DNA of 52,578 bases from Verrucomicrobiota bacterium (GTDB lineage Bacteria; Verrucomicrobiota; Verrucomicrobiia; Opitutales; Coraliomargaritaceae), in assembly GCA_039815375.1 (NCBI GenBank), contig JBCBZJ010000021.1:1-52578 (forward strand), given 5' to 3'. A program made the position numbers and the translations under genes. The notes under the pieces were generated by a model. The model did not search any database, was not told where the DNA came from, and saw nothing but the letters and a program-made list of their open reading frames with translations. Positions 1 through 52,578 of the stretch are shown here, piece after piece. Numbering within the stretch: position 1 is the first letter of the stretch; each line of letters starts with the position of its first letter.

Positions 1-576
1 ATGTGTTCCAGTGATGCCAATTTAGACGAAGCGCTTGCAACAGCTTCTTGCGGATGAACCCTTCTCTTTCTATTTCCCTGTTGGTCGATCGACTCGGCAG
101 AATGTTTGCGGCAAGCAATCCATTCAACGGCATAAATTTCTCTGAAATCTCGAAGTGGCGATATTCTAGCGAAGGAAAGTTAACTCAGACACCCAACACA
201 AACCCCTCCTCAAATGTGCTGTCCCTGTTAACCGATGTCCACTCCCGCAAGTCAATGAAGAGCTTTAATTCCGAAAACGGTATGGATGCGGCTTTTGAAG
301 CCCTATCACATTCATTAGCCGTAAAGATTGGATTGGCGGAAAGAACGTAACTTCGCTTCCATTTGTGTAAGAGACGTTTTCAGCAGACGACTACATGAAA
401 TGCGGTTCATGCGGTGAAGAAATTGTTCAAGGCGTTGCACCTAAAAGCAATATTCCGTGACGTCTCTTGCGTAAGCTCTTTATACGTAAGTTTAGTTTAT
501 AATCTAATTTAAGTTAGCACCATTCTGCACAGGCCCTTGGTTGCAGGTGATCAATGAAGAGGGCGACCAGTTATAA

Positions 577-2106
577 TCAATAGAATACAGTGTAAGGTAA
601 AAGCTGTTCGTTTCCTATGCCTCCAATGATATAGTCAGTAGTATACAAGGCACTATTAATGGGTTCCATCGTGCTGCCTCCCCAAGGGCCTTGGTAGTTC
701 AAATTCAGTGTTTTTGTTCCGATTCCATCCGAATAATTCTTAAAATAATGAACTTCAACACGATGAAAACCTCGGGTTAAGTGGATGCCCGAAGTCTTTG
801 AGGCGACCGAACCATGTATATGGTCATTCAAGATAAACGGCGTTTCAGAGTAGTCGAAGTAGAGCGCGCTTCCGCCGTCCGAAGCCAGTTCGAAGTGCCA
901 TTCCCCTGCGGTTGGAAGAAATACCCATCCGACAAATTTGAGAGCAAAATCACTTTGGGCATCGATACCTGGCCCCGTTGGGACATTGGCGCTGATTTCT
1001 GTCGCATTGTTTTTTGCGACTGGTGTCATTTCATGAAAATCAACACCGTCGATCTCAGTTAGACTGACATCATAAACTTCGTAGTGAATTCCAGGCGATA
1101 CATTCGGCGGTGAAACAAACAAGTCGGACGCCGGCACAGTTTGGGTTGAAACCCCCTCAGTTGAGTAATCAAGGGACAAAATCAAGCTTCCATCATTAAT
1201 GTAGTACACGACCTCTATCTCATTCAAACCGGCATTCAGTTCTATGGTATTTGAACCATATTGATAGCCGGTGCCTGCGTTGTAGATAAGTGGGCTTGTT
1301 GATCCATTGATATAAATGAGGCATGCATCACCCGAGGAAAGATAAAAAGTCCACTCTCCCTGTTGAGGGATGTCGATCAAACCGCTGAACCACATGATGA
1401 AATCATCGGCACCGTCCGGCCTGTAGCTAAGATCGATTAAATTACTCAAACCAGTCTCGACCGGGACCATCGAATCGAAGTCGAGGGTTGTGAGGTCAAC
1501 ATCTCCATAGTCGCCTAGAAAAGACTCGTAGTAAAGACCTTGGATAACATTAACGGAGGGATCTTGGAAATAGAGCTTTGCCGGAGGCAATTCTCGGCTG
1601 TTCTTACCAGATGCTTGAGATGCTATTTCCAAATCCATTGTGCTAATATCTTCCGTATAATACTCAACGGTGATCGGATGATAACCAGCGGGCAGATAGA
1701 CCTGTCCTGATTCAGTTGTGGAACCCTGTGGCTGGTCGATTTGAAGGGTCAATGCACTTCCTGAACCGACAACGAGGCGACTCGGATTGTTTGATGTAAT
1801 TATAAAATTCATACTATTACCCCTGGAAATTCGATACCAGCCGGTATACCTCACAATATAGCCAACTGCTGATGGCCATGACCCAGAGTTGAATTCATCT
1901 AAATAGATCTGACCGCACACCCCGGTTTCAAAAGAATTCAACTCACTGTATTCAACGGTTTCAAGGTCCGTCACGGGGGCGTCACACGCGTAAAGCGCAT
2001 AATTTATCCCGTTCACTCCTCCCCAGGCGAGACTGGTCACGAGGCAGGAGAAAAAAGACAAAAGTGCTAATTTGGATTTTATTCTCATAGTTAGTTTGTT
2101 AATCAT
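577..2106 (-). CDS. Secreted protein with three tandem PA14 (GLEYA-like) carbohydrate-binding domains
   Basis: N-terminal signal peptide. Three repeats of the PA14 pattern: G(I/L)xY, then F/YxxxF/YxG, then GEWxFxLxSxD/DG, then LxxGxHxIxVxY. Confidence 0.8.
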   Translation of the reverse strand: MINKLTMRIKSKLALLSFFSCLVTSLAWGGVNGINYALYACDAPVTDLETVEYSELNSFETGVCGQIYLDEFNSGSWPSAVGYIVRYTGWYRISRGNSMNFIITSNNPSRLVVGSGSALTLQIDQPQGSTTESGQVYLPAGYHPITVEYYTEDISTMDLEIASQASGKNSRELPPAKLYFQDPSVNVIQGLYYESFLGDYGDVDLTTLDFDSMVPVETGLSNLIDLSYRPDGADDFIMWFSGLIDIPQQGEWTFYLSSGDACLIYINGSTSPLIYNAGTGYQYGSNTIELNAGLNEIEVVYYINDGSLILSLDYSTEGVSTQTVPASDLFVSPPNVSPGIHYEVYDVSLTEIDGVDFHEMTPVAKNNATEISANVPTGPGIDAQSDFALKFVGWVFLPTAGEWHFELASDGGSALYFDYSETPFILNDHIHGSVASKTSGIHLTRGFHRVEVHYFKNYSDGIGTKTLNLNYQGPWGGSTMEPINSALYTTDYIIGGIGNEQLLPYTVFY

Positions 2107-2296
2107 ATTTTTGTGAATTCAAACTCGAATAAATTCTAAATAATAGACAAGCTCTGAGACGTGATTTTTGATACAGAATTAGTCTTAGGCAAAGCGCGCC
2201 AAGTCGCCGAGGCCAATGCCCAACTATCTGCAAATCTGTGCATCTGCGAAATCTACGTATGGCAACCCGACTTTCGCCTGTAGGGGTAGGGGTATT

Positions 2297-3424
2297 TTAC
2301 ACCTCTCTGAGTCCGGTATAGACGCGGGTTACGCGTTTAGTAATAGAACAGAGCGTTTCCCATGGAATGGTTTTAGCCGCTTCACTGAATTCTGAAGCTG
2401 TGATTTCCTGGTCCCGATTCGGGCCGATCAAAGTAACCGGATCGCCGGTAGTGGCCTCTGGGCAGTCGTTCAGGTCGATGATGGTTTGATCCATAGTAAC
2501 CCGACCGAGGATTGGGCACCGTTTGCCGTGAATCAGCACATGCCCGGAGTTGCTCAGCTCCAGTGGAATGCCGTCTCCGTAGCCTGCAGTGAGGATTGCG
2601 ATTCGAGAGTCTTTATCGAGTTGATGGCTGCGTCCGTAGCTGATGTCTGTTCCGGCCGGTAGTTCCTTTATGATACCGATGCGGGTACTAAAGCTGAAAA
2701 CGGGCTCTACGCGAACCCGCCCTAAGACCGAATCAGGGTAGGGCGGAACACCGAATTGGAGTAGGCCGATGCGAACTGCATTGAAGGGGCTCTCTTCGGA
2801 GATGCTGTCGATCCCGGAAGAGTTGTCGGCGTGAATCAACAGTCCGTCCGTCTCGAAGGACTGCAGCACGCCAAGGAAACGTGTCCGTTGTAGCTTGGTA
2901 AACTCCGGGTCGGTATCAGCACAGGAAAAGTGCGTGTAGAGGCCCTCCAGTTTGAGATAGGAGTAGTTGCCAAATGATGAAAGCAAGCGCTCTGCGTCCT
3001 TGTACCATACACCAAGACGGCCCATGCCAGTATCAATCTTCAGATGGATGCGAACTGTCCGGCCGTGCGCTTCTCCAAGCCGGTTCAGGCGCACGCATTC
3101 TTCTTCCGTGCTGACGGTGGCGGTGAGATCATGTGCAATGACCTGGTGCTCCTCTTCCTTCAGAAGCGGGCTCAACAATAGGATCGGCCAGCCCGCACCC
3201 ATGTGACGGATCACGGCGGCTTCATTTACGTTGGCCACAGCAAAGCAATCGACCCCACTTTGCATGAGGCGACGAACCATTTGCGGCATGCCGTGGCCGT
3301 AAGCGTCTGCCTTCACGACGGCAACATAGCGCATGTGCTTCGGAATCGCCGCCTGAATTTGTTTCAGGTTGCGCTCGAAAGCTGCCAAATCGATCTCGGC
3401 CCAGCATCGGTGCGCACGTGTCAT
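2297..3424 (-). CDS. alr: Alanine racemase
   Basis: PLP-lysine motif [11 protein letters not shown], plus [17 protein letters not shown] and GRVTMDQ. Confidence 0.97.
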
Positions 3425-4110
3425 GTCTGCTGGTTCTCGGCGCGATGTCTTTCAGGCGTCCATTTTTGGAAATGTTTTACGCCGCTGCTATAGAGCTCTA
3501 CGCCCTCTGTTCTTCTGAGGAGTCCGTATCTTTCAAAAAGGACTGGCAGTTTTTCCGGTTCGTAGGTTAACGGTTTTGCTGCGTCCGGGGCCTGTTGCCA
3601 GCCCTTTCGCGCCGGCAGATGCATGAGTGGCCCGGGCCAGGATTCCAAGGCTGCGGTGCTGATCGGTTCAACCGGCCCAATCTTTCCGTCTTCTATGACC
3701 AGGCTGTTCCAGGCCTCTTTCATCCAGTCGGAGATGAGCAAGATCTTGTCGCTGGAACTACTATTTTCCAGAATGCAGGCCGCTGTCAGTTGCAGGCTAT
3801 TATAAGCGAAAAAGTGGCGATCCACGTTATCAATTCGGCTCCATGTTTCCATCGCCATGGCACAGAGGCGGAGGCCAAGCACAGAGCCCGGCCCTGTGCA
3901 GTAAAGAAAACTCCGGATCTGGCCGAGCTCGAGGCCGGACTCTTTCAGGACTTTTTCTACGGTGATAAAAAGTCCTTCGAGCGGCGCGGTTTCACTGGTG
4001 ATTTTTGCGCTCCATTTGCCATCGGAATTCAGCACGCCTGCAAAGAGCCGGTTCCCGCTCCCGTCGATGAGGAGACTGGGCTGCTTAGGCATGTGTAAGG
4101 CCGGATTCAT
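3421..4110 (-). CDS. tsaB: tRNA threonylcarbamoyladenosine biosynthesis protein TsaB-like (divergent)
   Basis: LLIDGS start and [11 protein letters not shown], resembling GPGSFTGLRIG. Its stop overlaps the alr start by 4 nt. Confidence 0.7.
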
Positions 4111-4343
4111 GAATCAATCGGAACGGTTGCGCTCCCGGTTTGCAAGTGATGAGTTTTCCGGATTTTTGTACTTCGCGGAATTTTTAGATGAGCTTGGTCA
4201 ATCTTGTCTATTATAGGATTGGAAAGGAAATGAAATACATGCCTCAAGTTTAGGAAAACCTATTGTCATCAATCCAGCCTTGGCCAAACGTCAGCTTGTC
4301 GCCCAAAGAGAGAATCGGCTCCGGTCAATCAAGCCCCTAGTAA

Positions 4344-5354
4344 ATGCACCTCGCAACCGAATACCTTGGACTTAAACTTAAGCATCCGTTGATCGCCGGT
4401 GCATCCCCGTTGCCGGATGATCTGGACAAGATGCGTGCCCTTGAGGATGCAGGCATTGCAGCCATTACGATGTATTCGCTCTTTGAAGAGCAAATTACGC
4501 AGAATATGGTCGGGTCGGATATCGTAGCTTATGAAAACTCGTTTTCTGAGGCCGCCTCCCGGGTTCCTGAAGTCGACTTGCTGGAGCGTGGCGTCGATGC
4601 TTATCTCGAGCAGCTCGACCGCGTGAAATCTGCGGTCGACATCCCTGTGATCGGCTCGCTCAATGGCACTCATGAAGGTGAGTGGGTCAACTATGCAAAG
4701 CTGATCGAAGATGCGGGTGCTGATGCCCTTGAGTTGAATCTCTACTATTTGCCTACGGATTTGGACGTTGGCTCATATGAGATTGAAGACCGTTGTATTC
4801 GTATTGTCAGTGCCGTTCGGAAACGGATTGATATTCCACTTTCGGTTAAGCTCTCTTCCTCCTTTACGGCCTTGCCTCATTTTGCCAAAAGGCTGGCCGA
4901 TATTGGTGTCGATGGCCTTGTGCTCTTCAACCGCTTGTATCAGCCGGATATTGACACGGAGAAGCTCGACATTCTTCCGACACTCGACCTGTCCCACTCG
5001 ACAGAGCTTCGTCTGCGCCTACGATGGCTGGCGCTTTTGAGCGGTCGTGTCTCGACTGATCTTTCGGTAACCGGCGGCGTCCACACCGGCCTTGATCTGG
5101 CCAAATCCCTTATGGCAGGAGCTAAGAGTGCTCAGATGGTTTCCGGACTTCTTTTGAATGGCCCTCCGCAAATCGGATTGGTTCTGGATGAACTTTGCCA
5201 ATGGATGGAGAGGAAGGAATACACCAGTCTGGAGGAGCTGCGCGGATGCCTCAACTATCAGCGTTGCCCGTCTCCAGAAGCTCTGGAGCGGGTAAATTAC
5301 CAGCGGGTGCTGAAGAGCCATCGACCGATAAATCTAGAGGATAACGACAGATGA
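4344..5354 (+). CDS. Dihydroorotate dehydrogenase-like FMN protein
   Basis: YLGLKLKHPLIAGASP, SLFEEQI, GADALELN, DGLVLFNR and TGGVHTG motifs. The catalytic Cys loop is not canonical. Confidence 0.85.
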   Translation: MHLATEYLGLKLKHPLIAGASPLPDDLDKMRALEDAGIAAITMYSLFEEQITQNMVGSDIVAYENSFSEAASRVPEVDLLERGVDAYLEQLDRVKSAVDIPVIGSLNGTHEGEWVNYAKLIEDAGADALELNLYYLPTDLDVGSYEIEDRCIRIVSAVRKRIDIPLSVKLSSSFTALPHFAKRLADIGVDGLVLFNRLYQPDIDTEKLDILPTLDLSHSTELRLRLRWLALLSGRVSTDLSVTGGVHTGLDLAKSLMAGAKSAQMVSGLLLNGPPQIGLVLDELCQWMERKEYTSLEELRGCLNYQRCPSPEALERVNYQRVLKSHRPINLEDNDR

Positions 5355-5454
5355 TTTTGCCTATCTTCCGGCAGTTGAATATTAAACTTAGGTTCTTGAC
5401 TTAAAAACCAATTTTTAAGAAAAACTAATTTACAAATTTGGACCAGCCGCTTTC

Positions 5455-6087
5455 ATGGCGGCTCTTTTTATGGCTACTCCAGAGAACATACATACAGAAT
5501 TCCACCGCATGCTCGGTCGCGACGCGAAAGAAGCGCAGCTGAAGCAGCGCGGGCATGTATTCTGGTTTTATGGTCTCTCAGGTTCCGGGAAAAGTACGCT
5601 CGCCAATGCTCTGGAGCGCAAACTGTCCGAAAAAGGTTTCGTCACAAAGATTCTCGATGGCGATAATATCCGCAGCCGCCTGAATGCAGATCTTGGCTTC
5701 TCTGACGAGGATCGTCAGGAGAATATCCGACGCATCGCCGAGGTTGCGCATCTTTTCCTGGATTCCGGTATTGTCGTCATTACCTCATTCATTACCCCAA
5801 AACGAGAACTCCGCGAGAAAGCCCGCGAGATCGTAGGTGTTGACGACTGCACCCCCGTCTACATCGAAGCGTCTTTCGAAACCTGCGCCGCGCGCGATGT
5901 CAAAGGCCTTTACGCGAAAGCAGCATCGGGTGGTGTTAAAAATTTCACGGGTAAGGATTCTTCTTTCGAAGAGCCCGAAGCGACTGCTTCTGATTGGACC
6001 ATTGCGACCGATAATGAGACTGAGGAAGAGTCGATCAATAAGCTCCTCGAACGAGTGCTTCCAATTATTCAGACCTCCAACTTCTAA
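5455..6087 (+). CDS. cysC: Adenylyl-sulfate kinase
   Basis: GLSGSGKST P-loop, LDGDNIR, DRQENIRR and RDVKGLY. The start may be the ATG at 5470. Confidence 0.97.
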   Translation: MAALFMATPENIHTEFHRMLGRDAKEAQLKQRGHVFWFYGLSGSGKSTLANALERKLSEKGFVTKILDGDNIRSRLNADLGFSDEDRQENIRRIAEVAHLFLDSGIVVITSFITPKRELREKAREIVGVDDCTPVYIEASFETCAARDVKGLYAKAASGGVKNFTGKDSSFEEPEATASDWTIATDNETEEESINKLLERVLPIIQTSNF

Positions 6088-6098
6088 CTTTTTTAGAA

Positions 6099-7013
6099 AT
6101 GGCAACCGACTACACTATCACTCACCTCAAGCAGCTCGAGTCCGAAGCGATCTACATCCTTCGCGAGACGGCAGCTCAATTTGAGAAACCTGTTCTCCTC
6201 TTTTCCGGAGGTAAGGATTCGATCGTCATGGCATACCTGGCCAAGAAGGCCTTCTGGCCTGCCAAGCTTCCGTTCCCGTTGATGCACGTGGATACCGGGC
6301 ATAACTTCCCGGAGACGATGGAATATCGCGACCGATTCATCGAAGATATCGGAGCCGAGCTCGTCGTTGCCTCTGTGCAAAAGGCCATTGATGAGGGCAA
6401 GGTCGTTGAAGAAACCGGACCTTACGCCAGCCGCAATGGCCTTCAGACCGTTGCCTTACTGGAGGGCCTCGAAGAAGGCCAATATGATGCCGCTTTGGGC
6501 GGTGGTCGTCGCGATGAGGAAAAGGCCCGCGCGAAGGAACGCTTCTTTTCTCACCGTGATGCCTTCGGTCAGTGGGACCCGAAGAACCAGCGGCCCGAGC
6601 TCTGGAACATTTTCAACGGTCGTAAGCACCATGGTGAGCACTTTCGTGTTTTCCCCCTCTCGAACTGGACCGAGATGGACATCTGGCAATACATCAAGCT
6701 GGAGAACATTGACCTGCCGAACCTCTACTTCTCGCATGAGCGTGAATGCTTCGTGCGCAACGGTGTGATTATGGGCGTCTGTGATTTCATCGAAATGACT
6801 CCTGAGGAAAAAGAAACGGTCGAGACCAAGACGGTTCGTTTCCGCACCATCGGTGATGCGACCTGCACAGGTGCTGCTCTCTCTACTGCGGATAACCTCG
6901 ATGACATCATCGATGAAGTGGCTGCAGCTCGTCAGACTGAACGTGGCACACGTGCTGACGACAAGCGCTCCGAGACTGCGATGGAAGATCGTAAGAAAGA
7001 AGGTTATTTCTAG
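6099..7013 (+). CDS. cysD: Sulfate adenylyltransferase subunit 2
   Basis: FSGGKDS, HVDTG, GGRRDEEKARAKER, WDPKNQRPELW and MEDRKKEGYF. Confidence 0.98.
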   Translation: MATDYTITHLKQLESEAIYILRETAAQFEKPVLLFSGGKDSIVMAYLAKKAFWPAKLPFPLMHVDTGHNFPETMEYRDRFIEDIGAELVVASVQKAIDEGKVVEETGPYASRNGLQTVALLEGLEEGQYDAALGGGRRDEEKARAKERFFSHRDAFGQWDPKNQRPELWNIFNGRKHHGEHFRVFPLSNWTEMDIWQYIKLENIDLPNLYFSHERECFVRNGVIMGVCDFIEMTPEEKETVETKTVRFRTIGDATCTGAALSTADNLDDIIDEVAAARQTERGTRADDKRSETAMEDRKKEGYF

Positions 7014-7061
7014 GCCGACGAACCGGAGCAACACATACTATAATTTCCAATTTTTATAACA

Positions 7062-8345
7062 ATGAGCGAAGAAAATTCAGAAGCCGGTTATCTCGATATG
7101 GATCTCCTGCGGTTCACCACCGCTGGTTCCGTGGATGACGGGAAGAGCACACTCATCGGGCGACTCCTTTACGATTCCAAGGCGATTTTTGAAGATCAGC
7201 TTGAGGCAGTCGAAAAAAGCTCCAGGCAACGTGGCGATGAAAACGTCAACTTGGCGCTCCTGACCGACGGCCTTCGATCCGAGCGCGAGCAAGGGATCAC
7301 TATCGATGTTGCCTACCGCTATTTTGCGACTCCGAAGCGCAAATTCATCATCGCTGATACACCGGGCCACATTCAATACACCCGTAACATGGTGACCGGT
7401 GCATCGACTGCAAATCTTGCTATCCTGCTCGTCGACGCGCGTAAGGGTGTAATCGAGCAAACTTGCCGCCACGCTTTTATCGCGAACTTGCTCCGTATTC
7501 AACACATCGTGGTCTGCGTCAACAAGATGGATCTCGTGGACTGGAGCGAAGAGACCTACGACAGCATTGTAGAAGACTTCAAGAAATTTGCCTCCCGTCT
7601 CGATAACATCGTTGAAGTAACGTTTATACCGGCGTCTGCACTTCTCGGGGACAACATTGTCGATAAGTCCAAGAACATGGATTGGTATCAAGGTCCAACC
7701 CTCCTCTATCATTTGGAGACGGTTTACATTGGAGCTGATGAAAACCATATTGATGCCCGCTTTCCAGTGCAGTGGGTGATCCGCCCACACTCTGACAAAT
7801 GGCACGATTTTCGTGGTTTTGCCGGACGTGTTGCAGGTGGTGTCTTCAAGCCCGGTGACGAGATTAAAGTGCTTCCATCCGGTTTTGAATCGAAGATTAA
7901 ATGCATTCATACGATGGATGGAGAGTTGAAAGAGGCTTTTGCTCCGATGTCCGTTGCAATTACGCTCGACGATGAAATCGATATTTCCCGTGGCGATATG
8001 CTGGTGAAGCCGAACAGCCCGCCGGCTCCCCGTCAGGATGTCGAAGCCATGATCTGCTGGTTCTCTTCCGAAAAGAAACTCGCTGGTCGAGGTAAATACA
8101 TCCTTCGTCACACCGAGAAGGAAGTGAAGGCCATCGTGACCGAGGTGAAATACAAGGTGAACATCAACACGCTTCACAAGATTGAAGATGACCTTGTATT
8201 CGGCCTCAACGACATCGGCCGCATCTCTTTGCGCACTTCCGCGGCACTCGTGGCGGACAGCTACAAGCGCAACCGTATCTCCGGTAGTTTCGTCCTCATC
8301 GACGAGCAAACCAACGAGACGGTTGCTGCAGGTATGATTGTCTAG
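7062..8345 (+). CDS. cysN: Sulfate adenylyltransferase subunit 1 (GTPase), not fused to CysC
   Basis: GSVDDGKSTLIGRLL, EREQGITIDVAYRYF, DTPGH and NKMD. Confidence 0.98.
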   Translation: MSEENSEAGYLDMDLLRFTTAGSVDDGKSTLIGRLLYDSKAIFEDQLEAVEKSSRQRGDENVNLALLTDGLRSEREQGITIDVAYRYFATPKRKFIIADTPGHIQYTRNMVTGASTANLAILLVDARKGVIEQTCRHAFIANLLRIQHIVVCVNKMDLVDWSEETYDSIVEDFKKFASRLDNIVEVTFIPASALLGDNIVDKSKNMDWYQGPTLLYHLETVYIGADENHIDARFPVQWVIRPHSDKWHDFRGFAGRVAGGVFKPGDEIKVLPSGFESKIKCIHTMDGELKEAFAPMSVAITLDDEIDISRGDMLVKPNSPPAPRQDVEAMICWFSSEKKLAGRGKYILRHTEKEVKAIVTEVKYKVNINTLHKIEDDLVFGLNDIGRISLRTSAALVADSYKRNRISGSFVLIDEQTNETVAAGMIV

Positions 8346-8363
8346 AGAAGGATTACTTTGTTT

Positions 8364-8398
8364 AAAGCCTCACCTGCATGAACAGGTGGGGCTTTTTT
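8364..8398 (+). terminator. Rho-independent terminator of cysCDN
   Basis: AAAGCCTCACCTG-loop-CAGGTGGGGCTTT hairpin followed by a T-run. Confidence 0.85.
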
Positions 8399-8699
8399 GT
8401 GTCTTGGTCAGGCCTAAGTATCGAGTTCAACCCGAACCATGCGACTAGACTTCTCAAACTTGCTTAGAGGTGCTGTAAGTGACCTCTTATCAAGAATATA
8501 CCTAAGACGTCGCATTACAAATTCATCCGCCTGCATGGTCTTTGAGAATTCCTTGGGCGACCGACGCATAGGACGGTCTTTCAGGCCAGTAGTAGCGTAT
8601 GTTTATACACTCCCTCGGCCTTCAGCTGCCGAGCATCTCGCTCATCCCATTGCATAATCCGGGTTAAAGTTTAGCCAAATTCGTCAGCAGATAGTCTTG

Positions 8700-10928
8700 A
8701 TGGGCGAGAGCACACTATCTATTTTAAGAGTAGTTATGGGCATCAGGAAAAAGATCCAAGCCAGTTGGTGGTGGAAGCACCTGTTGTTTATCATCGGATT
8801 CCATGTGTCCTCATGGCTGAGCTGGCAGATGATTTTTTCCGATGGTAACGTCGGCTCTATCTGGATGCCCTTTGGCTTTGCAATCGCATTTATGGTTCGA
8901 TTCGGCTATCAGTACGCGTTGACCGGATTTCTTATGGAAGCGTATTACGGTTATGCCGTTTTCGAACGCGCCATGGTTCTGAACGAACTAACTTCCATCG
9001 GTAATATGGCATGCCTTTTCTTGGGCTGTTGGTTTTTCAGGAAGGTTTCAAAGAACGGGGTATCACTGACGGCACAGCGCGATGTGTTTGCTCTCGTCCT
9101 GCTTACGGCATTCGTCAGTCCACTAGTCAGTGCGTTCGTTGGAGCGGGTGGTTTGACGGTATTCGAGGCGATTCCACGAGAGCAGTTCTCCAGAACATTT
9201 CTTGTATGGTGGCAGGCTGATGTCATTGGCATCGTTGTCATTACGCCACTACTGCTATCGATATTTAGCCGAAAGTCCTGGAGAATACTGTTAAGTAATA
9301 AATTTGAGTTCGCCTGCCTTATCGTGGCGGTCTTTTCGACACTGGCTATTGTTGCGGCTGCGCAGTCGGGTTATCGGGCGTTCGATCTGGCTTTGGTCTA
9401 TCTGCTTTTTCCCGTCACCCTCTGGGCGGCAGCACGCTTTGAAATGCTGGTCAATACGTTCATTATTGCCTTAGTATCCACTGTCCTTGTCCTGCTTACG
9501 ATTAGCGGCCTGGGGCCATTTCATCAGAGCGAGGTGACCGAGAGCCTGGTCCTTCTGCAGGGTTTTACATTCGCGCTGGCGTCTACTGGTTTACTGGTAG
9601 GGGTGAATTCTCTGCAGCGGCGCGAAGCGACAAACAAACTTTTGGATGCCAATCAGGTCTTGGAAGAGCGTGTCGCACAGCGGACGGCCGAACTGGAGAA
9701 TTCGAAGCAACGTGCCGAGGCTGCCAATCAGGCAAAGAGTATGTTTCTCGCGACGATGAGTCACGAGATTCGAACTCCTTTGAACGGAGTCCTCGGGTTT
9801 ACTGATGTTTTGCGTGCGACGCCACTGACTGAAGAGCAGCGCACGCATTTGGATACTCTGCATGAGTCCGGGGAAGGTTTGCTGAGAATCATTAACGACA
9901 TTCTCGATTTTTCGAAAATAGAATCCGAGGAGCTGCAAATACACCCGCATTGCTTTGATTTGAGGAAACTGATTTCGGAGACGGTAAACCTCTATTCACC
10001 CAATGCGGCTTTGAAAGGTATAGCGCTTCATTGTGAAGTCGCGCCAGAGCTACCAAAGTTTGTCGAGAGTGACTCAAATCGAATCAGGCAGATCCTCAAT
10101 AATCTGGTTAGTAACGCTATCAAGTTTACAGAGAATGGACAGGTCAGGATTGAATTAACCGGTCAAGCGCTGACGGATATCAATGCGAGTGCCCTTTGGC
10201 ACCTTACTCTACTCGTATCCGATACCGGGCTGGGCATGGAGCAGGAAGATGCAGAACGTTTGTTTGAACCGTTCACGCAGATAGATTCCTCTATGAGTCG
10301 TCAGTATGGTGGGACGGGCCTTGGGCTGGCGATTTGTCGACGGATTTGCAAGAGGATGGGTGGAGATATTTCTTTGAGCAGTCAGCTGGGCCGAGGCTCT
10401 ACTTTCAAAATCGAACTCGATGTCAAAGAGGTTAAGGATGATTCCGTTAGCCTAAGTGATGCCAAGAAGATATTAAGCTCAGCCCAGAGAGATGAATTTG
10501 ACGGGATAGGCCCTGATGCCATCGAGAAATCAGAGCCTGTGCTTTTGGTGGAGGACAACCGTGTCAACCGGCGTGTCGGCAGCTTGCTTTTGAATCAGTT
10601 AGGATATGGTATCGCCGTAGTTGAAAACGGCTTTGAAGCGGTCCGCGCTTACCGTGAGCATCAATATAGTATCATCTTAATGGACATTCAAATGCCGGTT
10701 ATGGATGGCCTTGAGGCAACGAAACGTATCAGAGATTTTGAAAGGACTGATCCTGAAAGTAAGAGGTCGGCTTACATTGTCGCGCTATCGGCAAATGTGC
10801 AGCCGGAAGACCGTTCAAAGGCAGAAGCTGCTGGAGTTGACGATTATCTTACTAAACCACTCCGAGTTGGAGATCTGGAGTATGCCTTGAGGAAGGCGCA
10901 TCATCCTGAGAATTCTTCAAGAGGCTAG
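8700..10928 (+). CDS. Hybrid sensor histidine kinase (MASE1-like membrane domain, HisKA, HATPase, receiver)
   Basis: Multi-TM N-terminus with WWQADVIG, then FLATMSHEIRTPLNG, NLVSNAIKFT, DTGLG, GGTGLGL and receiver VEDN...MDIQMP...KP. The start could be 8736. Confidence 0.95.
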   Translation: MGESTLSILRVVMGIRKKIQASWWWKHLLFIIGFHVSSWLSWQMIFSDGNVGSIWMPFGFAIAFMVRFGYQYALTGFLMEAYYGYAVFERAMVLNELTSIGNMACLFLGCWFFRKVSKNGVSLTAQRDVFALVLLTAFVSPLVSAFVGAGGLTVFEAIPREQFSRTFLVWWQADVIGIVVITPLLLSIFSRKSWRILLSNKFEFACLIVAVFSTLAIVAAAQSGYRAFDLALVYLLFPVTLWAAARFEMLVNTFIIALVSTVLVLLTISGLGPFHQSEVTESLVLLQGFTFALASTGLLVGVNSLQRREATNKLLDANQVLEERVAQRTAELENSKQRAEAANQAKSMFLATMSHEIRTPLNGVLGFTDVLRATPLTEEQRTHLDTLHESGEGLLRIINDILDFSKIESEELQIHPHCFDLRKLISETVNLYSPNAALKGIALHCEVAPELPKFVESDSNRIRQILNNLVSNAIKFTENGQVRIELTGQALTDINASALWHLTLLVSDTGLGMEQEDAERLFEPFTQIDSSMSRQYGGTGLGLAICRRICKRMGGDISLSSQLGRGSTFKIELDVKEVKDDSVSLSDAKKILSSAQRDEFDGIGPDAIEKSEPVLLVEDNRVNRRVGSLLLNQLGYGIAVVENGFEAVRAYREHQYSIILMDIQMPVMDGLEATKRIRDFERTDPESKRSAYIVALSANVQPEDRSKAEAAGVDDYLTKPLRVGDLEYALRKAHHPENSSRG

Positions 10929-11237
10929 TTGTGATTGAGGTCGGCAAGACAGCTGCGAAGAAATAGGGAGAGAAAACGCGGGTCTCATATCTTCGAACCC
11001 AGCGTCCGTGCCAGAAGTTTATCACCCTAAATGCGAGCGTTTGGGTGAGCATAAGTCGATCACATAAGAAAGCCCTTTTCTGGTGGATGATACGAAGAAA
11101 TGTTTCTGTAGTAGACCGCTCAGGATTGTCTATGCTAAGGTTCGATTCTTGTTGTGTTAGCTATACTCGAAGCTACCATTCGTAGAAGGTTTGTTCTCTA
11201 AAGTAGCGGTTTAAAAGCCAACTAAAGCATACTATAA

Positions 11238-11600
<363 letters not shown>

Positions 11601-11625
11601 TTCGGGCGAGTCTCCCCTGTTCCCT

Positions 11626-11654
11626 CGGTCACCTGCATTCGGGTGGCCGTTTTT
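11626..11654 (+). terminator. Rho-independent terminator after P-II gene
   Basis: CGGTCACCTG-CATT-CGGGTGGCCG followed by TTTTT. Confidence 0.7.
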
Positions 11655-11689
11655 GTTGCTCCGTGCCCAGTTTCCTGAACACTGACCCC

Positions 11690-12799
11690 ATGCCGAAGAA
11701 AAAAACTGCCAGAAAAACCCCAATGAAAAAGAAGGCGACGAAGCCATACGAAGCACCTGACTTTCTTGTCGATCTGCTGAATGCCCGTTCGCCCACAGGG
11801 CACGAATATGAGGCACAGGCCGTTGTTGACCGCTATGTGGAGCACAAGGTCGATGCTTACCGTCGCGATACGATGGGTAACCGCTTCGCTACGGTGAACT
11901 GTGAGGGCGATCCCTCGGTTCTCTTTGCCGGCCACATTGATGAGCTTGGGCTCATTGTCACTTACATTAACGATAAAGGCTTTCTCTACTTCGATACCCT
12001 TGGTGGGCACGACAAGTCCATGATTTCCGGGCGTCGCGTTACCATTCTTACAAAAGACGGTGGGATCAAGGGTGTGACGGGTAAACGTGCCATCCACCTG
12101 ATGAGCCCGGAGGACCGCAAGAAGGTTCCCGATACGCATCAGATATGGATCGATATCGGGGCTAAGACCAAGGCCGAGGCTGAAGAGCTCGTCCGCATCG
12201 GCGATCCCGCAGTTTACGACCAGAGCTTTGAATTGATTCGAGGCAGTGTTGGCGTGGCTCGCGCCTTTGATGACAAGGCGGGCGCTTATGCGGTGCTCGA
12301 AGCGGCACGCCGTTTGACTAAGGGTAAGCTGAATGCTCGCGTCACGGCTGCTGCTACGACCCAGGAGGAGATCGGCACCCGCGGTGCGATGACTGCCGCC
12401 TATTCGGAAAATCCAGATTTCGCGATTGCGGTGGATGTCGGCCATGCGACGGATTCGCCCGATTGCGATCCTCGCAAATATGGTAGTTTCAAGCAAGGTG
12501 GAGGGCCCATCGTTTGCCGCGGGCCAAACATTAACCCGATCGTCTTTGACCGTATCGTCGAGTGTGCCGAGAAGGCCAAAATTCCCTACCAGCTTGAGGC
12601 CGATCCGCGACCAACCGGAACCGATGCGCGCGCCATTCAAGTAGCAGGTCCCGGTGTAGCTACCGGCCTGCTCTCCATCCCACTGCGCTATATGCACACC
12701 CCTAGCGAAATGGTCGACCTCGAGGATATCGAATACACCATCCAGTTGCTTGTTGCCTTTGCGCGCGCGCTCAAAAAGGGCGAACGTGGGATTTGGTAA
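11690..12799 (+). CDS. M42 family metallopeptidase (TET/FrvX-like)
   Basis: AGHIDELG, ARAFDDKAG, TQEEIG, AVDVGH and LRYMHTP. ATG at 11690 is preferred over GTG at 11663. Confidence 0.93.
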   Translation: MPKKKTARKTPMKKKATKPYEAPDFLVDLLNARSPTGHEYEAQAVVDRYVEHKVDAYRRDTMGNRFATVNCEGDPSVLFAGHIDELGLIVTYINDKGFLYFDTLGGHDKSMISGRRVTILTKDGGIKGVTGKRAIHLMSPEDRKKVPDTHQIWIDIGAKTKAEAEELVRIGDPAVYDQSFELIRGSVGVARAFDDKAGAYAVLEAARRLTKGKLNARVTAAATTQEEIGTRGAMTAAYSENPDFAIAVDVGHATDSPDCDPRKYGSFKQGGGPIVCRGPNINPIVFDRIVECAEKAKIPYQLEADPRPTGTDARAIQVAGPGVATGLLSIPLRYMHTPSEMVDLEDIEYTIQLLVAFARALKKGERGIW

Positions 12800-12949
12800 C
12801 GTATGTTGAGGCTACGCTGACGCTGCCATTCCAACGTAGAGAATAATTTCAGGCCTTTTCACTTCGCTCTCTTTCAGGGGAGCGAGGTTCGAGGGTTCTT
12901 TAGGCTCATTTTCTCCACTCTCCGGGTGAGAAAATCGTGTAGCTTTGTA

Positions 12950-14188
12950 TCAGTGCTCAACTTCAAGTTTCGCTCCTTTAGGCTGGCCGATGGACTCGAG
13001 GAGTTCTTCGAACCAGGGCGTATCAATATTGAAAGGCTTGCCTCCGGCGATGCGGGGAAATTCGATCGCACGCAGAATGTTTCGGTCGTCTTCGTCGTGA
13101 CCGATGACGCCGCTCTCACGAACGACAGCACAATCAACCGCGAGGTCGGTGCAGCTTTTGATTAGGCGTAAATCGTCAGCATTTGCCGGTGCGGCACGGG
13201 CAAAGTAGCCGCTCTTTTGGACGAGCACTTTCTCGGCATCGAGCATCTTCGCAAACTGTTGGCCAAACCATTTGCCGGGGTTTACTGCGTCGAGTTTGAC
13301 GTGCCCGAAAGCATCGCGGGGCACTTCCTCACCGGCGGCTTCCATTTCTTTTATGATGGTTTCCACCCCGGCACCTTCGGAGATGAAAATGTTGACGTTG
13401 TCATGCTCGTCCATGATGGCCTTGAGACGTGCAGCTTCTACCTGGATATCGAGGTCCATCTCGGGAATGAAGATTGCGTGCACATCCTTACGTTCGGCGG
13501 TCAGGCCAATTGCGTCGGCCCAGTCAAGGTCGTCGAGGCGCCTGCGGTAGACATCCGCTGTTGCAGCGGTGAGCCAGCCGCAATTGCGACCCATCACTTC
13601 GTGGATGATAAGCATGCGTGGATTGGCGTTGTGCTCGGCGACCACATTCTCGAAATACCTGGCACCTTCTTCAGCGGCGGTCCAGGCACCCAGGCTTTGG
13701 GCAATGGGAAAGACGTCGTTGTCAATGGTCTTGGGGAGGCCGACGACAGTAAGCGCGTAGTTGTTTTCGGCAAGATATGCAGCGAGGTCGGCAGCGGTGG
13801 TGTTGGTGTCGTCGCCTCCAATGGTATGGAGCACATCGACGCCGTCCTTGGTAAGCTGGTCTGCTGCAACTTTAAGCGGGTCTTCATCGTCCTGCACAAG
13901 GCCACGTTTCACACAATCTTTCACGTTGGTTAGTTTGACGCGGCTATTGCCGATCGGGCTGCCTCCATGCTTATGCAGAGTGGGGGCGTTGGCACGGATT
14001 TCCTCGGTTACGGAAATGCTTTCGCCAAGGAGTAGGCCTTTATAGCCGCCAGGGTAGCAAATGATTTCGATGTCCGGATAGAGCTCAGTGTAGCGCTCAA
14101 TGAGTCCGCCGATGGCAGAAGATAGGCAGGGTGCAAGACCGCCGGCGGTTAGAATCGCAACTTTTTGAACGGGTTTTACTTCGGGCAT
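12950..14188 (-). CDS. pfp: Pyrophosphate-dependent phosphofructokinase
   Basis: TAGGLAPCLS, GGDDT (Asp indicates PPi specificity), PKTIDND, EVMGR and RDAFGH. Confidence 0.93.
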   Translation of the reverse strand: MPEVKPVQKVAILTAGGLAPCLSSAIGGLIERYTELYPDIEIICYPGGYKGLLLGESISVTEEIRANAPTLHKHGGSPIGNSRVKLTNVKDCVKRGLVQDDEDPLKVAADQLTKDGVDVLHTIGGDDTNTTAADLAAYLAENNYALTVVGLPKTIDNDVFPIAQSLGAWTAAEEGARYFENVVAEHNANPRMLIIHEVMGRNCGWLTAATADVYRRRLDDLDWADAIGLTAERKDVHAIFIPEMDLDIQVEAARLKAIMDEHDNVNIFISEGAGVETIIKEMEAAGEEVPRDAFGHVKLDAVNPGKWFGQQFAKMLDAEKVLVQKSGYFARAAPANADDLRLIKSCTDLAVDCAVVRESGVIGHDEDDRNILRAIEFPRIAGGKPFNIDTPWFEELLESIGQPKGAKLEVEH

Positions 14189-14400
14189 GATAACTATAAA
14201 TTTAAAATTTAGGTTTAAGAGCGGGAGTTTTGTGAAGTTTTCGCACTCTCTGGCAAACCTGAATAGTCGATAGTTTGGGCCGTTCTTTCTGTTACCAAAT
14301 TTTTAAATTTGAGCTTATTGCGTTAATTTTACGTAAAGTGCCTTCTAACTTAGCTTAGTTTGGTTGAAAAAAGCAGGTATTAGTGCATCTTTTTAAAGTC

Positions 14401-15024
14401 ATGAATACTATTAAAAAACCTATATTAATTACCGTTTGTTCTACTATCCTAACGATTGGCACAACTAACGCTCAAGTGGATGTCGATTTGATTATCGAGT
14501 TCCCAGAATTCGCTGTTCTTGAATATTTAAGTGAGGTAACTGTAGACATTGAAGGTGGAGATCTCGGTGATGCCCTTTTCAGCACAGCCAGCAGCACCGC
14601 TGATGCTGGAGAAGCGAACTCGATCGACGACGGTAGCGAAACTCTAGAGGTAACTTTTGATACAGATTCGCTTGATGGAGACGAAACAACAGGCGCAACA
14701 GTGATGGGAACAGGAACAGCTCCATCGAGCATTAACGCGATTGGTCTTGAGCTCCCTGTCACCTGGGCAATCAGATCCAATGCTGCCGGGGATGTTACTG
14801 CATCAGCAGCTACTGGCTCGACTCTGACTGGTCCCGACGGCGCTACGATCGATTTGAGCAGCATTAGCGTTGTAGATGGTGATTTCGCAGCAACTGGTTT
14901 TGCAGTTGCAAACCGAGAGTTCGGTGGCGTGAGCATGAGTCTTGACCTAACCGACGCAACCACAGCCGGCACCTATGAGAATACGACTAACGCAAGCTAC
15001 ACTCTTTCTGTGGCTTTCGACTAG
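14401..15024 (+). CDS. Putative major pilin/fimbrial subunit
   Basis: Signal peptide ending TNA. Thr/Ala/Asp-rich beta-strand protein with C-terminal DLTDATTAGTY...YTLSV. First gene of a chaperone/usher-like cluster. Confidence 0.6.
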   Translation: MNTIKKPILITVCSTILTIGTTNAQVDVDLIIEFPEFAVLEYLSEVTVDIEGGDLGDALFSTASSTADAGEANSIDDGSETLEVTFDTDSLDGDETTGATVMGTGTAPSSINAIGLELPVTWAIRSNAAGDVTASAATGSTLTGPDGATIDLSSISVVDGDFAATGFAVANREFGGVSMSLDLTDATTAGTYENTTNASYTLSVAFD

Positions 15025-15547
15025 TTTGCCATTCTGCTCGACGTTGTATGCAATTTCCGAATCTATCGAGATAGACCGAGATTTTGCTTCAGCGTCGAGC
15101 GGACAGGTAAATCTCGGTTCAGTAGAGCTTTTTGAGCTTTTACCAGCTACTAACAGGGATAGCGGAATCGCATCCTTGAGAACGAGTTTCTCGGATAGAA
15201 ATTTTGTCGGAAACACTCCATTTCTGGACTCGTTCGAGCTGCCCGAATCTATCTACAAAAATGTTGTCATGACATGGAAAACCCCAGTGGATGCAGACGA
15301 TGATGCAGAATTGATCCGCTTCGAGGTGGAGTGGAACTGCCCTCGAGGCAGAGAGGGGGCTGCTGTAGTGGATGGTGAGTTTATCACTACGGGTATCTTG
15401 GTAGAAGCGGGTCCGGTCCGGTTAGTAGATACCGATACCTCTGCCCAGACCTGGGAATCCGAGCTGCGCCTTCGCCTCCCTCTTGAAGCACTCAGTCGAT
15501 CTGGTTTCCTTGAAGGGTGCCTTTCAATTAATCCCATTTATCGCTAA
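14975..15547 (+). CDS. Putative minor pilin-like secreted protein
   Basis: Signal-like N-terminus ending TLYA. C-terminal LRLPLEALSRSGFLEGCLSI parallels the major subunit C-terminus. Start uncertain. Confidence 0.5.
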   Translation: MRIRLTQATLFLWLSTSLPFCSTLYAISESIEIDRDFASASSGQVNLGSVELFELLPATNRDSGIASLRTSFSDRNFVGNTPFLDSFELPESIYKNVVMTWKTPVDADDDAELIRFEVEWNCPRGREGAAVVDGEFITTGILVEAGPVRLVDTDTSAQTWESELRLRLPLEALSRSGFLEGCLSINPIYR

Positions 15548-15556
15548 CACCCTAAG

Positions 15557-16396
15557 TTGAATAATAAAATAATAGCTTTTTTCTGCGCGTTGATCTTTGT
15601 GGTTGTTTCCACAGAAGGTAAGAACGGAAGGATTATCATTAGTCCGCCAGTTCAGATGGTTGACATGGAAAAGAAAAACCGAGTCTACAGTTACGAGTTT
15701 TCAAACTACGGAGACAAACCAGTCGGTGTTCAGGTTGAAATCAGTAATTGGACCAAGGATGAGAATAACAAGATGGTTCTAATTCCTTCAGAGCCTGATT
15801 CTTTTGATCAGTGGATTATTGCGACTCCTGTAGATTTTACTGTTCCTCCAAACGGTCGGCAGGTTGTTCGATTCACGGTTAGGCCGGCAGTGGAGTTAAG
15901 TGAAGGTGAGCACCACGCAGCGTTTGTTTTCAAGGAGAGATTGTTACAGGACACTATTACGGAAAAACGTGAAGATGATTTAGTAATCCGCAATTTATTC
16001 GAAATCAAAAGTGCGGTCTATGCTGAAGTTGGCGAAGTCACTCGTTCGGGTAATTTCACTGAATTTGCCCTGTCTGAGAATGGTTTTTTGACCAATATCC
16101 AGAGTCTCGGAAACGGCCACGTGAGGCCAAGCGGACGCTTCCAGATCTGGGAATCAGGCAGATTTCCGGGGAAAGAGAGTGCTTTGAGAATTGATCCCGA
16201 ATCGACAGAAAAGCCGGATGGGCTGGTTTACCTGAGTCGTTTACGCAAGGGGTCTGTGCTCGGAGGGCAGACAAAATGGCTTCGGCACAGTCTTTCGAAT
16301 TTGGAGCTTGAGAAAGGCGCCTACCAAGTTTTCCTTTATGGCTATCTTGGTGACCGTTCTTTTGAGGAGGTTGTCGCACTTTCGGTTAGTAACTAA
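15557..16396 (+). CDS. PapD-like periplasmic pilus chaperone
   Basis: Signal peptide, IIISPP, then WIIATPVDFTVPPNGRQVVRFTVRP...GEHHAAFVF and a second domain with GNGHVRP. Confidence 0.75.
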   Translation: MNNKIIAFFCALIFVVVSTEGKNGRIIISPPVQMVDMEKKNRVYSYEFSNYGDKPVGVQVEISNWTKDENNKMVLIPSEPDSFDQWIIATPVDFTVPPNGRQVVRFTVRPAVELSEGEHHAAFVFKERLLQDTITEKREDDLVIRNLFEIKSAVYAEVGEVTRSGNFTEFALSENGFLTNIQSLGNGHVRPSGRFQIWESGRFPGKESALRIDPESTEKPDGLVYLSRLRKGSVLGGQTKWLRHSLSNLELEKGAYQVFLYGYLGDRSFEEVVALSVSN

Positions 16397-16422
16397 AACG
16401 CTCTGAACTTGGGTTTTTTCTT

Positions 16423-19002
16423 TTGAGCATTCGCCATCATGCTGGAACGAGATGGTCTTTCTCACTCTGTTTAGTCGGTTTATTTGTTTCTCTTTTCGGG
16501 ACCGCTGAATCTCAGGATTTTGACGAAGCGCCTTTGGTGGTAGGCTCAAATGAGATTCTAGAATTGAATGATGGGGTTCTTGAGCTGCTTGGACTAATTG
16601 TAAACGGTAAGGAACTTGATAGCGGTATCGTCGCTCGATTAGATCGTTCCGGTAATCGTTGGTTGCCTATCGAAGCGCTTACAGATGCCTTAATGGTAAA
16701 CGGTTTGAAGATGTTGGAAGGCCGGTTGGTGTTTAAAACACCATTGGGTTTGGCTGAAATCAGTTACAGTGACATTAGGCGCTTTGATAACGAGCTATTC
16801 GTCGAGCAGAATGTATTTGCAGACGCTACGGCAGGACAGGCTTCATTTGATGCGGAATCTTATTCTTTGGAGCTACGCTTTACCTGGACGCCTAAGCTTG
16901 AGGAGGATTCCGAGGAAGCTGGCGATATTAGAGAAAACCCGATCAGGCCTGAAATTGTAGCACCTCTATTCGATCTTTCGCGATTTCGTGGCGAGATCCG
17001 AACTACTGAAGAATCTGGCAGGGGCACTCAGACAAATGGGTTCGCTCAGTTTTATGGGCGCGCTGGTCCCGGAACTTTTCAGGGGCGCTTTCGTAGCAAT
17101 TCGGAAGGCGAGTATACTTTGGATAACTACCAATGGCGGACGCGAGGCGGTAACTTTGCCGGTTTAGTTGGTAATGAGGTGGTCGGAGTGCATAGCTTAC
17201 TCGATTCGACTGATTTTACAGGTGCTCAGGGAGCATGGAGCAACCTTCCCGACAAGCTATTGGTCGATGCTGGTAGTGATCGCCGCGGCCTGGTTGAGAG
17301 CAGGGTATCGCCGGTCCGCAATCTCAGGGGTCAGGGCCCAGCCGGAGGAATTGCTGAGTTGAGAATAGATGGTGTTGTGGTTGCCAGTCAGAGAATCCCT
17401 TTGGATGGAGAGTTTGAATTTCTAGGGGTTGATACGCCACTAGGTGTCTCGCAGGTAGAGGTCGCATTGAGTCGTCCATTTAATTTAGCAACGCCATCGG
17501 AGATCATCGATTTTAGCGATCGTGCATCGGCCGAATTGCTTCCGGCGGGTGGTGCAGTGGTAACTGGGGGTCTGGGAGTGAATGGCAACCCTCTCTCGGA
17601 GATTTCCTCGGAAGAGGATTATGCAGCGGCAGGTTTTATTCACGGGCGCTACGGATTGTCTGAGCGGTTTACACTTGAGGCCGGTCTCCAGTCATTTGAT
17701 GGGGAGGAAGAGTCGTTCTTCGGTTTTGTGTCCAATCTTGGCCCCTATGCGCTAATCAGTGCAGCCTATGGTCAGTCTGGGAGCGAGTCGGCTTATCAGT
17801 TTAGTCTAGAGGGAGAGAAGGGGCCTTTTCGGTGGCGCGGCAGCTTCCTGGAGCAGGAAGCTTTCTTCAATGATGATAGCGACCGTGTCCGGGATGCGCG
17901 CGGCGAATTCAGTTGGCAATACTCAAGAGCACTTGAGCTCGGTTTGATCGGGCGAGAGCGATTTGGGGAAGGAACGGACGCGAACTATGTATTGCCGTGG
18001 ATCGAGATTCGTCCCAATTCTTCTATTCTTTGGCGGAGTCGCCCCGATAGTTTCGGAGAATACGTCCACGACTTTCGCTGGCGATTCAACCGGATGACTC
18101 GATTGAATGCTCAGGGAGATGACGATTCTGTTCGCGCAAGTTTGAACCATCGCTGGTCAAGCAGCTGGTCGTCTTCTCTTTCAGCGGTCCGCGAGTTTGA
18201 GGTAAACTCCTCGCTCTATACTCTTGCGAACACTTTTCGCGAAATGGATCCCTATGGTTGGAGAGTCGACTTCGGGCTTTCGTCGACTTCGGTCGACGTG
18301 GGGGCTTTCCTACAGGTTGAGCGTGAGGTTCTTCCGGGGCTCCGCCTGCGTGGAGAGCTTCGGCAGGACCCAAGCGGAGAACAAAGTGAAGGGGGACGTT
18401 TTTTAGGTCTTACCGCATCGTTTGACTTCAGCCGCGCGGGCCAAGGCTTTACCCGAAGCCGTGCAGTTCGGCCGAATAGTGGATCCATTGGCGGTCGTAT
18501 TATCGGGGCAGGTCGCTCGATGCCAAACCTCGAAGGTGTCGGAATTAGCGTGAATGGGCGCACACTTGCCGAGGCCGATGAGAATGGCCGTTTTAGCGTG
18601 CCGGACCTGGAAGCAGATGTTTATGAGATCTCGTTGGATGAGTCGAGGCTACCCATAGAGCTCAACAATCAAGGTCCACCTAAATGGGTTGAGGTTGTCG
18701 ACGGAGCTTCGACTTCGGTTAATCTTGAGGTTACTTTACTACTGGGTGTAGCGGGCTCCATTCTTGGCTATACTCCATCCGATATGGAGCGCGATCTATC
18801 AGTCATCATTCTGGATCAAGGTGGAAAGTTTGTCGCGAGCAGCCGTTTGACGCGTTTCGGATATTGGCGAATCGATGGGCTGCCTCCCGGTGAGTATACG
18901 GCGACGCTGGTTGAAAGCGAGGGCCGTAAGATTCAGGAACAGGCAATCAAACTGGTGGATAAATTTCTCTTTAGGCAGGATTTCACTCTGAAGGAAATTT
19001 AA
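16423..19002 (+). CDS. Usher-like outer-membrane protein with C-terminal carboxypeptidase-regulatory-like domains
   Basis: 859 aa with a signal peptide. Plug-like LRGQGPAGGIAELRIDG, YGLSERFTLEAG, amphipathic beta-strands, and C-terminal ADENGRFSVPDL and GYWRIDGLPPGEY. Confidence 0.7.
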   Translation: MSIRHHAGTRWSFSLCLVGLFVSLFGTAESQDFDEAPLVVGSNEILELNDGVLELLGLIVNGKELDSGIVARLDRSGNRWLPIEALTDALMVNGLKMLEGRLVFKTPLGLAEISYSDIRRFDNELFVEQNVFADATAGQASFDAESYSLELRFTWTPKLEEDSEEAGDIRENPIRPEIVAPLFDLSRFRGEIRTTEESGRGTQTNGFAQFYGRAGPGTFQGRFRSNSEGEYTLDNYQWRTRGGNFAGLVGNEVVGVHSLLDSTDFTGAQGAWSNLPDKLLVDAGSDRRGLVESRVSPVRNLRGQGPAGGIAELRIDGVVVASQRIPLDGEFEFLGVDTPLGVSQVEVALSRPFNLATPSEIIDFSDRASAELLPAGGAVVTGGLGVNGNPLSEISSEEDYAAAGFIHGRYGLSERFTLEAGLQSFDGEEESFFGFVSNLGPYALISAAYGQSGSESAYQFSLEGEKGPFRWRGSFLEQEAFFNDDSDRVRDARGEFSWQYSRALELGLIGRERFGEGTDANYVLPWIEIRPNSSILWRSRPDSFGEYVHDFRWRFNRMTRLNAQGDDDSVRASLNHRWSSSWSSSLSAVREFEVNSSLYTLANTFREMDPYGWRVDFGLSSTSVDVGAFLQVEREVLPGLRLRGELRQDPSGEQSEGGRFLGLTASFDFSRAGQGFTRSRAVRPNSGSIGGRIIGAGRSMPNLEGVGISVNGRTLAEADENGRFSVPDLEADVYEISLDESRLPIELNNQGPPKWVEVVDGASTSVNLEVTLLLGVAGSILGYTPSDMERDLSVIILDQGGKFVASSRLTRFGYWRIDGLPPGEYTATLVESEGRKIQEQAIKLVDKFLFRQDFTLKEI

Positions 19003-19061
19003 TACCTTCTTCCGTTCTTTTTACCTGCGGGTATTTTTTTCCAGGCCTTGCGCAAATTGTC

Positions 19062-20441
19062 ATGCCTTGCAGCATGCAAGACATGTCTGAACCGAATCTA
19101 GAGAAAATCGCGATGCGTAACGTGCGCAGCTTTACACTGTTTCGCGTCTTTTTCTCGGCTCGCTTCTACTATCCGGTTTATGCGCTGCTCTTTCTTGACT
19201 ACGGGTTGACGCTGGCACAGTTCGGAATGCTCAATGCGATCTGGGCGGCAACGATTGTTTTGGCGGAAGTGCCCTCCGGGGCATTGGCTGACACGATAGG
19301 GCGCCGCAATCTATTGATCGGTACGGGTGTCCTGATGGTTTTGGAAATGGGCGTGCTTCTGATCGCGCCAATAGACGGTGGGACCTTGCTTTTCGGCCTT
19401 TTCTTTGCCAATCGAGTGATCAGCGGGCTGGCGGAGGCGGCGGCAAGTGGTGCGGACGAGGCGTTGACCTACGATTCGCTCAAGGCAGCGGGTCTCGAGC
19501 ACAAGTGGGGCCTCGTCCTTGAGCGAGTGCAGCGGGATACTTCGATTGCCTTCTTCTTTGCTATGATGACTGGCGCGGCGATCTACGATCCACAAATGGT
19601 CAATGCAGTGCTCTCGTTCTTCGGCGCGGGCTACCATGTGGAGCAGCATCAACTGATTAAGCTGCCGATCTTGCTGACCTTCTTTTCTGGGATTATCGTC
19701 TTCTTTATGGCGCTGCGTATGCGGGAGTGCGTTGAGATCGAGCACCAGGGTGTGGGGGAAACGTTGGCCAAAAGCTGGCGGCAAACGCAGTCGGCGGCCC
19801 GCTGGATTTGGACTACTTCGGCGCCCTTTGGTATTCTCCTCGCGGTGATGGCTCTGGACAATGTGATCCGGCAGTTTCTGACGATTGCAAGTGAGTATTG
19901 GAATGTCATTCAGTTGCCGATTGCGACCTATGGCCTGATCGGCTCGGGTATGGCCTTACTGGGGCTTTTCGTTCCACGCATTGCCAGGAAGATGGCCGAG
20001 AACGGATCGCCGCTCAGGAACTTTCTGATTACTGCAGGTGTAGTGCTTGTCGGCCTGATCGGTCTGGCCTTTGCCTTTCCCTATTGGGGCATTTTGCCGG
20101 CTATTCTACTCTGGGTCGGTATGGGCCTGACTAACTTTTTCGTTAGCCGCTACCTCAATGAGGCTGCGCCGTCCGAGCAGCGAGCCACGGTTCTCAGTTT
20201 CAAGGGGCTCTCCACGAATTTCGCATATGGAGCCGTTTCAATCTTCTACTCACTTTTGATCGCCCAGATCAAGGCGGGTGAGTCCGTTCAGGCTATTTCC
20301 GATGGAGCAGAGCAGCAGAAAGCTGTTTTTATTGATTCACTGGCGTGGTTTCCCGGCTATTTCGCCGTAACGGTGCTAGCGGTGTTTGTGATGCACCGCA
20401 TCCGGTTTTTTAAAGGCTCATCGAACAAACGCGTATTGTGA
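19062..20441 (+). CDS. MFS transporter
   Basis: About 12 TM segments, EVPSGALADTIGRR motif A and SGADEALTYDSL. The start may be 19083. Confidence 0.92.
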   Translation: MPCSMQDMSEPNLEKIAMRNVRSFTLFRVFFSARFYYPVYALLFLDYGLTLAQFGMLNAIWAATIVLAEVPSGALADTIGRRNLLIGTGVLMVLEMGVLLIAPIDGGTLLFGLFFANRVISGLAEAAASGADEALTYDSLKAAGLEHKWGLVLERVQRDTSIAFFFAMMTGAAIYDPQMVNAVLSFFGAGYHVEQHQLIKLPILLTFFSGIIVFFMALRMRECVEIEHQGVGETLAKSWRQTQSAARWIWTTSAPFGILLAVMALDNVIRQFLTIASEYWNVIQLPIATYGLIGSGMALLGLFVPRIARKMAENGSPLRNFLITAGVVLVGLIGLAFAFPYWGILPAILLWVGMGLTNFFVSRYLNEAAPSEQRATVLSFKGLSTNFAYGAVSIFYSLLIAQIKAGESVQAISDGAEQQKAVFIDSLAWFPGYFAVTVLAVFVMHRIRFFKGSSNKRVL

Positions 20442-20643
20442 CCTCTTTGTCACAGCAGGAATGCCGCTTGCTTTTTTCAGAGATTAGTCGATAAGCGATC
20501 TTAGACTATGTCACCTGTTAAGATTCAGAGCGTGGGTATGCTATCCGTTTGAAAGAGAAATTGCATTCATCCGGAAGAAGTCCGTCATACTGGCGGGACT
20601 CAGGGCAAAGAAGCAAGTGCGTTAGTCTTAAGAAAAGAAATCA

Positions 20644-21081
20644 ATGAATACAAAGATGTATGTAGGCAATCTGTCCTACGACGCTACTGATAGTGATATC
20701 CGCGAGTTTTTCGAAGCTCATGGAACCGTAACCGACGTTTTCATCGTCAAAGACCGAGAGTCAGGCCGCCCGCGCGGTTTCGCATTCGTCTCGATGGAAA
20801 CCCCCGAGCAAATGACAGCTGCCATTGAAGGCCTCAATGGTCAGGAATTCCTTGGTCGACCCCTGACAATTAATGAGGCACGTCCGCGTGAAGAACGCCC
20901 CCAAGGTGGTGGCGGTGGCGGCGGTGGTCGCAAATTCGGCGGCGGCGGAGGTGGCTACGGCGGCGGAGGCCGCGGTGGTGATCGCCGTGGTGGCGGTGGC
21001 TATGGCGGCGGTGGTCGCGGTGGCGATCGTCGTGGAGGCTTCGATCGTGGTCGCCGTGGAGGTGACTCCGGCGAATACTAA
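20644..21081 (+). CDS. RRM RNA-binding protein with Gly/Arg-rich tail
   Basis: RNP2 MYVGNL, RNP1 RGFAFVSM and INEARPRE. The tail has two copies of [15 protein letters not shown]. Confidence 0.96.
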
Positions 21082-21105
21082 GCTCGAGCTTCAGTTTTTT
21101 ACTTC

Positions 21106-21147
21106 AGCTATGAACGGCTCCCCAATGGGGCAGTTCATGGCTTTTTT
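21106..21147 (+). terminator. Rho-independent terminator between convergent genes
   Basis: AGCTATGAAC...CCCC-AAT-GGGG...GTTCATGGCT followed by TTTTT. Confidence 0.75.
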
Positions 21148-21158
21148 GTGCCCTGAAA

Positions 21159-22037
21159 TCATTCAGTAAATAGCCCCATGGAAACCAGTGCCCGCAACCG
21201 ATCCGTTGCAGTCGCCGAGGTCTTTGCGATAAAGCCTTGTTTATGCGCAAAATGCACGTCGGGCTGACTCTCGATCCTAGTAAAATCGATCCGCGGGTTA
21301 TCATTGAAACGGCGCATGCCGTAGCCTTCTCCACGACGGTCGGGATAGACCATAACGAGCACGTCTTCCCCAAGGCCCTGCTCCTCGATGTAGCGTCCGA
21401 GCCCTGCAGAAGGTTCCTCGGGTAGAGGCTCTGTGCGCGGCATGAAAACTGCCTTGAAGCCATCAAGCTCCCAAACTTCCGCATGCTCCGCGATAAAGTT
21501 TAAGCGCTCGCGGAGGCTGGTGATGTAGTCGACGAGATCTTCGCCGATCATGCGCATGAGCTCCCAAATTGGTTCGCCCGATTGGTGCGTTGTCTGCGCG
21601 GCGAAGCGGCGGAGTAGGGTGACATCAATTGGCGAGTTTAGCTTGGCCATCGCCTCGCGGTCGACGCCAAGCCATTTCCCGGTTTCTTTCGGTCCGCGGC
21701 AATCAAACCATTCGGCTACCTCGAGCCAGTCGCAGAACTCTTTGGCATCCTCGTAGAGCCCCATGCTTTGGAGCACGAGCGAGAGCGCACAGGTTGGGGC
21801 CTGCTCTTTTGGAAACTGGTGGTGGTCGAAGTTGTTCAGCACTGGATCGTGTTTGTGGCCAATATCGACTACGGCGACCCTAGGATCTGTGAGATCTGCC
21901 TCAGTCGGATCACGGCGCTCGATCGAAACAGGCGCTCGTGCCAGTAGGAGCGCGCAGGCAAGAAAGTCGTCTTTATGGGCTCCGCCCGGGTGAGTTATGA
22001 TTGAGGTCATCTGCATCGGCTCAAAGTCGATGATCAA
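21159..22037 (-). CDS. MYG1/UPF0160-like DHH-family hydrolase
   Basis: THPGGAHKDD, VDIG, NFDHHQ and FAHKQGFIAKT. The true start is probably a few codons downstream. Confidence 0.85.
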   Translation of the reverse strand: MIIDFEPMQMTSIITHPGGAHKDDFLACALLLARAPVSIERRDPTEADLTDPRVAVVDIGHKHDPVLNNFDHHQFPKEQAPTCALSLVLQSMGLYEDAKEFCDWLEVAEWFDCRGPKETGKWLGVDREAMAKLNSPIDVTLLRRFAAQTTHQSGEPIWELMRMIGEDLVDYITSLRERLNFIAEHAEVWELDGFKAVFMPRTEPLPEEPSAGLGRYIEEQGLGEDVLVMVYPDRRGEGYGMRRFNDNPRIDFTRIESQPDVHFAHKQGFIAKTSATATDRLRALVSMGLFTE

Positions 22038-22181
22038 ATGCGAAGCGTCGAGTACCGAAGGGTTGTTGCGCCTTTAAAATATAGATCACCTCATCAGGTA
22101 GGTGAGACGCAACAGATGTGTTCTATCACGAGCCGCGTATTTTTTCGACTTGGAGAACTTTGTGTCGGGCTCGATTCGGAG

Positions 22182-23411
22182 CTATTGCAGACGGACATTG
22201 TCTATCTTCACTTGTGAAGTGATGAAGGATTGCTTGCCGGATTTCCCAGCAATTCGAAAACCGAGAGTGACGACTTGATCTTGAAACGCTTTGATGTCGA
22301 TAGAGTGCCTCCGAAAGTTGTCGTCGGTCTGATTGAGCTGGAGTTTTAGAAAGACGGTTTGATCGACAGAAACCAATAGATGGTCGATTCCGTCGAATGA
22401 AGATCTATCGGCGTTATTGCACTTGAGATCAAAGACGATCTCTGTGGCATCTTTCGGAATGTAAAACCGATCGTGCTGTTTTCTGCCATTGCCCCGGTCA
22501 AGCTCGAGAGCATTTCGTTGAATATGACCTGCCCCAGCTCCGCCGTGGTGAGACCAGCCGGGAATCCGTGTCGAAAGAGGCGGTGCGAAACGGAAATCAC
22601 CGTTATAAACTGAGTTCTCAAGGAATGCAAAATAGGGCGGGTGCGCATTTCCTTGTCTTGGAGGCCGATGCGCCGATCCACCGCCACGAATGGAGAAATA
22701 GTAGCCTTCTTTCGATCCAGAATTTCGAATGGTTTCAGTATACCAACGGAAAACGTCTGTATGCCAGGTCACATCCAGCTTCTTCGAATACGCTCCATTG
22801 ACCGGCCGTCCACTCAAGCCGATACTTGCTTCCTGCCAGTAGGCATCAGCCCAGGTGACGCCTTCCCACGCTTCGATACCAGAGTTGATAAAAGGCGGGT
22901 TTACGGAATAGTCCCGGTGCGTGACATGAAGGCCCCAGTCATGCGGGTCGAGAAATGTCATTTGCTCGACAGGTTTGCCCAGGCGAATGAGCCGCTCGAC
23001 CGCCTCGCTGTTGACAACGCACCCACGGCTGTGGCCAATAAAGTGTAATGATTCCAAGCCGAAATGACCGGCGCGCGAACCCATTAGTAGCGAGCAGAAG
23101 AGAGCATTTCCAGCTGCTTCGCTATGTCCCTCCTCGGGGTCGTTACTGTCTGCCGACCAGTCGAATAAAAGAACATTGAAGCTTTGGTCGCCTTCGTGGG
23201 TCTTTATCTTTTCAAAAGCCCCGGTCGCAGGATCATACAATCGAATCGTGCCGCCACTATTCCGCTCACAAAGGGCCTTTGCCATGTCCTGCATCCAGCC
23301 TTCGAGGGGTTTCTTACCCGGGAAGACAAATCCGTGGGAGATGATTGTTGTTCCTGCAGAAAGGGACGAAACCAAGGTCGTTAAAATGAAAAGCCAGAGG
23401 CGGAGACGCAT
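22182..23411 (-). CDS. Secreted alpha/beta-hydrolase-fold protein with C-terminal beta-sandwich domain
   Basis: Signal peptide from ATG 23411, ISHG oxyanion motif, GHSRG nucleophile elbow and TFLDPH. Confidence 0.7.
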   Translation of the reverse strand: MRLRLWLFILTTLVSSLSAGTTIISHGFVFPGKKPLEGWMQDMAKALCERNSGGTIRLYDPATGAFEKIKTHEGDQSFNVLLFDWSADSNDPEEGHSEAAGNALFCSLLMGSRAGHFGLESLHFIGHSRGCVVNSEAVERLIRLGKPVEQMTFLDPHDWGLHVTHRDYSVNPPFINSGIEAWEGVTWADAYWQEASIGLSGRPVNGAYSKKLDVTWHTDVFRWYTETIRNSGSKEGYYFSIRGGGSAHRPPRQGNAHPPYFAFLENSVYNGDFRFAPPLSTRIPGWSHHGGAGAGHIQRNALELDRGNGRKQHDRFYIPKDATEIVFDLKCNNADRSSFDGIDHLLVSVDQTVFLKLQLNQTDDNFRRHSIDIKAFQDQVVTLGFRIAGKSGKQSFITSQVKIDNVRLQ

Positions 23412-23593
23412 AAGAGTGTTGATGTCTTTGATCGGTGTTGCAGGAAGGAAGTTTGGTTTTCCTAAGCACCTCATTTGTTGACTAGACTGAGCATTGGTTC
23501 CACTGCGATATGATCTTGTCGTTCACTTTGTCAAGAAGCCGCACCTCCCCTCTTGCATTTTCGGCTCAAAGGGATTTACCCAGAGGAGTAAGG

Positions 23594-24553
23594 ATGAAGC
23601 GTGCAAAGAAAAAGATCGCCCTGATCGGCACTGGGTTTGTGGGCATGTCCTACGCCTACTCGCTTTTAAATCAGGGTGTGGGCGATGAGCTCGTATTGAT
23701 TGACATGAATAGGGACAAAGCTGAAGGGGAGGCGATGGACCTGAACCATGGGCTTCCCTTTGCGCCATCCAGTATGTTGATCAAAGCTGGCGATTTCAGC
23801 GATTGTGAAGACGCGGACCTCGTCGTTGTGACTGCAGGTGCAGCCCAGAAGGAGGGGCAATCCCGTCTGGATCTACTCAAAATTAACGCCGGAATCATGC
23901 GCTCAATCACCCGCGATGTGATTGCATCGGGCTTTGACGGGATTTTCCTGATCGCGACCAACCCGGTTGATATTTTGACTCAGGTCGTTCTCGATGAGTC
24001 GAAGTGGCCGAAGAGTCGCGTCTTCGGGTCCGGTTGCACTCTGGATACGGCCCGCCTGCGGCACGAGTTAGCCAAGCGAATCAATGTGGACAGCCGAAAT
24101 ATCCATGGCTTCGTGCTCGGTGAGCATGGCGACAGTGAATTTGTCGCCTGGTCCAAAGTAACCGTGAGTGTGAAACCGATTGCTGACGTCATTGATGAAT
24201 CACCCGACATCAGTTGGGAGGATCTGGATGAGATTCATGCCAAGGTTCGCGATGCTGCCTACGAGATCATCAATCGGAAAAATGCGACGTATTACGCAAT
24301 CGGAATCGCACTGGTTCGGATCACCAAAGCAGTGCTGAATGACGAGAATCTGATTCTACCGGTATCTTCTCTCGTTGAGAATGAGTATCCCGAGGCCTGT
24401 GGTATCTGTATAGGTTTGCCCGCAAAAGTAAATCGCCAGGGCGTGGCGAGTATACTTAGCCTGAAGTTAAGCGAGCAGGAGCGCGTAAAACTGGCAAATT
24501 CGGCGAATATTCTGCGCGAGTCGCTCGCTTCGATTGGACTCACGACCGGATAG
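23594..24553 (+). CDS. ldh: L-lactate dehydrogenase
   Basis: GTGFVG, AQKEGQSRLDL (LDH-type Gln), TNPVD, LDTARL and GEHGDS. GAGGAG RBS precedes ATG 23594. Confidence 0.95.
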   Translation: MKRAKKKIALIGTGFVGMSYAYSLLNQGVGDELVLIDMNRDKAEGEAMDLNHGLPFAPSSMLIKAGDFSDCEDADLVVVTAGAAQKEGQSRLDLLKINAGIMRSITRDVIASGFDGIFLIATNPVDILTQVVLDESKWPKSRVFGSGCTLDTARLRHELAKRINVDSRNIHGFVLGEHGDSEFVAWSKVTVSVKPIADVIDESPDISWEDLDEIHAKVRDAAYEIINRKNATYYAIGIALVRITKAVLNDENLILPVSSLVENEYPEACGICIGLPAKVNRQGVASILSLKLSEQERVKLANSANILRESLASIGLTTG

Positions 24554-24790
24554 CTTCCTCTGGCCCGGGTTCTGCTCGATCAAGAACTCATCCTTTTATA
24601 ATGATCCAAGATTCTTGGGTGCCCCGCGTTTTATTTGAATTTTCGGATATTATCGCAGATCTAAAGAAGGCTGGTCCGGTGTACCTCCCTCGCAAAATTT
24701 TCCACTTTATTTCATATCATCAGTCGAATTTTCAGAGATCGTTCATTTCATCCATACTTTTGGGAGTGATCGCTGGTCCTACCACTATTT

Positions 24791-24840
24791 TGTAACTCCC
24801 CGGAAGGTTTAGGAAAAATCACCAAAGGTTTAGGAAATTG
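24791..24840. repeat. Candidate Mu-type prophage end with tandem transposase-binding sites
   Basis: TGT at 24791, then AAGGTTTAGGAAA at 24804-24816 and 24825-24837 (21-bp period), just beyond the last tail gene. Confidence 0.7.
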
Positions 24841-24903
24841 AGATTTTTGCAACGCTGAGAATTTATGGTTTAAGTGTGGCTGCAGGAGCGCTGAAATTGC
24901 TTT

Positions 24904-25206
24904 TCAATGCCACTTGTTAATCGGGCAGCCCTCGGTGGCGAGCCGTTGTTTAATTCTTGTGCAGCCGCATTTCCGGCATTCACCGAGGCCGATGTTGCCG
25001 CTTTCGTTCCAGTATTTGCACAGTTGGCAGATTTTGAGCCGACGGGAGCTCTCCTGAGAAGAAACCTTTAGGCCATCTCCTTTTGCGGCCGCAGTAACCT
25101 GTCTCGCCACGGCTTTGGCAGCGTTGGAGCACTTCTTGCGCATTGTCAGCCGGGGTTCTTTGGCCAGATGATCAGATCTAGTTCGGCGATGGCCTTTTGT
25201 GATCAT
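24904..25206 (-). CDS. Cys-rich small phage protein (DUF6171-like)
   Basis: RRLKICQLC...CRKCGC...CPINKW. Translationally coupled to the upstream gene. Confidence 0.7.
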   Translation of the reverse strand: MITKGHRRTRSDHLAKEPRLTMRKKCSNAAKAVARQVTAAAKGDGLKVSSQESSRRLKICQLCKYWNESGNIGLGECRKCGCTRIKQRLATEGCPINKWH

Positions 25207-26279
25207 GAAGATTGCTCAACTGTTGGCATGCCCAAGCGGTATGCCATGCCGAGATTATGGTCCAGGGGCTCTGCTGGAATAATCACGTCGTCGTCGACAG
25301 TTAATCCGTAGTCTGTGGGATCGAGTGAATAGCCGTTGTCTATAAAGTCCTGATCGCTGATGGAGCTGTTGAGGGTGCCTCCTTCGATATGAAAGTTTTC
25401 AAGCGCCGTGAAGTTGAATGTATCTGGAGTGTCGTCGCTAAACATTGTTGATACCCCAGCCACAGCTGTGCCTGATTGGATCGGAATTTCGCCCTCATAA
25501 CTCGATCCAGGCTCGAGTCCCGTCAACAGAATCGCATAGTCTACAGTCCGCTTGGTGAAGATGAAACTTACAGTGGCGGCTGTCCTTTCTTCGAAGCTTG
25601 AAATCAGACTATTACCACTCACTGGAACGGCTCGATCTAGGGCGTCGGTTATCGTATCCATCTGAGAGAGCAAGTCGCTGCCTGTTCTAGCCGTTATCTG
25701 CTGCCGCACAGGCGACGTCACAGTCTCAAGCTGTCCGTTAATCGTAAAAGACTGACTCACGCCCCCCCATTCGTCGATTCGCTGCCAACTATACGACCTC
25801 GACGTGGGCGAATCGGTTTGCCATGTGTTTGATCCAATAATTTGGTTCGTTAACGGGCCATTCCCCATTGGTCCCAAGGTGCCAGCACATTCTGGTAGCG
25901 GATCATCTTCTTCAAATGTCCAACCCTGATCTTCGGGACCATCTGCGGTGGTTTGATCGCATGTCATTAAGTCATATTCGCGGGTGAATGTGTCGATAAA
26001 AGAACGGCCTCCCATGTTTTGCGAGAGGAGTGTCAATGAAGACGAGGTTCGGCAGTAGTAGTAAGTCGGATCAATCGTGACGGTTTCTCGATAATCGTAG
26101 GTTCTCAGGCGATATCTTTGAGGCGGCGCACTCGGCTGGAACTCATCATTACCACAAAGCTCGCCGACCAGCTCAACGCTCTTGGTAATTAGCTGCGCTT
26201 GGGGACAGCCGCCGCAGGCGGCTTTGTATTTAGTGCCGTCCGAGCGCTCGCAGCATACTCTGAATTGCGGGTGTGGCAT
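25203..26279 (-). CDS. Putative tail-tip/host-range protein with Cys-rich N-terminus
   Basis: Follows the hub gene with a 1-nt overlap. N-terminal CC...CGGC, Thr/Ser/Asp-rich body. Confidence 0.55.
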   Translation of the reverse strand: MPHPQFRVCCERSDGTKYKAACGGCPQAQLITKSVELVGELCGNDEFQPSAPPQRYRLRTYDYRETVTIDPTYYYCRTSSSLTLLSQNMGGRSFIDTFTREYDLMTCDQTTADGPEDQGWTFEEDDPLPECAGTLGPMGNGPLTNQIIGSNTWQTDSPTSRSYSWQRIDEWGGVSQSFTINGQLETVTSPVRQQITARTGSDLLSQMDTITDALDRAVPVSGNSLISSFEERTAATVSFIFTKRTVDYAILLTGLEPGSSYEGEIPIQSGTAVAGVSTMFSDDTPDTFNFTALENFHIEGGTLNSSISDQDFIDNGYSLDPTDYGLTVDDDVIIPAEPLDHNLGMAYRLGMPTVEQSS

Positions 26280-28228
26280 CAGGAGAGCAGGAAGCTATGG
26301 TCATCGCCACAAGAATCGTGATCCTGTGATCCAGCGAGATAGTTGTCGATTCGAAGCTTCCCGCCTCCGATGTCGACAACATCGAGGGCCAGACGGGAGC
26401 CGATCAGTTCGGTATCCGTGCCAGGATTTGCCGAGACCATCTCGGCAGTCTGGACTGCGCCTCCTTCTTCAATAAGAGTCACTTTGAGATAGAGCTGGTA
26501 GCCGGCCGCGACCGCGACCTCAGTGTCTGCAAGTGATCCACCTCCAGACGCGGTAACAATTACACCGTCGACCGTGCCAGGATTGACCTTCATAGTGCTG
26601 GCTCCGGTGAGGAAGCCGTTAAGGGGTTTTGCCTCACTAGTGCCGCCGTCGTCGGCAATGATCGTGTTCGGACTGCGGTTCGGCAATGTATTTCCGCCGC
26701 CAGTGGTTGTGGTCCGAGTTCCAGAAAAGCCAGGGCGGCGAGTCCGGACATTGCGATGCAGTTGCAAGAGACTGTTCGGGTCGAGGTGCTTAGCGGGGCC
26801 GAAGTTGACTGTCGTTTCTCCGGAATCCAGATTGAAAAGCGTATTATAGACCTGCGCATCCATCGTTGCCCAATCGCTTCGACCGCCGGATACGCAGACC
26901 TTATTATCAATCACTGCTGCAGTTCCAACCTCAAGCTCGGTCGTTTTGATCGTTCCCTCATATTGGAGAGTGGCGAAGCTGGAATGTATAGCGGCTGCGA
27001 GGCCAACTGGAGTGGGCTCTGCCGGGCTCGAGTCGCCTAGCGTTGAATAATTTTGAGAATTGGCGTTCGTCCCCTGAATGCGTAGTCGAAGCTTATCCGT
27101 TCTCAAGTCGCCGTCTAGCGTGTAACTAACATCAGCTTCGACATCCTGCGCATTAGCCCCGACGCCAAACATCCAGTCTGCGATTGATCCGGATATGAGC
27201 TCCTTGTCATAGCTAGTGCCGTCGTTCTCTCCGCCATCGTTTACGGCTTCTTTGGACTCGTTCGCAACGGAGACATTTGTCGCATTCCGCAGCTTCGGGT
27301 GGTGATCTTTCCACCAGTCTGCCGAATTCTCCTGGATCGATTCAGAGACAATCTTTTGCTGAATCCAATTCTCGGTGAAGCCCTGTAAATCGAAGAAGAA
27401 ATAAAGTGTCTTGATCGGGTCGACTGTCGAGCCGGCCGTATCGGTCAAAATGGTCTTTTGCTCGGCGCCATTAATCGTATCGGAGCGTTCGAACTGAATG
27501 ACGACGCCGTCCTTCTGCAAATCGTTACGAGGATTAATTGAGTTCTCGGTGATTGTCGTCTCACTACTCAGCGAGAAGGTCTTTCGCGTGAGCTCAGATC
27601 GTGGCGTAAAATTAAGCGTCGGCGGTGTTTGTGAATAATCGAAGTAAGCGACGATGTCCGGATTCCAGCGGAGAACTCGTGAAATAACTTCTGCGCAGCT
27701 CAGCGCGTTGAGTTCCTCATATGGCATCTCCGTGTTACCAGCAAGGCTGCCACCTTCGAAGAGCGCATCAGGGCCTAGCTGAGTGGCGGCATAGCTAAGA
27801 GCAGCGCTCAGCACCTGGCCGGAGTTGAGGCGCGAGCCACTACTATCGGTTCCGATAACAAGTCGCGCGAGTGAAGGCGTGCCGGGAGCGCCGTCTACAT
27901 ACCTTGAGAAGGCCTGTTGATACACCACTTGCTGCAACTGCCACCAAGGCCCGGAGACGGTGTATTTAATACGCTCGCTATTGCCGCTACCCGAGCGCTG
28001 AATCGCCGTTGCAGTGCCCTTGAACCATTGCACGCCGGCTCGCTGAACCGTGACGGTCTCGCCGTAGGCAAAAAGCGGGTCGGCATCGTAGTCGGCGGCC
28101 TGCTCGAAGGCCAGCGTGTCAGGTGCCTGGGTGATCCGAGTTGATCGAACATTTGAGAGCCCGAGCGAGCTCATCGTCACTGAAGAACCGCTGCCTCCCT
28201 GAATCGTCCAGATGTTACTGATCGCCAT
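26279..28228 (-). CDS. Tail-tip/baseplate-hub-like protein
   Basis: Directly after the tape measure gene. Hub-like N-terminus (GETVTV...WFKG) and C-terminal extension after a Thr/Gly linker. Confidence 0.65.
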   Translation of the reverse strand: MAISNIWTIQGGSGSSVTMSSLGLSNVRSTRITQAPDTLAFEQAADYDADPLFAYGETVTVQRAGVQWFKGTATAIQRSGSGNSERIKYTVSGPWWQLQQVVYQQAFSRYVDGAPGTPSLARLVIGTDSSGSRLNSGQVLSAALSYAATQLGPDALFEGGSLAGNTEMPYEELNALSCAEVISRVLRWNPDIVAYFDYSQTPPTLNFTPRSELTRKTFSLSSETTITENSINPRNDLQKDGVVIQFERSDTINGAEQKTILTDTAGSTVDPIKTLYFFFDLQGFTENWIQQKIVSESIQENSADWWKDHHPKLRNATNVSVANESKEAVNDGGENDGTSYDKELISGSIADWMFGVGANAQDVEADVSYTLDGDLRTDKLRLRIQGTNANSQNYSTLGDSSPAEPTPVGLAAAIHSSFATLQYEGTIKTTELEVGTAAVIDNKVCVSGGRSDWATMDAQVYNTLFNLDSGETTVNFGPAKHLDPNSLLQLHRNVRTRRPGFSGTRTTTTGGGNTLPNRSPNTIIADDGGTSEAKPLNGFLTGASTMKVNPGTVDGVIVTASGGGSLADTEVAVAAGYQLYLKVTLIEEGGAVQTAEMVSANPGTDTELIGSRLALDVVDIGGGKLRIDNYLAGSQDHDSCGDDHSFLLS

Positions 28229-30339
28229 TAGTTGCCAAGCTGTTGAATTTGCGATGCGGCGTTGTCGATTTCTTGCTGCAAACGGGCTACGGCACTATCG
28301 ACCGCGGCAACGAGCGGAGCGGTATCGATCTTCATGCCATCGACCGCGGTAATTACGGGGCTCAGGTCGGGGCTTGCTGTGGGTTGCTGCTGCGGAGGAC
28401 CTACGGGCCCTATGGGTGACGCAGGCAGCGAAGTTGCAGGAGCTTCGAAGGCATCGACCTCGGCGATCTGGTTTCCTCGGTTGTCGAAGAACCGCTGACC
28501 GCGCTCGCCTGAGAGGCCGATAAAATCCTCACGACGGTAGCCGTCCTTAAGCTTACGGATGTTCTCCTCTTCGGCTTTGCCGATTTGAGTTGTCGTCTGA
28601 AGACGCCTTGCTGCTGCCTCGGCGGCTGCGGCCTCAGCAGACGCACGCTCTTTTGCCATGATCGTGGCTTCTTGATCTGTAAATTCTGCAGCCTTGAATT
28701 GGTTAATGAGTTGCTGCTCGCGCTTCTGCTGTTCGAGCTGCTTGATGAGTTCCTCATTGCCAGCCCTTTTGGCCTCGAGAATTTTCATCTCGATCTCATG
28801 CATCGCAACGATTCGCTCTTGGCGCTCGATCTGTGCCATGCTCAGGCCGACTCCCTCGAGAAGAAGTTCTACCTGCAGCTCGGTCTTCTCATTGAGCTCA
28901 TCCTGTTGACTGACACGTTGCTGATTCAAATCGAGGACTGAAGAAAGAGAATCAAGCAGCCGATCAACCTTAGAGATATAGCCCTCTATATGTCTCGCGT
29001 CCTCCTCATTACCATCAATCAGTTCTTGCTGGTACTGTCCGACGAGAACTCTCCGGCGCTGAATCGCTGCATTCCGAACTTCCTCTAAGTCGACCGCGGA
29101 TTGCATCTCTCGCGCCTGGTCCCTAAGTGCGGCAATCTGTGCTGAATACAGCGCATCGACTGCACCCTCTGCAGCGGCAGCTTTTTGGGCAGCCGCTCCG
29201 ATCGCATCAGAAAAACCTGTGACATTATCGATTGCCGTTCCGATTCCATAACCTGCAGATCCTGCAGCTGCAAACAGTGCAATAACGCCGCCGAAGTTGC
29301 TTAGCGCAACTTTGGCAATCGACGCATTGCTACCAAGCAGCGGAAGGGTGCCGGCAAGGAACTTAGCACCACGGCCAGTCTGCATTAGTAGCCCAGCAAA
29401 CTGTGTGAGCGGGCCAGCAAGCGCAACAAGTGCGACCAATCCAGCGATTGCTTTGCGTGAGGCGGGGTCCAACTCGATCAACCAGGTTGTCAGGTCAACT
29501 CCAGACTCGACGAGGCCGGCGATCGCACGTCCGATCTGCTCAAGATCCTCGGGATCCATACGGTCCACCGCTTCAGCCACACTCAAGGCTCCGTCGGACA
29601 GGCCCTTGAAAACTGGCTCTGATATTTTCCCGGCCAACTGGTCGATTACGTCGGTCAAGTTGGAGAACCGGACCGTGCTTGTGTCCGCCGCCTGAGCAAG
29701 TGGACCGAGCTGCTCTACAAGAAATTCGTAGAGTCTACCTTGTTCCTTCGAAGCCCGAATATTTTCGTTGGTGACGCCGAGGGTCTGCGCGAGTTGAGCA
29801 TCGAGGGTAACATTTCCATTGATTAAAGCCCGGCTTTCCTGGACGAGTTGTTGCTCGGATAAGCCGAGCCGGCTGTTTGCCTGCGAAAAGCGAACTGTTA
29901 GATCGATAAGCTGCTCCAAAGTAAGCCCGGCAGCCAGGCCAGGTCCTGAGATTGCAGTTAATCCTTGGACCAGACCTTGGATCGTGCCCGGTGCTTCCTT
30001 AGCCTGCCGTTTTAACTCCTCGATCCCCCCGGCTGCAGCAAGGGCTCTGGCCTCTGCATTCTGCATCTCCGGTCCGCCGAATTTCTCGAGGACAGCATCT
30101 ATGGCTGTCTCCGAATCTTCCAGGAGGCTGTTGAATTCGACACCCCGCTTAATGAGTGACCCAAACCCGACAGTGGCCGCACCAACAAGAGGCGCGGTGA
30201 GAAAGATAGACATCTTTCTGCCGGCAGCCTCAACACGGGAGCCGAGCTCATCGATGTCGCCCAAGACCTGGTCGACGCCCGACGAATCCGCATCGGTCAG
30301 GATTCGAATCAGTATATCTCTAGTCGATTCGCGTGGCAT
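28228..30339 (-). CDS. Tail tape measure protein
   Basis: 703 aa, Ala/Leu/Gly-rich and helical, with hydrophobic stretches (LTAPLVGAAT, LAGPL), coiled coils and FSNLTD. Confidence 0.88.
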   Translation of the reverse strand: MPRESTRDILIRILTDADSSGVDQVLGDIDELGSRVEAAGRKMSIFLTAPLVGAATVGFGSLIKRGVEFNSLLEDSETAIDAVLEKFGGPEMQNAEARALAAAGGIEELKRQAKEAPGTIQGLVQGLTAISGPGLAAGLTLEQLIDLTVRFSQANSRLGLSEQQLVQESRALINGNVTLDAQLAQTLGVTNENIRASKEQGRLYEFLVEQLGPLAQAADTSTVRFSNLTDVIDQLAGKISEPVFKGLSDGALSVAEAVDRMDPEDLEQIGRAIAGLVESGVDLTTWLIELDPASRKAIAGLVALVALAGPLTQFAGLLMQTGRGAKFLAGTLPLLGSNASIAKVALSNFGGVIALFAAAGSAGYGIGTAIDNVTGFSDAIGAAAQKAAAAEGAVDALYSAQIAALRDQAREMQSAVDLEEVRNAAIQRRRVLVGQYQQELIDGNEEDARHIEGYISKVDRLLDSLSSVLDLNQQRVSQQDELNEKTELQVELLLEGVGLSMAQIERQERIVAMHEIEMKILEAKRAGNEELIKQLEQQKREQQLINQFKAAEFTDQEATIMAKERASAEAAAAEAAARRLQTTTQIGKAEEENIRKLKDGYRREDFIGLSGERGQRFFDNRGNQIAEVDAFEAPATSLPASPIGPVGPPQQQPTASPDLSPVITAVDGMKIDTAPLVAAVDSAVARLQQEIDNAASQIQQLGN

Positions 30340-30355
30340 GTTTCAAGAGCCGCGC

Positions 30356-30688
30356 TTAAGTGGACTCTGCTCGGATGAATTGCTTAAAAGTCTTTTCCAG
30401 CCCGTCGAGCCAGCCCGCGCTATTTGCACCGCCTAGAATCACCTCGGCCCGGCCATCACCGTCGGGCTCGATCTCGGCGGCCAAATCAACAGGCTCAGCA
30501 AACTGCTGCCGGGTAGCGTCAGGCAAAGCGCACCATGCGAGTAACAGCAAGATGTAATATCGCTGACCATCGTCGAAAAGACCCGCAAAGGTCCCACGAT
30601 GACAGCCAAACCTCGCAAGGGCAAACTTATCAAAAGTCAACGTTACCTCGCGGCCGTCTATAGTGATTTGGGTGGTGTTGATTTTCAT
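30356..30688 (-). CDS. Putative tail assembly chaperone
   Basis: ITIDGREVTLTFDKFAL pattern; lies immediately upstream of the tape measure gene. Confidence 0.65.
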   Translation of the reverse strand: MKINTTQITIDGREVTLTFDKFALARFGCHRGTFAGLFDDGQRYYILLLLAWCALPDATRQQFAEPVDLAAEIEPDGDGRAEVILGGANSAGWLDGLEKTFKQFIRAEST

Positions 30689-30699
30689 AAGAATTGAGT

Positions 30700-33192
30700 C
30701 TAATCCAAGACCTTTCCACTGATTGCTAGATCGACATCAGTCACTCGGGCATCAGAGACGATTCGAAGACCTCTCAAGCTAAGATCCTGATCTTCTGAAG
30801 GAACTAAAGATGCAGCTCTGCCCGAATCCACCGACGGAACAGGAGAATTCAGATTCTCGTTCGTCAAATTGTCAGTACGCTGGAGTCTAAAAGACATCGA
30901 TGTGCCGGTGTCAGCCCTGTCGCTGAAAACGTAAGTTTCGATAACGCTGTTTGCAGGTAATAGGTCGTTTTCACCGCCAATGTCCCCGAGGTTAAGAGCC
31001 CCCGAAGACGCATCCAAGCCTTCGAAAATCAAAGTATATTCATTCGATTGAGCTTGATTAAAAATAGTCTTAAGGGTGCCTTCAACAAGACCGTGCTTTC
31101 CGTTTCCACTTCGATCATGGACCTGGCGACCGTTCAGTGTTGGCTGAACGTAGAGGCACAATCCCACTCGCTGCAAAGAACTGAAGTTAGACCAGGAGGT
31201 GGGCGTCGTTCCAGTCGCAACAAAGGTGACATTGTCTGCATTGCTAGCCGCACCGACGTTTGTGAAATCATCGCCGGATTGAAAAGAATCAATTCGATAC
31301 TCAGCGCCGACAACTAAAGATCCACTTGTTAAAAGTGTGGATTCACCTCGGCCAAATTCATTTAAACTTGGGCCGCCATTAGCTAGTTGACTCCACTCAT
31401 CAGACGAAAGTGATTTATTGAATAGCCCATACTCAGAGACTTCAATGTCACCAACAAAGTTCGTCGATCCAGTTAATTGATTCTGGCCGAACATCACAGG
31501 TGCTGAAGCATCGAAAAGAGAACTCAAAGTCCCCGAATTATTTAAAACAGAACTCTCCGCTTCAGCGCCGTTCAGATAGATCTTCAATTCACCATTTGAA
31601 AAATCGATTCCGACAAGGACCCAATCACCAAAATCAACCGGAACGTCCGTCAAAATAGTTCTTCTATTGCTTGAATTATTAGTTGAGGAGCTGGCAAAAA
31701 AAGTGAGATCGCCCTCGGCATTGGTAGCTAAAGACCAACTGTTATTCAATGAAGACGACTGCCGCTGAGAAAAAATGCCCTTTGAAACAAGACCATTCGG
31801 AGCACGCACCCAGGCCCAGGCAGCCAAGCCACGGCCACCGTTAAAGGTATCTTCAGAGTGATGGATCGACGTGCTTGCAGCCTTGATCATGGCAACCTTT
31901 TTGGGATCCGGTCGGAAATTCAGCGAGGTAGATACCGCAGCAGCTGAGGCGAGAGTATATTCGAATTGCGAAACCTGGTAAATCAGATTGGCTGTCGCAT
32001 CTTCCAATGCTGCTTCTGGATGCACGCCGTCGCTGAGCGACAGCATATTTAACGTTGCCCAGCTTGAACCGAACGTCCCGAAGCAATCAAATAGGCTCCA
32101 GCTTTTGGCTGACGCCTTAGCGGTCATGGCCAAGACGGTTGGAGCAACGTCGTCATTTTCCTGCGCCCAAGGGGTCAATAAAAGCACCTCTGGATCGGCG
32201 GTTGAAGCCGTTAGCGCAGCGGAGAGCGCGTCGAGGCCCGTATCCTGTTGCGGCGATCGATCTGCATATTGCCACGTGAGCAGGTCCGGCGAGAAATTGT
32301 CTAGAAGCGTGCTCCATGTTGCAGATGAGGTCGCTGAGATGTTGGACGGTGTCGCGCTCGACTCGCCCATGTTCAGAACGACAATGGCATTACCCGTGGA
32401 ATCATAGGCCACAACAAAAGCTACTCTCACTGTGCCGCTTTGAGGCACCAATCTTATTGCATAGTTATCTTGCGTTGGGGCGACGGCCAGGTGCGTCAAG
32501 GTCGCGCTGGCACCATTGTCTGCATCAACAGTGCTGCCCTGCTTAATAAATCCTGAACTTGTCGAAGTGCTCGATAACTCGACATCAAAGGTCCCGGCTC
32601 CATTTTCAGCCACGTAGTAAACATCTATTACGTCGACATTATTAAAAAGTGAACCGCTCTGATCCCAAAAACGAACCGCGTCACTAGTCGATTGGTTTAA
32701 CGTGAAATAGTTCCCTTGGGGCGAAATGTCATAATCATTTTTAACCGTAAGAGTCGCAGATCCTTCAAGAGCATGATTCATGCGGCGCGTGCTTAGCGTC
32801 TCTGCAGAACCTGCATAGATAATCGGGACGTTATACTCAGCACTGAGACGATCCAGCACACCACCCATTGCCTGAAATGTGAGCGAGTCACCAATTGCGA
32901 AGACTTTTAGGACATTTGACGCTTCGCCTCGCCTCGCTTTTGCCAGTTTCATTTTTGTGATCGGGAAAGCATCGCGTGCAATCAAGTGGCGCGGCTCGAC
33001 ATCGGCAGCCCTTGCTAGCTCGGCGGGCGCGTCGTCTTCGCTGAACACGATCGTGCCGGTCGTGAAGTCATAAGTGCCGGTTGGTGTTAGATCGATCGAC
33101 TCAAGAATCGTGGTTAGCTCGGCCGCTTGGATGACCAGACCGAGTAAGGAGGCCTGCAGGCCCGCTGCAATGGTTTTGAACGGTATTTTCAT
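30700..33192 (-). CDS. SGNH/GDSL esterase + LamG (ConA-like) protein; candidate receptor-binding protein or de-O-acetylase
   Basis: AIGDSLT ... NMGESS ... SDGVHP (SGNH blocks I, II, V). LamG motifs WVR, DWVLVG, LKIYLNG, FNKSLS and DRSGNGKHG. Confidence 0.78.
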   Translation of the reverse strand: MKIPFKTIAAGLQASLLGLVIQAAELTTILESIDLTPTGTYDFTTGTIVFSEDDAPAELARAADVEPRHLIARDAFPITKMKLAKARRGEASNVLKVFAIGDSLTFQAMGGVLDRLSAEYNVPIIYAGSAETLSTRRMNHALEGSATLTVKNDYDISPQGNYFTLNQSTSDAVRFWDQSGSLFNNVDVIDVYYVAENGAGTFDVELSSTSTSSGFIKQGSTVDADNGASATLTHLAVAPTQDNYAIRLVPQSGTVRVAFVVAYDSTGNAIVVLNMGESSATPSNISATSSATWSTLLDNFSPDLLTWQYADRSPQQDTGLDALSAALTASTADPEVLLLTPWAQENDDVAPTVLAMTAKASAKSWSLFDCFGTFGSSWATLNMLSLSDGVHPEAALEDATANLIYQVSQFEYTLASAAAVSTSLNFRPDPKKVAMIKAASTSIHHSEDTFNGGRGLAAWAWVRAPNGLVSKGIFSQRQSSSLNNSWSLATNAEGDLTFFASSSTNNSSNRRTILTDVPVDFGDWVLVGIDFSNGELKIYLNGAEAESSVLNNSGTLSSLFDASAPVMFGQNQLTGSTNFVGDIEVSEYGLFNKSLSSDEWSQLANGGPSLNEFGRGESTLLTSGSLVVGAEYRIDSFQSGDDFTNVGAASNADNVTFVATGTTPTSWSNFSSLQRVGLCLYVQPTLNGRQVHDRSGNGKHGLVEGTLKTIFNQAQSNEYTLIFEGLDASSGALNLGDIGGENDLLPANSVIETYVFSDRADTGTSMSFRLQRTDNLTNENLNSPVPSVDSGRAASLVPSEDQDLSLRGLRIVSDARVTDVDLAISGKVLD

Positions 33193-33197
33193 GGTTT

Positions 33198-34112
33198 TTA
33201 AAGTGTATAGGTTACATCCTGTTCGAGGTGGGTAACTGTCATGCCTTCGTGGGTGACGGCATTCGGATTGATAGCGCCGTCTGCGTTTGGATCGATGTGG
33301 TTGGGCAGTGCGGCCGCGGAAGTGATCGCGCGCCCGAGCGCTTCGTAGCTATGCACGGTTCGCGTGGCGGCGATGCGGCGGCCGGTAGGCACTTGCATCA
33401 CGGTATCGGCCATGGTGAGAGTCACGCCGTCATCGAGAGTCATCGTCAGATCGTGCTGGCCATCAGGCACGGCTTGCGCGTGCAGCAGAAGGAAAAGTTC
33501 GGCATCTTCCTCGGTGGCAAAGTCGCGGCTCTGTTCCCAGCGGATAGCGTTGAGCCGGTTCTTCATGTCCACTGGCGTCGCATAGGAGGCTCTGAGGAGG
33601 CTCTGCAGGTCGGTGAGTTTCTGCCCGTTCACGTCGACTGTGGTGAAGCTATCTTGACCGCCTCCGCAGAGCTGCACGCCACCGAAGGAGATGCCGCCCG
33701 CGGTGGCCGCCCATGCGGGCAAGGCTGCGCCGGTGATTTGCTGGCCCGTCAGCCGGTAGCGGTGCACGGTCTTGAGCCCGCGATAGTCGACGAGCTGAGG
33801 CACGTCGAGCACGGCACCGTCGAGCTGCAGAGCAGATCCGCCCGTAGATGTGATGTAGGCGATCGCCTCGCCCGTCGGAATGCTGTCAACGTGGCGCGTG
33901 GCAAAGTGAAGAGCCTCAGCCTCGCTCGCAAAGCGTCGGGTATGCTGCCACTCAAGAGAGATGGTCTTGTTGCCACGATCGAACGCGCGTCCATAGTCGG
34001 CGCGCACGAAGCTCGCCCGCTGGATCTGCTTGGCTCCCGACACGCTCAGGCCGACGGGGGAACCTCGGTTGCCCCCGTCGGCTAAGACTGTGCCTTGGAA
34101 AACGATGCGCAT
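33198..34112 (-). CDS. Tail structural protein made of two tandem homologous domains (distal-tail-like)
   Basis: The two ~125-aa halves align, e.g. EWQHTRRFASEAEALHF / RWEQSRDFATEEDAELF and TVHRY..G..IT / TVHSY..G..IT. Confidence 0.55.
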   Translation of the reverse strand: MRIVFQGTVLADGGNRGSPVGLSVSGAKQIQRASFVRADYGRAFDRGNKTISLEWQHTRRFASEAEALHFATRHVDSIPTGEAIAYITSTGGSALQLDGAVLDVPQLVDYRGLKTVHRYRLTGQQITGAALPAWAATAGGISFGGVQLCGGGQDSFTTVDVNGQKLTDLQSLLRASYATPVDMKNRLNAIRWEQSRDFATEEDAELFLLLHAQAVPDGQHDLTMTLDDGVTLTMADTVMQVPTGRRIAATRTVHSYEALGRAITSAAALPNHIDPNADGAINPNAVTHEGMTVTHLEQDVTYTL

Positions 34113-34129
34113 GAGCGGGTGCTGAGTTG

Positions 34130-34396
34130 CTAGTTCTTAGTTCTCGGAATAAACGGAGCGGCCGTAATGATTAGAACCACACCAAAAATTACCGAATTCG
34201 CACCGCACAGTATTTCTATGACATCCCAGACAATACTCCATCTTGGAGCGTGATCAGCGATAGCAACTAGCGACAATGATCCCATCAGGATCAACCATGA
34301 GATGAGCATTACGACTATCCTAAACCAACTAGAAACAAACGTATGTGGCAATGTCTGGGCCGCGCCCTTGTTATCGGAATCTTTATTAGCATTCAT
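34130..34396 (-). CDS. Small two-TM membrane protein (moron-like)
   Basis: Two hydrophobic helices; visibly more AT-rich than the flanking tail genes. Confidence 0.6.
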   Translation of the reverse strand: MNANKDSDNKGAAQTLPHTFVSSWFRIVVMLISWLILMGSLSLVAIADHAPRWSIVWDVIEILCGANSVIFGVVLIITAAPFIPRTKN

Positions 34397-34463
34397 CGTT
34401 ATTTAAGTTTTGAAGGTTCATTTTGAATAAGGCCCAGCCATCGCCACTACTCATCGTTGAAAG

Positions 34464-35408
34464 TTAGGCAGCCGGAACGGTATCGAACACGTAGAGCGGA
34501 TTAAACGCGCCTGCGTTGACGGTGCGTTGCGCTTCGAAGTTAAGCTCGCCGAGACGGTTACTCTCCGCGCCGTAGACCCGCGCGTTCTGTGCGCCTGGCG
34601 TAGTGTCCTTCAACGTGAAGCGCAGATCGCCTTCATCCGGTCCTGCGATGACCCAGTCACCTGGCGTGCGGTTCGCGCCAAACTTTGTTCCAAAGTTGCC
34701 CGCAAGCGCAGTCGACTGCGCCTCGGTGATACCGATGGGAATGAACGACATCGCAGCGCCGTGCGTCTGCAGGAACATATCGGTCGTGCCGTTGTTATCC
34801 GGCTTCAACTCGCTGAATGAAGAGTTGAACGTCACACCGAAGCCTTCGAGCGCTTCGTAGCTCGTGCCGCCAAAGGTTCCGGCAAACGGAAGATAGATGT
34901 CTTTCGTTGGGTCCCATGTCGAGCCAGGCGTCTCGCCGCCCGTCTTCGTGGAGAAGGCGTAGTAGCTCGATTCGAGCGCGGCAACGAGATTGTTGCCCAC
35001 GATGCCCGTAAAGGTGACGTTGCTATCCCAAAGCGGACGTTGCGAGCTGAAGCGCAGGTTCGGCTCTGTCGTGACGGCCGCGTTAGCGATAGTCAGAATT
35101 TGATCGTCATCACTAATCAACGGAATGATAACGAGCGGGCTGTCTGCCGCTCCGAAGATGCTACTTCCGATTCCGGCCGATGCGTAAGGAACGAGGACCG
35201 CCGCTTCCGCTGAAGTGAAGGTGATAGGCTGCAATTCAACCGTCAGTCTTTTATCCGAAAGACCCTGCCCGTGGCGGCCATAGCCAGCCGACGTTTTATC
35301 AAACATCGGCGTGTCTAAGTTGATAGTGACATCACCACGCGAAAAGAAGATTTGGCCCTTGTATGTGCAGATGCACGGGCCACGTTTTACTAGAGTTCTA
35401 TCAATCAT
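34464..35408 (-). CDS. Putative major tail tube protein
   Basis: 314-aa beta-rich protein downstream of the tail-completion genes, N-terminal RGP motif. No sheath gene nearby. Confidence 0.65.
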   Translation of the reverse strand: MIDRTLVKRGPCICTYKGQIFFSRGDVTINLDTPMFDKTSAGYGRHGQGLSDKRLTVELQPITFTSAEAAVLVPYASAGIGSSIFGAADSPLVIIPLISDDDQILTIANAAVTTEPNLRFSSQRPLWDSNVTFTGIVGNNLVAALESSYYAFSTKTGGETPGSTWDPTKDIYLPFAGTFGGTSYEALEGFGVTFNSSFSELKPDNNGTTDMFLQTHGAAMSFIPIGITEAQSTALAGNFGTKFGANRTPGDWVIAGPDEGDLRFTLKDTTPGAQNARVYGAESNRLGELNFEAQRTVNAGAFNPLYVFDTVPAA

Positions 35409-35459
35409 AATTTAAAGAAGTTGGATGGTTCTGAGTTTGTGGTTCGTGGTTGTGAGCGC

Positions 35460-35723
35460 TTAGGATTTTGAAGGCTTCGGCTCGGGCTTCTCCTCCGGCT
35501 CAGCCTCCTTTTTAGGCGCGGGTGCTTTGGCTTTCTTTTCAGCGTCTTCAGCGGCCTTCTTGTTGATAGCCCCACAGTGGGCTCCGGTGATGGTGTAGGC
35601 TTCGTCACCGAGATGGCGAGCGACGCTCCGGTGCGAGTCCGGGTGGACGTAAGCAGGGACGATCTCCGCCCCGGCGAGTTGCTCAGCTGTGAGCGTATCT
35701 TTGAACGTTGTTTTTTTCTTCAT
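35460..35723 (-). CDS. Hypothetical phage protein with Lys/Pro/Glu-rich tail
   Basis: ATG after an A/C-rich leader; positioned just before the tail tube gene. Confidence 0.55.
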   Translation of the reverse strand: MKKKTTFKDTLTAEQLAGAEIVPAYVHPDSHRSVARHLGDEAYTITGAHCGAINKKAAEDAEKKAKAPAPKKEAEPEEKPEPKPSKS

Positions 35724-35767
35724 AGTTTTGGGACGGTTGGAAAAGTGGTTTGATTGAGTCTGCAGAT

Positions 35768-36172
35768 TTACGTAGATGGATTAAGGACACAGATAACTTG
35801 CGGGTGACGTCTTTTGCATGGTTGCTTGGTGTCCACATCAAGCCAGTGGACGTGCCCGCCCCATCGAAGTTCAGCGCCTGCTTGAAGAAGCAAACCAAGG
35901 TTCCAGGGAACTGGTAGGATGAATACACTTCGCTTACCTTTTGACTGCTCCTCGACTGCCTTCCTCACAAATGCACTTGGCCCACCATGCGGCGCATCAA
36001 CTTTTAGGAACGGAGGATTTACGTAGTTCGATTGGCCCCATTCTTCTTCCAGACTATTGTAGCCTTCAGGCCGCGGACATGGGCATGGGTCAAAGTCGAA
36101 GTGAAATTCAGAAGCCAGTCTCTCGTATAAGTCTGGAGGCGTTAACCAATACCTGGGCTTATCTGTACTCAT
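35768..36172 (-). CDS. Phage DNA N6-adenine methyltransferase (phage Dam family)
   Basis: WLTP...F.FDFDPC and YVNPPF catalytic motif. Confidence 0.85.
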   Translation of the reverse strand: MSTDKPRYWLTPPDLYERLASEFHFDFDPCPCPRPEGYNSLEEEWGQSNYVNPPFLKVDAPHGGPSAFVRKAVEEQSKGKRSVFILPVPWNLGLLLQAGAELRWGGHVHWLDVDTKQPCKRRHPQVICVLNPST

Positions 36173-36181
36173 CGGATTATT

Positions 36182-36958
36182 TTATTCAGGTTCAGAAAGC
36201 GTGATGGCTTTGAGGTTAGAAGGGAGCTTCTCCGGTTGGATCGCGATCGCGCGGATCTCGGTGCCAGTTTCTGCCTGAAAGGCCACTCCATGGCGGACGA
36301 CGCCATCTTCGTGCGAGACGATTTGCCCGAGATAAGTGACCGGTTGATTGTATTCGATTGACGTGCCCTGGTTAGACACAGGGAAAGATCCATCTTCGGT
36401 ATACCAGATAACTGCGCTCTGATCGCTGCAGGTGATGGTCACCTCGCCGCTTTCCTCATCGTAGTTGATCGCAGGCCTCGGGGTTTTTTGTAGTGCGGCT
36501 AGTCCGTCTTTCCAGACAAAGTTTACATCATAACCAATATGGCCCTCCGGTGCGTCGGTGGGCTCTATGGCATTTTGCGCCGCGTTGAGTGTGCGGCTCT
36601 GAGCAATGCTCCAATTGTGAACGAGGCCCAAGACCATCAGCGCGGTTGACTCGGCTGATACGCCGTGCCCACTCTCACTCATGTTCACGATAGGCAATTC
36701 AAAAACTTTGATCGTGATAGTGTTATCCAGGAGCAGCATCGCGCTCTCGCCATCCCGATCAATGCGGGGCATAGTAACGATTATCGCTAGGCCCACTTTA
36801 CTTGAGCCTTCGCGACTATTGAAGACACCGATTGCCTGCGCGACGTCCTCGTCGGTCACGCCCTTGCGCTCGACGAGGACGGGGACCTCGGCGAGGCGTG
36901 AATCGCAGAGGAGGAGCCCTTCAAGGTCGTCCTGCGCGCATATAAGAAAGTCAGACAT
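36182..36958 (-). CDS. Tail terminator/completion-like protein with C-terminal chitobiase/FN3-associated domain
   Basis: Follows gpG with an overlapping start. C-terminal TPRPAI...VTITC...IWYTEDGSFP...IRAIA. Confidence 0.6.
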   Translation of the reverse strand: MSDFLICAQDDLEGLLLCDSRLAEVPVLVERKGVTDEDVAQAIGVFNSREGSSKVGLAIIVTMPRIDRDGESAMLLLDNTITIKVFELPIVNMSESGHGVSAESTALMVLGLVHNWSIAQSRTLNAAQNAIEPTDAPEGHIGYDVNFVWKDGLAALQKTPRPAINYDEESGEVTITCSDQSAVIWYTEDGSFPVSNQGTSIEYNQPVTYLGQIVSHEDGVVRHGVAFQAETGTEIRAIAIQPEKLPSNLKAITLSEPE

Positions 36959-37550
36959 TTTGGATATCAATTGAGGTCGCCCGGTCGATGAATCGCTGAG
37001 CTCGGCGCAGTGCGTTCTTGTCGATTTCGGATTGTTTCGGCAGCGCATCCGGATCCTTCGGGATCTTTACCGACTTGGTCAGGAAATACATCAGCCGGTT
37101 AGAGCCATCGGAATTCTTGCGAGCAAGAAATCCACCGCCTTTCTTCTTACGAGGCAGGAAAAACATATCGGGAAAAACGTTGCTCCGGGGCATCACGCCG
37201 TAGGCCTCCGGTTGCATCGGCAACGCAAGGAACTTACTGCGGCGCGGTACAATCGTTGCGCCGAAGACGTGCGGGTTGATACGCGGGTCGGAAATCGCGA
37301 CGGTAGCCTGACTACTCGTAGCCGATTTGAGATTTGTGGCAGTGGAGATATCGCGCCAGAAGTTACGCTTCGGGTAGCCGCGCTTATTCGGCCGGCGATT
37401 CTTCTTTATGAAGTGGCCGCGCAAGTCTGTTTCAAGACCCTTTCCGAGCACTTGCATGAGCTCTGCACGCTTCGGTCCGTCGACGAGAGAGGCCGTCTCT
37501 CGCAGCTTCTGCTGCGTGGCTTCTGAATTGACTGTGATCTTGGTTTGCAT
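36951..37550 (-). CDS. Phage virion morphogenesis protein (Mu gpG-like)
   Basis: Basic protein with LMQVLG..LE....HF, HVFGATIVP...LALP and L.KSVKIP. ATG 37550 preferred. Confidence 0.75.
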   Translation of the reverse strand: MQTKITVNSEATQQKLRETASLVDGPKRAELMQVLGKGLETDLRGHFIKKNRRPNKRGYPKRNFWRDISTATNLKSATSSQATVAISDPRINPHVFGATIVPRRSKFLALPMQPEAYGVMPRSNVFPDMFFLPRKKKGGGFLARKNSDGSNRLMYFLTKSVKIPKDPDALPKQSEIDKNALRRAQRFIDRATSIDIQNV

Positions 37551-37614
37551 AACGTAGCGTTTAAGAGATGAGGCGATGCTGTGCGTTTGCCTAAGCTTGG
37601 CCTTTACTGGCAGT

Positions 37615-38853
37615 TTAGGACCTTTCGGCTCCTCTCTTTTTTTTGCGGATGGAAACAGGGTGCAGGACGGCTGCGTTTTCGCGGTTTGGCGCGAGCACCA
37701 TTTCAAGGATTCCTCCGCGCACACTGCGCTGAAAGAGGATGCCTTCCCCGCCTTCCTGGACGACGCGGTCGGGCACCATCCAGAGGCTATTCAAATTGGC
37801 GAACTCCTCACGACCTAGAGGTATCTGCCCGGCGAGCGTTTCGCCGCTTCCTTCGCGGATCAGGTTGCGCGGTCCGTGCCGGTCCATTGCGTGCCAAAGG
37901 TGCGAGGTATCGACCACAAGACTCTTGCCATCGATACCGGACTGCAGCTCGTTAACGGCCGCCTTATTCATCGCCGCGCCGGTCGCCGCGCCGAAACGGA
38001 AGCTGCCCTTCGCGTTTGGCCCCTTTGCGATGGCATCGTCGAGCAGGTCCATGAGCTTATCGCCAGCCCAGACCGCTTTGCCTTTCTTGAAAAAGATTTG
38101 GTCGCCGAAGGCCTGGTTAAGCATCGCACGGGCAGCGTCACTCGCGAGGTAGTCTTTCGCACCGGCGAGCAGCTCGGCGTTAAAAGCCTGACTCTTCGGC
38201 TCGATCGTTTCTTCCGGAGCGATCACACCAAGGCGCTCGGCCTCATCGCGCTCGATGTCGCGCGTGCCCATGCCGCTACCAAAATCGAACGGTGAGTAAG
38301 GACGGCTAAAGCGTGAGATAGCCGTCCAAATAGGATCGTTGATTTTAGCAATCATACGGCCGCCATAGAACTTGCCCTTGTTATCACTCCAACGCTTGCG
38401 CCACTTGCGGGGCACCTCGCGTGCGGCCTCGCGGTAGAGCTCGCGCGCTGGAAAGGCATCGAGCAGCGCAGTCGTTTGATGCATTTCATGACGGCCAAAC
38501 TCAGTGGCCTCGACAGTTTGCATGTCGTAGATCAGTTCGAGGCGGCGAGTGCTACCAAGATCGGTCAGCCTGCCGCTGTCTCCGGAAGCACCAAGCGTGC
38601 GGCGAATGTCGGCAACGAAGGCACTCTTACCCTCAAAGGCGACGTCTGGATCCAGCACCATATCACTGGCGATGCGGCGCTTCATTTCCTCGAGGACGCG
38701 AACGTTCTCCACTCCGGCCGAGAAGAATGCCCGATCACGAATCGCTGCCGGTACTGCATCCCATTGGCGCGTGCGCAGGTTGCTCCCGACGACCGTCTTG
38801 GCGTCCAAACGGTTGACCGCGATGTCAAAGGGAACTGCTGTAGAGAGGTTCAA
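37615..38853 (-). CDS. MuF (gpF/SPP1 gp7-like) head morphogenesis protein with C-terminal PBECR-like nuclease domain
   Basis: RAFFSAGV, RRLELIYD and W......P..PFDFGSG in the MuF core. C-terminal HAMDRHG...GQIPL...F......PDRV. Confidence 0.78.
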   Translation of the reverse strand: MNLSTAVPFDIAVNRLDAKTVVGSNLRTRQWDAVPAAIRDRAFFSAGVENVRVLEEMKRRIASDMVLDPDVAFEGKSAFVADIRRTLGASGDSGRLTDLGSTRRLELIYDMQTVEATEFGRHEMHQTTALLDAFPARELYREAAREVPRKWRKRWSDNKGKFYGGRMIAKINDPIWTAISRFSRPYSPFDFGSGMGTRDIERDEAERLGVIAPEETIEPKSQAFNAELLAGAKDYLASDAARAMLNQAFGDQIFFKKGKAVWAGDKLMDLLDDAIAKGPNAKGSFRFGAATGAAMNKAAVNELQSGIDGKSLVVDTSHLWHAMDRHGPRNLIREGSGETLAGQIPLGREEFANLNSLWMVPDRVVQEGGEGILFQRSVRGGILEMVLAPNRENAAVLHPVSIRKKKRGAERS

Positions 38854-38869
38854 AGTGAGAATCTAGTTG

Positions 38870-39733
38870 CTAGGCTGCTTCACGCAGCGTTGAGCTTTTC
38901 AGCGATCCAGTAGGCGATTTCCGGACAGATGGCGTCTCCGGCACCCCTAACCTCTTCAAGGTTGGACGCATCCAGTCCGGCGCAAAGCCCTGCCTCATCA
39001 ATCGCTCTCTGCCGGTCGTCCATCTGATTCCATCCGTTCGGCTCAGCAACGAGAAGCTCACAGCCAAGACTGATTCGGCTGGCGGCGTTGCTAGCCGTTT
39101 GAGTATGCCCAGCCCAAGCATCCGCTTGGGCCCATGGCTGGCAGCTCGATGCAAACGAGCAAGGTATTGCTTCCACTGGAGCGGCGTCAGATAAGAGCTC
39201 CAGGGGGGGCACTTCTCCAAGACCGCAGACCAAGAAAATCCTTTCACGTTTTTGGGGGACGCCGAAATATTGAGCATCAAGCACTCGCCAGAGTCCCATA
39301 TACCCGCAGTCGGCAAGGGCGCGGATGACCGCCTCAATGTCTGCGTGATCATTCGAAGCGAGCAGCGCCGGGACGTTTTCAAGAACCAACCAGCGGGGTT
39401 GTATTTCCCTGGCGAGACGTATGACTTCAAAGAAGAGACTGCTTTGGCTTCCTTTAAGTCCTTGGCGACCGCCACGTGCGCGTTGGCCCATGTTGGATAT
39501 ATTGGTGCAAGGGAATCCCGCTGCGATGCAATCCACTTCGCAAAGTTGCTCTGCTGAGACTTCGCGAACGTCTGTAAACTGTCGGGCATAGGGAAATCGG
39601 TCACCAAGCACAGCCCGTTTGATGTCGTCGATCTCGACTTGCCAAGATGTTTGCCATCCGGCTTTTTCGAAACCGATACTGAAGCCGCCGATTCCGGCAA
39701 AGAGTTCTCCGATTTTTGGTTTTTCTGATTCAT
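38870..39733 (-). CDS. Overlapping alternative-frame C5-MTase beta polypeptide carrying motif IX
   Basis: 287 stop-free codons overlapping the alpha gene, containing IRWTTGRERLMRQGFAPDW. The true start may be internal. Confidence 0.75.
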   Translation of the reverse strand: MNQKNQKSENSLPESAASVSVSKKPDGKHLGKSRSTTSNGLCLVTDFPMPDSLQTFAKSQQSNFAKWIASQRDSLAPIYPTWANAHVAVAKDLKEAKAVSSLKSYVSPGKYNPAGWFLKTSRRCSLRMITQTLRRSSAPLPTAGIWDSGECLMLNISASPKNVKGFSWSAVLEKCPPWSSYLTPLQWKQYLARLHRAASHGPKRMLGLGILKRLATPPAESVLAVSFSLLSRTDGIRWTTGRERLMRQGFAPDWMRPTLKRLGVPETPSVRKSPTGSLKSSTLREAA

Positions 39734-39737
39734 TCAT
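38880..39737 (-). CDS. DNA (cytosine-5)-methyltransferase, alpha polypeptide lacking motif IX
   Basis: Motifs I (LFAGIGG), IV (AGFPC), VI (ENV), VIII (QKRERIF) and X-like (GAGDAICP). Confidence 0.92.
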   Translation of the reverse strand: MNESEKPKIGELFAGIGGFSIGFEKAGWQTSWQVEIDDIKRAVLGDRFPYARQFTDVREVSAEQLCEVDCIAAGFPCTNISNMGQRARGGRQGLKGSQSSLFFEVIRLAREIQPRWLVLENVPALLASNDHADIEAVIRALADCGYMGLWRVLDAQYFGVPQKRERIFLVCGLGEVPPLELLSDAAPVEAIPCSFASSCQPWAQADAWAGHTQTASNAASRISLGCELLVAEPNGWNQMDDRQRAIDEAGLCAGLDASNLEEVRGAGDAICPEIAYWIAEKLNAA

Positions 39738-39778
39738 TCGTGGTTTGACGGTTACGGGTTGTAAGGTTGGCTATCACT

Positions 39779-40006
39779 ATGGCTGATTTGGAACGTGAGA
39801 TTGAATTATTGAAAAGGCGTGTGGCTGAGCTTGAGGGCCGAAAGGATTTCAGTAGACATGACCATGCCCGGATTGAATTTCTAACACGGGATCTAGAGGA
39901 GCTCCGGGCACAGGTGGAACAGATTGAAGGCAGCCTCCGGCGTGCTGCTGCTCAGCTAAGTAGCCCCGAACAAAACGAAGATGCTCCAAAGCAGCCGAGG
40001 CCTTGA
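39779..40006 (+). CDS. Small coiled-coil protein, antisense to the late operon
   Basis: MADLEREIELLKRRVAELE...LEELRAQVEQIE heptad pattern. Confidence 0.5.
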   Translation: MADLEREIELLKRRVAELEGRKDFSRHDHARIEFLTRDLEELRAQVEQIEGSLRRAAAQLSSPEQNEDAPKQPRP

Positions 40007-40085
40007 TTTGCGCCTGTGGACTGAGGGTGCCGACGATCGAATCGAGCTCGGCCTCAAGTTTATCAATCTTTTCGATTAGGTTCAT
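39849..40085 (-). CDS. Hypothetical phage protein
   Basis: ATGA-coupled to the gp36-like stop; amphipathic helical N-terminal half. Confidence 0.45.
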   Translation of the reverse strand: MNLIEKIDKLEAELDSIVGTLSPQAQIKASAALEHLRFVRGYLAEQQHAGGCLQSVPPVPGAPLDPVLEIQSGHGHVY

Positions 40086-40546
40086 AATCCGTCGAGGTCG
40101 CTTCCTTTGGCGATGCGTGGGCGTGAGCTCGCGACTTGAAAGCGGTTGCCGCTGCCCTGGTCGGTGGGTTGAGTCTGTGGATCGATGGGTTCGGAAATTG
40201 GGTAGTTGCAGCTGGCGATTCGCAGCATGAGCTTGCGCGCGTTCTCAGCGGCGTCTTTCTGGTCGTCGCTTAGCTTTAGCTTAATCCGCGGTTGCGCGGC
40301 TTCGATAATCAAAGCGCACGCATGGCGCTTTAGCTCAGGTGGAATGCTGCCCTCGGTGGCGCTGAGCACATTACTTGAGCAGGCGCGGATGTTGTTGCGG
40401 ATCTCGGCAGAGATATCGACGATAGCCTCGGCCAGTGGATCTTCTTGCCCTGTCGCGAGCGCGGCAGTCCGAAGCGCGTTAGCCTGTGCCCCGACGAGGT
40501 AGTCGTTAATGTCGGCAGTGGTGAGAACTATCCAGGCTTTGCTCAT
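40082..40546 (-). CDS. Head-tail connector (Mu gp36/DUF1320-like)
   Basis: AI...SAEI...I, P.ELK..AC.L and A.KL..RIA.; directly after the capsid gene. Confidence 0.75.
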   Translation of the reverse strand: MSKAWIVLTTADINDYLVGAQANALRTAALATGQEDPLAEAIVDISAEIRNNIRACSSNVLSATEGSIPPELKRHACALIIEAAQPRIKLKLSDDQKDAAENARKLMLRIASCNYPISEPIDPQTQPTDQGSGNRFQVASSRPRIAKGSDLDGL

Positions 40547-40575
40547 AAATTGATGAAGGGTGAATGATGTTGGAT

Positions 40576-40614
40576 AAAAAACCGTCGGCCAGGGGTCGGC
40601 CTAGCCGACGGTTT
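40576..40614 (-). terminator. Rho-independent terminator after the major capsid gene
   Basis: Minus strand: AAACCGTCGGCTAGG...CCTGGCCGACGGTTTTTT. Confidence 0.8.
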
Positions 40615-40642
40615 GTGAATTCAGTCTATTTGCTTCTGAGCC

Positions 40643-41743
40643 TTACGCGGCAGCTGCGGTTTGCTTGCGGATGCCGAGCGTGGAGGTGATGCTGTTCTTA
40701 CTCTTGTGAGCGACGGTGATCTCCTTCTTGCGTGCGAACTCCTTGACAAAGACCATGATGGCCTGTCCGCCGGTCAGCGCGACGAAGCGCTTGATATTGG
40801 ACGGGTCGTCCTTACCAAGGCCGCTGGCCGCATTGAACATGAGAACCCGGCTACCGATGAAGGTGCTCAGGCCGGTCCCGGAGCTGCGATAGCGCGCTTC
40901 GTTGAAAGCGAGCGCCTGCACCATGAGGTAGTCGGCTAGATCCTCCGGAGTGAAGTTTGAGCTGGCATAGCCGCCGGCATTGTTCTGCGCACGGTAGGCC
41001 TTACGACGCAGCGACCAGGCGGAGCTACCGTAGCCTACGCGGTTGGGACGAACGCCCACGCCGTTTTCCGAGAGAAGCAGGTCGTCGTTGACCTCCTCAT
41101 CCGGGTCCGTCGCAGCACCGTAAACAACAGCGCGGTTGGTCGCAGCGGCGTCGAGCTTGTTGAAGGCATCACGGAACTCAATGCGGAGAAGAATGCGGAT
41201 CAGGCGATCGACCATCTTTTGCTCCGCATCTGGATCTTCTTCGATTTCTCGCGCGTCGACACAACCAACGAGACCTTTCTCATCGAGACGGTCGTCGACC
41301 TCGTTCATGCGACCAGAGTCAACACGCTTGAAGTCGCCGCCCATCGCACGGACGACTTCGGAATCGTCCATAATCAGGAAGTGATCTTTGTGGCGCGCTT
41401 CTTTGTAGTTGAAGCGCTCCGGAACAGTTACGGCCGGTGCGTAAAACTCGAGTAGTTCTTGCAGCGGGTCATTATCCCAGCCGCCTACGCCGTAGTTCGT
41501 GAGTGCTTCATTATAGAAGCTACTTTCGAATCGGGCGGCATTGGCCTGTGCCAGGCAGATTTGCCCCGGCATAAGATCGCCGACTGCACACTCGGGGAGA
41601 ATGATATCTCCAGCGTGGTTGGCGTAGACGGCGGTATTGCCGACGAAAGTGCGGAGAGCATCAAGGACGCTGAACCACACGAAAGCCGAGAGCGCAAAGA
41701 TTGGGCTCACAAGCCATACAATGAATGTAATGAATCGATTCAT
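40643..41743 (-). CDS. Major capsid protein (HK97 fold, gpE-like) with N-terminal leader
   Basis: 366 aa, last head gene before a terminator. LTNYGVG, APAV.V, R..GG and G.RPN motifs. Confidence 0.78.
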   Translation of the reverse strand: MNRFITFIVWLVSPIFALSAFVWFSVLDALRTFVGNTAVYANHAGDIILPECAVGDLMPGQICLAQANAARFESSFYNEALTNYGVGGWDNDPLQELLEFYAPAVTVPERFNYKEARHKDHFLIMDDSEVVRAMGGDFKRVDSGRMNEVDDRLDEKGLVGCVDAREIEEDPDAEQKMVDRLIRILLRIEFRDAFNKLDAAATNRAVVYGAATDPDEEVNDDLLLSENGVGVRPNRVGYGSSAWSLRRKAYRAQNNAGGYASSNFTPEDLADYLMVQALAFNEARYRSSGTGLSTFIGSRVLMFNAASGLGKDDPSNIKRFVALTGGQAIMVFVKEFARKKEITVAHKSKNSITSTLGIRKQTAAAA

Positions 41744-41793
41744 AATGATGTGTATTTGAATATTGGTTACAGTGATTCGAGAAGCGCAGGCCC

Positions 41794-42291
41794 TTATACG
41801 ACGACTTCCTTGCGTGCGAGGCAGGGGTCGACTTCGACCTCTTCGCCATCGGCGGCTGCGGAGAGAGCGACACCGACTTGATAGTAGGTGCCAGCGATTG
41901 CGCTGAGCGTGGAGACGCGCCCAGCCGCCGCGGTATATACCGGGTCGCCGATAGCAACGTTGCCACTTGCGGTGAGCACGGCTGTTTCAAAGGCCGAACC
42001 CAGCAAGTTGACATTGGTATTGGTATCGATGACGGCTTCGTCATCATTCCAGCCAATCGGCAGGTCATTCGCGCCGCAGATGTCGACCTCGTTCGCCGCC
42101 GTGCCTGGCTTCAGGAGCAAGTGCTCGGACGCGAGAGCGACTTCTGCGCTGCGGGTGATGCAGCCAGGAGACTGCCCGACGGTGCCGGGCACGACAGCGT
42201 TGGCCTGAATGGCCACGCCGCCCGCCAAGGTGCGGAAAAAGTCCAGCGTGCCGAGGCAGACGAATGCAATGAGTGCAGTGATTTTATTCAT
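41794..42291 (-). CDS. Capsid decoration/cement protein (DUF2190-like) with N-terminal leader
   Basis: ASGNVAIGDPVY..AAGRV...VGVALSAAADGEEVEV. Confidence 0.75.
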   Translation of the reverse strand: MNKITALIAFVCLGTLDFFRTLAGGVAIQANAVVPGTVGQSPGCITRSAEVALASEHLLLKPGTAANEVDICGANDLPIGWNDDEAVIDTNTNVNLLGSAFETAVLTASGNVAIGDPVYTAAAGRVSTLSAIAGTYYQVGVALSAAADGEEVEVDPCLARKEVVV

Positions 42292-42341
42292 GATGTACGT
42301 GATTATTGGTTTCTGTTCTGTTGCGATTGGTCGCCGGGGGC

Positions 42342-42725
42342 CTACTTCGTGGCTCCGGCTTCTTCGGCAATGCGGGCGTCCTCGCGGACTTGATTCTGCT
42401 GAGCTTCGATGGCCTGCGAACGGTTGAGGCCAGCGGTCACCTTAGCGGCGATCTCCTTCGCATACTTGTGCTCGAATTCGTTGGAAGCGTCGACGAGCTC
42501 GACACCGGTTGGGCCGGCCTTTCCGAGTGCCTTGAGCTTTTCTTGGGTCTCAAGGTGCGCGGCTTTTTCGGCGGCGAGTTGGTCTTCGAGTGATGGCGCC
42601 TCATTTTCGTTGGGCTTCTTTTTAGGAGTCGCGTTCGCAAAGACCGCGGTTTTGCCGAGCACGGTACGACTAGAGTCGACCACACTGAAAGCTATGCAGC
42701 AGATGAGTGCTTTGATGTTATTCAT
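42342..42725 (-). CDS. Hypothetical head-associated protein with the shared N-terminal leader
   Basis: Lies between the scaffold and decoration genes and carries the same leader motif as the capsid proteins. Confidence 0.7.
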   Translation of the reverse strand: MNNIKALICCIAFSVVDSSRTVLGKTAVFANATPKKKPNENEAPSLEDQLAAEKAAHLETQEKLKALGKAGPTGVELVDASNEFEHKYAKEIAAKVTAGLNRSQAIEAQQNQVREDARIAEEAGATK

Positions 42726-42781
42726 GATTTTTGTGTTCTTTCTTTGGTGGTTAAAAATAACGCTAATGAACGAAGGTGAAT

Positions 42782-44299
42782 TTACTCGCCTTCGGTAGTG
42801 TCGCTCATTGCCTCGTAGAGCTTCTTGCCCTTTTCAGTCTTGCGGAACTCGCTATGAGCTTTCTGGTATTCGCCCTGCTTGAAGTCGTAGCCCTTCTCAT
42901 TGGCGAAGTCGGCGAGGCCTTCGTCGAAAAGCTGGCTGGCGTTGGCCTGGTCCTGGATCTCGCCTTTGCGCTTGCCGAGATCATTGGTCTGACCGCCCGT
43001 CGGAAGCACCTCGTCGGCAGTGAGGATTTCTTCAGATGCGTTGGCGAAGTCGGCAGCACCGGCGAGGCTGGTGATGGTTTCTTCGCGGCGGGACTCTTCG
43101 CAGCGGTTTTCACTGATGGCCTGCTCGACGATGAGCGTGGCGCGTTCGCGGCGCTCGTTGGCAATGTCAGAGGTGAGCTGAGTGACGCGCTCAGTGGCTG
43201 TGGCGAGGTCCGCCTGCGCGGTGGTCAACTGCTCGTTGGCCTGTGCGTTGACTGTTTGACTGAAAGCCTCTGTCAGCCGTGAGATCAGATCCTCAAGCGT
43301 GGGGGCCGAGGCACCGTCCTCGCGGAAGGCGTCGATTTGCTCGTCGGTATAGCCGAGCACTTTCATGATCGCCTTTTCGAGATCCCAGTAGCCGTTGGCC
43401 TGGTCGCGGAGTCCGGTAACACGCGCTTCGATTTGCTCAGCGGTGGGAGCGCCGTCAGTATTATTGGCGAGCGCGTTGGCTTGGTCCTCTGAAAATCCGA
43501 GGAGCATGAGTAGTGATTTTATCCATTCCATAGTGTGTGGTGGTTGTGATTGAGATTGCGGGAGCGCATTCGCGGCACTGCCCAGAATGTTTGGCGTGGG
43601 CGTGAGACCCGCGGATAGAAGCTTGAAGGGCTCCCATATTCGTTTGCCGTTTTCATCACCGGTCATGAGCGAGACCCAGCGGGGCGACCAGTAGAGCTTC
43701 TTATCTCCGGAGAGGAGTTCGTTGCCCTGGTCCGTAAAGTCCGGCTTGATGTAGAGACCGTCTTCACGGGTCTCCATGTTCATGATGTCGGCACGGATCA
43801 TGAAGTCGTTGTGCCCCTGAGCAGCAAACTGAGGATGGTCCGGGTGACCGTAGTAAGCAGGCGGATACGGCTTGGTCTTGAAAATCATCCGGACGGCCGC
43901 GTTTGCGGCAGCCTTGAACCGGGTCACTATTGCGTTACTTTGCTTGGTCTGGAATCGCTGTATGTCATTCGGCCCTTGAGGGTGGTCGCCAAACTTGACC
44001 AAGCGCATGAAGCCATCTTCGCCCATAGGGCCACTCGTTGAATTAGCGATGCACTCGATTTGCATGCCGCCTGAAAGGTCCTGAACGATAGGTTCGATTA
44101 TGGGCAAATCTGGCAGCTCAGGGGCCTCATTGGCGAAGTCGGCCAAAATCGGCTCGGAGCTTTCGCAAGGAATTTTACCCAACCCCCTTGCAAATCGGTT
44201 TAAACTTGTTGCAAAACGCCCTTCAGGAGCGCCACGCCCCATGACAAGGACTTGGCGGTTTTCATTATTCTGGGCGATTCTGTGGCTTTCCTTATTCAT
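42782..44299 (-). CDS. Prohead protease/scaffold (Mu gpI/gpZ-like)
   Basis: GHP, REDGLY, FT..G.ELL, Y.SP.W and LLSAGLTPTPNI protease motifs, followed by an acidic helical scaffold half. Confidence 0.85.
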   Translation of the reverse strand: MNKESHRIAQNNENRQVLVMGRGAPEGRFATSLNRFARGLGKIPCESSEPILADFANEAPELPDLPIIEPIVQDLSGGMQIECIANSTSGPMGEDGFMRLVKFGDHPQGPNDIQRFQTKQSNAIVTRFKAAANAAVRMIFKTKPYPPAYYGHPDHPQFAAQGHNDFMIRADIMNMETREDGLYIKPDFTDQGNELLSGDKKLYWSPRWVSLMTGDENGKRIWEPFKLLSAGLTPTPNILGSAANALPQSQSQPPHTMEWIKSLLMLLGFSEDQANALANNTDGAPTAEQIEARVTGLRDQANGYWDLEKAIMKVLGYTDEQIDAFREDGASAPTLEDLISRLTEAFSQTVNAQANEQLTTAQADLATATERVTQLTSDIANERRERATLIVEQAISENRCEESRREETITSLAGAADFANASEEILTADEVLPTGGQTNDLGKRKGEIQDQANASQLFDEGLADFANEKGYDFKQGEYQKAHSEFRKTEKGKKLYEAMSDTTEGE

Positions 44300-45845
44300 T
44301 GTTATCGTCGAATTGGATTTGAACCGCTGCAGCTCCCTCAGCGGCGGAAGTGCCGAGGGCCTTTTCGAGCAGCTGCGCGAAGGCAGATTGCGAGGGGTCG
44401 ATCCCGCGGTCCTTGAGCGCGGAGCTCAGGGCCTGGAGCGCGGCGACATATTCATCCGGAGTGTCGGCTTCTTCGACGGCCTGTAGTAGTTCAAGCACGT
44501 CTTCGAAATCTTCTGCCATCGTTCCAGCCAACTGGCGGAGCTCCTCTTCGGTCGCATTTGCCTGATCGTCGAGTTCCCGCGAAGGAGCTGCGGGCTCGGC
44601 GCGATTAGCTGCAGGGGTGAGGATAGCATCCTGCGGCTCGTCTGCAGTAACCGGGAGTGACAGGCGTTCCTTGTAGTCACTCATCGGAATCTCAGCGCCA
44701 TAGTCCGCCGCCTTGTGCATCTTCTCCTGTTCGGCTTTTTCATCGAGCCGGTCCGGGGCTTGCAGCTTGAAGTAGCAAAGCGGCTTCACGTCGCGGCCGA
44801 ACTTCCAGCGCAGTGCCGGCAGCACGATCTGGTGCTCGAAGGTCTCGTTGATCATGTCGACATCATCCTCGAGGAGGATGTCGCTCTCGTCCTGTTGCAG
44901 GCTCGCGCCCATCTTGTCCTCACCGGACATCGTCGAGAGATCGGAACCGCGCCAGATGATCGCGATGCCACGCTCAGCACGCTCGACCATACCGGGATAA
45001 GGAAGCTGCCCCTTGGCGGTGAGGTCATGCACCTTGAATTCGGCGTGGCGCGAATGTTGAGCGGCAAACTCAGCGCCGATCGCGCGGAGAGCCTCAAGCC
45101 CTTCGTCCCACTCCTGGCTGCGATACTTCGCGTCGGTCGCACTGGTCACGAAGGGCATGCCGCACCGCTCGCTATAGGTCAGCCAGTCTTTGAGCGGAAG
45201 CGCCTTATAGATGTAATTGACCATCGTGGCCACCATCAGGCCGTCGCCCATCGTCACCATCCAGCCGAGCGGCTCGAGCTCGTCGCCTTGTTGATTGTTC
45301 CCGCGCGGCAAGAACCGGAGCAGCCCCGTGGTGCTCTCAAAGAACCAGAGCGGCACGAAGGTCATGCCGAGCTCAAGCGAGCCGTCGCGCTGCGGACGCC
45401 AATCGAGCTCGTGGACCGCATAGCGCTTGCCGATTGCATCGCACATCTGGTGAATCGCCAGACGGACGCCGCCCCGCGTATTGCGCTCCAGCGCGTGGGT
45501 GCAGGTCAGTGAGTTAAAGAGATTCTCAAGAAACTTGGTCTGCTCCTGTAGCTGCGCTTCCGTGCCGTGGTCTTCCCACGACTCGTATGGAGCGATTGAA
45601 TACGGCTGACGGCTGGGCGCTTTCTTCCGCTTCGAGCTGACAGACTTGATCGTGTCGTCGGTGTTCTCGATCTTCTCCATTGCCCAGGCGCACTCACGAA
45701 GGATACCACGATCAAACTCCTCAAGTAGGCGGACCGCCTTCTGCGGCGTGAAACCCTTGAGCGGATTGAAGCGCGCCTGCAGCTCGTAGCGAACGCGTGA
45801 GATGTCGACCTTCGATTCAGAATTCTTTTTGATCTTATCAGCCAT
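44292..45845 (-). CDS. Portal protein (Mu gp29/DUF935-like)
   Basis: DAIGKRYAVHEL.W, GLM, DW..Y.ER.GMP and G..LST motifs; follows the terminase gene. Confidence 0.88.
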   Translation of the reverse strand: MADKIKKNSESKVDISRVRYELQARFNPLKGFTPQKAVRLLEEFDRGILRECAWAMEKIENTDDTIKSVSSKRKKAPSRQPYSIAPYESWEDHGTEAQLQEQTKFLENLFNSLTCTHALERNTRGGVRLAIHQMCDAIGKRYAVHELDWRPQRDGSLELGMTFVPLWFFESTTGLLRFLPRGNNQQGDELEPLGWMVTMGDGLMVATMVNYIYKALPLKDWLTYSERCGMPFVTSATDAKYRSQEWDEGLEALRAIGAEFAAQHSRHAEFKVHDLTAKGQLPYPGMVERAERGIAIIWRGSDLSTMSGEDKMGASLQQDESDILLEDDVDMINETFEHQIVLPALRWKFGRDVKPLCYFKLQAPDRLDEKAEQEKMHKAADYGAEIPMSDYKERLSLPVTADEPQDAILTPAANRAEPAAPSRELDDQANATEEELRQLAGTMAEDFEDVLELLQAVEEADTPDEYVAALQALSSALKDRGIDPSQSAFAQLLEKALGTSAAEGAAAVQIQFDDNNE

Positions 45846-45848
45846 GGC

Positions 45849-47816
45849 TTACCAATCCTTCCGTGAGCTGCTGGGAGATGCACTGGTGACAGCCGCGACA
45901 TGGGACGGGCGGGACACGTTTTTCGTCCCGATCGTTCGTGCCAGTCGGCCATAGCCGAGCCCGAGCAGGTAGTGGTTCTCACACTTATCGACGAACTTGC
46001 CGTCTTCGTCTTTCTTCGAGCCGGCAAGGATATGATTCTCCAGGTCTTCGACTGCGGCGGGCGCACCGGGGCGCTTGCGAGGCAAGAGCAACTTTGGCTC
46101 ATCGCGCAGTTCACCGTCGATAACTTCAATGACGCCATCGGCTTCCGTTAGCAGGTCATTAATGACGCCGCTAATTGTATCGTCGCGGCTCGCCTGGACA
46201 ACCGGATACAACTTTCCTTCATCGGTCTTTCCTAGCTTATGCTTGACCCCTGAACCGGGCTTTAATGTGAACTCGACCGTCGCTGCTTTGAGGTTTTCCC
46301 AACGACCGGCCGGGCCATTCCAAACAAGCCCTGAACTAAAACGTATATAGGCTTTTTCGGGGTTATCGTCCTGCACGATCGGCTCATCATCTAAACCATT
46401 GAGCGCGTAGACGATGTGCCGTGCAGTATCGCGCAGCGGACCCGCGTCGACGAAGAGGCAGTCGACCTTCAGCTTTTTTGAAAGTGCGATGCAACGAGAG
46501 AGAAGATTGTCGCCCGCGATACGCTCGGCCCAGACCACGCGTTGGCGCTTAGGTGATTCATCTTCGATGGCGGTGAACCAACAACGGTCGCCGGTATCAA
46601 CACCCGCAAAGACGGGATGCTCGGCTTTGAGCGAAAGGTCGAACGGCTCCACGCCCTGCGCACGCTCGATGATTTGCGGCGTGATGGCCTGCGCGGCATT
46701 CGATGGATCGGCAAGCACTTCACAGCGGAATACTTCCATCGACTCCGGATCGGATACGGCGGCGACCCATCTTGAAACCGCCTGTTGCAGACTGAGCGCC
46801 GCGCAGGCAATCTGCGGAATGCGGATCGAGAAGCGGCGCAGCTTCTCTCGGTCAGCACGGCGTCGGTCGACATCCGGCTTCGAACGATCGAGCGGCGTGC
46901 CGTCTTCCAGATCCGCAACATAGTAAAGCGCGTCAGGGCTATACTCGGCGACATGATCGCCATCGCGTTTAAAGTCGGCCTCGTTCGTGAGCTTCGGATC
47001 CTCCGGCGATGGTTCAGCGCCCATCTGCATGCGGCAGATCTGCGGCCAATTCTCTTCGAGGTTCCAGGCCGCGCCCGTCTTGTGATTGCGAAAAATAAGA
47101 ACGTCCTGCGTGCCGTTCGTGAACTCTTTATTTTGCCCCATGCCGTGGAAGCGCTGGGTGCCGATAGAGATACGCAAGCGTAGCTCCTTCGATGCGGTCC
47201 GGCCGGAAAGATACTTACTCTTCTTCGGATCGATGTCGTCTTTCTCATCTTCCATCACCACGTCCATCGAGAACGAGGTGGGGATTTTGCCCATGCCGCG
47301 AATCATCGCCATCGCGGCACGCTTACCGTCGGACACCGCAACCGCTCCTTTACGATTCACCGCCTTGCCGCTCGCAGCGGTGTCTTTCGCTAGCTGGATC
47401 ATGTCGGCATACCAGCTATGCAGGTCGATAACCTCCGGGCGCAGCTTTCCGTCGACGATACCTTCGACGAGATCGTCATCCGGAAGATAGATGCCGACGT
47501 TTCTGAACTCCTTCGAAGTCAGGTAGGCCATCAGCAAGAGCACGATGATCGTCTTGCCAAACTGGGCGCCGCCACATATGGCGACGACCGCATCAGGCAG
47601 ACACTTGCCGGTATGGGAACCGAGAATCAAATCGATAAGCCGGGCGACAAAGATCAGACACTCGCGACCTTCGAAAGTGTAAGGCATCGACTCTCCGGAC
47701 TTATCCAGGACGCGCGCATGCTTTCGGAGGAAGTCTTCAAAGCAGCCCACGTCCGGAATGCCGACGACCTGCTCTTCGTCGAGCCCTTCGGTGATTCTGT
47801 CGATAGCCGAAACCAT
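45849..47816 (-). CDS. Terminase large subunit (GpA-like ATPase)
   Basis: Walker A GGAQFGKT, Walker B VVMEDE, nuclease AGVDTG, FVDAG and ENHY. Confidence 0.85.
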   Translation of the reverse strand: MVSAIDRITEGLDEEQVVGIPDVGCFEDFLRKHARVLDKSGESMPYTFEGRECLIFVARLIDLILGSHTGKCLPDAVVAICGGAQFGKTIIVLLLMAYLTSKEFRNVGIYLPDDDLVEGIVDGKLRPEVIDLHSWYADMIQLAKDTAASGKAVNRKGAVAVSDGKRAAMAMIRGMGKIPTSFSMDVVMEDEKDDIDPKKSKYLSGRTASKELRLRISIGTQRFHGMGQNKEFTNGTQDVLIFRNHKTGAAWNLEENWPQICRMQMGAEPSPEDPKLTNEADFKRDGDHVAEYSPDALYYVADLEDGTPLDRSKPDVDRRRADREKLRRFSIRIPQIACAALSLQQAVSRWVAAVSDPESMEVFRCEVLADPSNAAQAITPQIIERAQGVEPFDLSLKAEHPVFAGVDTGDRCWFTAIEDESPKRQRVVWAERIAGDNLLSRCIALSKKLKVDCLFVDAGPLRDTARHIVYALNGLDDEPIVQDDNPEKAYIRFSSGLVWNGPAGRWENLKAATVEFTLKPGSGVKHKLGKTDEGKLYPVVQASRDDTISGVINDLLTEADGVIEVIDGELRDEPKLLLPRKRPGAPAAVEDLENHILAGSKKDEDGKFVDKCENHYLLGLGYGRLARTIGTKNVSRPSHVAAVTSASPSSSRKDW

Positions 47817-48397
47817 TAAACGGATGTGCCCTCCACACTTTCCATCACGCTGGCCTTTAGCTTTTCAAAGAGAGCAAGCGAATCAGGGTTCCCCTTGATT
47901 TCCTGAAGGAGCGCATCGAGCCCCTTCTCAATCGAGGACTTGGTTGCATCCCGGAACTTATCAATGTCGAGCTCGAGCTTACGCTGTGCGAGCTTCAGCT
48001 TAGCACTCGCGCCGAGAATCCGCGAAAGGCTTTCGAGTTCTTCAATATTCGCATCCTTCGCAAACGCTTCTTCAAAGGCACGTTGCTCAATCTTTTGAAG
48101 TGTCAGCTGCGAGAAATCGCATTCCGAATCTTCTTCGAAAACCTTGCGCACGTCAGATGCGAGATCGCGGGCGCGCTTGTGCTTAAAACCGACGCAGTGT
48201 TTTTGGAAAAAATTGGTCAGCGCACCGGTAGACGTGCTCTCCTTGAACTCTTCTTCAATCTTTTCGACGGCGTCGTCATAGCTCATGTTCTCGATTGAGA
48301 GCCAGTCACGAACTTCGTCGAACGCGTTGCGGCCGGCGTCCAGCTCGATACGGCTCAGACGCGAGGCGATGCTGTTACTATTATCCTTACGGGCCAT
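47816..48397 (-). CDS. Putative terminase small subunit (Mu gp27/DUF3486-like)
   Basis: MARK...SI..RL start with an HTH-like segment (SYDDA...STGAL..F); helical; immediately upstream of the terminase. Confidence 0.7.
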   Translation of the reverse strand: MARKDNSNSIASRLSRIELDAGRNAFDEVRDWLSIENMSYDDAVEKIEEEFKESTSTGALTNFFQKHCVGFKHKRARDLASDVRKVFEEDSECDFSQLTLQKIEQRAFEEAFAKDANIEELESLSRILGASAKLKLAQRKLELDIDKFRDATKSSIEKGLDALLQEIKGNPDSLALFEKLKASVMESVEGTSV

Positions 48398-48651
48398 TAA
48401 AGCTTATTCTCGCTCAGCCATGCCTGACCGGCATCGTTTATCTTATACTTTGTGCCACGCTCGGAGCTCACACTGGTGACGAGGCGCCTGTCGTCGGCCA
48501 GGCGGAGTCCATCATCAAACTCGGTTGCCATGAGCCGCGGCGTGGCCATCGAAACATCCTGCTGCAGGTGCTCACCGAGGCAGAGCATGCCATCAGCTTC
48601 TTTGAGCTGCTTGAGAATGTTGCGGAGAATTAGGAATTCGCGGTCATTCAT
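48397..48651 (-). CDS. Mu gp26-like small winged-helix protein
   Basis: IL..L.E..G...L.....LV......Y.I...G pattern; Mu synteny. Confidence 0.6.
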   Translation of the reverse strand: MNDREFLILRNILKQLKEADGMLCLGEHLQQDVSMATPRLMATEFDDGLRLADDRRLVTSVSSERGTKYKINDAGQAWLSENKL

Positions 48652-49073
48652 TATGGTAGCCTTTTTAGGATCTCTTTCATTCCCTCAGATTGTTCTTTGC
48701 GGAATTCACGAAAGTCAGAAGAAAGCAAGTCGAGTGCATCGGTTTGAGCTTTGTTCTCGGTCTTGACCTGACGGACATCAGACTCGAGCCCTCTAACTCT
48801 TTCATGAATTTCTTTGCGGCTTTCCTTTGCCGCTTTATGCCGCTCGTTATTGTTGATCTCGTTCTTATCGACCTTGGCTTCGAGTCTGTGGTGATCACCC
48901 ATTGTCGCGAAGGTCATCGCCCCTTTCACCTCCAGCGGTTGAGGCAGCCTGCCTGTCCCGGTGGCAATCTTGATTTGATTGTAGAGGACAATTAAACAAG
49001 TGAGCGTGACGATCACTGCGACTACGATGATCGCAACAGTCGGATCAATTGAACCAAAGGTGGAAGCGAGCAT
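48651..49073 (-). CDS. Single-TM coiled-coil protein (position of Mu gp25/DUF2730)
   Basis: N-terminal TM helix followed by a coiled coil; Mu synteny. Confidence 0.55.
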   Translation of the reverse strand: MLASTFGSIDPTVAIIVVAVIVTLTCLIVLYNQIKIATGTGRLPQPLEVKGAMTFATMGDHHRLEAKVDKNEINNNERHKAAKESRKEIHERVRGLESDVRQVKTENKAQTDALDLLSSDFREFRKEQSEGMKEILKRLP

Positions 49074-49077
49074 AGGC

Positions 49078-49296
49078 TTAGAATGGAGGGGTTTCGTCGT
49101 CGCCCTTGGCTCGTACCTTCAAAGGCAACTTGCCGTAGTCGAGCACGGCTTGCGCAGCGATCGCCACGATACCTACGATCGCGATCACGATCTGCGTGCC
49201 GAGGTCGCCACTCGCGGCAACTGCTGAGATGGCGGATCCGGCAATTGCCGCCTTTCGGCTCATGCCTGAGCTCGGTGGTTTAGAATCTGCGCCCAT
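49078..49296 (-). CDS. Holin-like small membrane protein
   Basis: MSRKAAIA... with two hydrophobic segments and a charged C-terminus. The start may be the second Met. Confidence 0.5.
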   Translation of the reverse strand: MGADSKPPSSGMSRKAAIAGSAISAVAASGDLGTQIVIAIVGIVAIAAQAVLDYGKLPLKVRAKGDDETPPF

Positions 49297-49323
49297 CTGA
49301 ATCGAAGTACAAATCGCTTTCGA

Positions 49324-49899
49324 CTACTCCCCGAGCGGTAGCTCCGGAAGTGCTTCGATCACATCCGACGAATTATCGACCGTCACTTCGTCCGGGAGGA
49401 TGGCGGAACCGCCAGCCGTTAAAGCGGTTTTAGCTAGGTCGACGGTGCCTTCGATCGCAGCACTTCCGATCTCTGCAATCGCGTCATTGTTGGATTCGAG
49501 TTGAGCGGTGTCGCCGTCGGTCTGCGCCTTTACGGCCTCCACGCTGATCGTCGCGGTATAATCACCGGCACGCATGTAAAGACTGCCGCCGCGCCAAGAG
49601 TCGGGCTGCGTGAGACTAAGGGAATCGCCGTCGTAAAGACCTCGCTCATACTGCGAATCGATCGAAAGCTCAAAGCCGCTCGCCTGCACTTCTTGGTCGA
49701 AGTCCGTGATCACGATAAGCTTCTCATCCTGCCAGCTGCCATCCTCGCCAAAGAATGGTGTCACGCGCTCGTAGCTCATTCTGTTGTTCTGGTAGTTCTG
49801 ATCTGCGCCGGTATTGGCGCATCCGGTGAAAAACAGCGCGGCCAATAGGGCGCAGCTGGCAGCGAGGAAAACTCGCAGTATGCTCGATTGTGTATTCAT
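49324..49899 (-). CDS. Lipoprotein, possible spanin-like lysis protein
   Basis: Lipobox FFTG-C27; probable first gene of the late operon. Confidence 0.6.
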   Translation of the reverse strand: MNTQSSILRVFLAASCALLAALFFTGCANTGADQNYQNNRMSYERVTPFFGEDGSWQDEKLIVITDFDQEVQASGFELSIDSQYERGLYDGDSLSLTQPDSWRGGSLYMRAGDYTATISVEAVKAQTDGDTAQLESNNDAIAEIGSAAIEGTVDLAKTALTAGGSAILPDEVTVDNSSDVIEALPELPLGE

Positions 49900-49930
49900 G
49901 TTTTTGATACGTTCTTGGTTAAAATATTTG

Positions 49931-50109
49931 GCCGGCGGCGCAGGACTCCCGTCGCGCCAGAAATATAGAAGCGCTCAAGCGGTCTGCCCTTTACACGGGG
50001 AAATAAGGAAACCCCGTTTTTCACGCCGCCGACTGTTGGCTTTCCCATGGATTGCGGAAAAAAAGTTCCGGCAAGTTGCGCACCGGGCCTACCCCTAAGC
50101 CCGGCGCGC
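49931..50109 (-). other. Structured RNA-like element upstream of the late operon
   Basis: 12-bp stem 50033-50022 / 49942-49931 enclosing inner hairpins, plus a separate GC-rich hairpin at 50078-50109. Confidence 0.45.
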
Positions 50110-50143
50110 GGTTTTCTGCTTTGTCTATTTACCCCGAAGGAAT

Positions 50144-50617
50144 TCATGTAGAGCTCCCTTTCTTCCGCTTCCGCAGCGCGGTGCCGACAGAGAAGCCAAG
50201 AGCGTTGTAGCGGGCCGGATCGATCCGCCTCATCTGCCTGCGCAGAAGCTGTGTGCTCAGTTCGAATTGATTCGCACAGCCTTGGAAAGTCAGCGACTCG
50301 TCTTCTTCAAAAGCTTGAAAGGCACCTTCAACGATCCGCTGGACATCCTGTTCGGATCGATATTTTCGCGGCGCGGCGCGGCACACCTCGAAAGAAGGAT
50401 GCGCTGACGATGGCGGGCCATTCGTCTCGCCGAGCTCATGTCGAAGCGAGAGTGCCAAGGCATCACTCATTGCGATCTCGATAAACTTGCCTCCGTCGAC
50501 TGAAAACCGAAAAAGGTGAACTTCGATCTCATCGACTACGCGCTTACCATGGGTGAATCCCGCCGCGCGGTAACACTCGGGATGGGCTGAGGATTGACTT
50601 TTATCGGGCTCGTCCAT
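50144..50617 (-). CDS. Putative DNA-binding regulator with C-terminal HTH (possible late-gene regulator)
   Basis: LTFQGCANQFELSTQLLRRQM HTH-like segment; sits at the Mu C-gene position upstream of the lysis genes. Confidence 0.5.
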   Translation of the reverse strand: MDEPDKSQSSAHPECYRAAGFTHGKRVVDEIEVHLFRFSVDGGKFIEIAMSDALALSLRHELGETNGPPSSAHPSFEVCRAAPRKYRSEQDVQRIVEGAFQAFEEDESLTFQGCANQFELSTQLLRRQMRRIDPARYNALGFSVGTALRKRKKGSST

Positions 50618-50629
50618 AGAACGATTCCG

Positions 50630-50688
50630 AGAATATCAAACGCGAGAAGCTAAGACAAAGTTTCCATTGGCTCAGTTGGCTCAGTTGG
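50630..50688 (-). promoter_or_regulatory. Sigma70-type promoter with upstream 9-bp direct repeats
   Basis: TTGTCT (50658-50653), 17-nt spacer, TATTCT (50635-50630) with extended TG. Plus-strand TTGGCTCAG x2 plus TTGG at 50667-50688. Confidence 0.55.
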
Positions 50689-50708
50689 TTTTTTTTGAAT
50701 CAGAGCAC

Positions 50709-50740
50709 AAAAAAACCCCGCTGCGAAAAACGCAGCGGGG
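50709..50740 (-). terminator. Rho-independent terminator after the small peptide ORF
   Basis: Perfect 10-bp stem CCCCGCTGCG-TTTTT-CGCAGCGGGG followed by T7 on the minus strand. Confidence 0.88.
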
Positions 50741-50757
50741 CAGAATATGAGGCTATG

Positions 50758-50901
50758 TTACACCGTCATTATTGTAGGATAAGCTGATCGAGACAATCTT
50801 GTCGCTTCTTCAGCTCCTACGCATTCATCAAGAGCTGTAGAACAACGGTGAATACCGAGATTCAGCAGCACAGTGCTAATGATTGATTTTGCTGTATTCA
50901 T
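50758..50901 (-). CDS. 47-aa peptide (MNTAKSIISTVLLNLGIHRC...AYPTIMTV)
   Basis: ATG at 50901; a strong terminator begins 17 nt past the stop; amphipathic N-terminus. Confidence 0.5.
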   Translation of the reverse strand: MNTAKSIISTVLLNLGIHRCSTALDECVGAEEATRLSRSAYPTIMTV

Positions 50902-51020
50902 GAGAGGCTTAAATCCTAGAAGACCACCTGCAAAGATCAAATAAAACTGGCATTGCGAATGGGGCGAAAGGACTAGTTAAAAACGCTGAGTTTCCCTGAT
51001 ATCTGCTTAGTCTAACTGTT

Positions 51021-52578
51021 ATGGGTCGGTTTTTAATGCTTTTAGCCTGCTATGTCGCAGTGGCGACGGCTTGGGCAGATGGGTGGGGTTCCGACTTGGC
51101 TGGAGGTATCTTTCATCAAGAGATCACCGAAAGAGAGGAGGAGTTTTATTCGGTCTCTCGGACTGCAGACGGCAGAATTATGGTTGCTGGCAAAAGGCTT
51201 AAGATCTGGAACGGTCTTAGCTGGCAAATTATTGGAGGCGCTGAAGGGGCAATGGCCGCTTATCAGGATAAAAGCGGCGTAATCTGGGCCGCGGGGTCTG
51301 GCCGGTTTTATCGAATCGATCAGGATGAGAGTGGGAGCTACCGGACCTTTGATCTCACAGAGAGCATTCTGAGACCAAGAGAAGCGCTTAGCCTGGTCTG
51401 GAAGATTTTCCCAGTTGATGATGGAGTTCTCATCGTCGCTCATTCGGCAGTGATTTTTCATAACGGAGTTTCGGCCATGAGCTGGTCCTTCCAGTCTGAA
51501 GCGAATCGCCTGTTACCTTTTATGTCAGGCAATCGGCCTTACATTTATAGTCGAGGCGAAGGACTATACACCTTCGATGGCGATCTTCGTAAAGTCCTCG
51601 ATGAGCAGCCGGAATTCTCCAGCGGATTCACGGGAATCATGCCCCACAAAACAGGGTGGATTCTGTCCACTTTGACGGACGGCTTCTTCACTTGGGATGG
51701 AAGAGAAAAAGTAGAACCAATCTTCGAGGACATCAGTCCTGGCGATAAGGAGAACATCATTAAGCTGATCGGCCTACAGGATGGAGGCTTTGCCTACATT
51801 ACGCTAAAAGACGTCTACCTTATCTCAGAGGATGGGTTAAAAATCGGTAAGTGGAATCAACCCAAGGGCTTCATCCTGGATATCATTCAGACCGAAGATT
51901 ACAGCTTGTGGGTGGGGTCGACCGTCGGGCTAAGTCGCCTGCGATATCCAGATCTGCGACTATGGGAGACCGAAGATCCGATTTTCATCGAAAGGGCCAT
52001 CACGCTTGCTGATCTCAGCACCGAGCAAGTCATTCTTCGTCATGACGAGAAGGGTGCATCATTCAGTTTTGAGGGGCAGGACTTCCAACTCAAGATGCAG
52101 TCGAATTACGGTGGCTTCATCATCTCTTCGGTCAATCAGGGATACTTCTACAAGCCAACTTCGGGGCGTATTGATTTTTTCGCCGCTAGAAGCGATGGGT
52201 TTAGAAAAGATGGCTCGATTCCCATGAATTTCTGGCCTCACACAGCACTCGAGCTTCTGGACGGTTCTACTATCTGGAGCTCGAACAGCGGCCAGGCCTA
52301 CCTTGCACCGCCGCCGCAAGAATGGGGCGAGCGGCCGGAGTTTTTGAACTTGAGCAACTTTCAGGGATGGCCGGAGACGCGTGAGGCCACCGCCTTCGCC
52401 CAGATCAATGAATTGCAAGTCGTTGCAATCGCTGCAGGGAAGGTCTACAGGCTCGATCAGGCGCGACAGAAGTTCCGACCAATTATTGATCTGCCGATCG
52501 ATCACACATCGGATTCATGGAGTTACCGCACAGCCAAAAAAAACGATGGTTCGGTTGTCATCGCGGCAAGCAGTAGCG
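51021..52578 (+). CDS. Secreted beta-propeller protein (two-component sensor ligand-binding type), truncated by window end
   Basis: Absent from the ORF track because it has no stop. Manual translation is open to the window end: MGRFLMLLACYVAVATAWA signal peptide, then propeller blades such as SVSRTADGRIMVAG, YQDKSGVIWAAG and DIIQTEDYSLWVGSTVGL. Confidence 0.8.
   Translation, partial: MGRFLMLLACYVAVATAWADGWGSDLAGGIFHQEITEREEEFYSVSRTADGRIMVAGKRLKIWNGLSWQIIGGAEGAMAAYQDKSGVIWAAGSGRFYRIDQDESGSYRTFDLTESILRPREALSLVWKIFPVDDGVLIVAHSAVIFHNGVSAMSWSFQSEANRLLPFMSGNRPYIYSRGEGLYTFDGDLRKVLDEQPEFSSGFTGIMPHKTGWILSTLTDGFFTWDGREKVEPIFEDISPGDKENIIKLIGLQDGGFAYITLKDVYLISEDGLKIGKWNQPKGFILDIIQTEDYSLWVGSTVGLSRLRYPDLRLWETEDPIFIERAITLADLSTEQVILRHDEKGASFSFEGQDFQLKMQSNYGGFIISSVNQGYFYKPTSGRIDFFAARSDGFRKDGSIPMNFWPHTALELLDGSTIWSSNSGQAYLAPPPQEWGERPEFLNLSNFQGWPETREATAFAQINELQVVAIAAGKVYRLDQARQKFRPIIDLPIDHTSDSWSYRTAKKNDGSVVIAASSS

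Follow-up and report, generated by a model that had tools for sequence, protein, structure and literature searches.

A shared N-terminal leader ending in Ala-Asn on three head proteins of a Mu-like prophage: a candidate membrane tether released by the prohead protease

Three adjoining minus-strand head genes of a marine prophage, encoding the capsid protein, a cement protein and a protein of 127 residues, begin with a common hydrophobic N-terminal leader, which raises the question of what such a leader does and how it is removed. The original prediction, made for the window (the whole stretch of 52,578 nucleotides analysed here), held it to be a portable propeptide that targets head proteins or tethers them to a membrane, gathers capsid, cement and a cargo protein, and is removed after Ala-Asn by the prohead protease. 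We compared the locus with 101 related Mu-like head modules, mostly from Verrucomicrobiota hosts, derived from 140 stretches by leaving out 5 without a full capsid and 34 near-copies. A single-protein query against viral contigs gave 0 matches, but an alignment query did find relatives. The features of the head module are listed in Table 1.

Table 1. Features of the head module in the window.
Feature	Position	Strand	Remarks
Capsid leader, residues 1-42	41618..41743	-	24 uncharged residues, then 15-residue block (41618-41662); ends Ala41-Asn42
Ordinary family capsid propeptide, residues 43-68	41540..41617	-	Ends at invariant Asn68
Major capsid protein, 366 aa	40643..41743	-	Predicted HK97 fold, best match 3bjq
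Cement leader, residues 1-31	42199..42291	-	Predicted helix 2-23, flexible linker, Ala30-Asn31; block 42199-42243
Cement (decoration) protein, 165 aa	41794..42291	-	PF09956; predicted cement-like fold
Leader of 127-aa protein, residues 1-31	42633..42725	-	Ends Ala30-Asn31
Helical hairpin of 127-aa protein, residues ~94-119	42369..42446	-	Conserved; predicted contacts with capsid 192-204, 352, 355
Mu-like prohead protease-scaffold, 505 aa	42782..44299	-	PF10123
Protease residues 74-86 (supposed echo segment)	44042..44080	-	Nearest relative keeps Ala-Asn end, not segment start
Mu-type portal	44292..45845	-	PF06074; 2 Ala-Asn

The three open reading frames, their leaders and the two further segments thought to resemble them were all found as described. 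The leaders had been called exactly colinear, and this holds for cement and the 127-aa protein over 31 residues, but the gap-free stretch common to all three is only the last 15 residues, the capsid leader being 11 residues longer. Within this block 7 of 15 columns are identical, against at most 4 in 1000 residue shuffles and at most 5 in 1000 random triples of family cement leaders, and the pattern D-x-x-R-T-x-x-G-x-x-A-[VI]-x-A-N has exactly three matches in the six-frame translation of the 3.56-Mb genome, all in these genes. The second capsid segment, first read as another leader-like element, is the ordinary propeptide of the family, with Asn68 invariant in 63 aligned homologues; the closest capsid homologues have no leader, and their Met1 aligns with Ala41 of the window capsid. 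The protease segment supposed to echo it was rejected as a longer common element, since in the nearest relative only its Ala-Asn end remains alike.

The starts of the three leaders look genuine. True starts downstream of the leaders are rejected for cement and the 127-aa protein, whose reading frames hold no second Met. The A/T content of the DNA upstream of all three Met1 codons (0.64-0.76) resembles that of other phage genes, and upstream of the alternative capsid starts it is 0.36 (Met58) and 0.72 (GTG at codon 12). A capsid start at Met58 is unlikely, as it would leave a propeptide of 11 residues, while the shortest in the family has 20. In run X1, possibly the source of this DNA, one contig spans the region with 0 differences; run X2 covers the stretch in part. 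The 15-codon blocks of capsid and 127-aa protein differ at 4 first, 2 second and 9 third codon positions, with different codons at 5 of the 9 common residues.

The module is of the Mu-like type, a portal (PF06074, E 8e-52) being followed by a protease-scaffold (PF10123, E 1.7e-12). Both protein identities assigned at the outset were upheld: the capsid gave no Pfam or PHROG match, and its model (pLDDT 84) matched 3bjq (E 2.7e-12) and many further phage capsids, as expected of an HK97 fold; the cement protein reached 26.9 bits with PF09956 (Phage_cement_2, DUF2190; cut-off 24), in addition to its fold matches. The cement model has its lowest confidence at residues 29-32, between the leader helix and the domain. 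In the protease, the conserved His152, Ser205 and Ser229 are candidate catalytic residues. Neither protease nor cement had a tblastn match in 50,697 GenBank phage records, and a PDB sequence search gave weak matches only. A search for the transposable-phage replication family PF09299 gave no match in the genome; control genomes also gave no match, and the contig ends beyond the head genes.

We found x-Asn, mostly Ala-Asn, at junctions throughout the family: at the end of the capsid propeptide and of the cement leader, at both ends of the protease domain, in the scaffold and in the portal linker. The capsid junction residue is Asn in 98 of 101 representatives and His in the other 3; in cement, Asn lies at most 3 residues from the junction in 89/98 proteins and within the expected stretch in 147 of the 150 top database matches. 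The protease has Asn family-wide at 57 (73/85) and 244 (81/85), and its scaffold part begins at a conserved Met257. The window protease-scaffold holds 12 Ala-Asn sites where 3.05 are expected, 10 of which align with Ala-Asn in its relative L062 (46% identity). Over 87 proteases the enrichment is 1.98-fold (523 vs 264), compared to 1.01 in gp36-like proteins and 0.93 in other reading frames; Ala-Asn is also enriched within the protease domain (1.72), which counts against reading it as a cut site. Portals show 0.62 in the core and 1.61 in the linker, and the sole two Ala-Asn of the window portal (414 and 430) both lie in the linker behind the core; the Mu portal is cut C-terminally, which would fit these sites. 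Leaderless cements, as well as the capsids of a distant group, begin at the site or just after it. The position before Asn is loose: Ala fills it at no more than 45 of the 89 cement sites.

The motif also changes along with the protease. The 3 His capsids come from loci with His at protease position 244, two of them also with His at 57; as the His shift is confined to one clade, it counts as one event. Two loci (L074 and L079) have [ILV]-Asn at both the capsid and the cement site, and a protease with 14-15 [ILV]-Asn and a single Ala-Asn. Cement pentamers fit the Asn/His sites of their own protease better than those from the proteases of other loci (14.55 vs 10.52; maximum 11.71 in 10,000 permutations over 79 loci, uncorrected for kinship). 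When kinship was handled, the co-variation was not significant, at 4.2 same vs 0.0 other of 10 pairs (median p 0.125) and, in a second such set, 4.6 vs 0.1 of 11 (median p 0.0625). A short motif at propeptide ends that is repeated in the scaffold and at the protease termini is the logic of prohead proteases of the T4, phiKZ and SPN3US type, which are described as cutting after Glu; no cut rule for Mu-like I proteases was found in the literature searched. Judging from these comparisons, x-Asn is very probably where the Mu-like prohead protease of the phage itself cuts, and the junction Asn across the family supports the predicted removal after Ala-Asn.

The 127-aa protein had been taken for cargo. 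However, its hairpin is predicted to bind the capsid, with a score of 0.82 against 0.00 for the best control; among solved complexes 116 of 157, and among mismatched pairs 2 of 215, attained the mark set for this score. In these models it resembles an accessory protein that binds the capsid through a module of its own, rather than passive cargo.

A hydrophobic leader is standard on cement, where it is strongly hydrophobic in 69/89 proteins and weakly or moderately so in 20/89, and 8 cements lack a leader. Elsewhere it is rare and scattered (7/101 capsids, 8/87 proteases and 2/42 homologues of the 127-aa protein), and in the nearest relative cement is its sole carrier. These counts follow inspection by eye, which dropped L056, L132 and L030 from the 10 flagged capsids (ordinary propeptide only), L125 from the 9 proteases and L098 from the 3 small proteins. 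An unrooted FastTree tree, in which gain and loss are not separated, requires 6 changes for the 7 capsids with leaders (shuffles 6.9) and 7 for the protease leaders. For 11 of 17 such secondary leaders, at least one of two scores placed the cement leader of the same locus among the best 5 of 81, and 6 show no close likeness to their own cement; the capsid leaders of the window and L046 were cut at an earlier Asn in this ranking, and their last-8 ranks are invalid. Portability is supported by the scattered occurrence on other head genes, but the idea that the leader gathers capsid, cement and cargo is not supported, as it is missing from 94/101 capsids and 40/42 homologues of the 127-aa protein, the nearest relative lacking it on both. 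Across these loci the leader appears portable, yet is not needed to gather the three proteins, the 127-aa protein having a predicted capsid-binding hairpin of its own.

We also considered why the leader is hydrophobic. Only 11/101 capsid propeptides are strongly hydrophobic, compared to 69/89 cement leaders, so disposability alone does not make a peptide hydrophobic. An artefact of AT-rich mRNA is rejected, with a GC3 of 0.77 in the leader and 0.78 in the mature part. N-terminal membrane anchors of the ZipA type consist of about 17-20 uncharged residues followed by basic ones. An uncharged run of at least 17 residues is present in 51/89 cement leaders; in the window, the run is 24 residues in the capsid leader, with Asp next, 13 in cement and 11 in the 127-aa protein, and the latter two are too short for spanning a membrane. 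The net charge behind the hydrophobic stretch is +1.3 in the leaders, compared to -0.17 in 54 signal-peptide-like reading frames of the same loci (p 5e-6), and in 67 cement leaders the basic side lies after the stretch in 35 and before it in 27. The short runs of the window cement and 127-aa protein, the mixed orientation and the cements with a less hydrophobic leader or none count against a tether. The comparative evidence as a whole supports the predicted membrane tethering, and we slightly favour a membrane role for the leader.

The chances stand about even that the leader is, more specifically, a cleavable membrane tether, in which a hydrophobic helix and a protease-cut Ala-Asn hold head precursors on the membrane. 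In such a mechanism, the precursors would be held at the cytoplasmic face of the inner membrane and freed by the prohead protease, which would cut after Asn, with a usually hydrophobic P3 and with Glu, Ala, Ser or Asp at P1'. The leader would have originated on the cement gene, its 5' end being copied to neighbouring head genes, here those of the capsid and the 127-aa protein. In many relatives the membrane may be bound by a spanning anchor; in the window cement and 127-aa protein a surface-lying helix is more likely. The tether could either turn the membrane into a platform on which heads assemble, as T4 and SPN3US proheads do, or withhold cement until shells are mature. Difficulties for the tether are that an internal protease would have to reach cement on the outside, and that capsid subunits tied to the membrane would have to close into a shell. 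More tentatively, Mu-like phages of Verrucomicrobiota, a large group, may use cleavable lipid anchors on cement (in some lineages on capsid, protease or an accessory protein) to build heads on the inner membrane, and export fibre-type parts, with the Asn-specific protease as the release switch and the leader as a swappable module placing any protein there.

In T4, unrelated head proteins likewise share N-terminal propeptides, and the short cut motif also recurs throughout the scaffold (PMC9026906). The leader might be a capsid targeting sequence of this kind, recruiting the three proteins as a helix bound to the scaffold core or to other leaders, before the Asn cut. T4 uses common cleaved propeptides in this way (PMC9026906), and the three window copies keep more than the cut site (Asp, Arg, Thr, Gly and Ala), of which Asp, Arg and Gly are also kept in three related cements. 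However, the leader is very variable in length and sequence across the family, is missing from 94/101 capsids and is usually carried by a protein of the outer cement fold, and the hairpin of the 127-aa protein is predicted to bind the capsid without it. Moreover, the T4 tags described (PMC9026906) comprise 10-19 residues, belong to internal proteins and have Leu/Ile-x-Glu just before the cut, whereas the window leaders comprise 31-42 hydrophobic residues, end in Ala-Asn and occur mainly on cement, the other carriers being capsid, protease and the predicted capsid binder. We consider this reading unlikely. The leader may instead function on cement only, the capsid and 127-aa copies being hitchhikers that came with a duplicated gene start and are tolerated, doing no harm since everything before Asn is removed. 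The copies are indeed rare and scattered, as the tree and the nearest relative show, and an 80alpha capsid protein made pre-cleaved or uncleavable gives normal phage (PMC5744158); on the other hand, the window copies have diverged silently (5/9 codons, in a sample of 15) yet kept the motif and the hydrophobic stretch, which leaves the hitchhiker account a minor possibility.

Host enzymes could also be responsible. Export through Sec, with host signal peptidase cutting leaders that act as signal peptides or as anchors pointing inwards, would match the fibre-type proteins of these phages, as 54 of 603 downstream reading frames of the same loci, one in the window, have classical signal-peptide-like starts. 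Signal peptidase follows an Ala-x-Ala rule, which the cement and 127-aa sites of the window and its capsid residues 67-69 obey with Ala-Asn-Ala, but this triplet occurs at only 4/89 cement sites and capsid Asn42 lacks it. The site lies 15 residues beyond the hydrophobic stretch, behind Asp and Arg, rather than beside the core after a short uncharged region, the charge after the core is positive, and soluble scaffold and portal carry the same motif. A cysteine pair in cement was rejected, both cysteines occurring together in 28/98, as by chance, and an exported capsid or protease could not take part in DNA packaging; Sec export is thus very unlikely. A cytoplasmic or intramembrane host protease (Prp-like or rhomboid) has a precedent in 80alpha, where host Prp cuts a leader common to capsid and scaffold (PMC5744158), and the single leader on non-homologous virion proteins, found on other genes in other phages, recalls the window. 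However, that leader has 13-14 residues, is common to ribosomal protein L27 and is cut between Phe and Ala by the host enzyme (PMC5744158), whereas Prp (PF04327) was not found in the 99.9% complete host genome (control matched in 3/14 genomes), no host reading frame holds the full motif and the site motif shifts with the lineage of the phage protease. The loci show no rhomboid-like coding-strand reading frame, one having 4 hydrophobic spans without GxSG, and a host protease is scarcely credible. Retention of the leader on the virion, or a role in the mRNA as a translation-setting hairpin, with a structural Asn motif, is highly improbable. The leader RNA folds better than shuffles in capsid (z -2.39) and cement (z -2.74), but not in the 127-aa gene (z 0.22) and not clearly in L062 (z -1.10), and in 55 cements the first 30 codons do no better than the mature stretch (-0.38 vs -0.40, synonymous shuffles); moreover, the Asn motif recurs in unrelated folds and linkers.

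For the cleavable tether, the closest parallel lies in T4 and SPN3US, whose proheads form at the inner membrane and detach from it once proteolysis has taken place (PMC9026906, PMC7411985). In T4 the membrane link is described as the portal, with Soc and Hoc uncut (PMC9026906, PMC7411985), and for SPN3US the available account shows the attachment and does not name the anchor (PMC7411985). If the leader binds membrane, it would provide an explicit, cleavable anchor for head parts, as well as a case of head genes swapping a processing module by repeated copying. One motif predicts the mature ends of five head proteins across the family. The Mu-like modules of Mu (gpH/gpI/gpT) and JBD30 share the portal PF06074, the protease-scaffold PF10123 and the HK97-fold capsid. 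The JBD30 procapsid is without decoration trimers, its decoration protein has a Soc-like fold with the N-terminal 52 residues not resolved, and the available text names no cleavage motif or hydrophobic leader (PMC11445458). The predicted mature domain of the window cement resembles the phi29 gp8.5 base and the HFTV1 and Pam3 capsid chains, as well as cements of the Borrelia BB1 and TW1 type, a comparison of domain folds only (TM-score by target ~0.7 for HFTV1 and phi29; the phi29 and BB1 matches are procapsid entries). The Pfam Phage_cement_2 model likewise covers the domain only, and the cement family comprises 1,367 clusters at E 1e-10.

A common leader end is present on three head proteins, as the original prediction had it: the capsid, the cement protein and the 127-aa protein share a 15-residue block running from Asp to Asn, which is confined to these proteins in the genome (six frames). 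Seven of its 15 columns are identical across the three blocks, as against at most four in 1000 shuffles and five in 1000 random triples of family cement leaders. The predicted colinearity held for the cement and 127-aa leaders (31 residues), but the capsid leader is longer (42). The start codons of the three ORFs look real. The capsid and 127-aa blocks differ at four first, two second and nine third codon positions, which suggests, in this small sample, selection on the protein; by their sequences, the leader copies are old. A Val-to-Ile change at capsid leader codon 9, in one low-depth contig of sequencing run X2, may be an error.

The three genes lie in a prophage head cluster on contig C47 of the 3.56 Mb genome, in the minus-strand order terminase, Mu-type portal (PF06074), Mu-like protease-scaffold (PF10123), 127-aa ORF, cement (PF09956), capsid and gp36-position gene. 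The capsid had no family hit, but was predicted to adopt the HK97 fold. The structural gene region also includes an ORF for a C-5 cytosine methyltransferase and another that is weakly Dam-like. Among sequencing runs, the one that best covers the DNA is a marine metagenome, which may be its source.

Coordinates of the features in the window
Feature	Position	Strand
Fibre-/spike-like ORF, 830 aa	30700-33192	-
Weak Dam-like ORF	35768-36172	-
C-5 cytosine methyltransferase	38880-39737	-
Capsid, 366 aa	40643-41743	-
Capsid leader codon 9	41719	-
Cement, 165 aa	41794-42291	-
Leader of the 127-aa protein	42633-42725	-
Protease-scaffold, 505 aa	42782-44299	-
Two helical units of the scaffold	43290-43531	-

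An alignment of 63 capsids was used as the query and retrieved 139 loci; with the window added, 135 have a full capsid, of which 101 were left at 90% identity. ORFs begin at the first ATG, so that some starts are uncertain; leaders were scored via hydropathy thresholds and by eye. Related capsids occur at 61 genome loci, of which 49 carry the title Verrucomicrobiota, four Kiritimatiellota and one Lentisphaerota. Cement leaders reach an 11-residue hydropathy of at least 2.0 in 69/89 cases and pass a 19-residue span threshold in 53/89, with basic residues usually after the hydrophobic stretch; 127 of the best 150 cement database hits have the leader, which the search profile itself contained. 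Elsewhere it is rare and scattered, occurring on 7/101 capsids (six changes on the tree), 8/87 proteases (seven changes) and 2/42 small proteins of the 127-aa type in the loci, as well as on the homologue P0138. The nearest relative, L062 (capsid identity 69%), has it on cement and on no other head gene, and close capsid homologues start in alignment with Ala41 of the window capsid. For 11 of 17 non-cement leaders, at least one score placed the cement leader of the same locus among the top five of 81. The leader is a real, family-wide and portable feature, usually carried by the cement protein, and the simplest history would be repeated copying of the cement gene 5′ end to neighbouring genes, a direction that rests on prevalence because the tree is unrooted. 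The capsid propeptide is just as disposable but is hydrophobic in no more than 11/101 cases, and the cement leader shows no drop in third-codon GC, so its hydrophobicity is likely to be selected. The cement model consists of a single helix (2-23), a low-confidence linker about the site and a domain resembling the phi29 gp8.5 base and the HFTV1 and Pam3 capsid chains. Four cement homologues (P0160, P0161, P0162, P0170) have two cement domains in one chain.

The site at which the leader ends recurs in other head proteins. Capsid propeptides end in Asn in 98/101 cases and in His in 3/101, with Ala at P2 in 87/101 and Glu, Ala or Asp at P1′ in 93/101; the second capsid segment pointed out originally is the normal propeptide of the family. 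At the cement leader-domain junction, Asn is exact in 83/98 and at most three residues off in 89/98, the remaining nine being eight leaderless proteins that start about at the junction and one fragment. In the protease, Asn57 is found in 73/85 and the Asn at the domain-scaffold junction (244) in 81/85. Ala-Asn is enriched 1.98-fold in proteases, the corresponding ratios for gp36-like proteins and other ORFs being 1.01 and 0.93; portal cores are depleted of it (0.62), and the linker that follows the core is enriched (1.61), with at least one Ala-Asn in 40/66. The window protease has 12 Ala-Asn sites against 3.05 expected, ten of which align with Ala-Asn of the L062 protease, and its His152, Ser229 and Ser205 (conserved in 84/85, 83/85 and 77/85) are intact. 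Since Asn is the most conserved position, we infer that the cut falls after it, and the family-wide motif is probably an Asn-specific maturation site. The Mu portal undergoes cleavage. In T4, phiKZ and SPN3US, a short motif at propeptide ends likewise fragments the scaffold (PMC9026906, PMC7411985); the placement is similar, but the residue there is Glu. Literature searches, mostly in open-access papers rather than the older Mu head work, turned up no account of such a leader, of the phage family or of a prohead protease that is Mu-like or cuts at Asn.

The motif also appears to shift jointly across head proteins. The three His-site capsids come from loci with His at protease 244, which is likely to reflect a change of protease specificity; in the clade L117, L121 and L135 (also L049), His replaces Asn at the capsid site and protease junctions, and the cement is leaderless. 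In another clade (L074, L079 and L013), Ile/Leu/Val-Asn takes the place of Ala-Asn in the capsid, cement, protease and portal linker; L074 and L079 show it at both the capsid and the cement site and at 14-15 positions of the protease. In L050, the cement, capsid and protease leaders all end in REECHN. Fisher tests gave p values of 0.002 and 1e-5, and independent pairs on the tree 4.2 vs 0.0 (median p 0.125) and 4.6 vs 0.1 (median p 0.0625), a consistent direction rather than proof. A natural negative control is the protease-cement-capsid cassette of a distant group of phage-like loci found in the host's family (L141-L144): its capsids are leaderless, starting about three residues beyond the Asn68 position, its cement is leaderless, and its proteases have one or two Ala-Asn in the portions covered, with no enrichment.

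In the most likely course of events, head precursors carry the leader from synthesis on, and it would partition into the inner membrane while the protein body stays cytoplasmic. Cutting at x-Asn by the protease would follow, both in the leaders and the capsid propeptide and in the portal linker, the scaffold and the ends of the protease itself. By means of the leader, head parts could gather at the membrane, on which T4 and SPN3US proheads assemble until proteolysis releases them (PMC9026906, PMC7411985); alternatively, it could hold cement back until shells are expanded, JBD30 procapsids being without decoration (PMC11445458). The two window capsid sites (42, 68) fit release followed by maturation. 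ZipA-type proteins have N-terminal membrane anchors, and membrane proteins follow the positive-inside rule; the charge bias around the hydrophobic stretch of cement leaders is ambiguous, and two of the window's leaders have short hydrophobic stretches. Protease access to the outer protein and shell closure from tethered subunits are problems that a tether must accommodate.

That the extra copies are neutral hitch-hikers is unlikely, the codon differences of the window blocks bearing on this point, and a T4-like targeting tag is about as unlikely, since leaders are variable and most capsids have none. Export with cleavage by signal peptidase is improbable: capsids and proteases, too, can bear this leader, the site geometry does not fit, and Ala-Asn-Ala, in line with the Ala-x-Ala rule of signal peptidase, is found at only 4/89 sites. 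It is similarly improbable that the leader acts in the mRNA or is retained, as RNA folding scores were mixed in the window with no family-wide signal, and removal by a host protease, in a host whose genome gave no Prp match, is the least credible. Signal-peptide-like ORFs do occur in related loci, without the basic patch of cement leaders. They lie directly after the capsid gene in 15/89 loci (among them L104, L120, L134, L014, L019, L073, L091, L101, L022, L111, L123 and L126), between protease and capsid in L012, L025, L088 and L094, and further downstream (54/603 downstream ORFs, spurious ones included in the count). The fibre-/spike-like ORF among the window's tail genes, with a Laminin_G_3 domain, has a classical signal-peptide-like start.

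The original prediction also had the leader gather the 127-aa protein together with capsid and cement. Residues 70-127 co-folded with the mature capsid at a score of 0.82 vs 0.00 for the best control (own alignments used; partner pLDDT at least 83, contact agreement between runs at least 91%), the mark being attained by 116/157 solved complexes vs 2/215 mismatched pairs. The model supports binding, though this may stem from a resemblance to scaffold-capsid complexes of known structure, and the 127-aa protein would thus likely find the capsid without the leader, contrary to that proposal. Members of its family lie between protease and cement, and a C-terminal helical hairpin is their sole conserved part; a few have weak HeH or Mu-like_Pro matches, below cut-off. 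Two helical units that resemble each other, one from Met257 and one from Met313, open the scaffold part in the window and are shared by L062; some members of the 127-aa family begin with a unit of similar kind.
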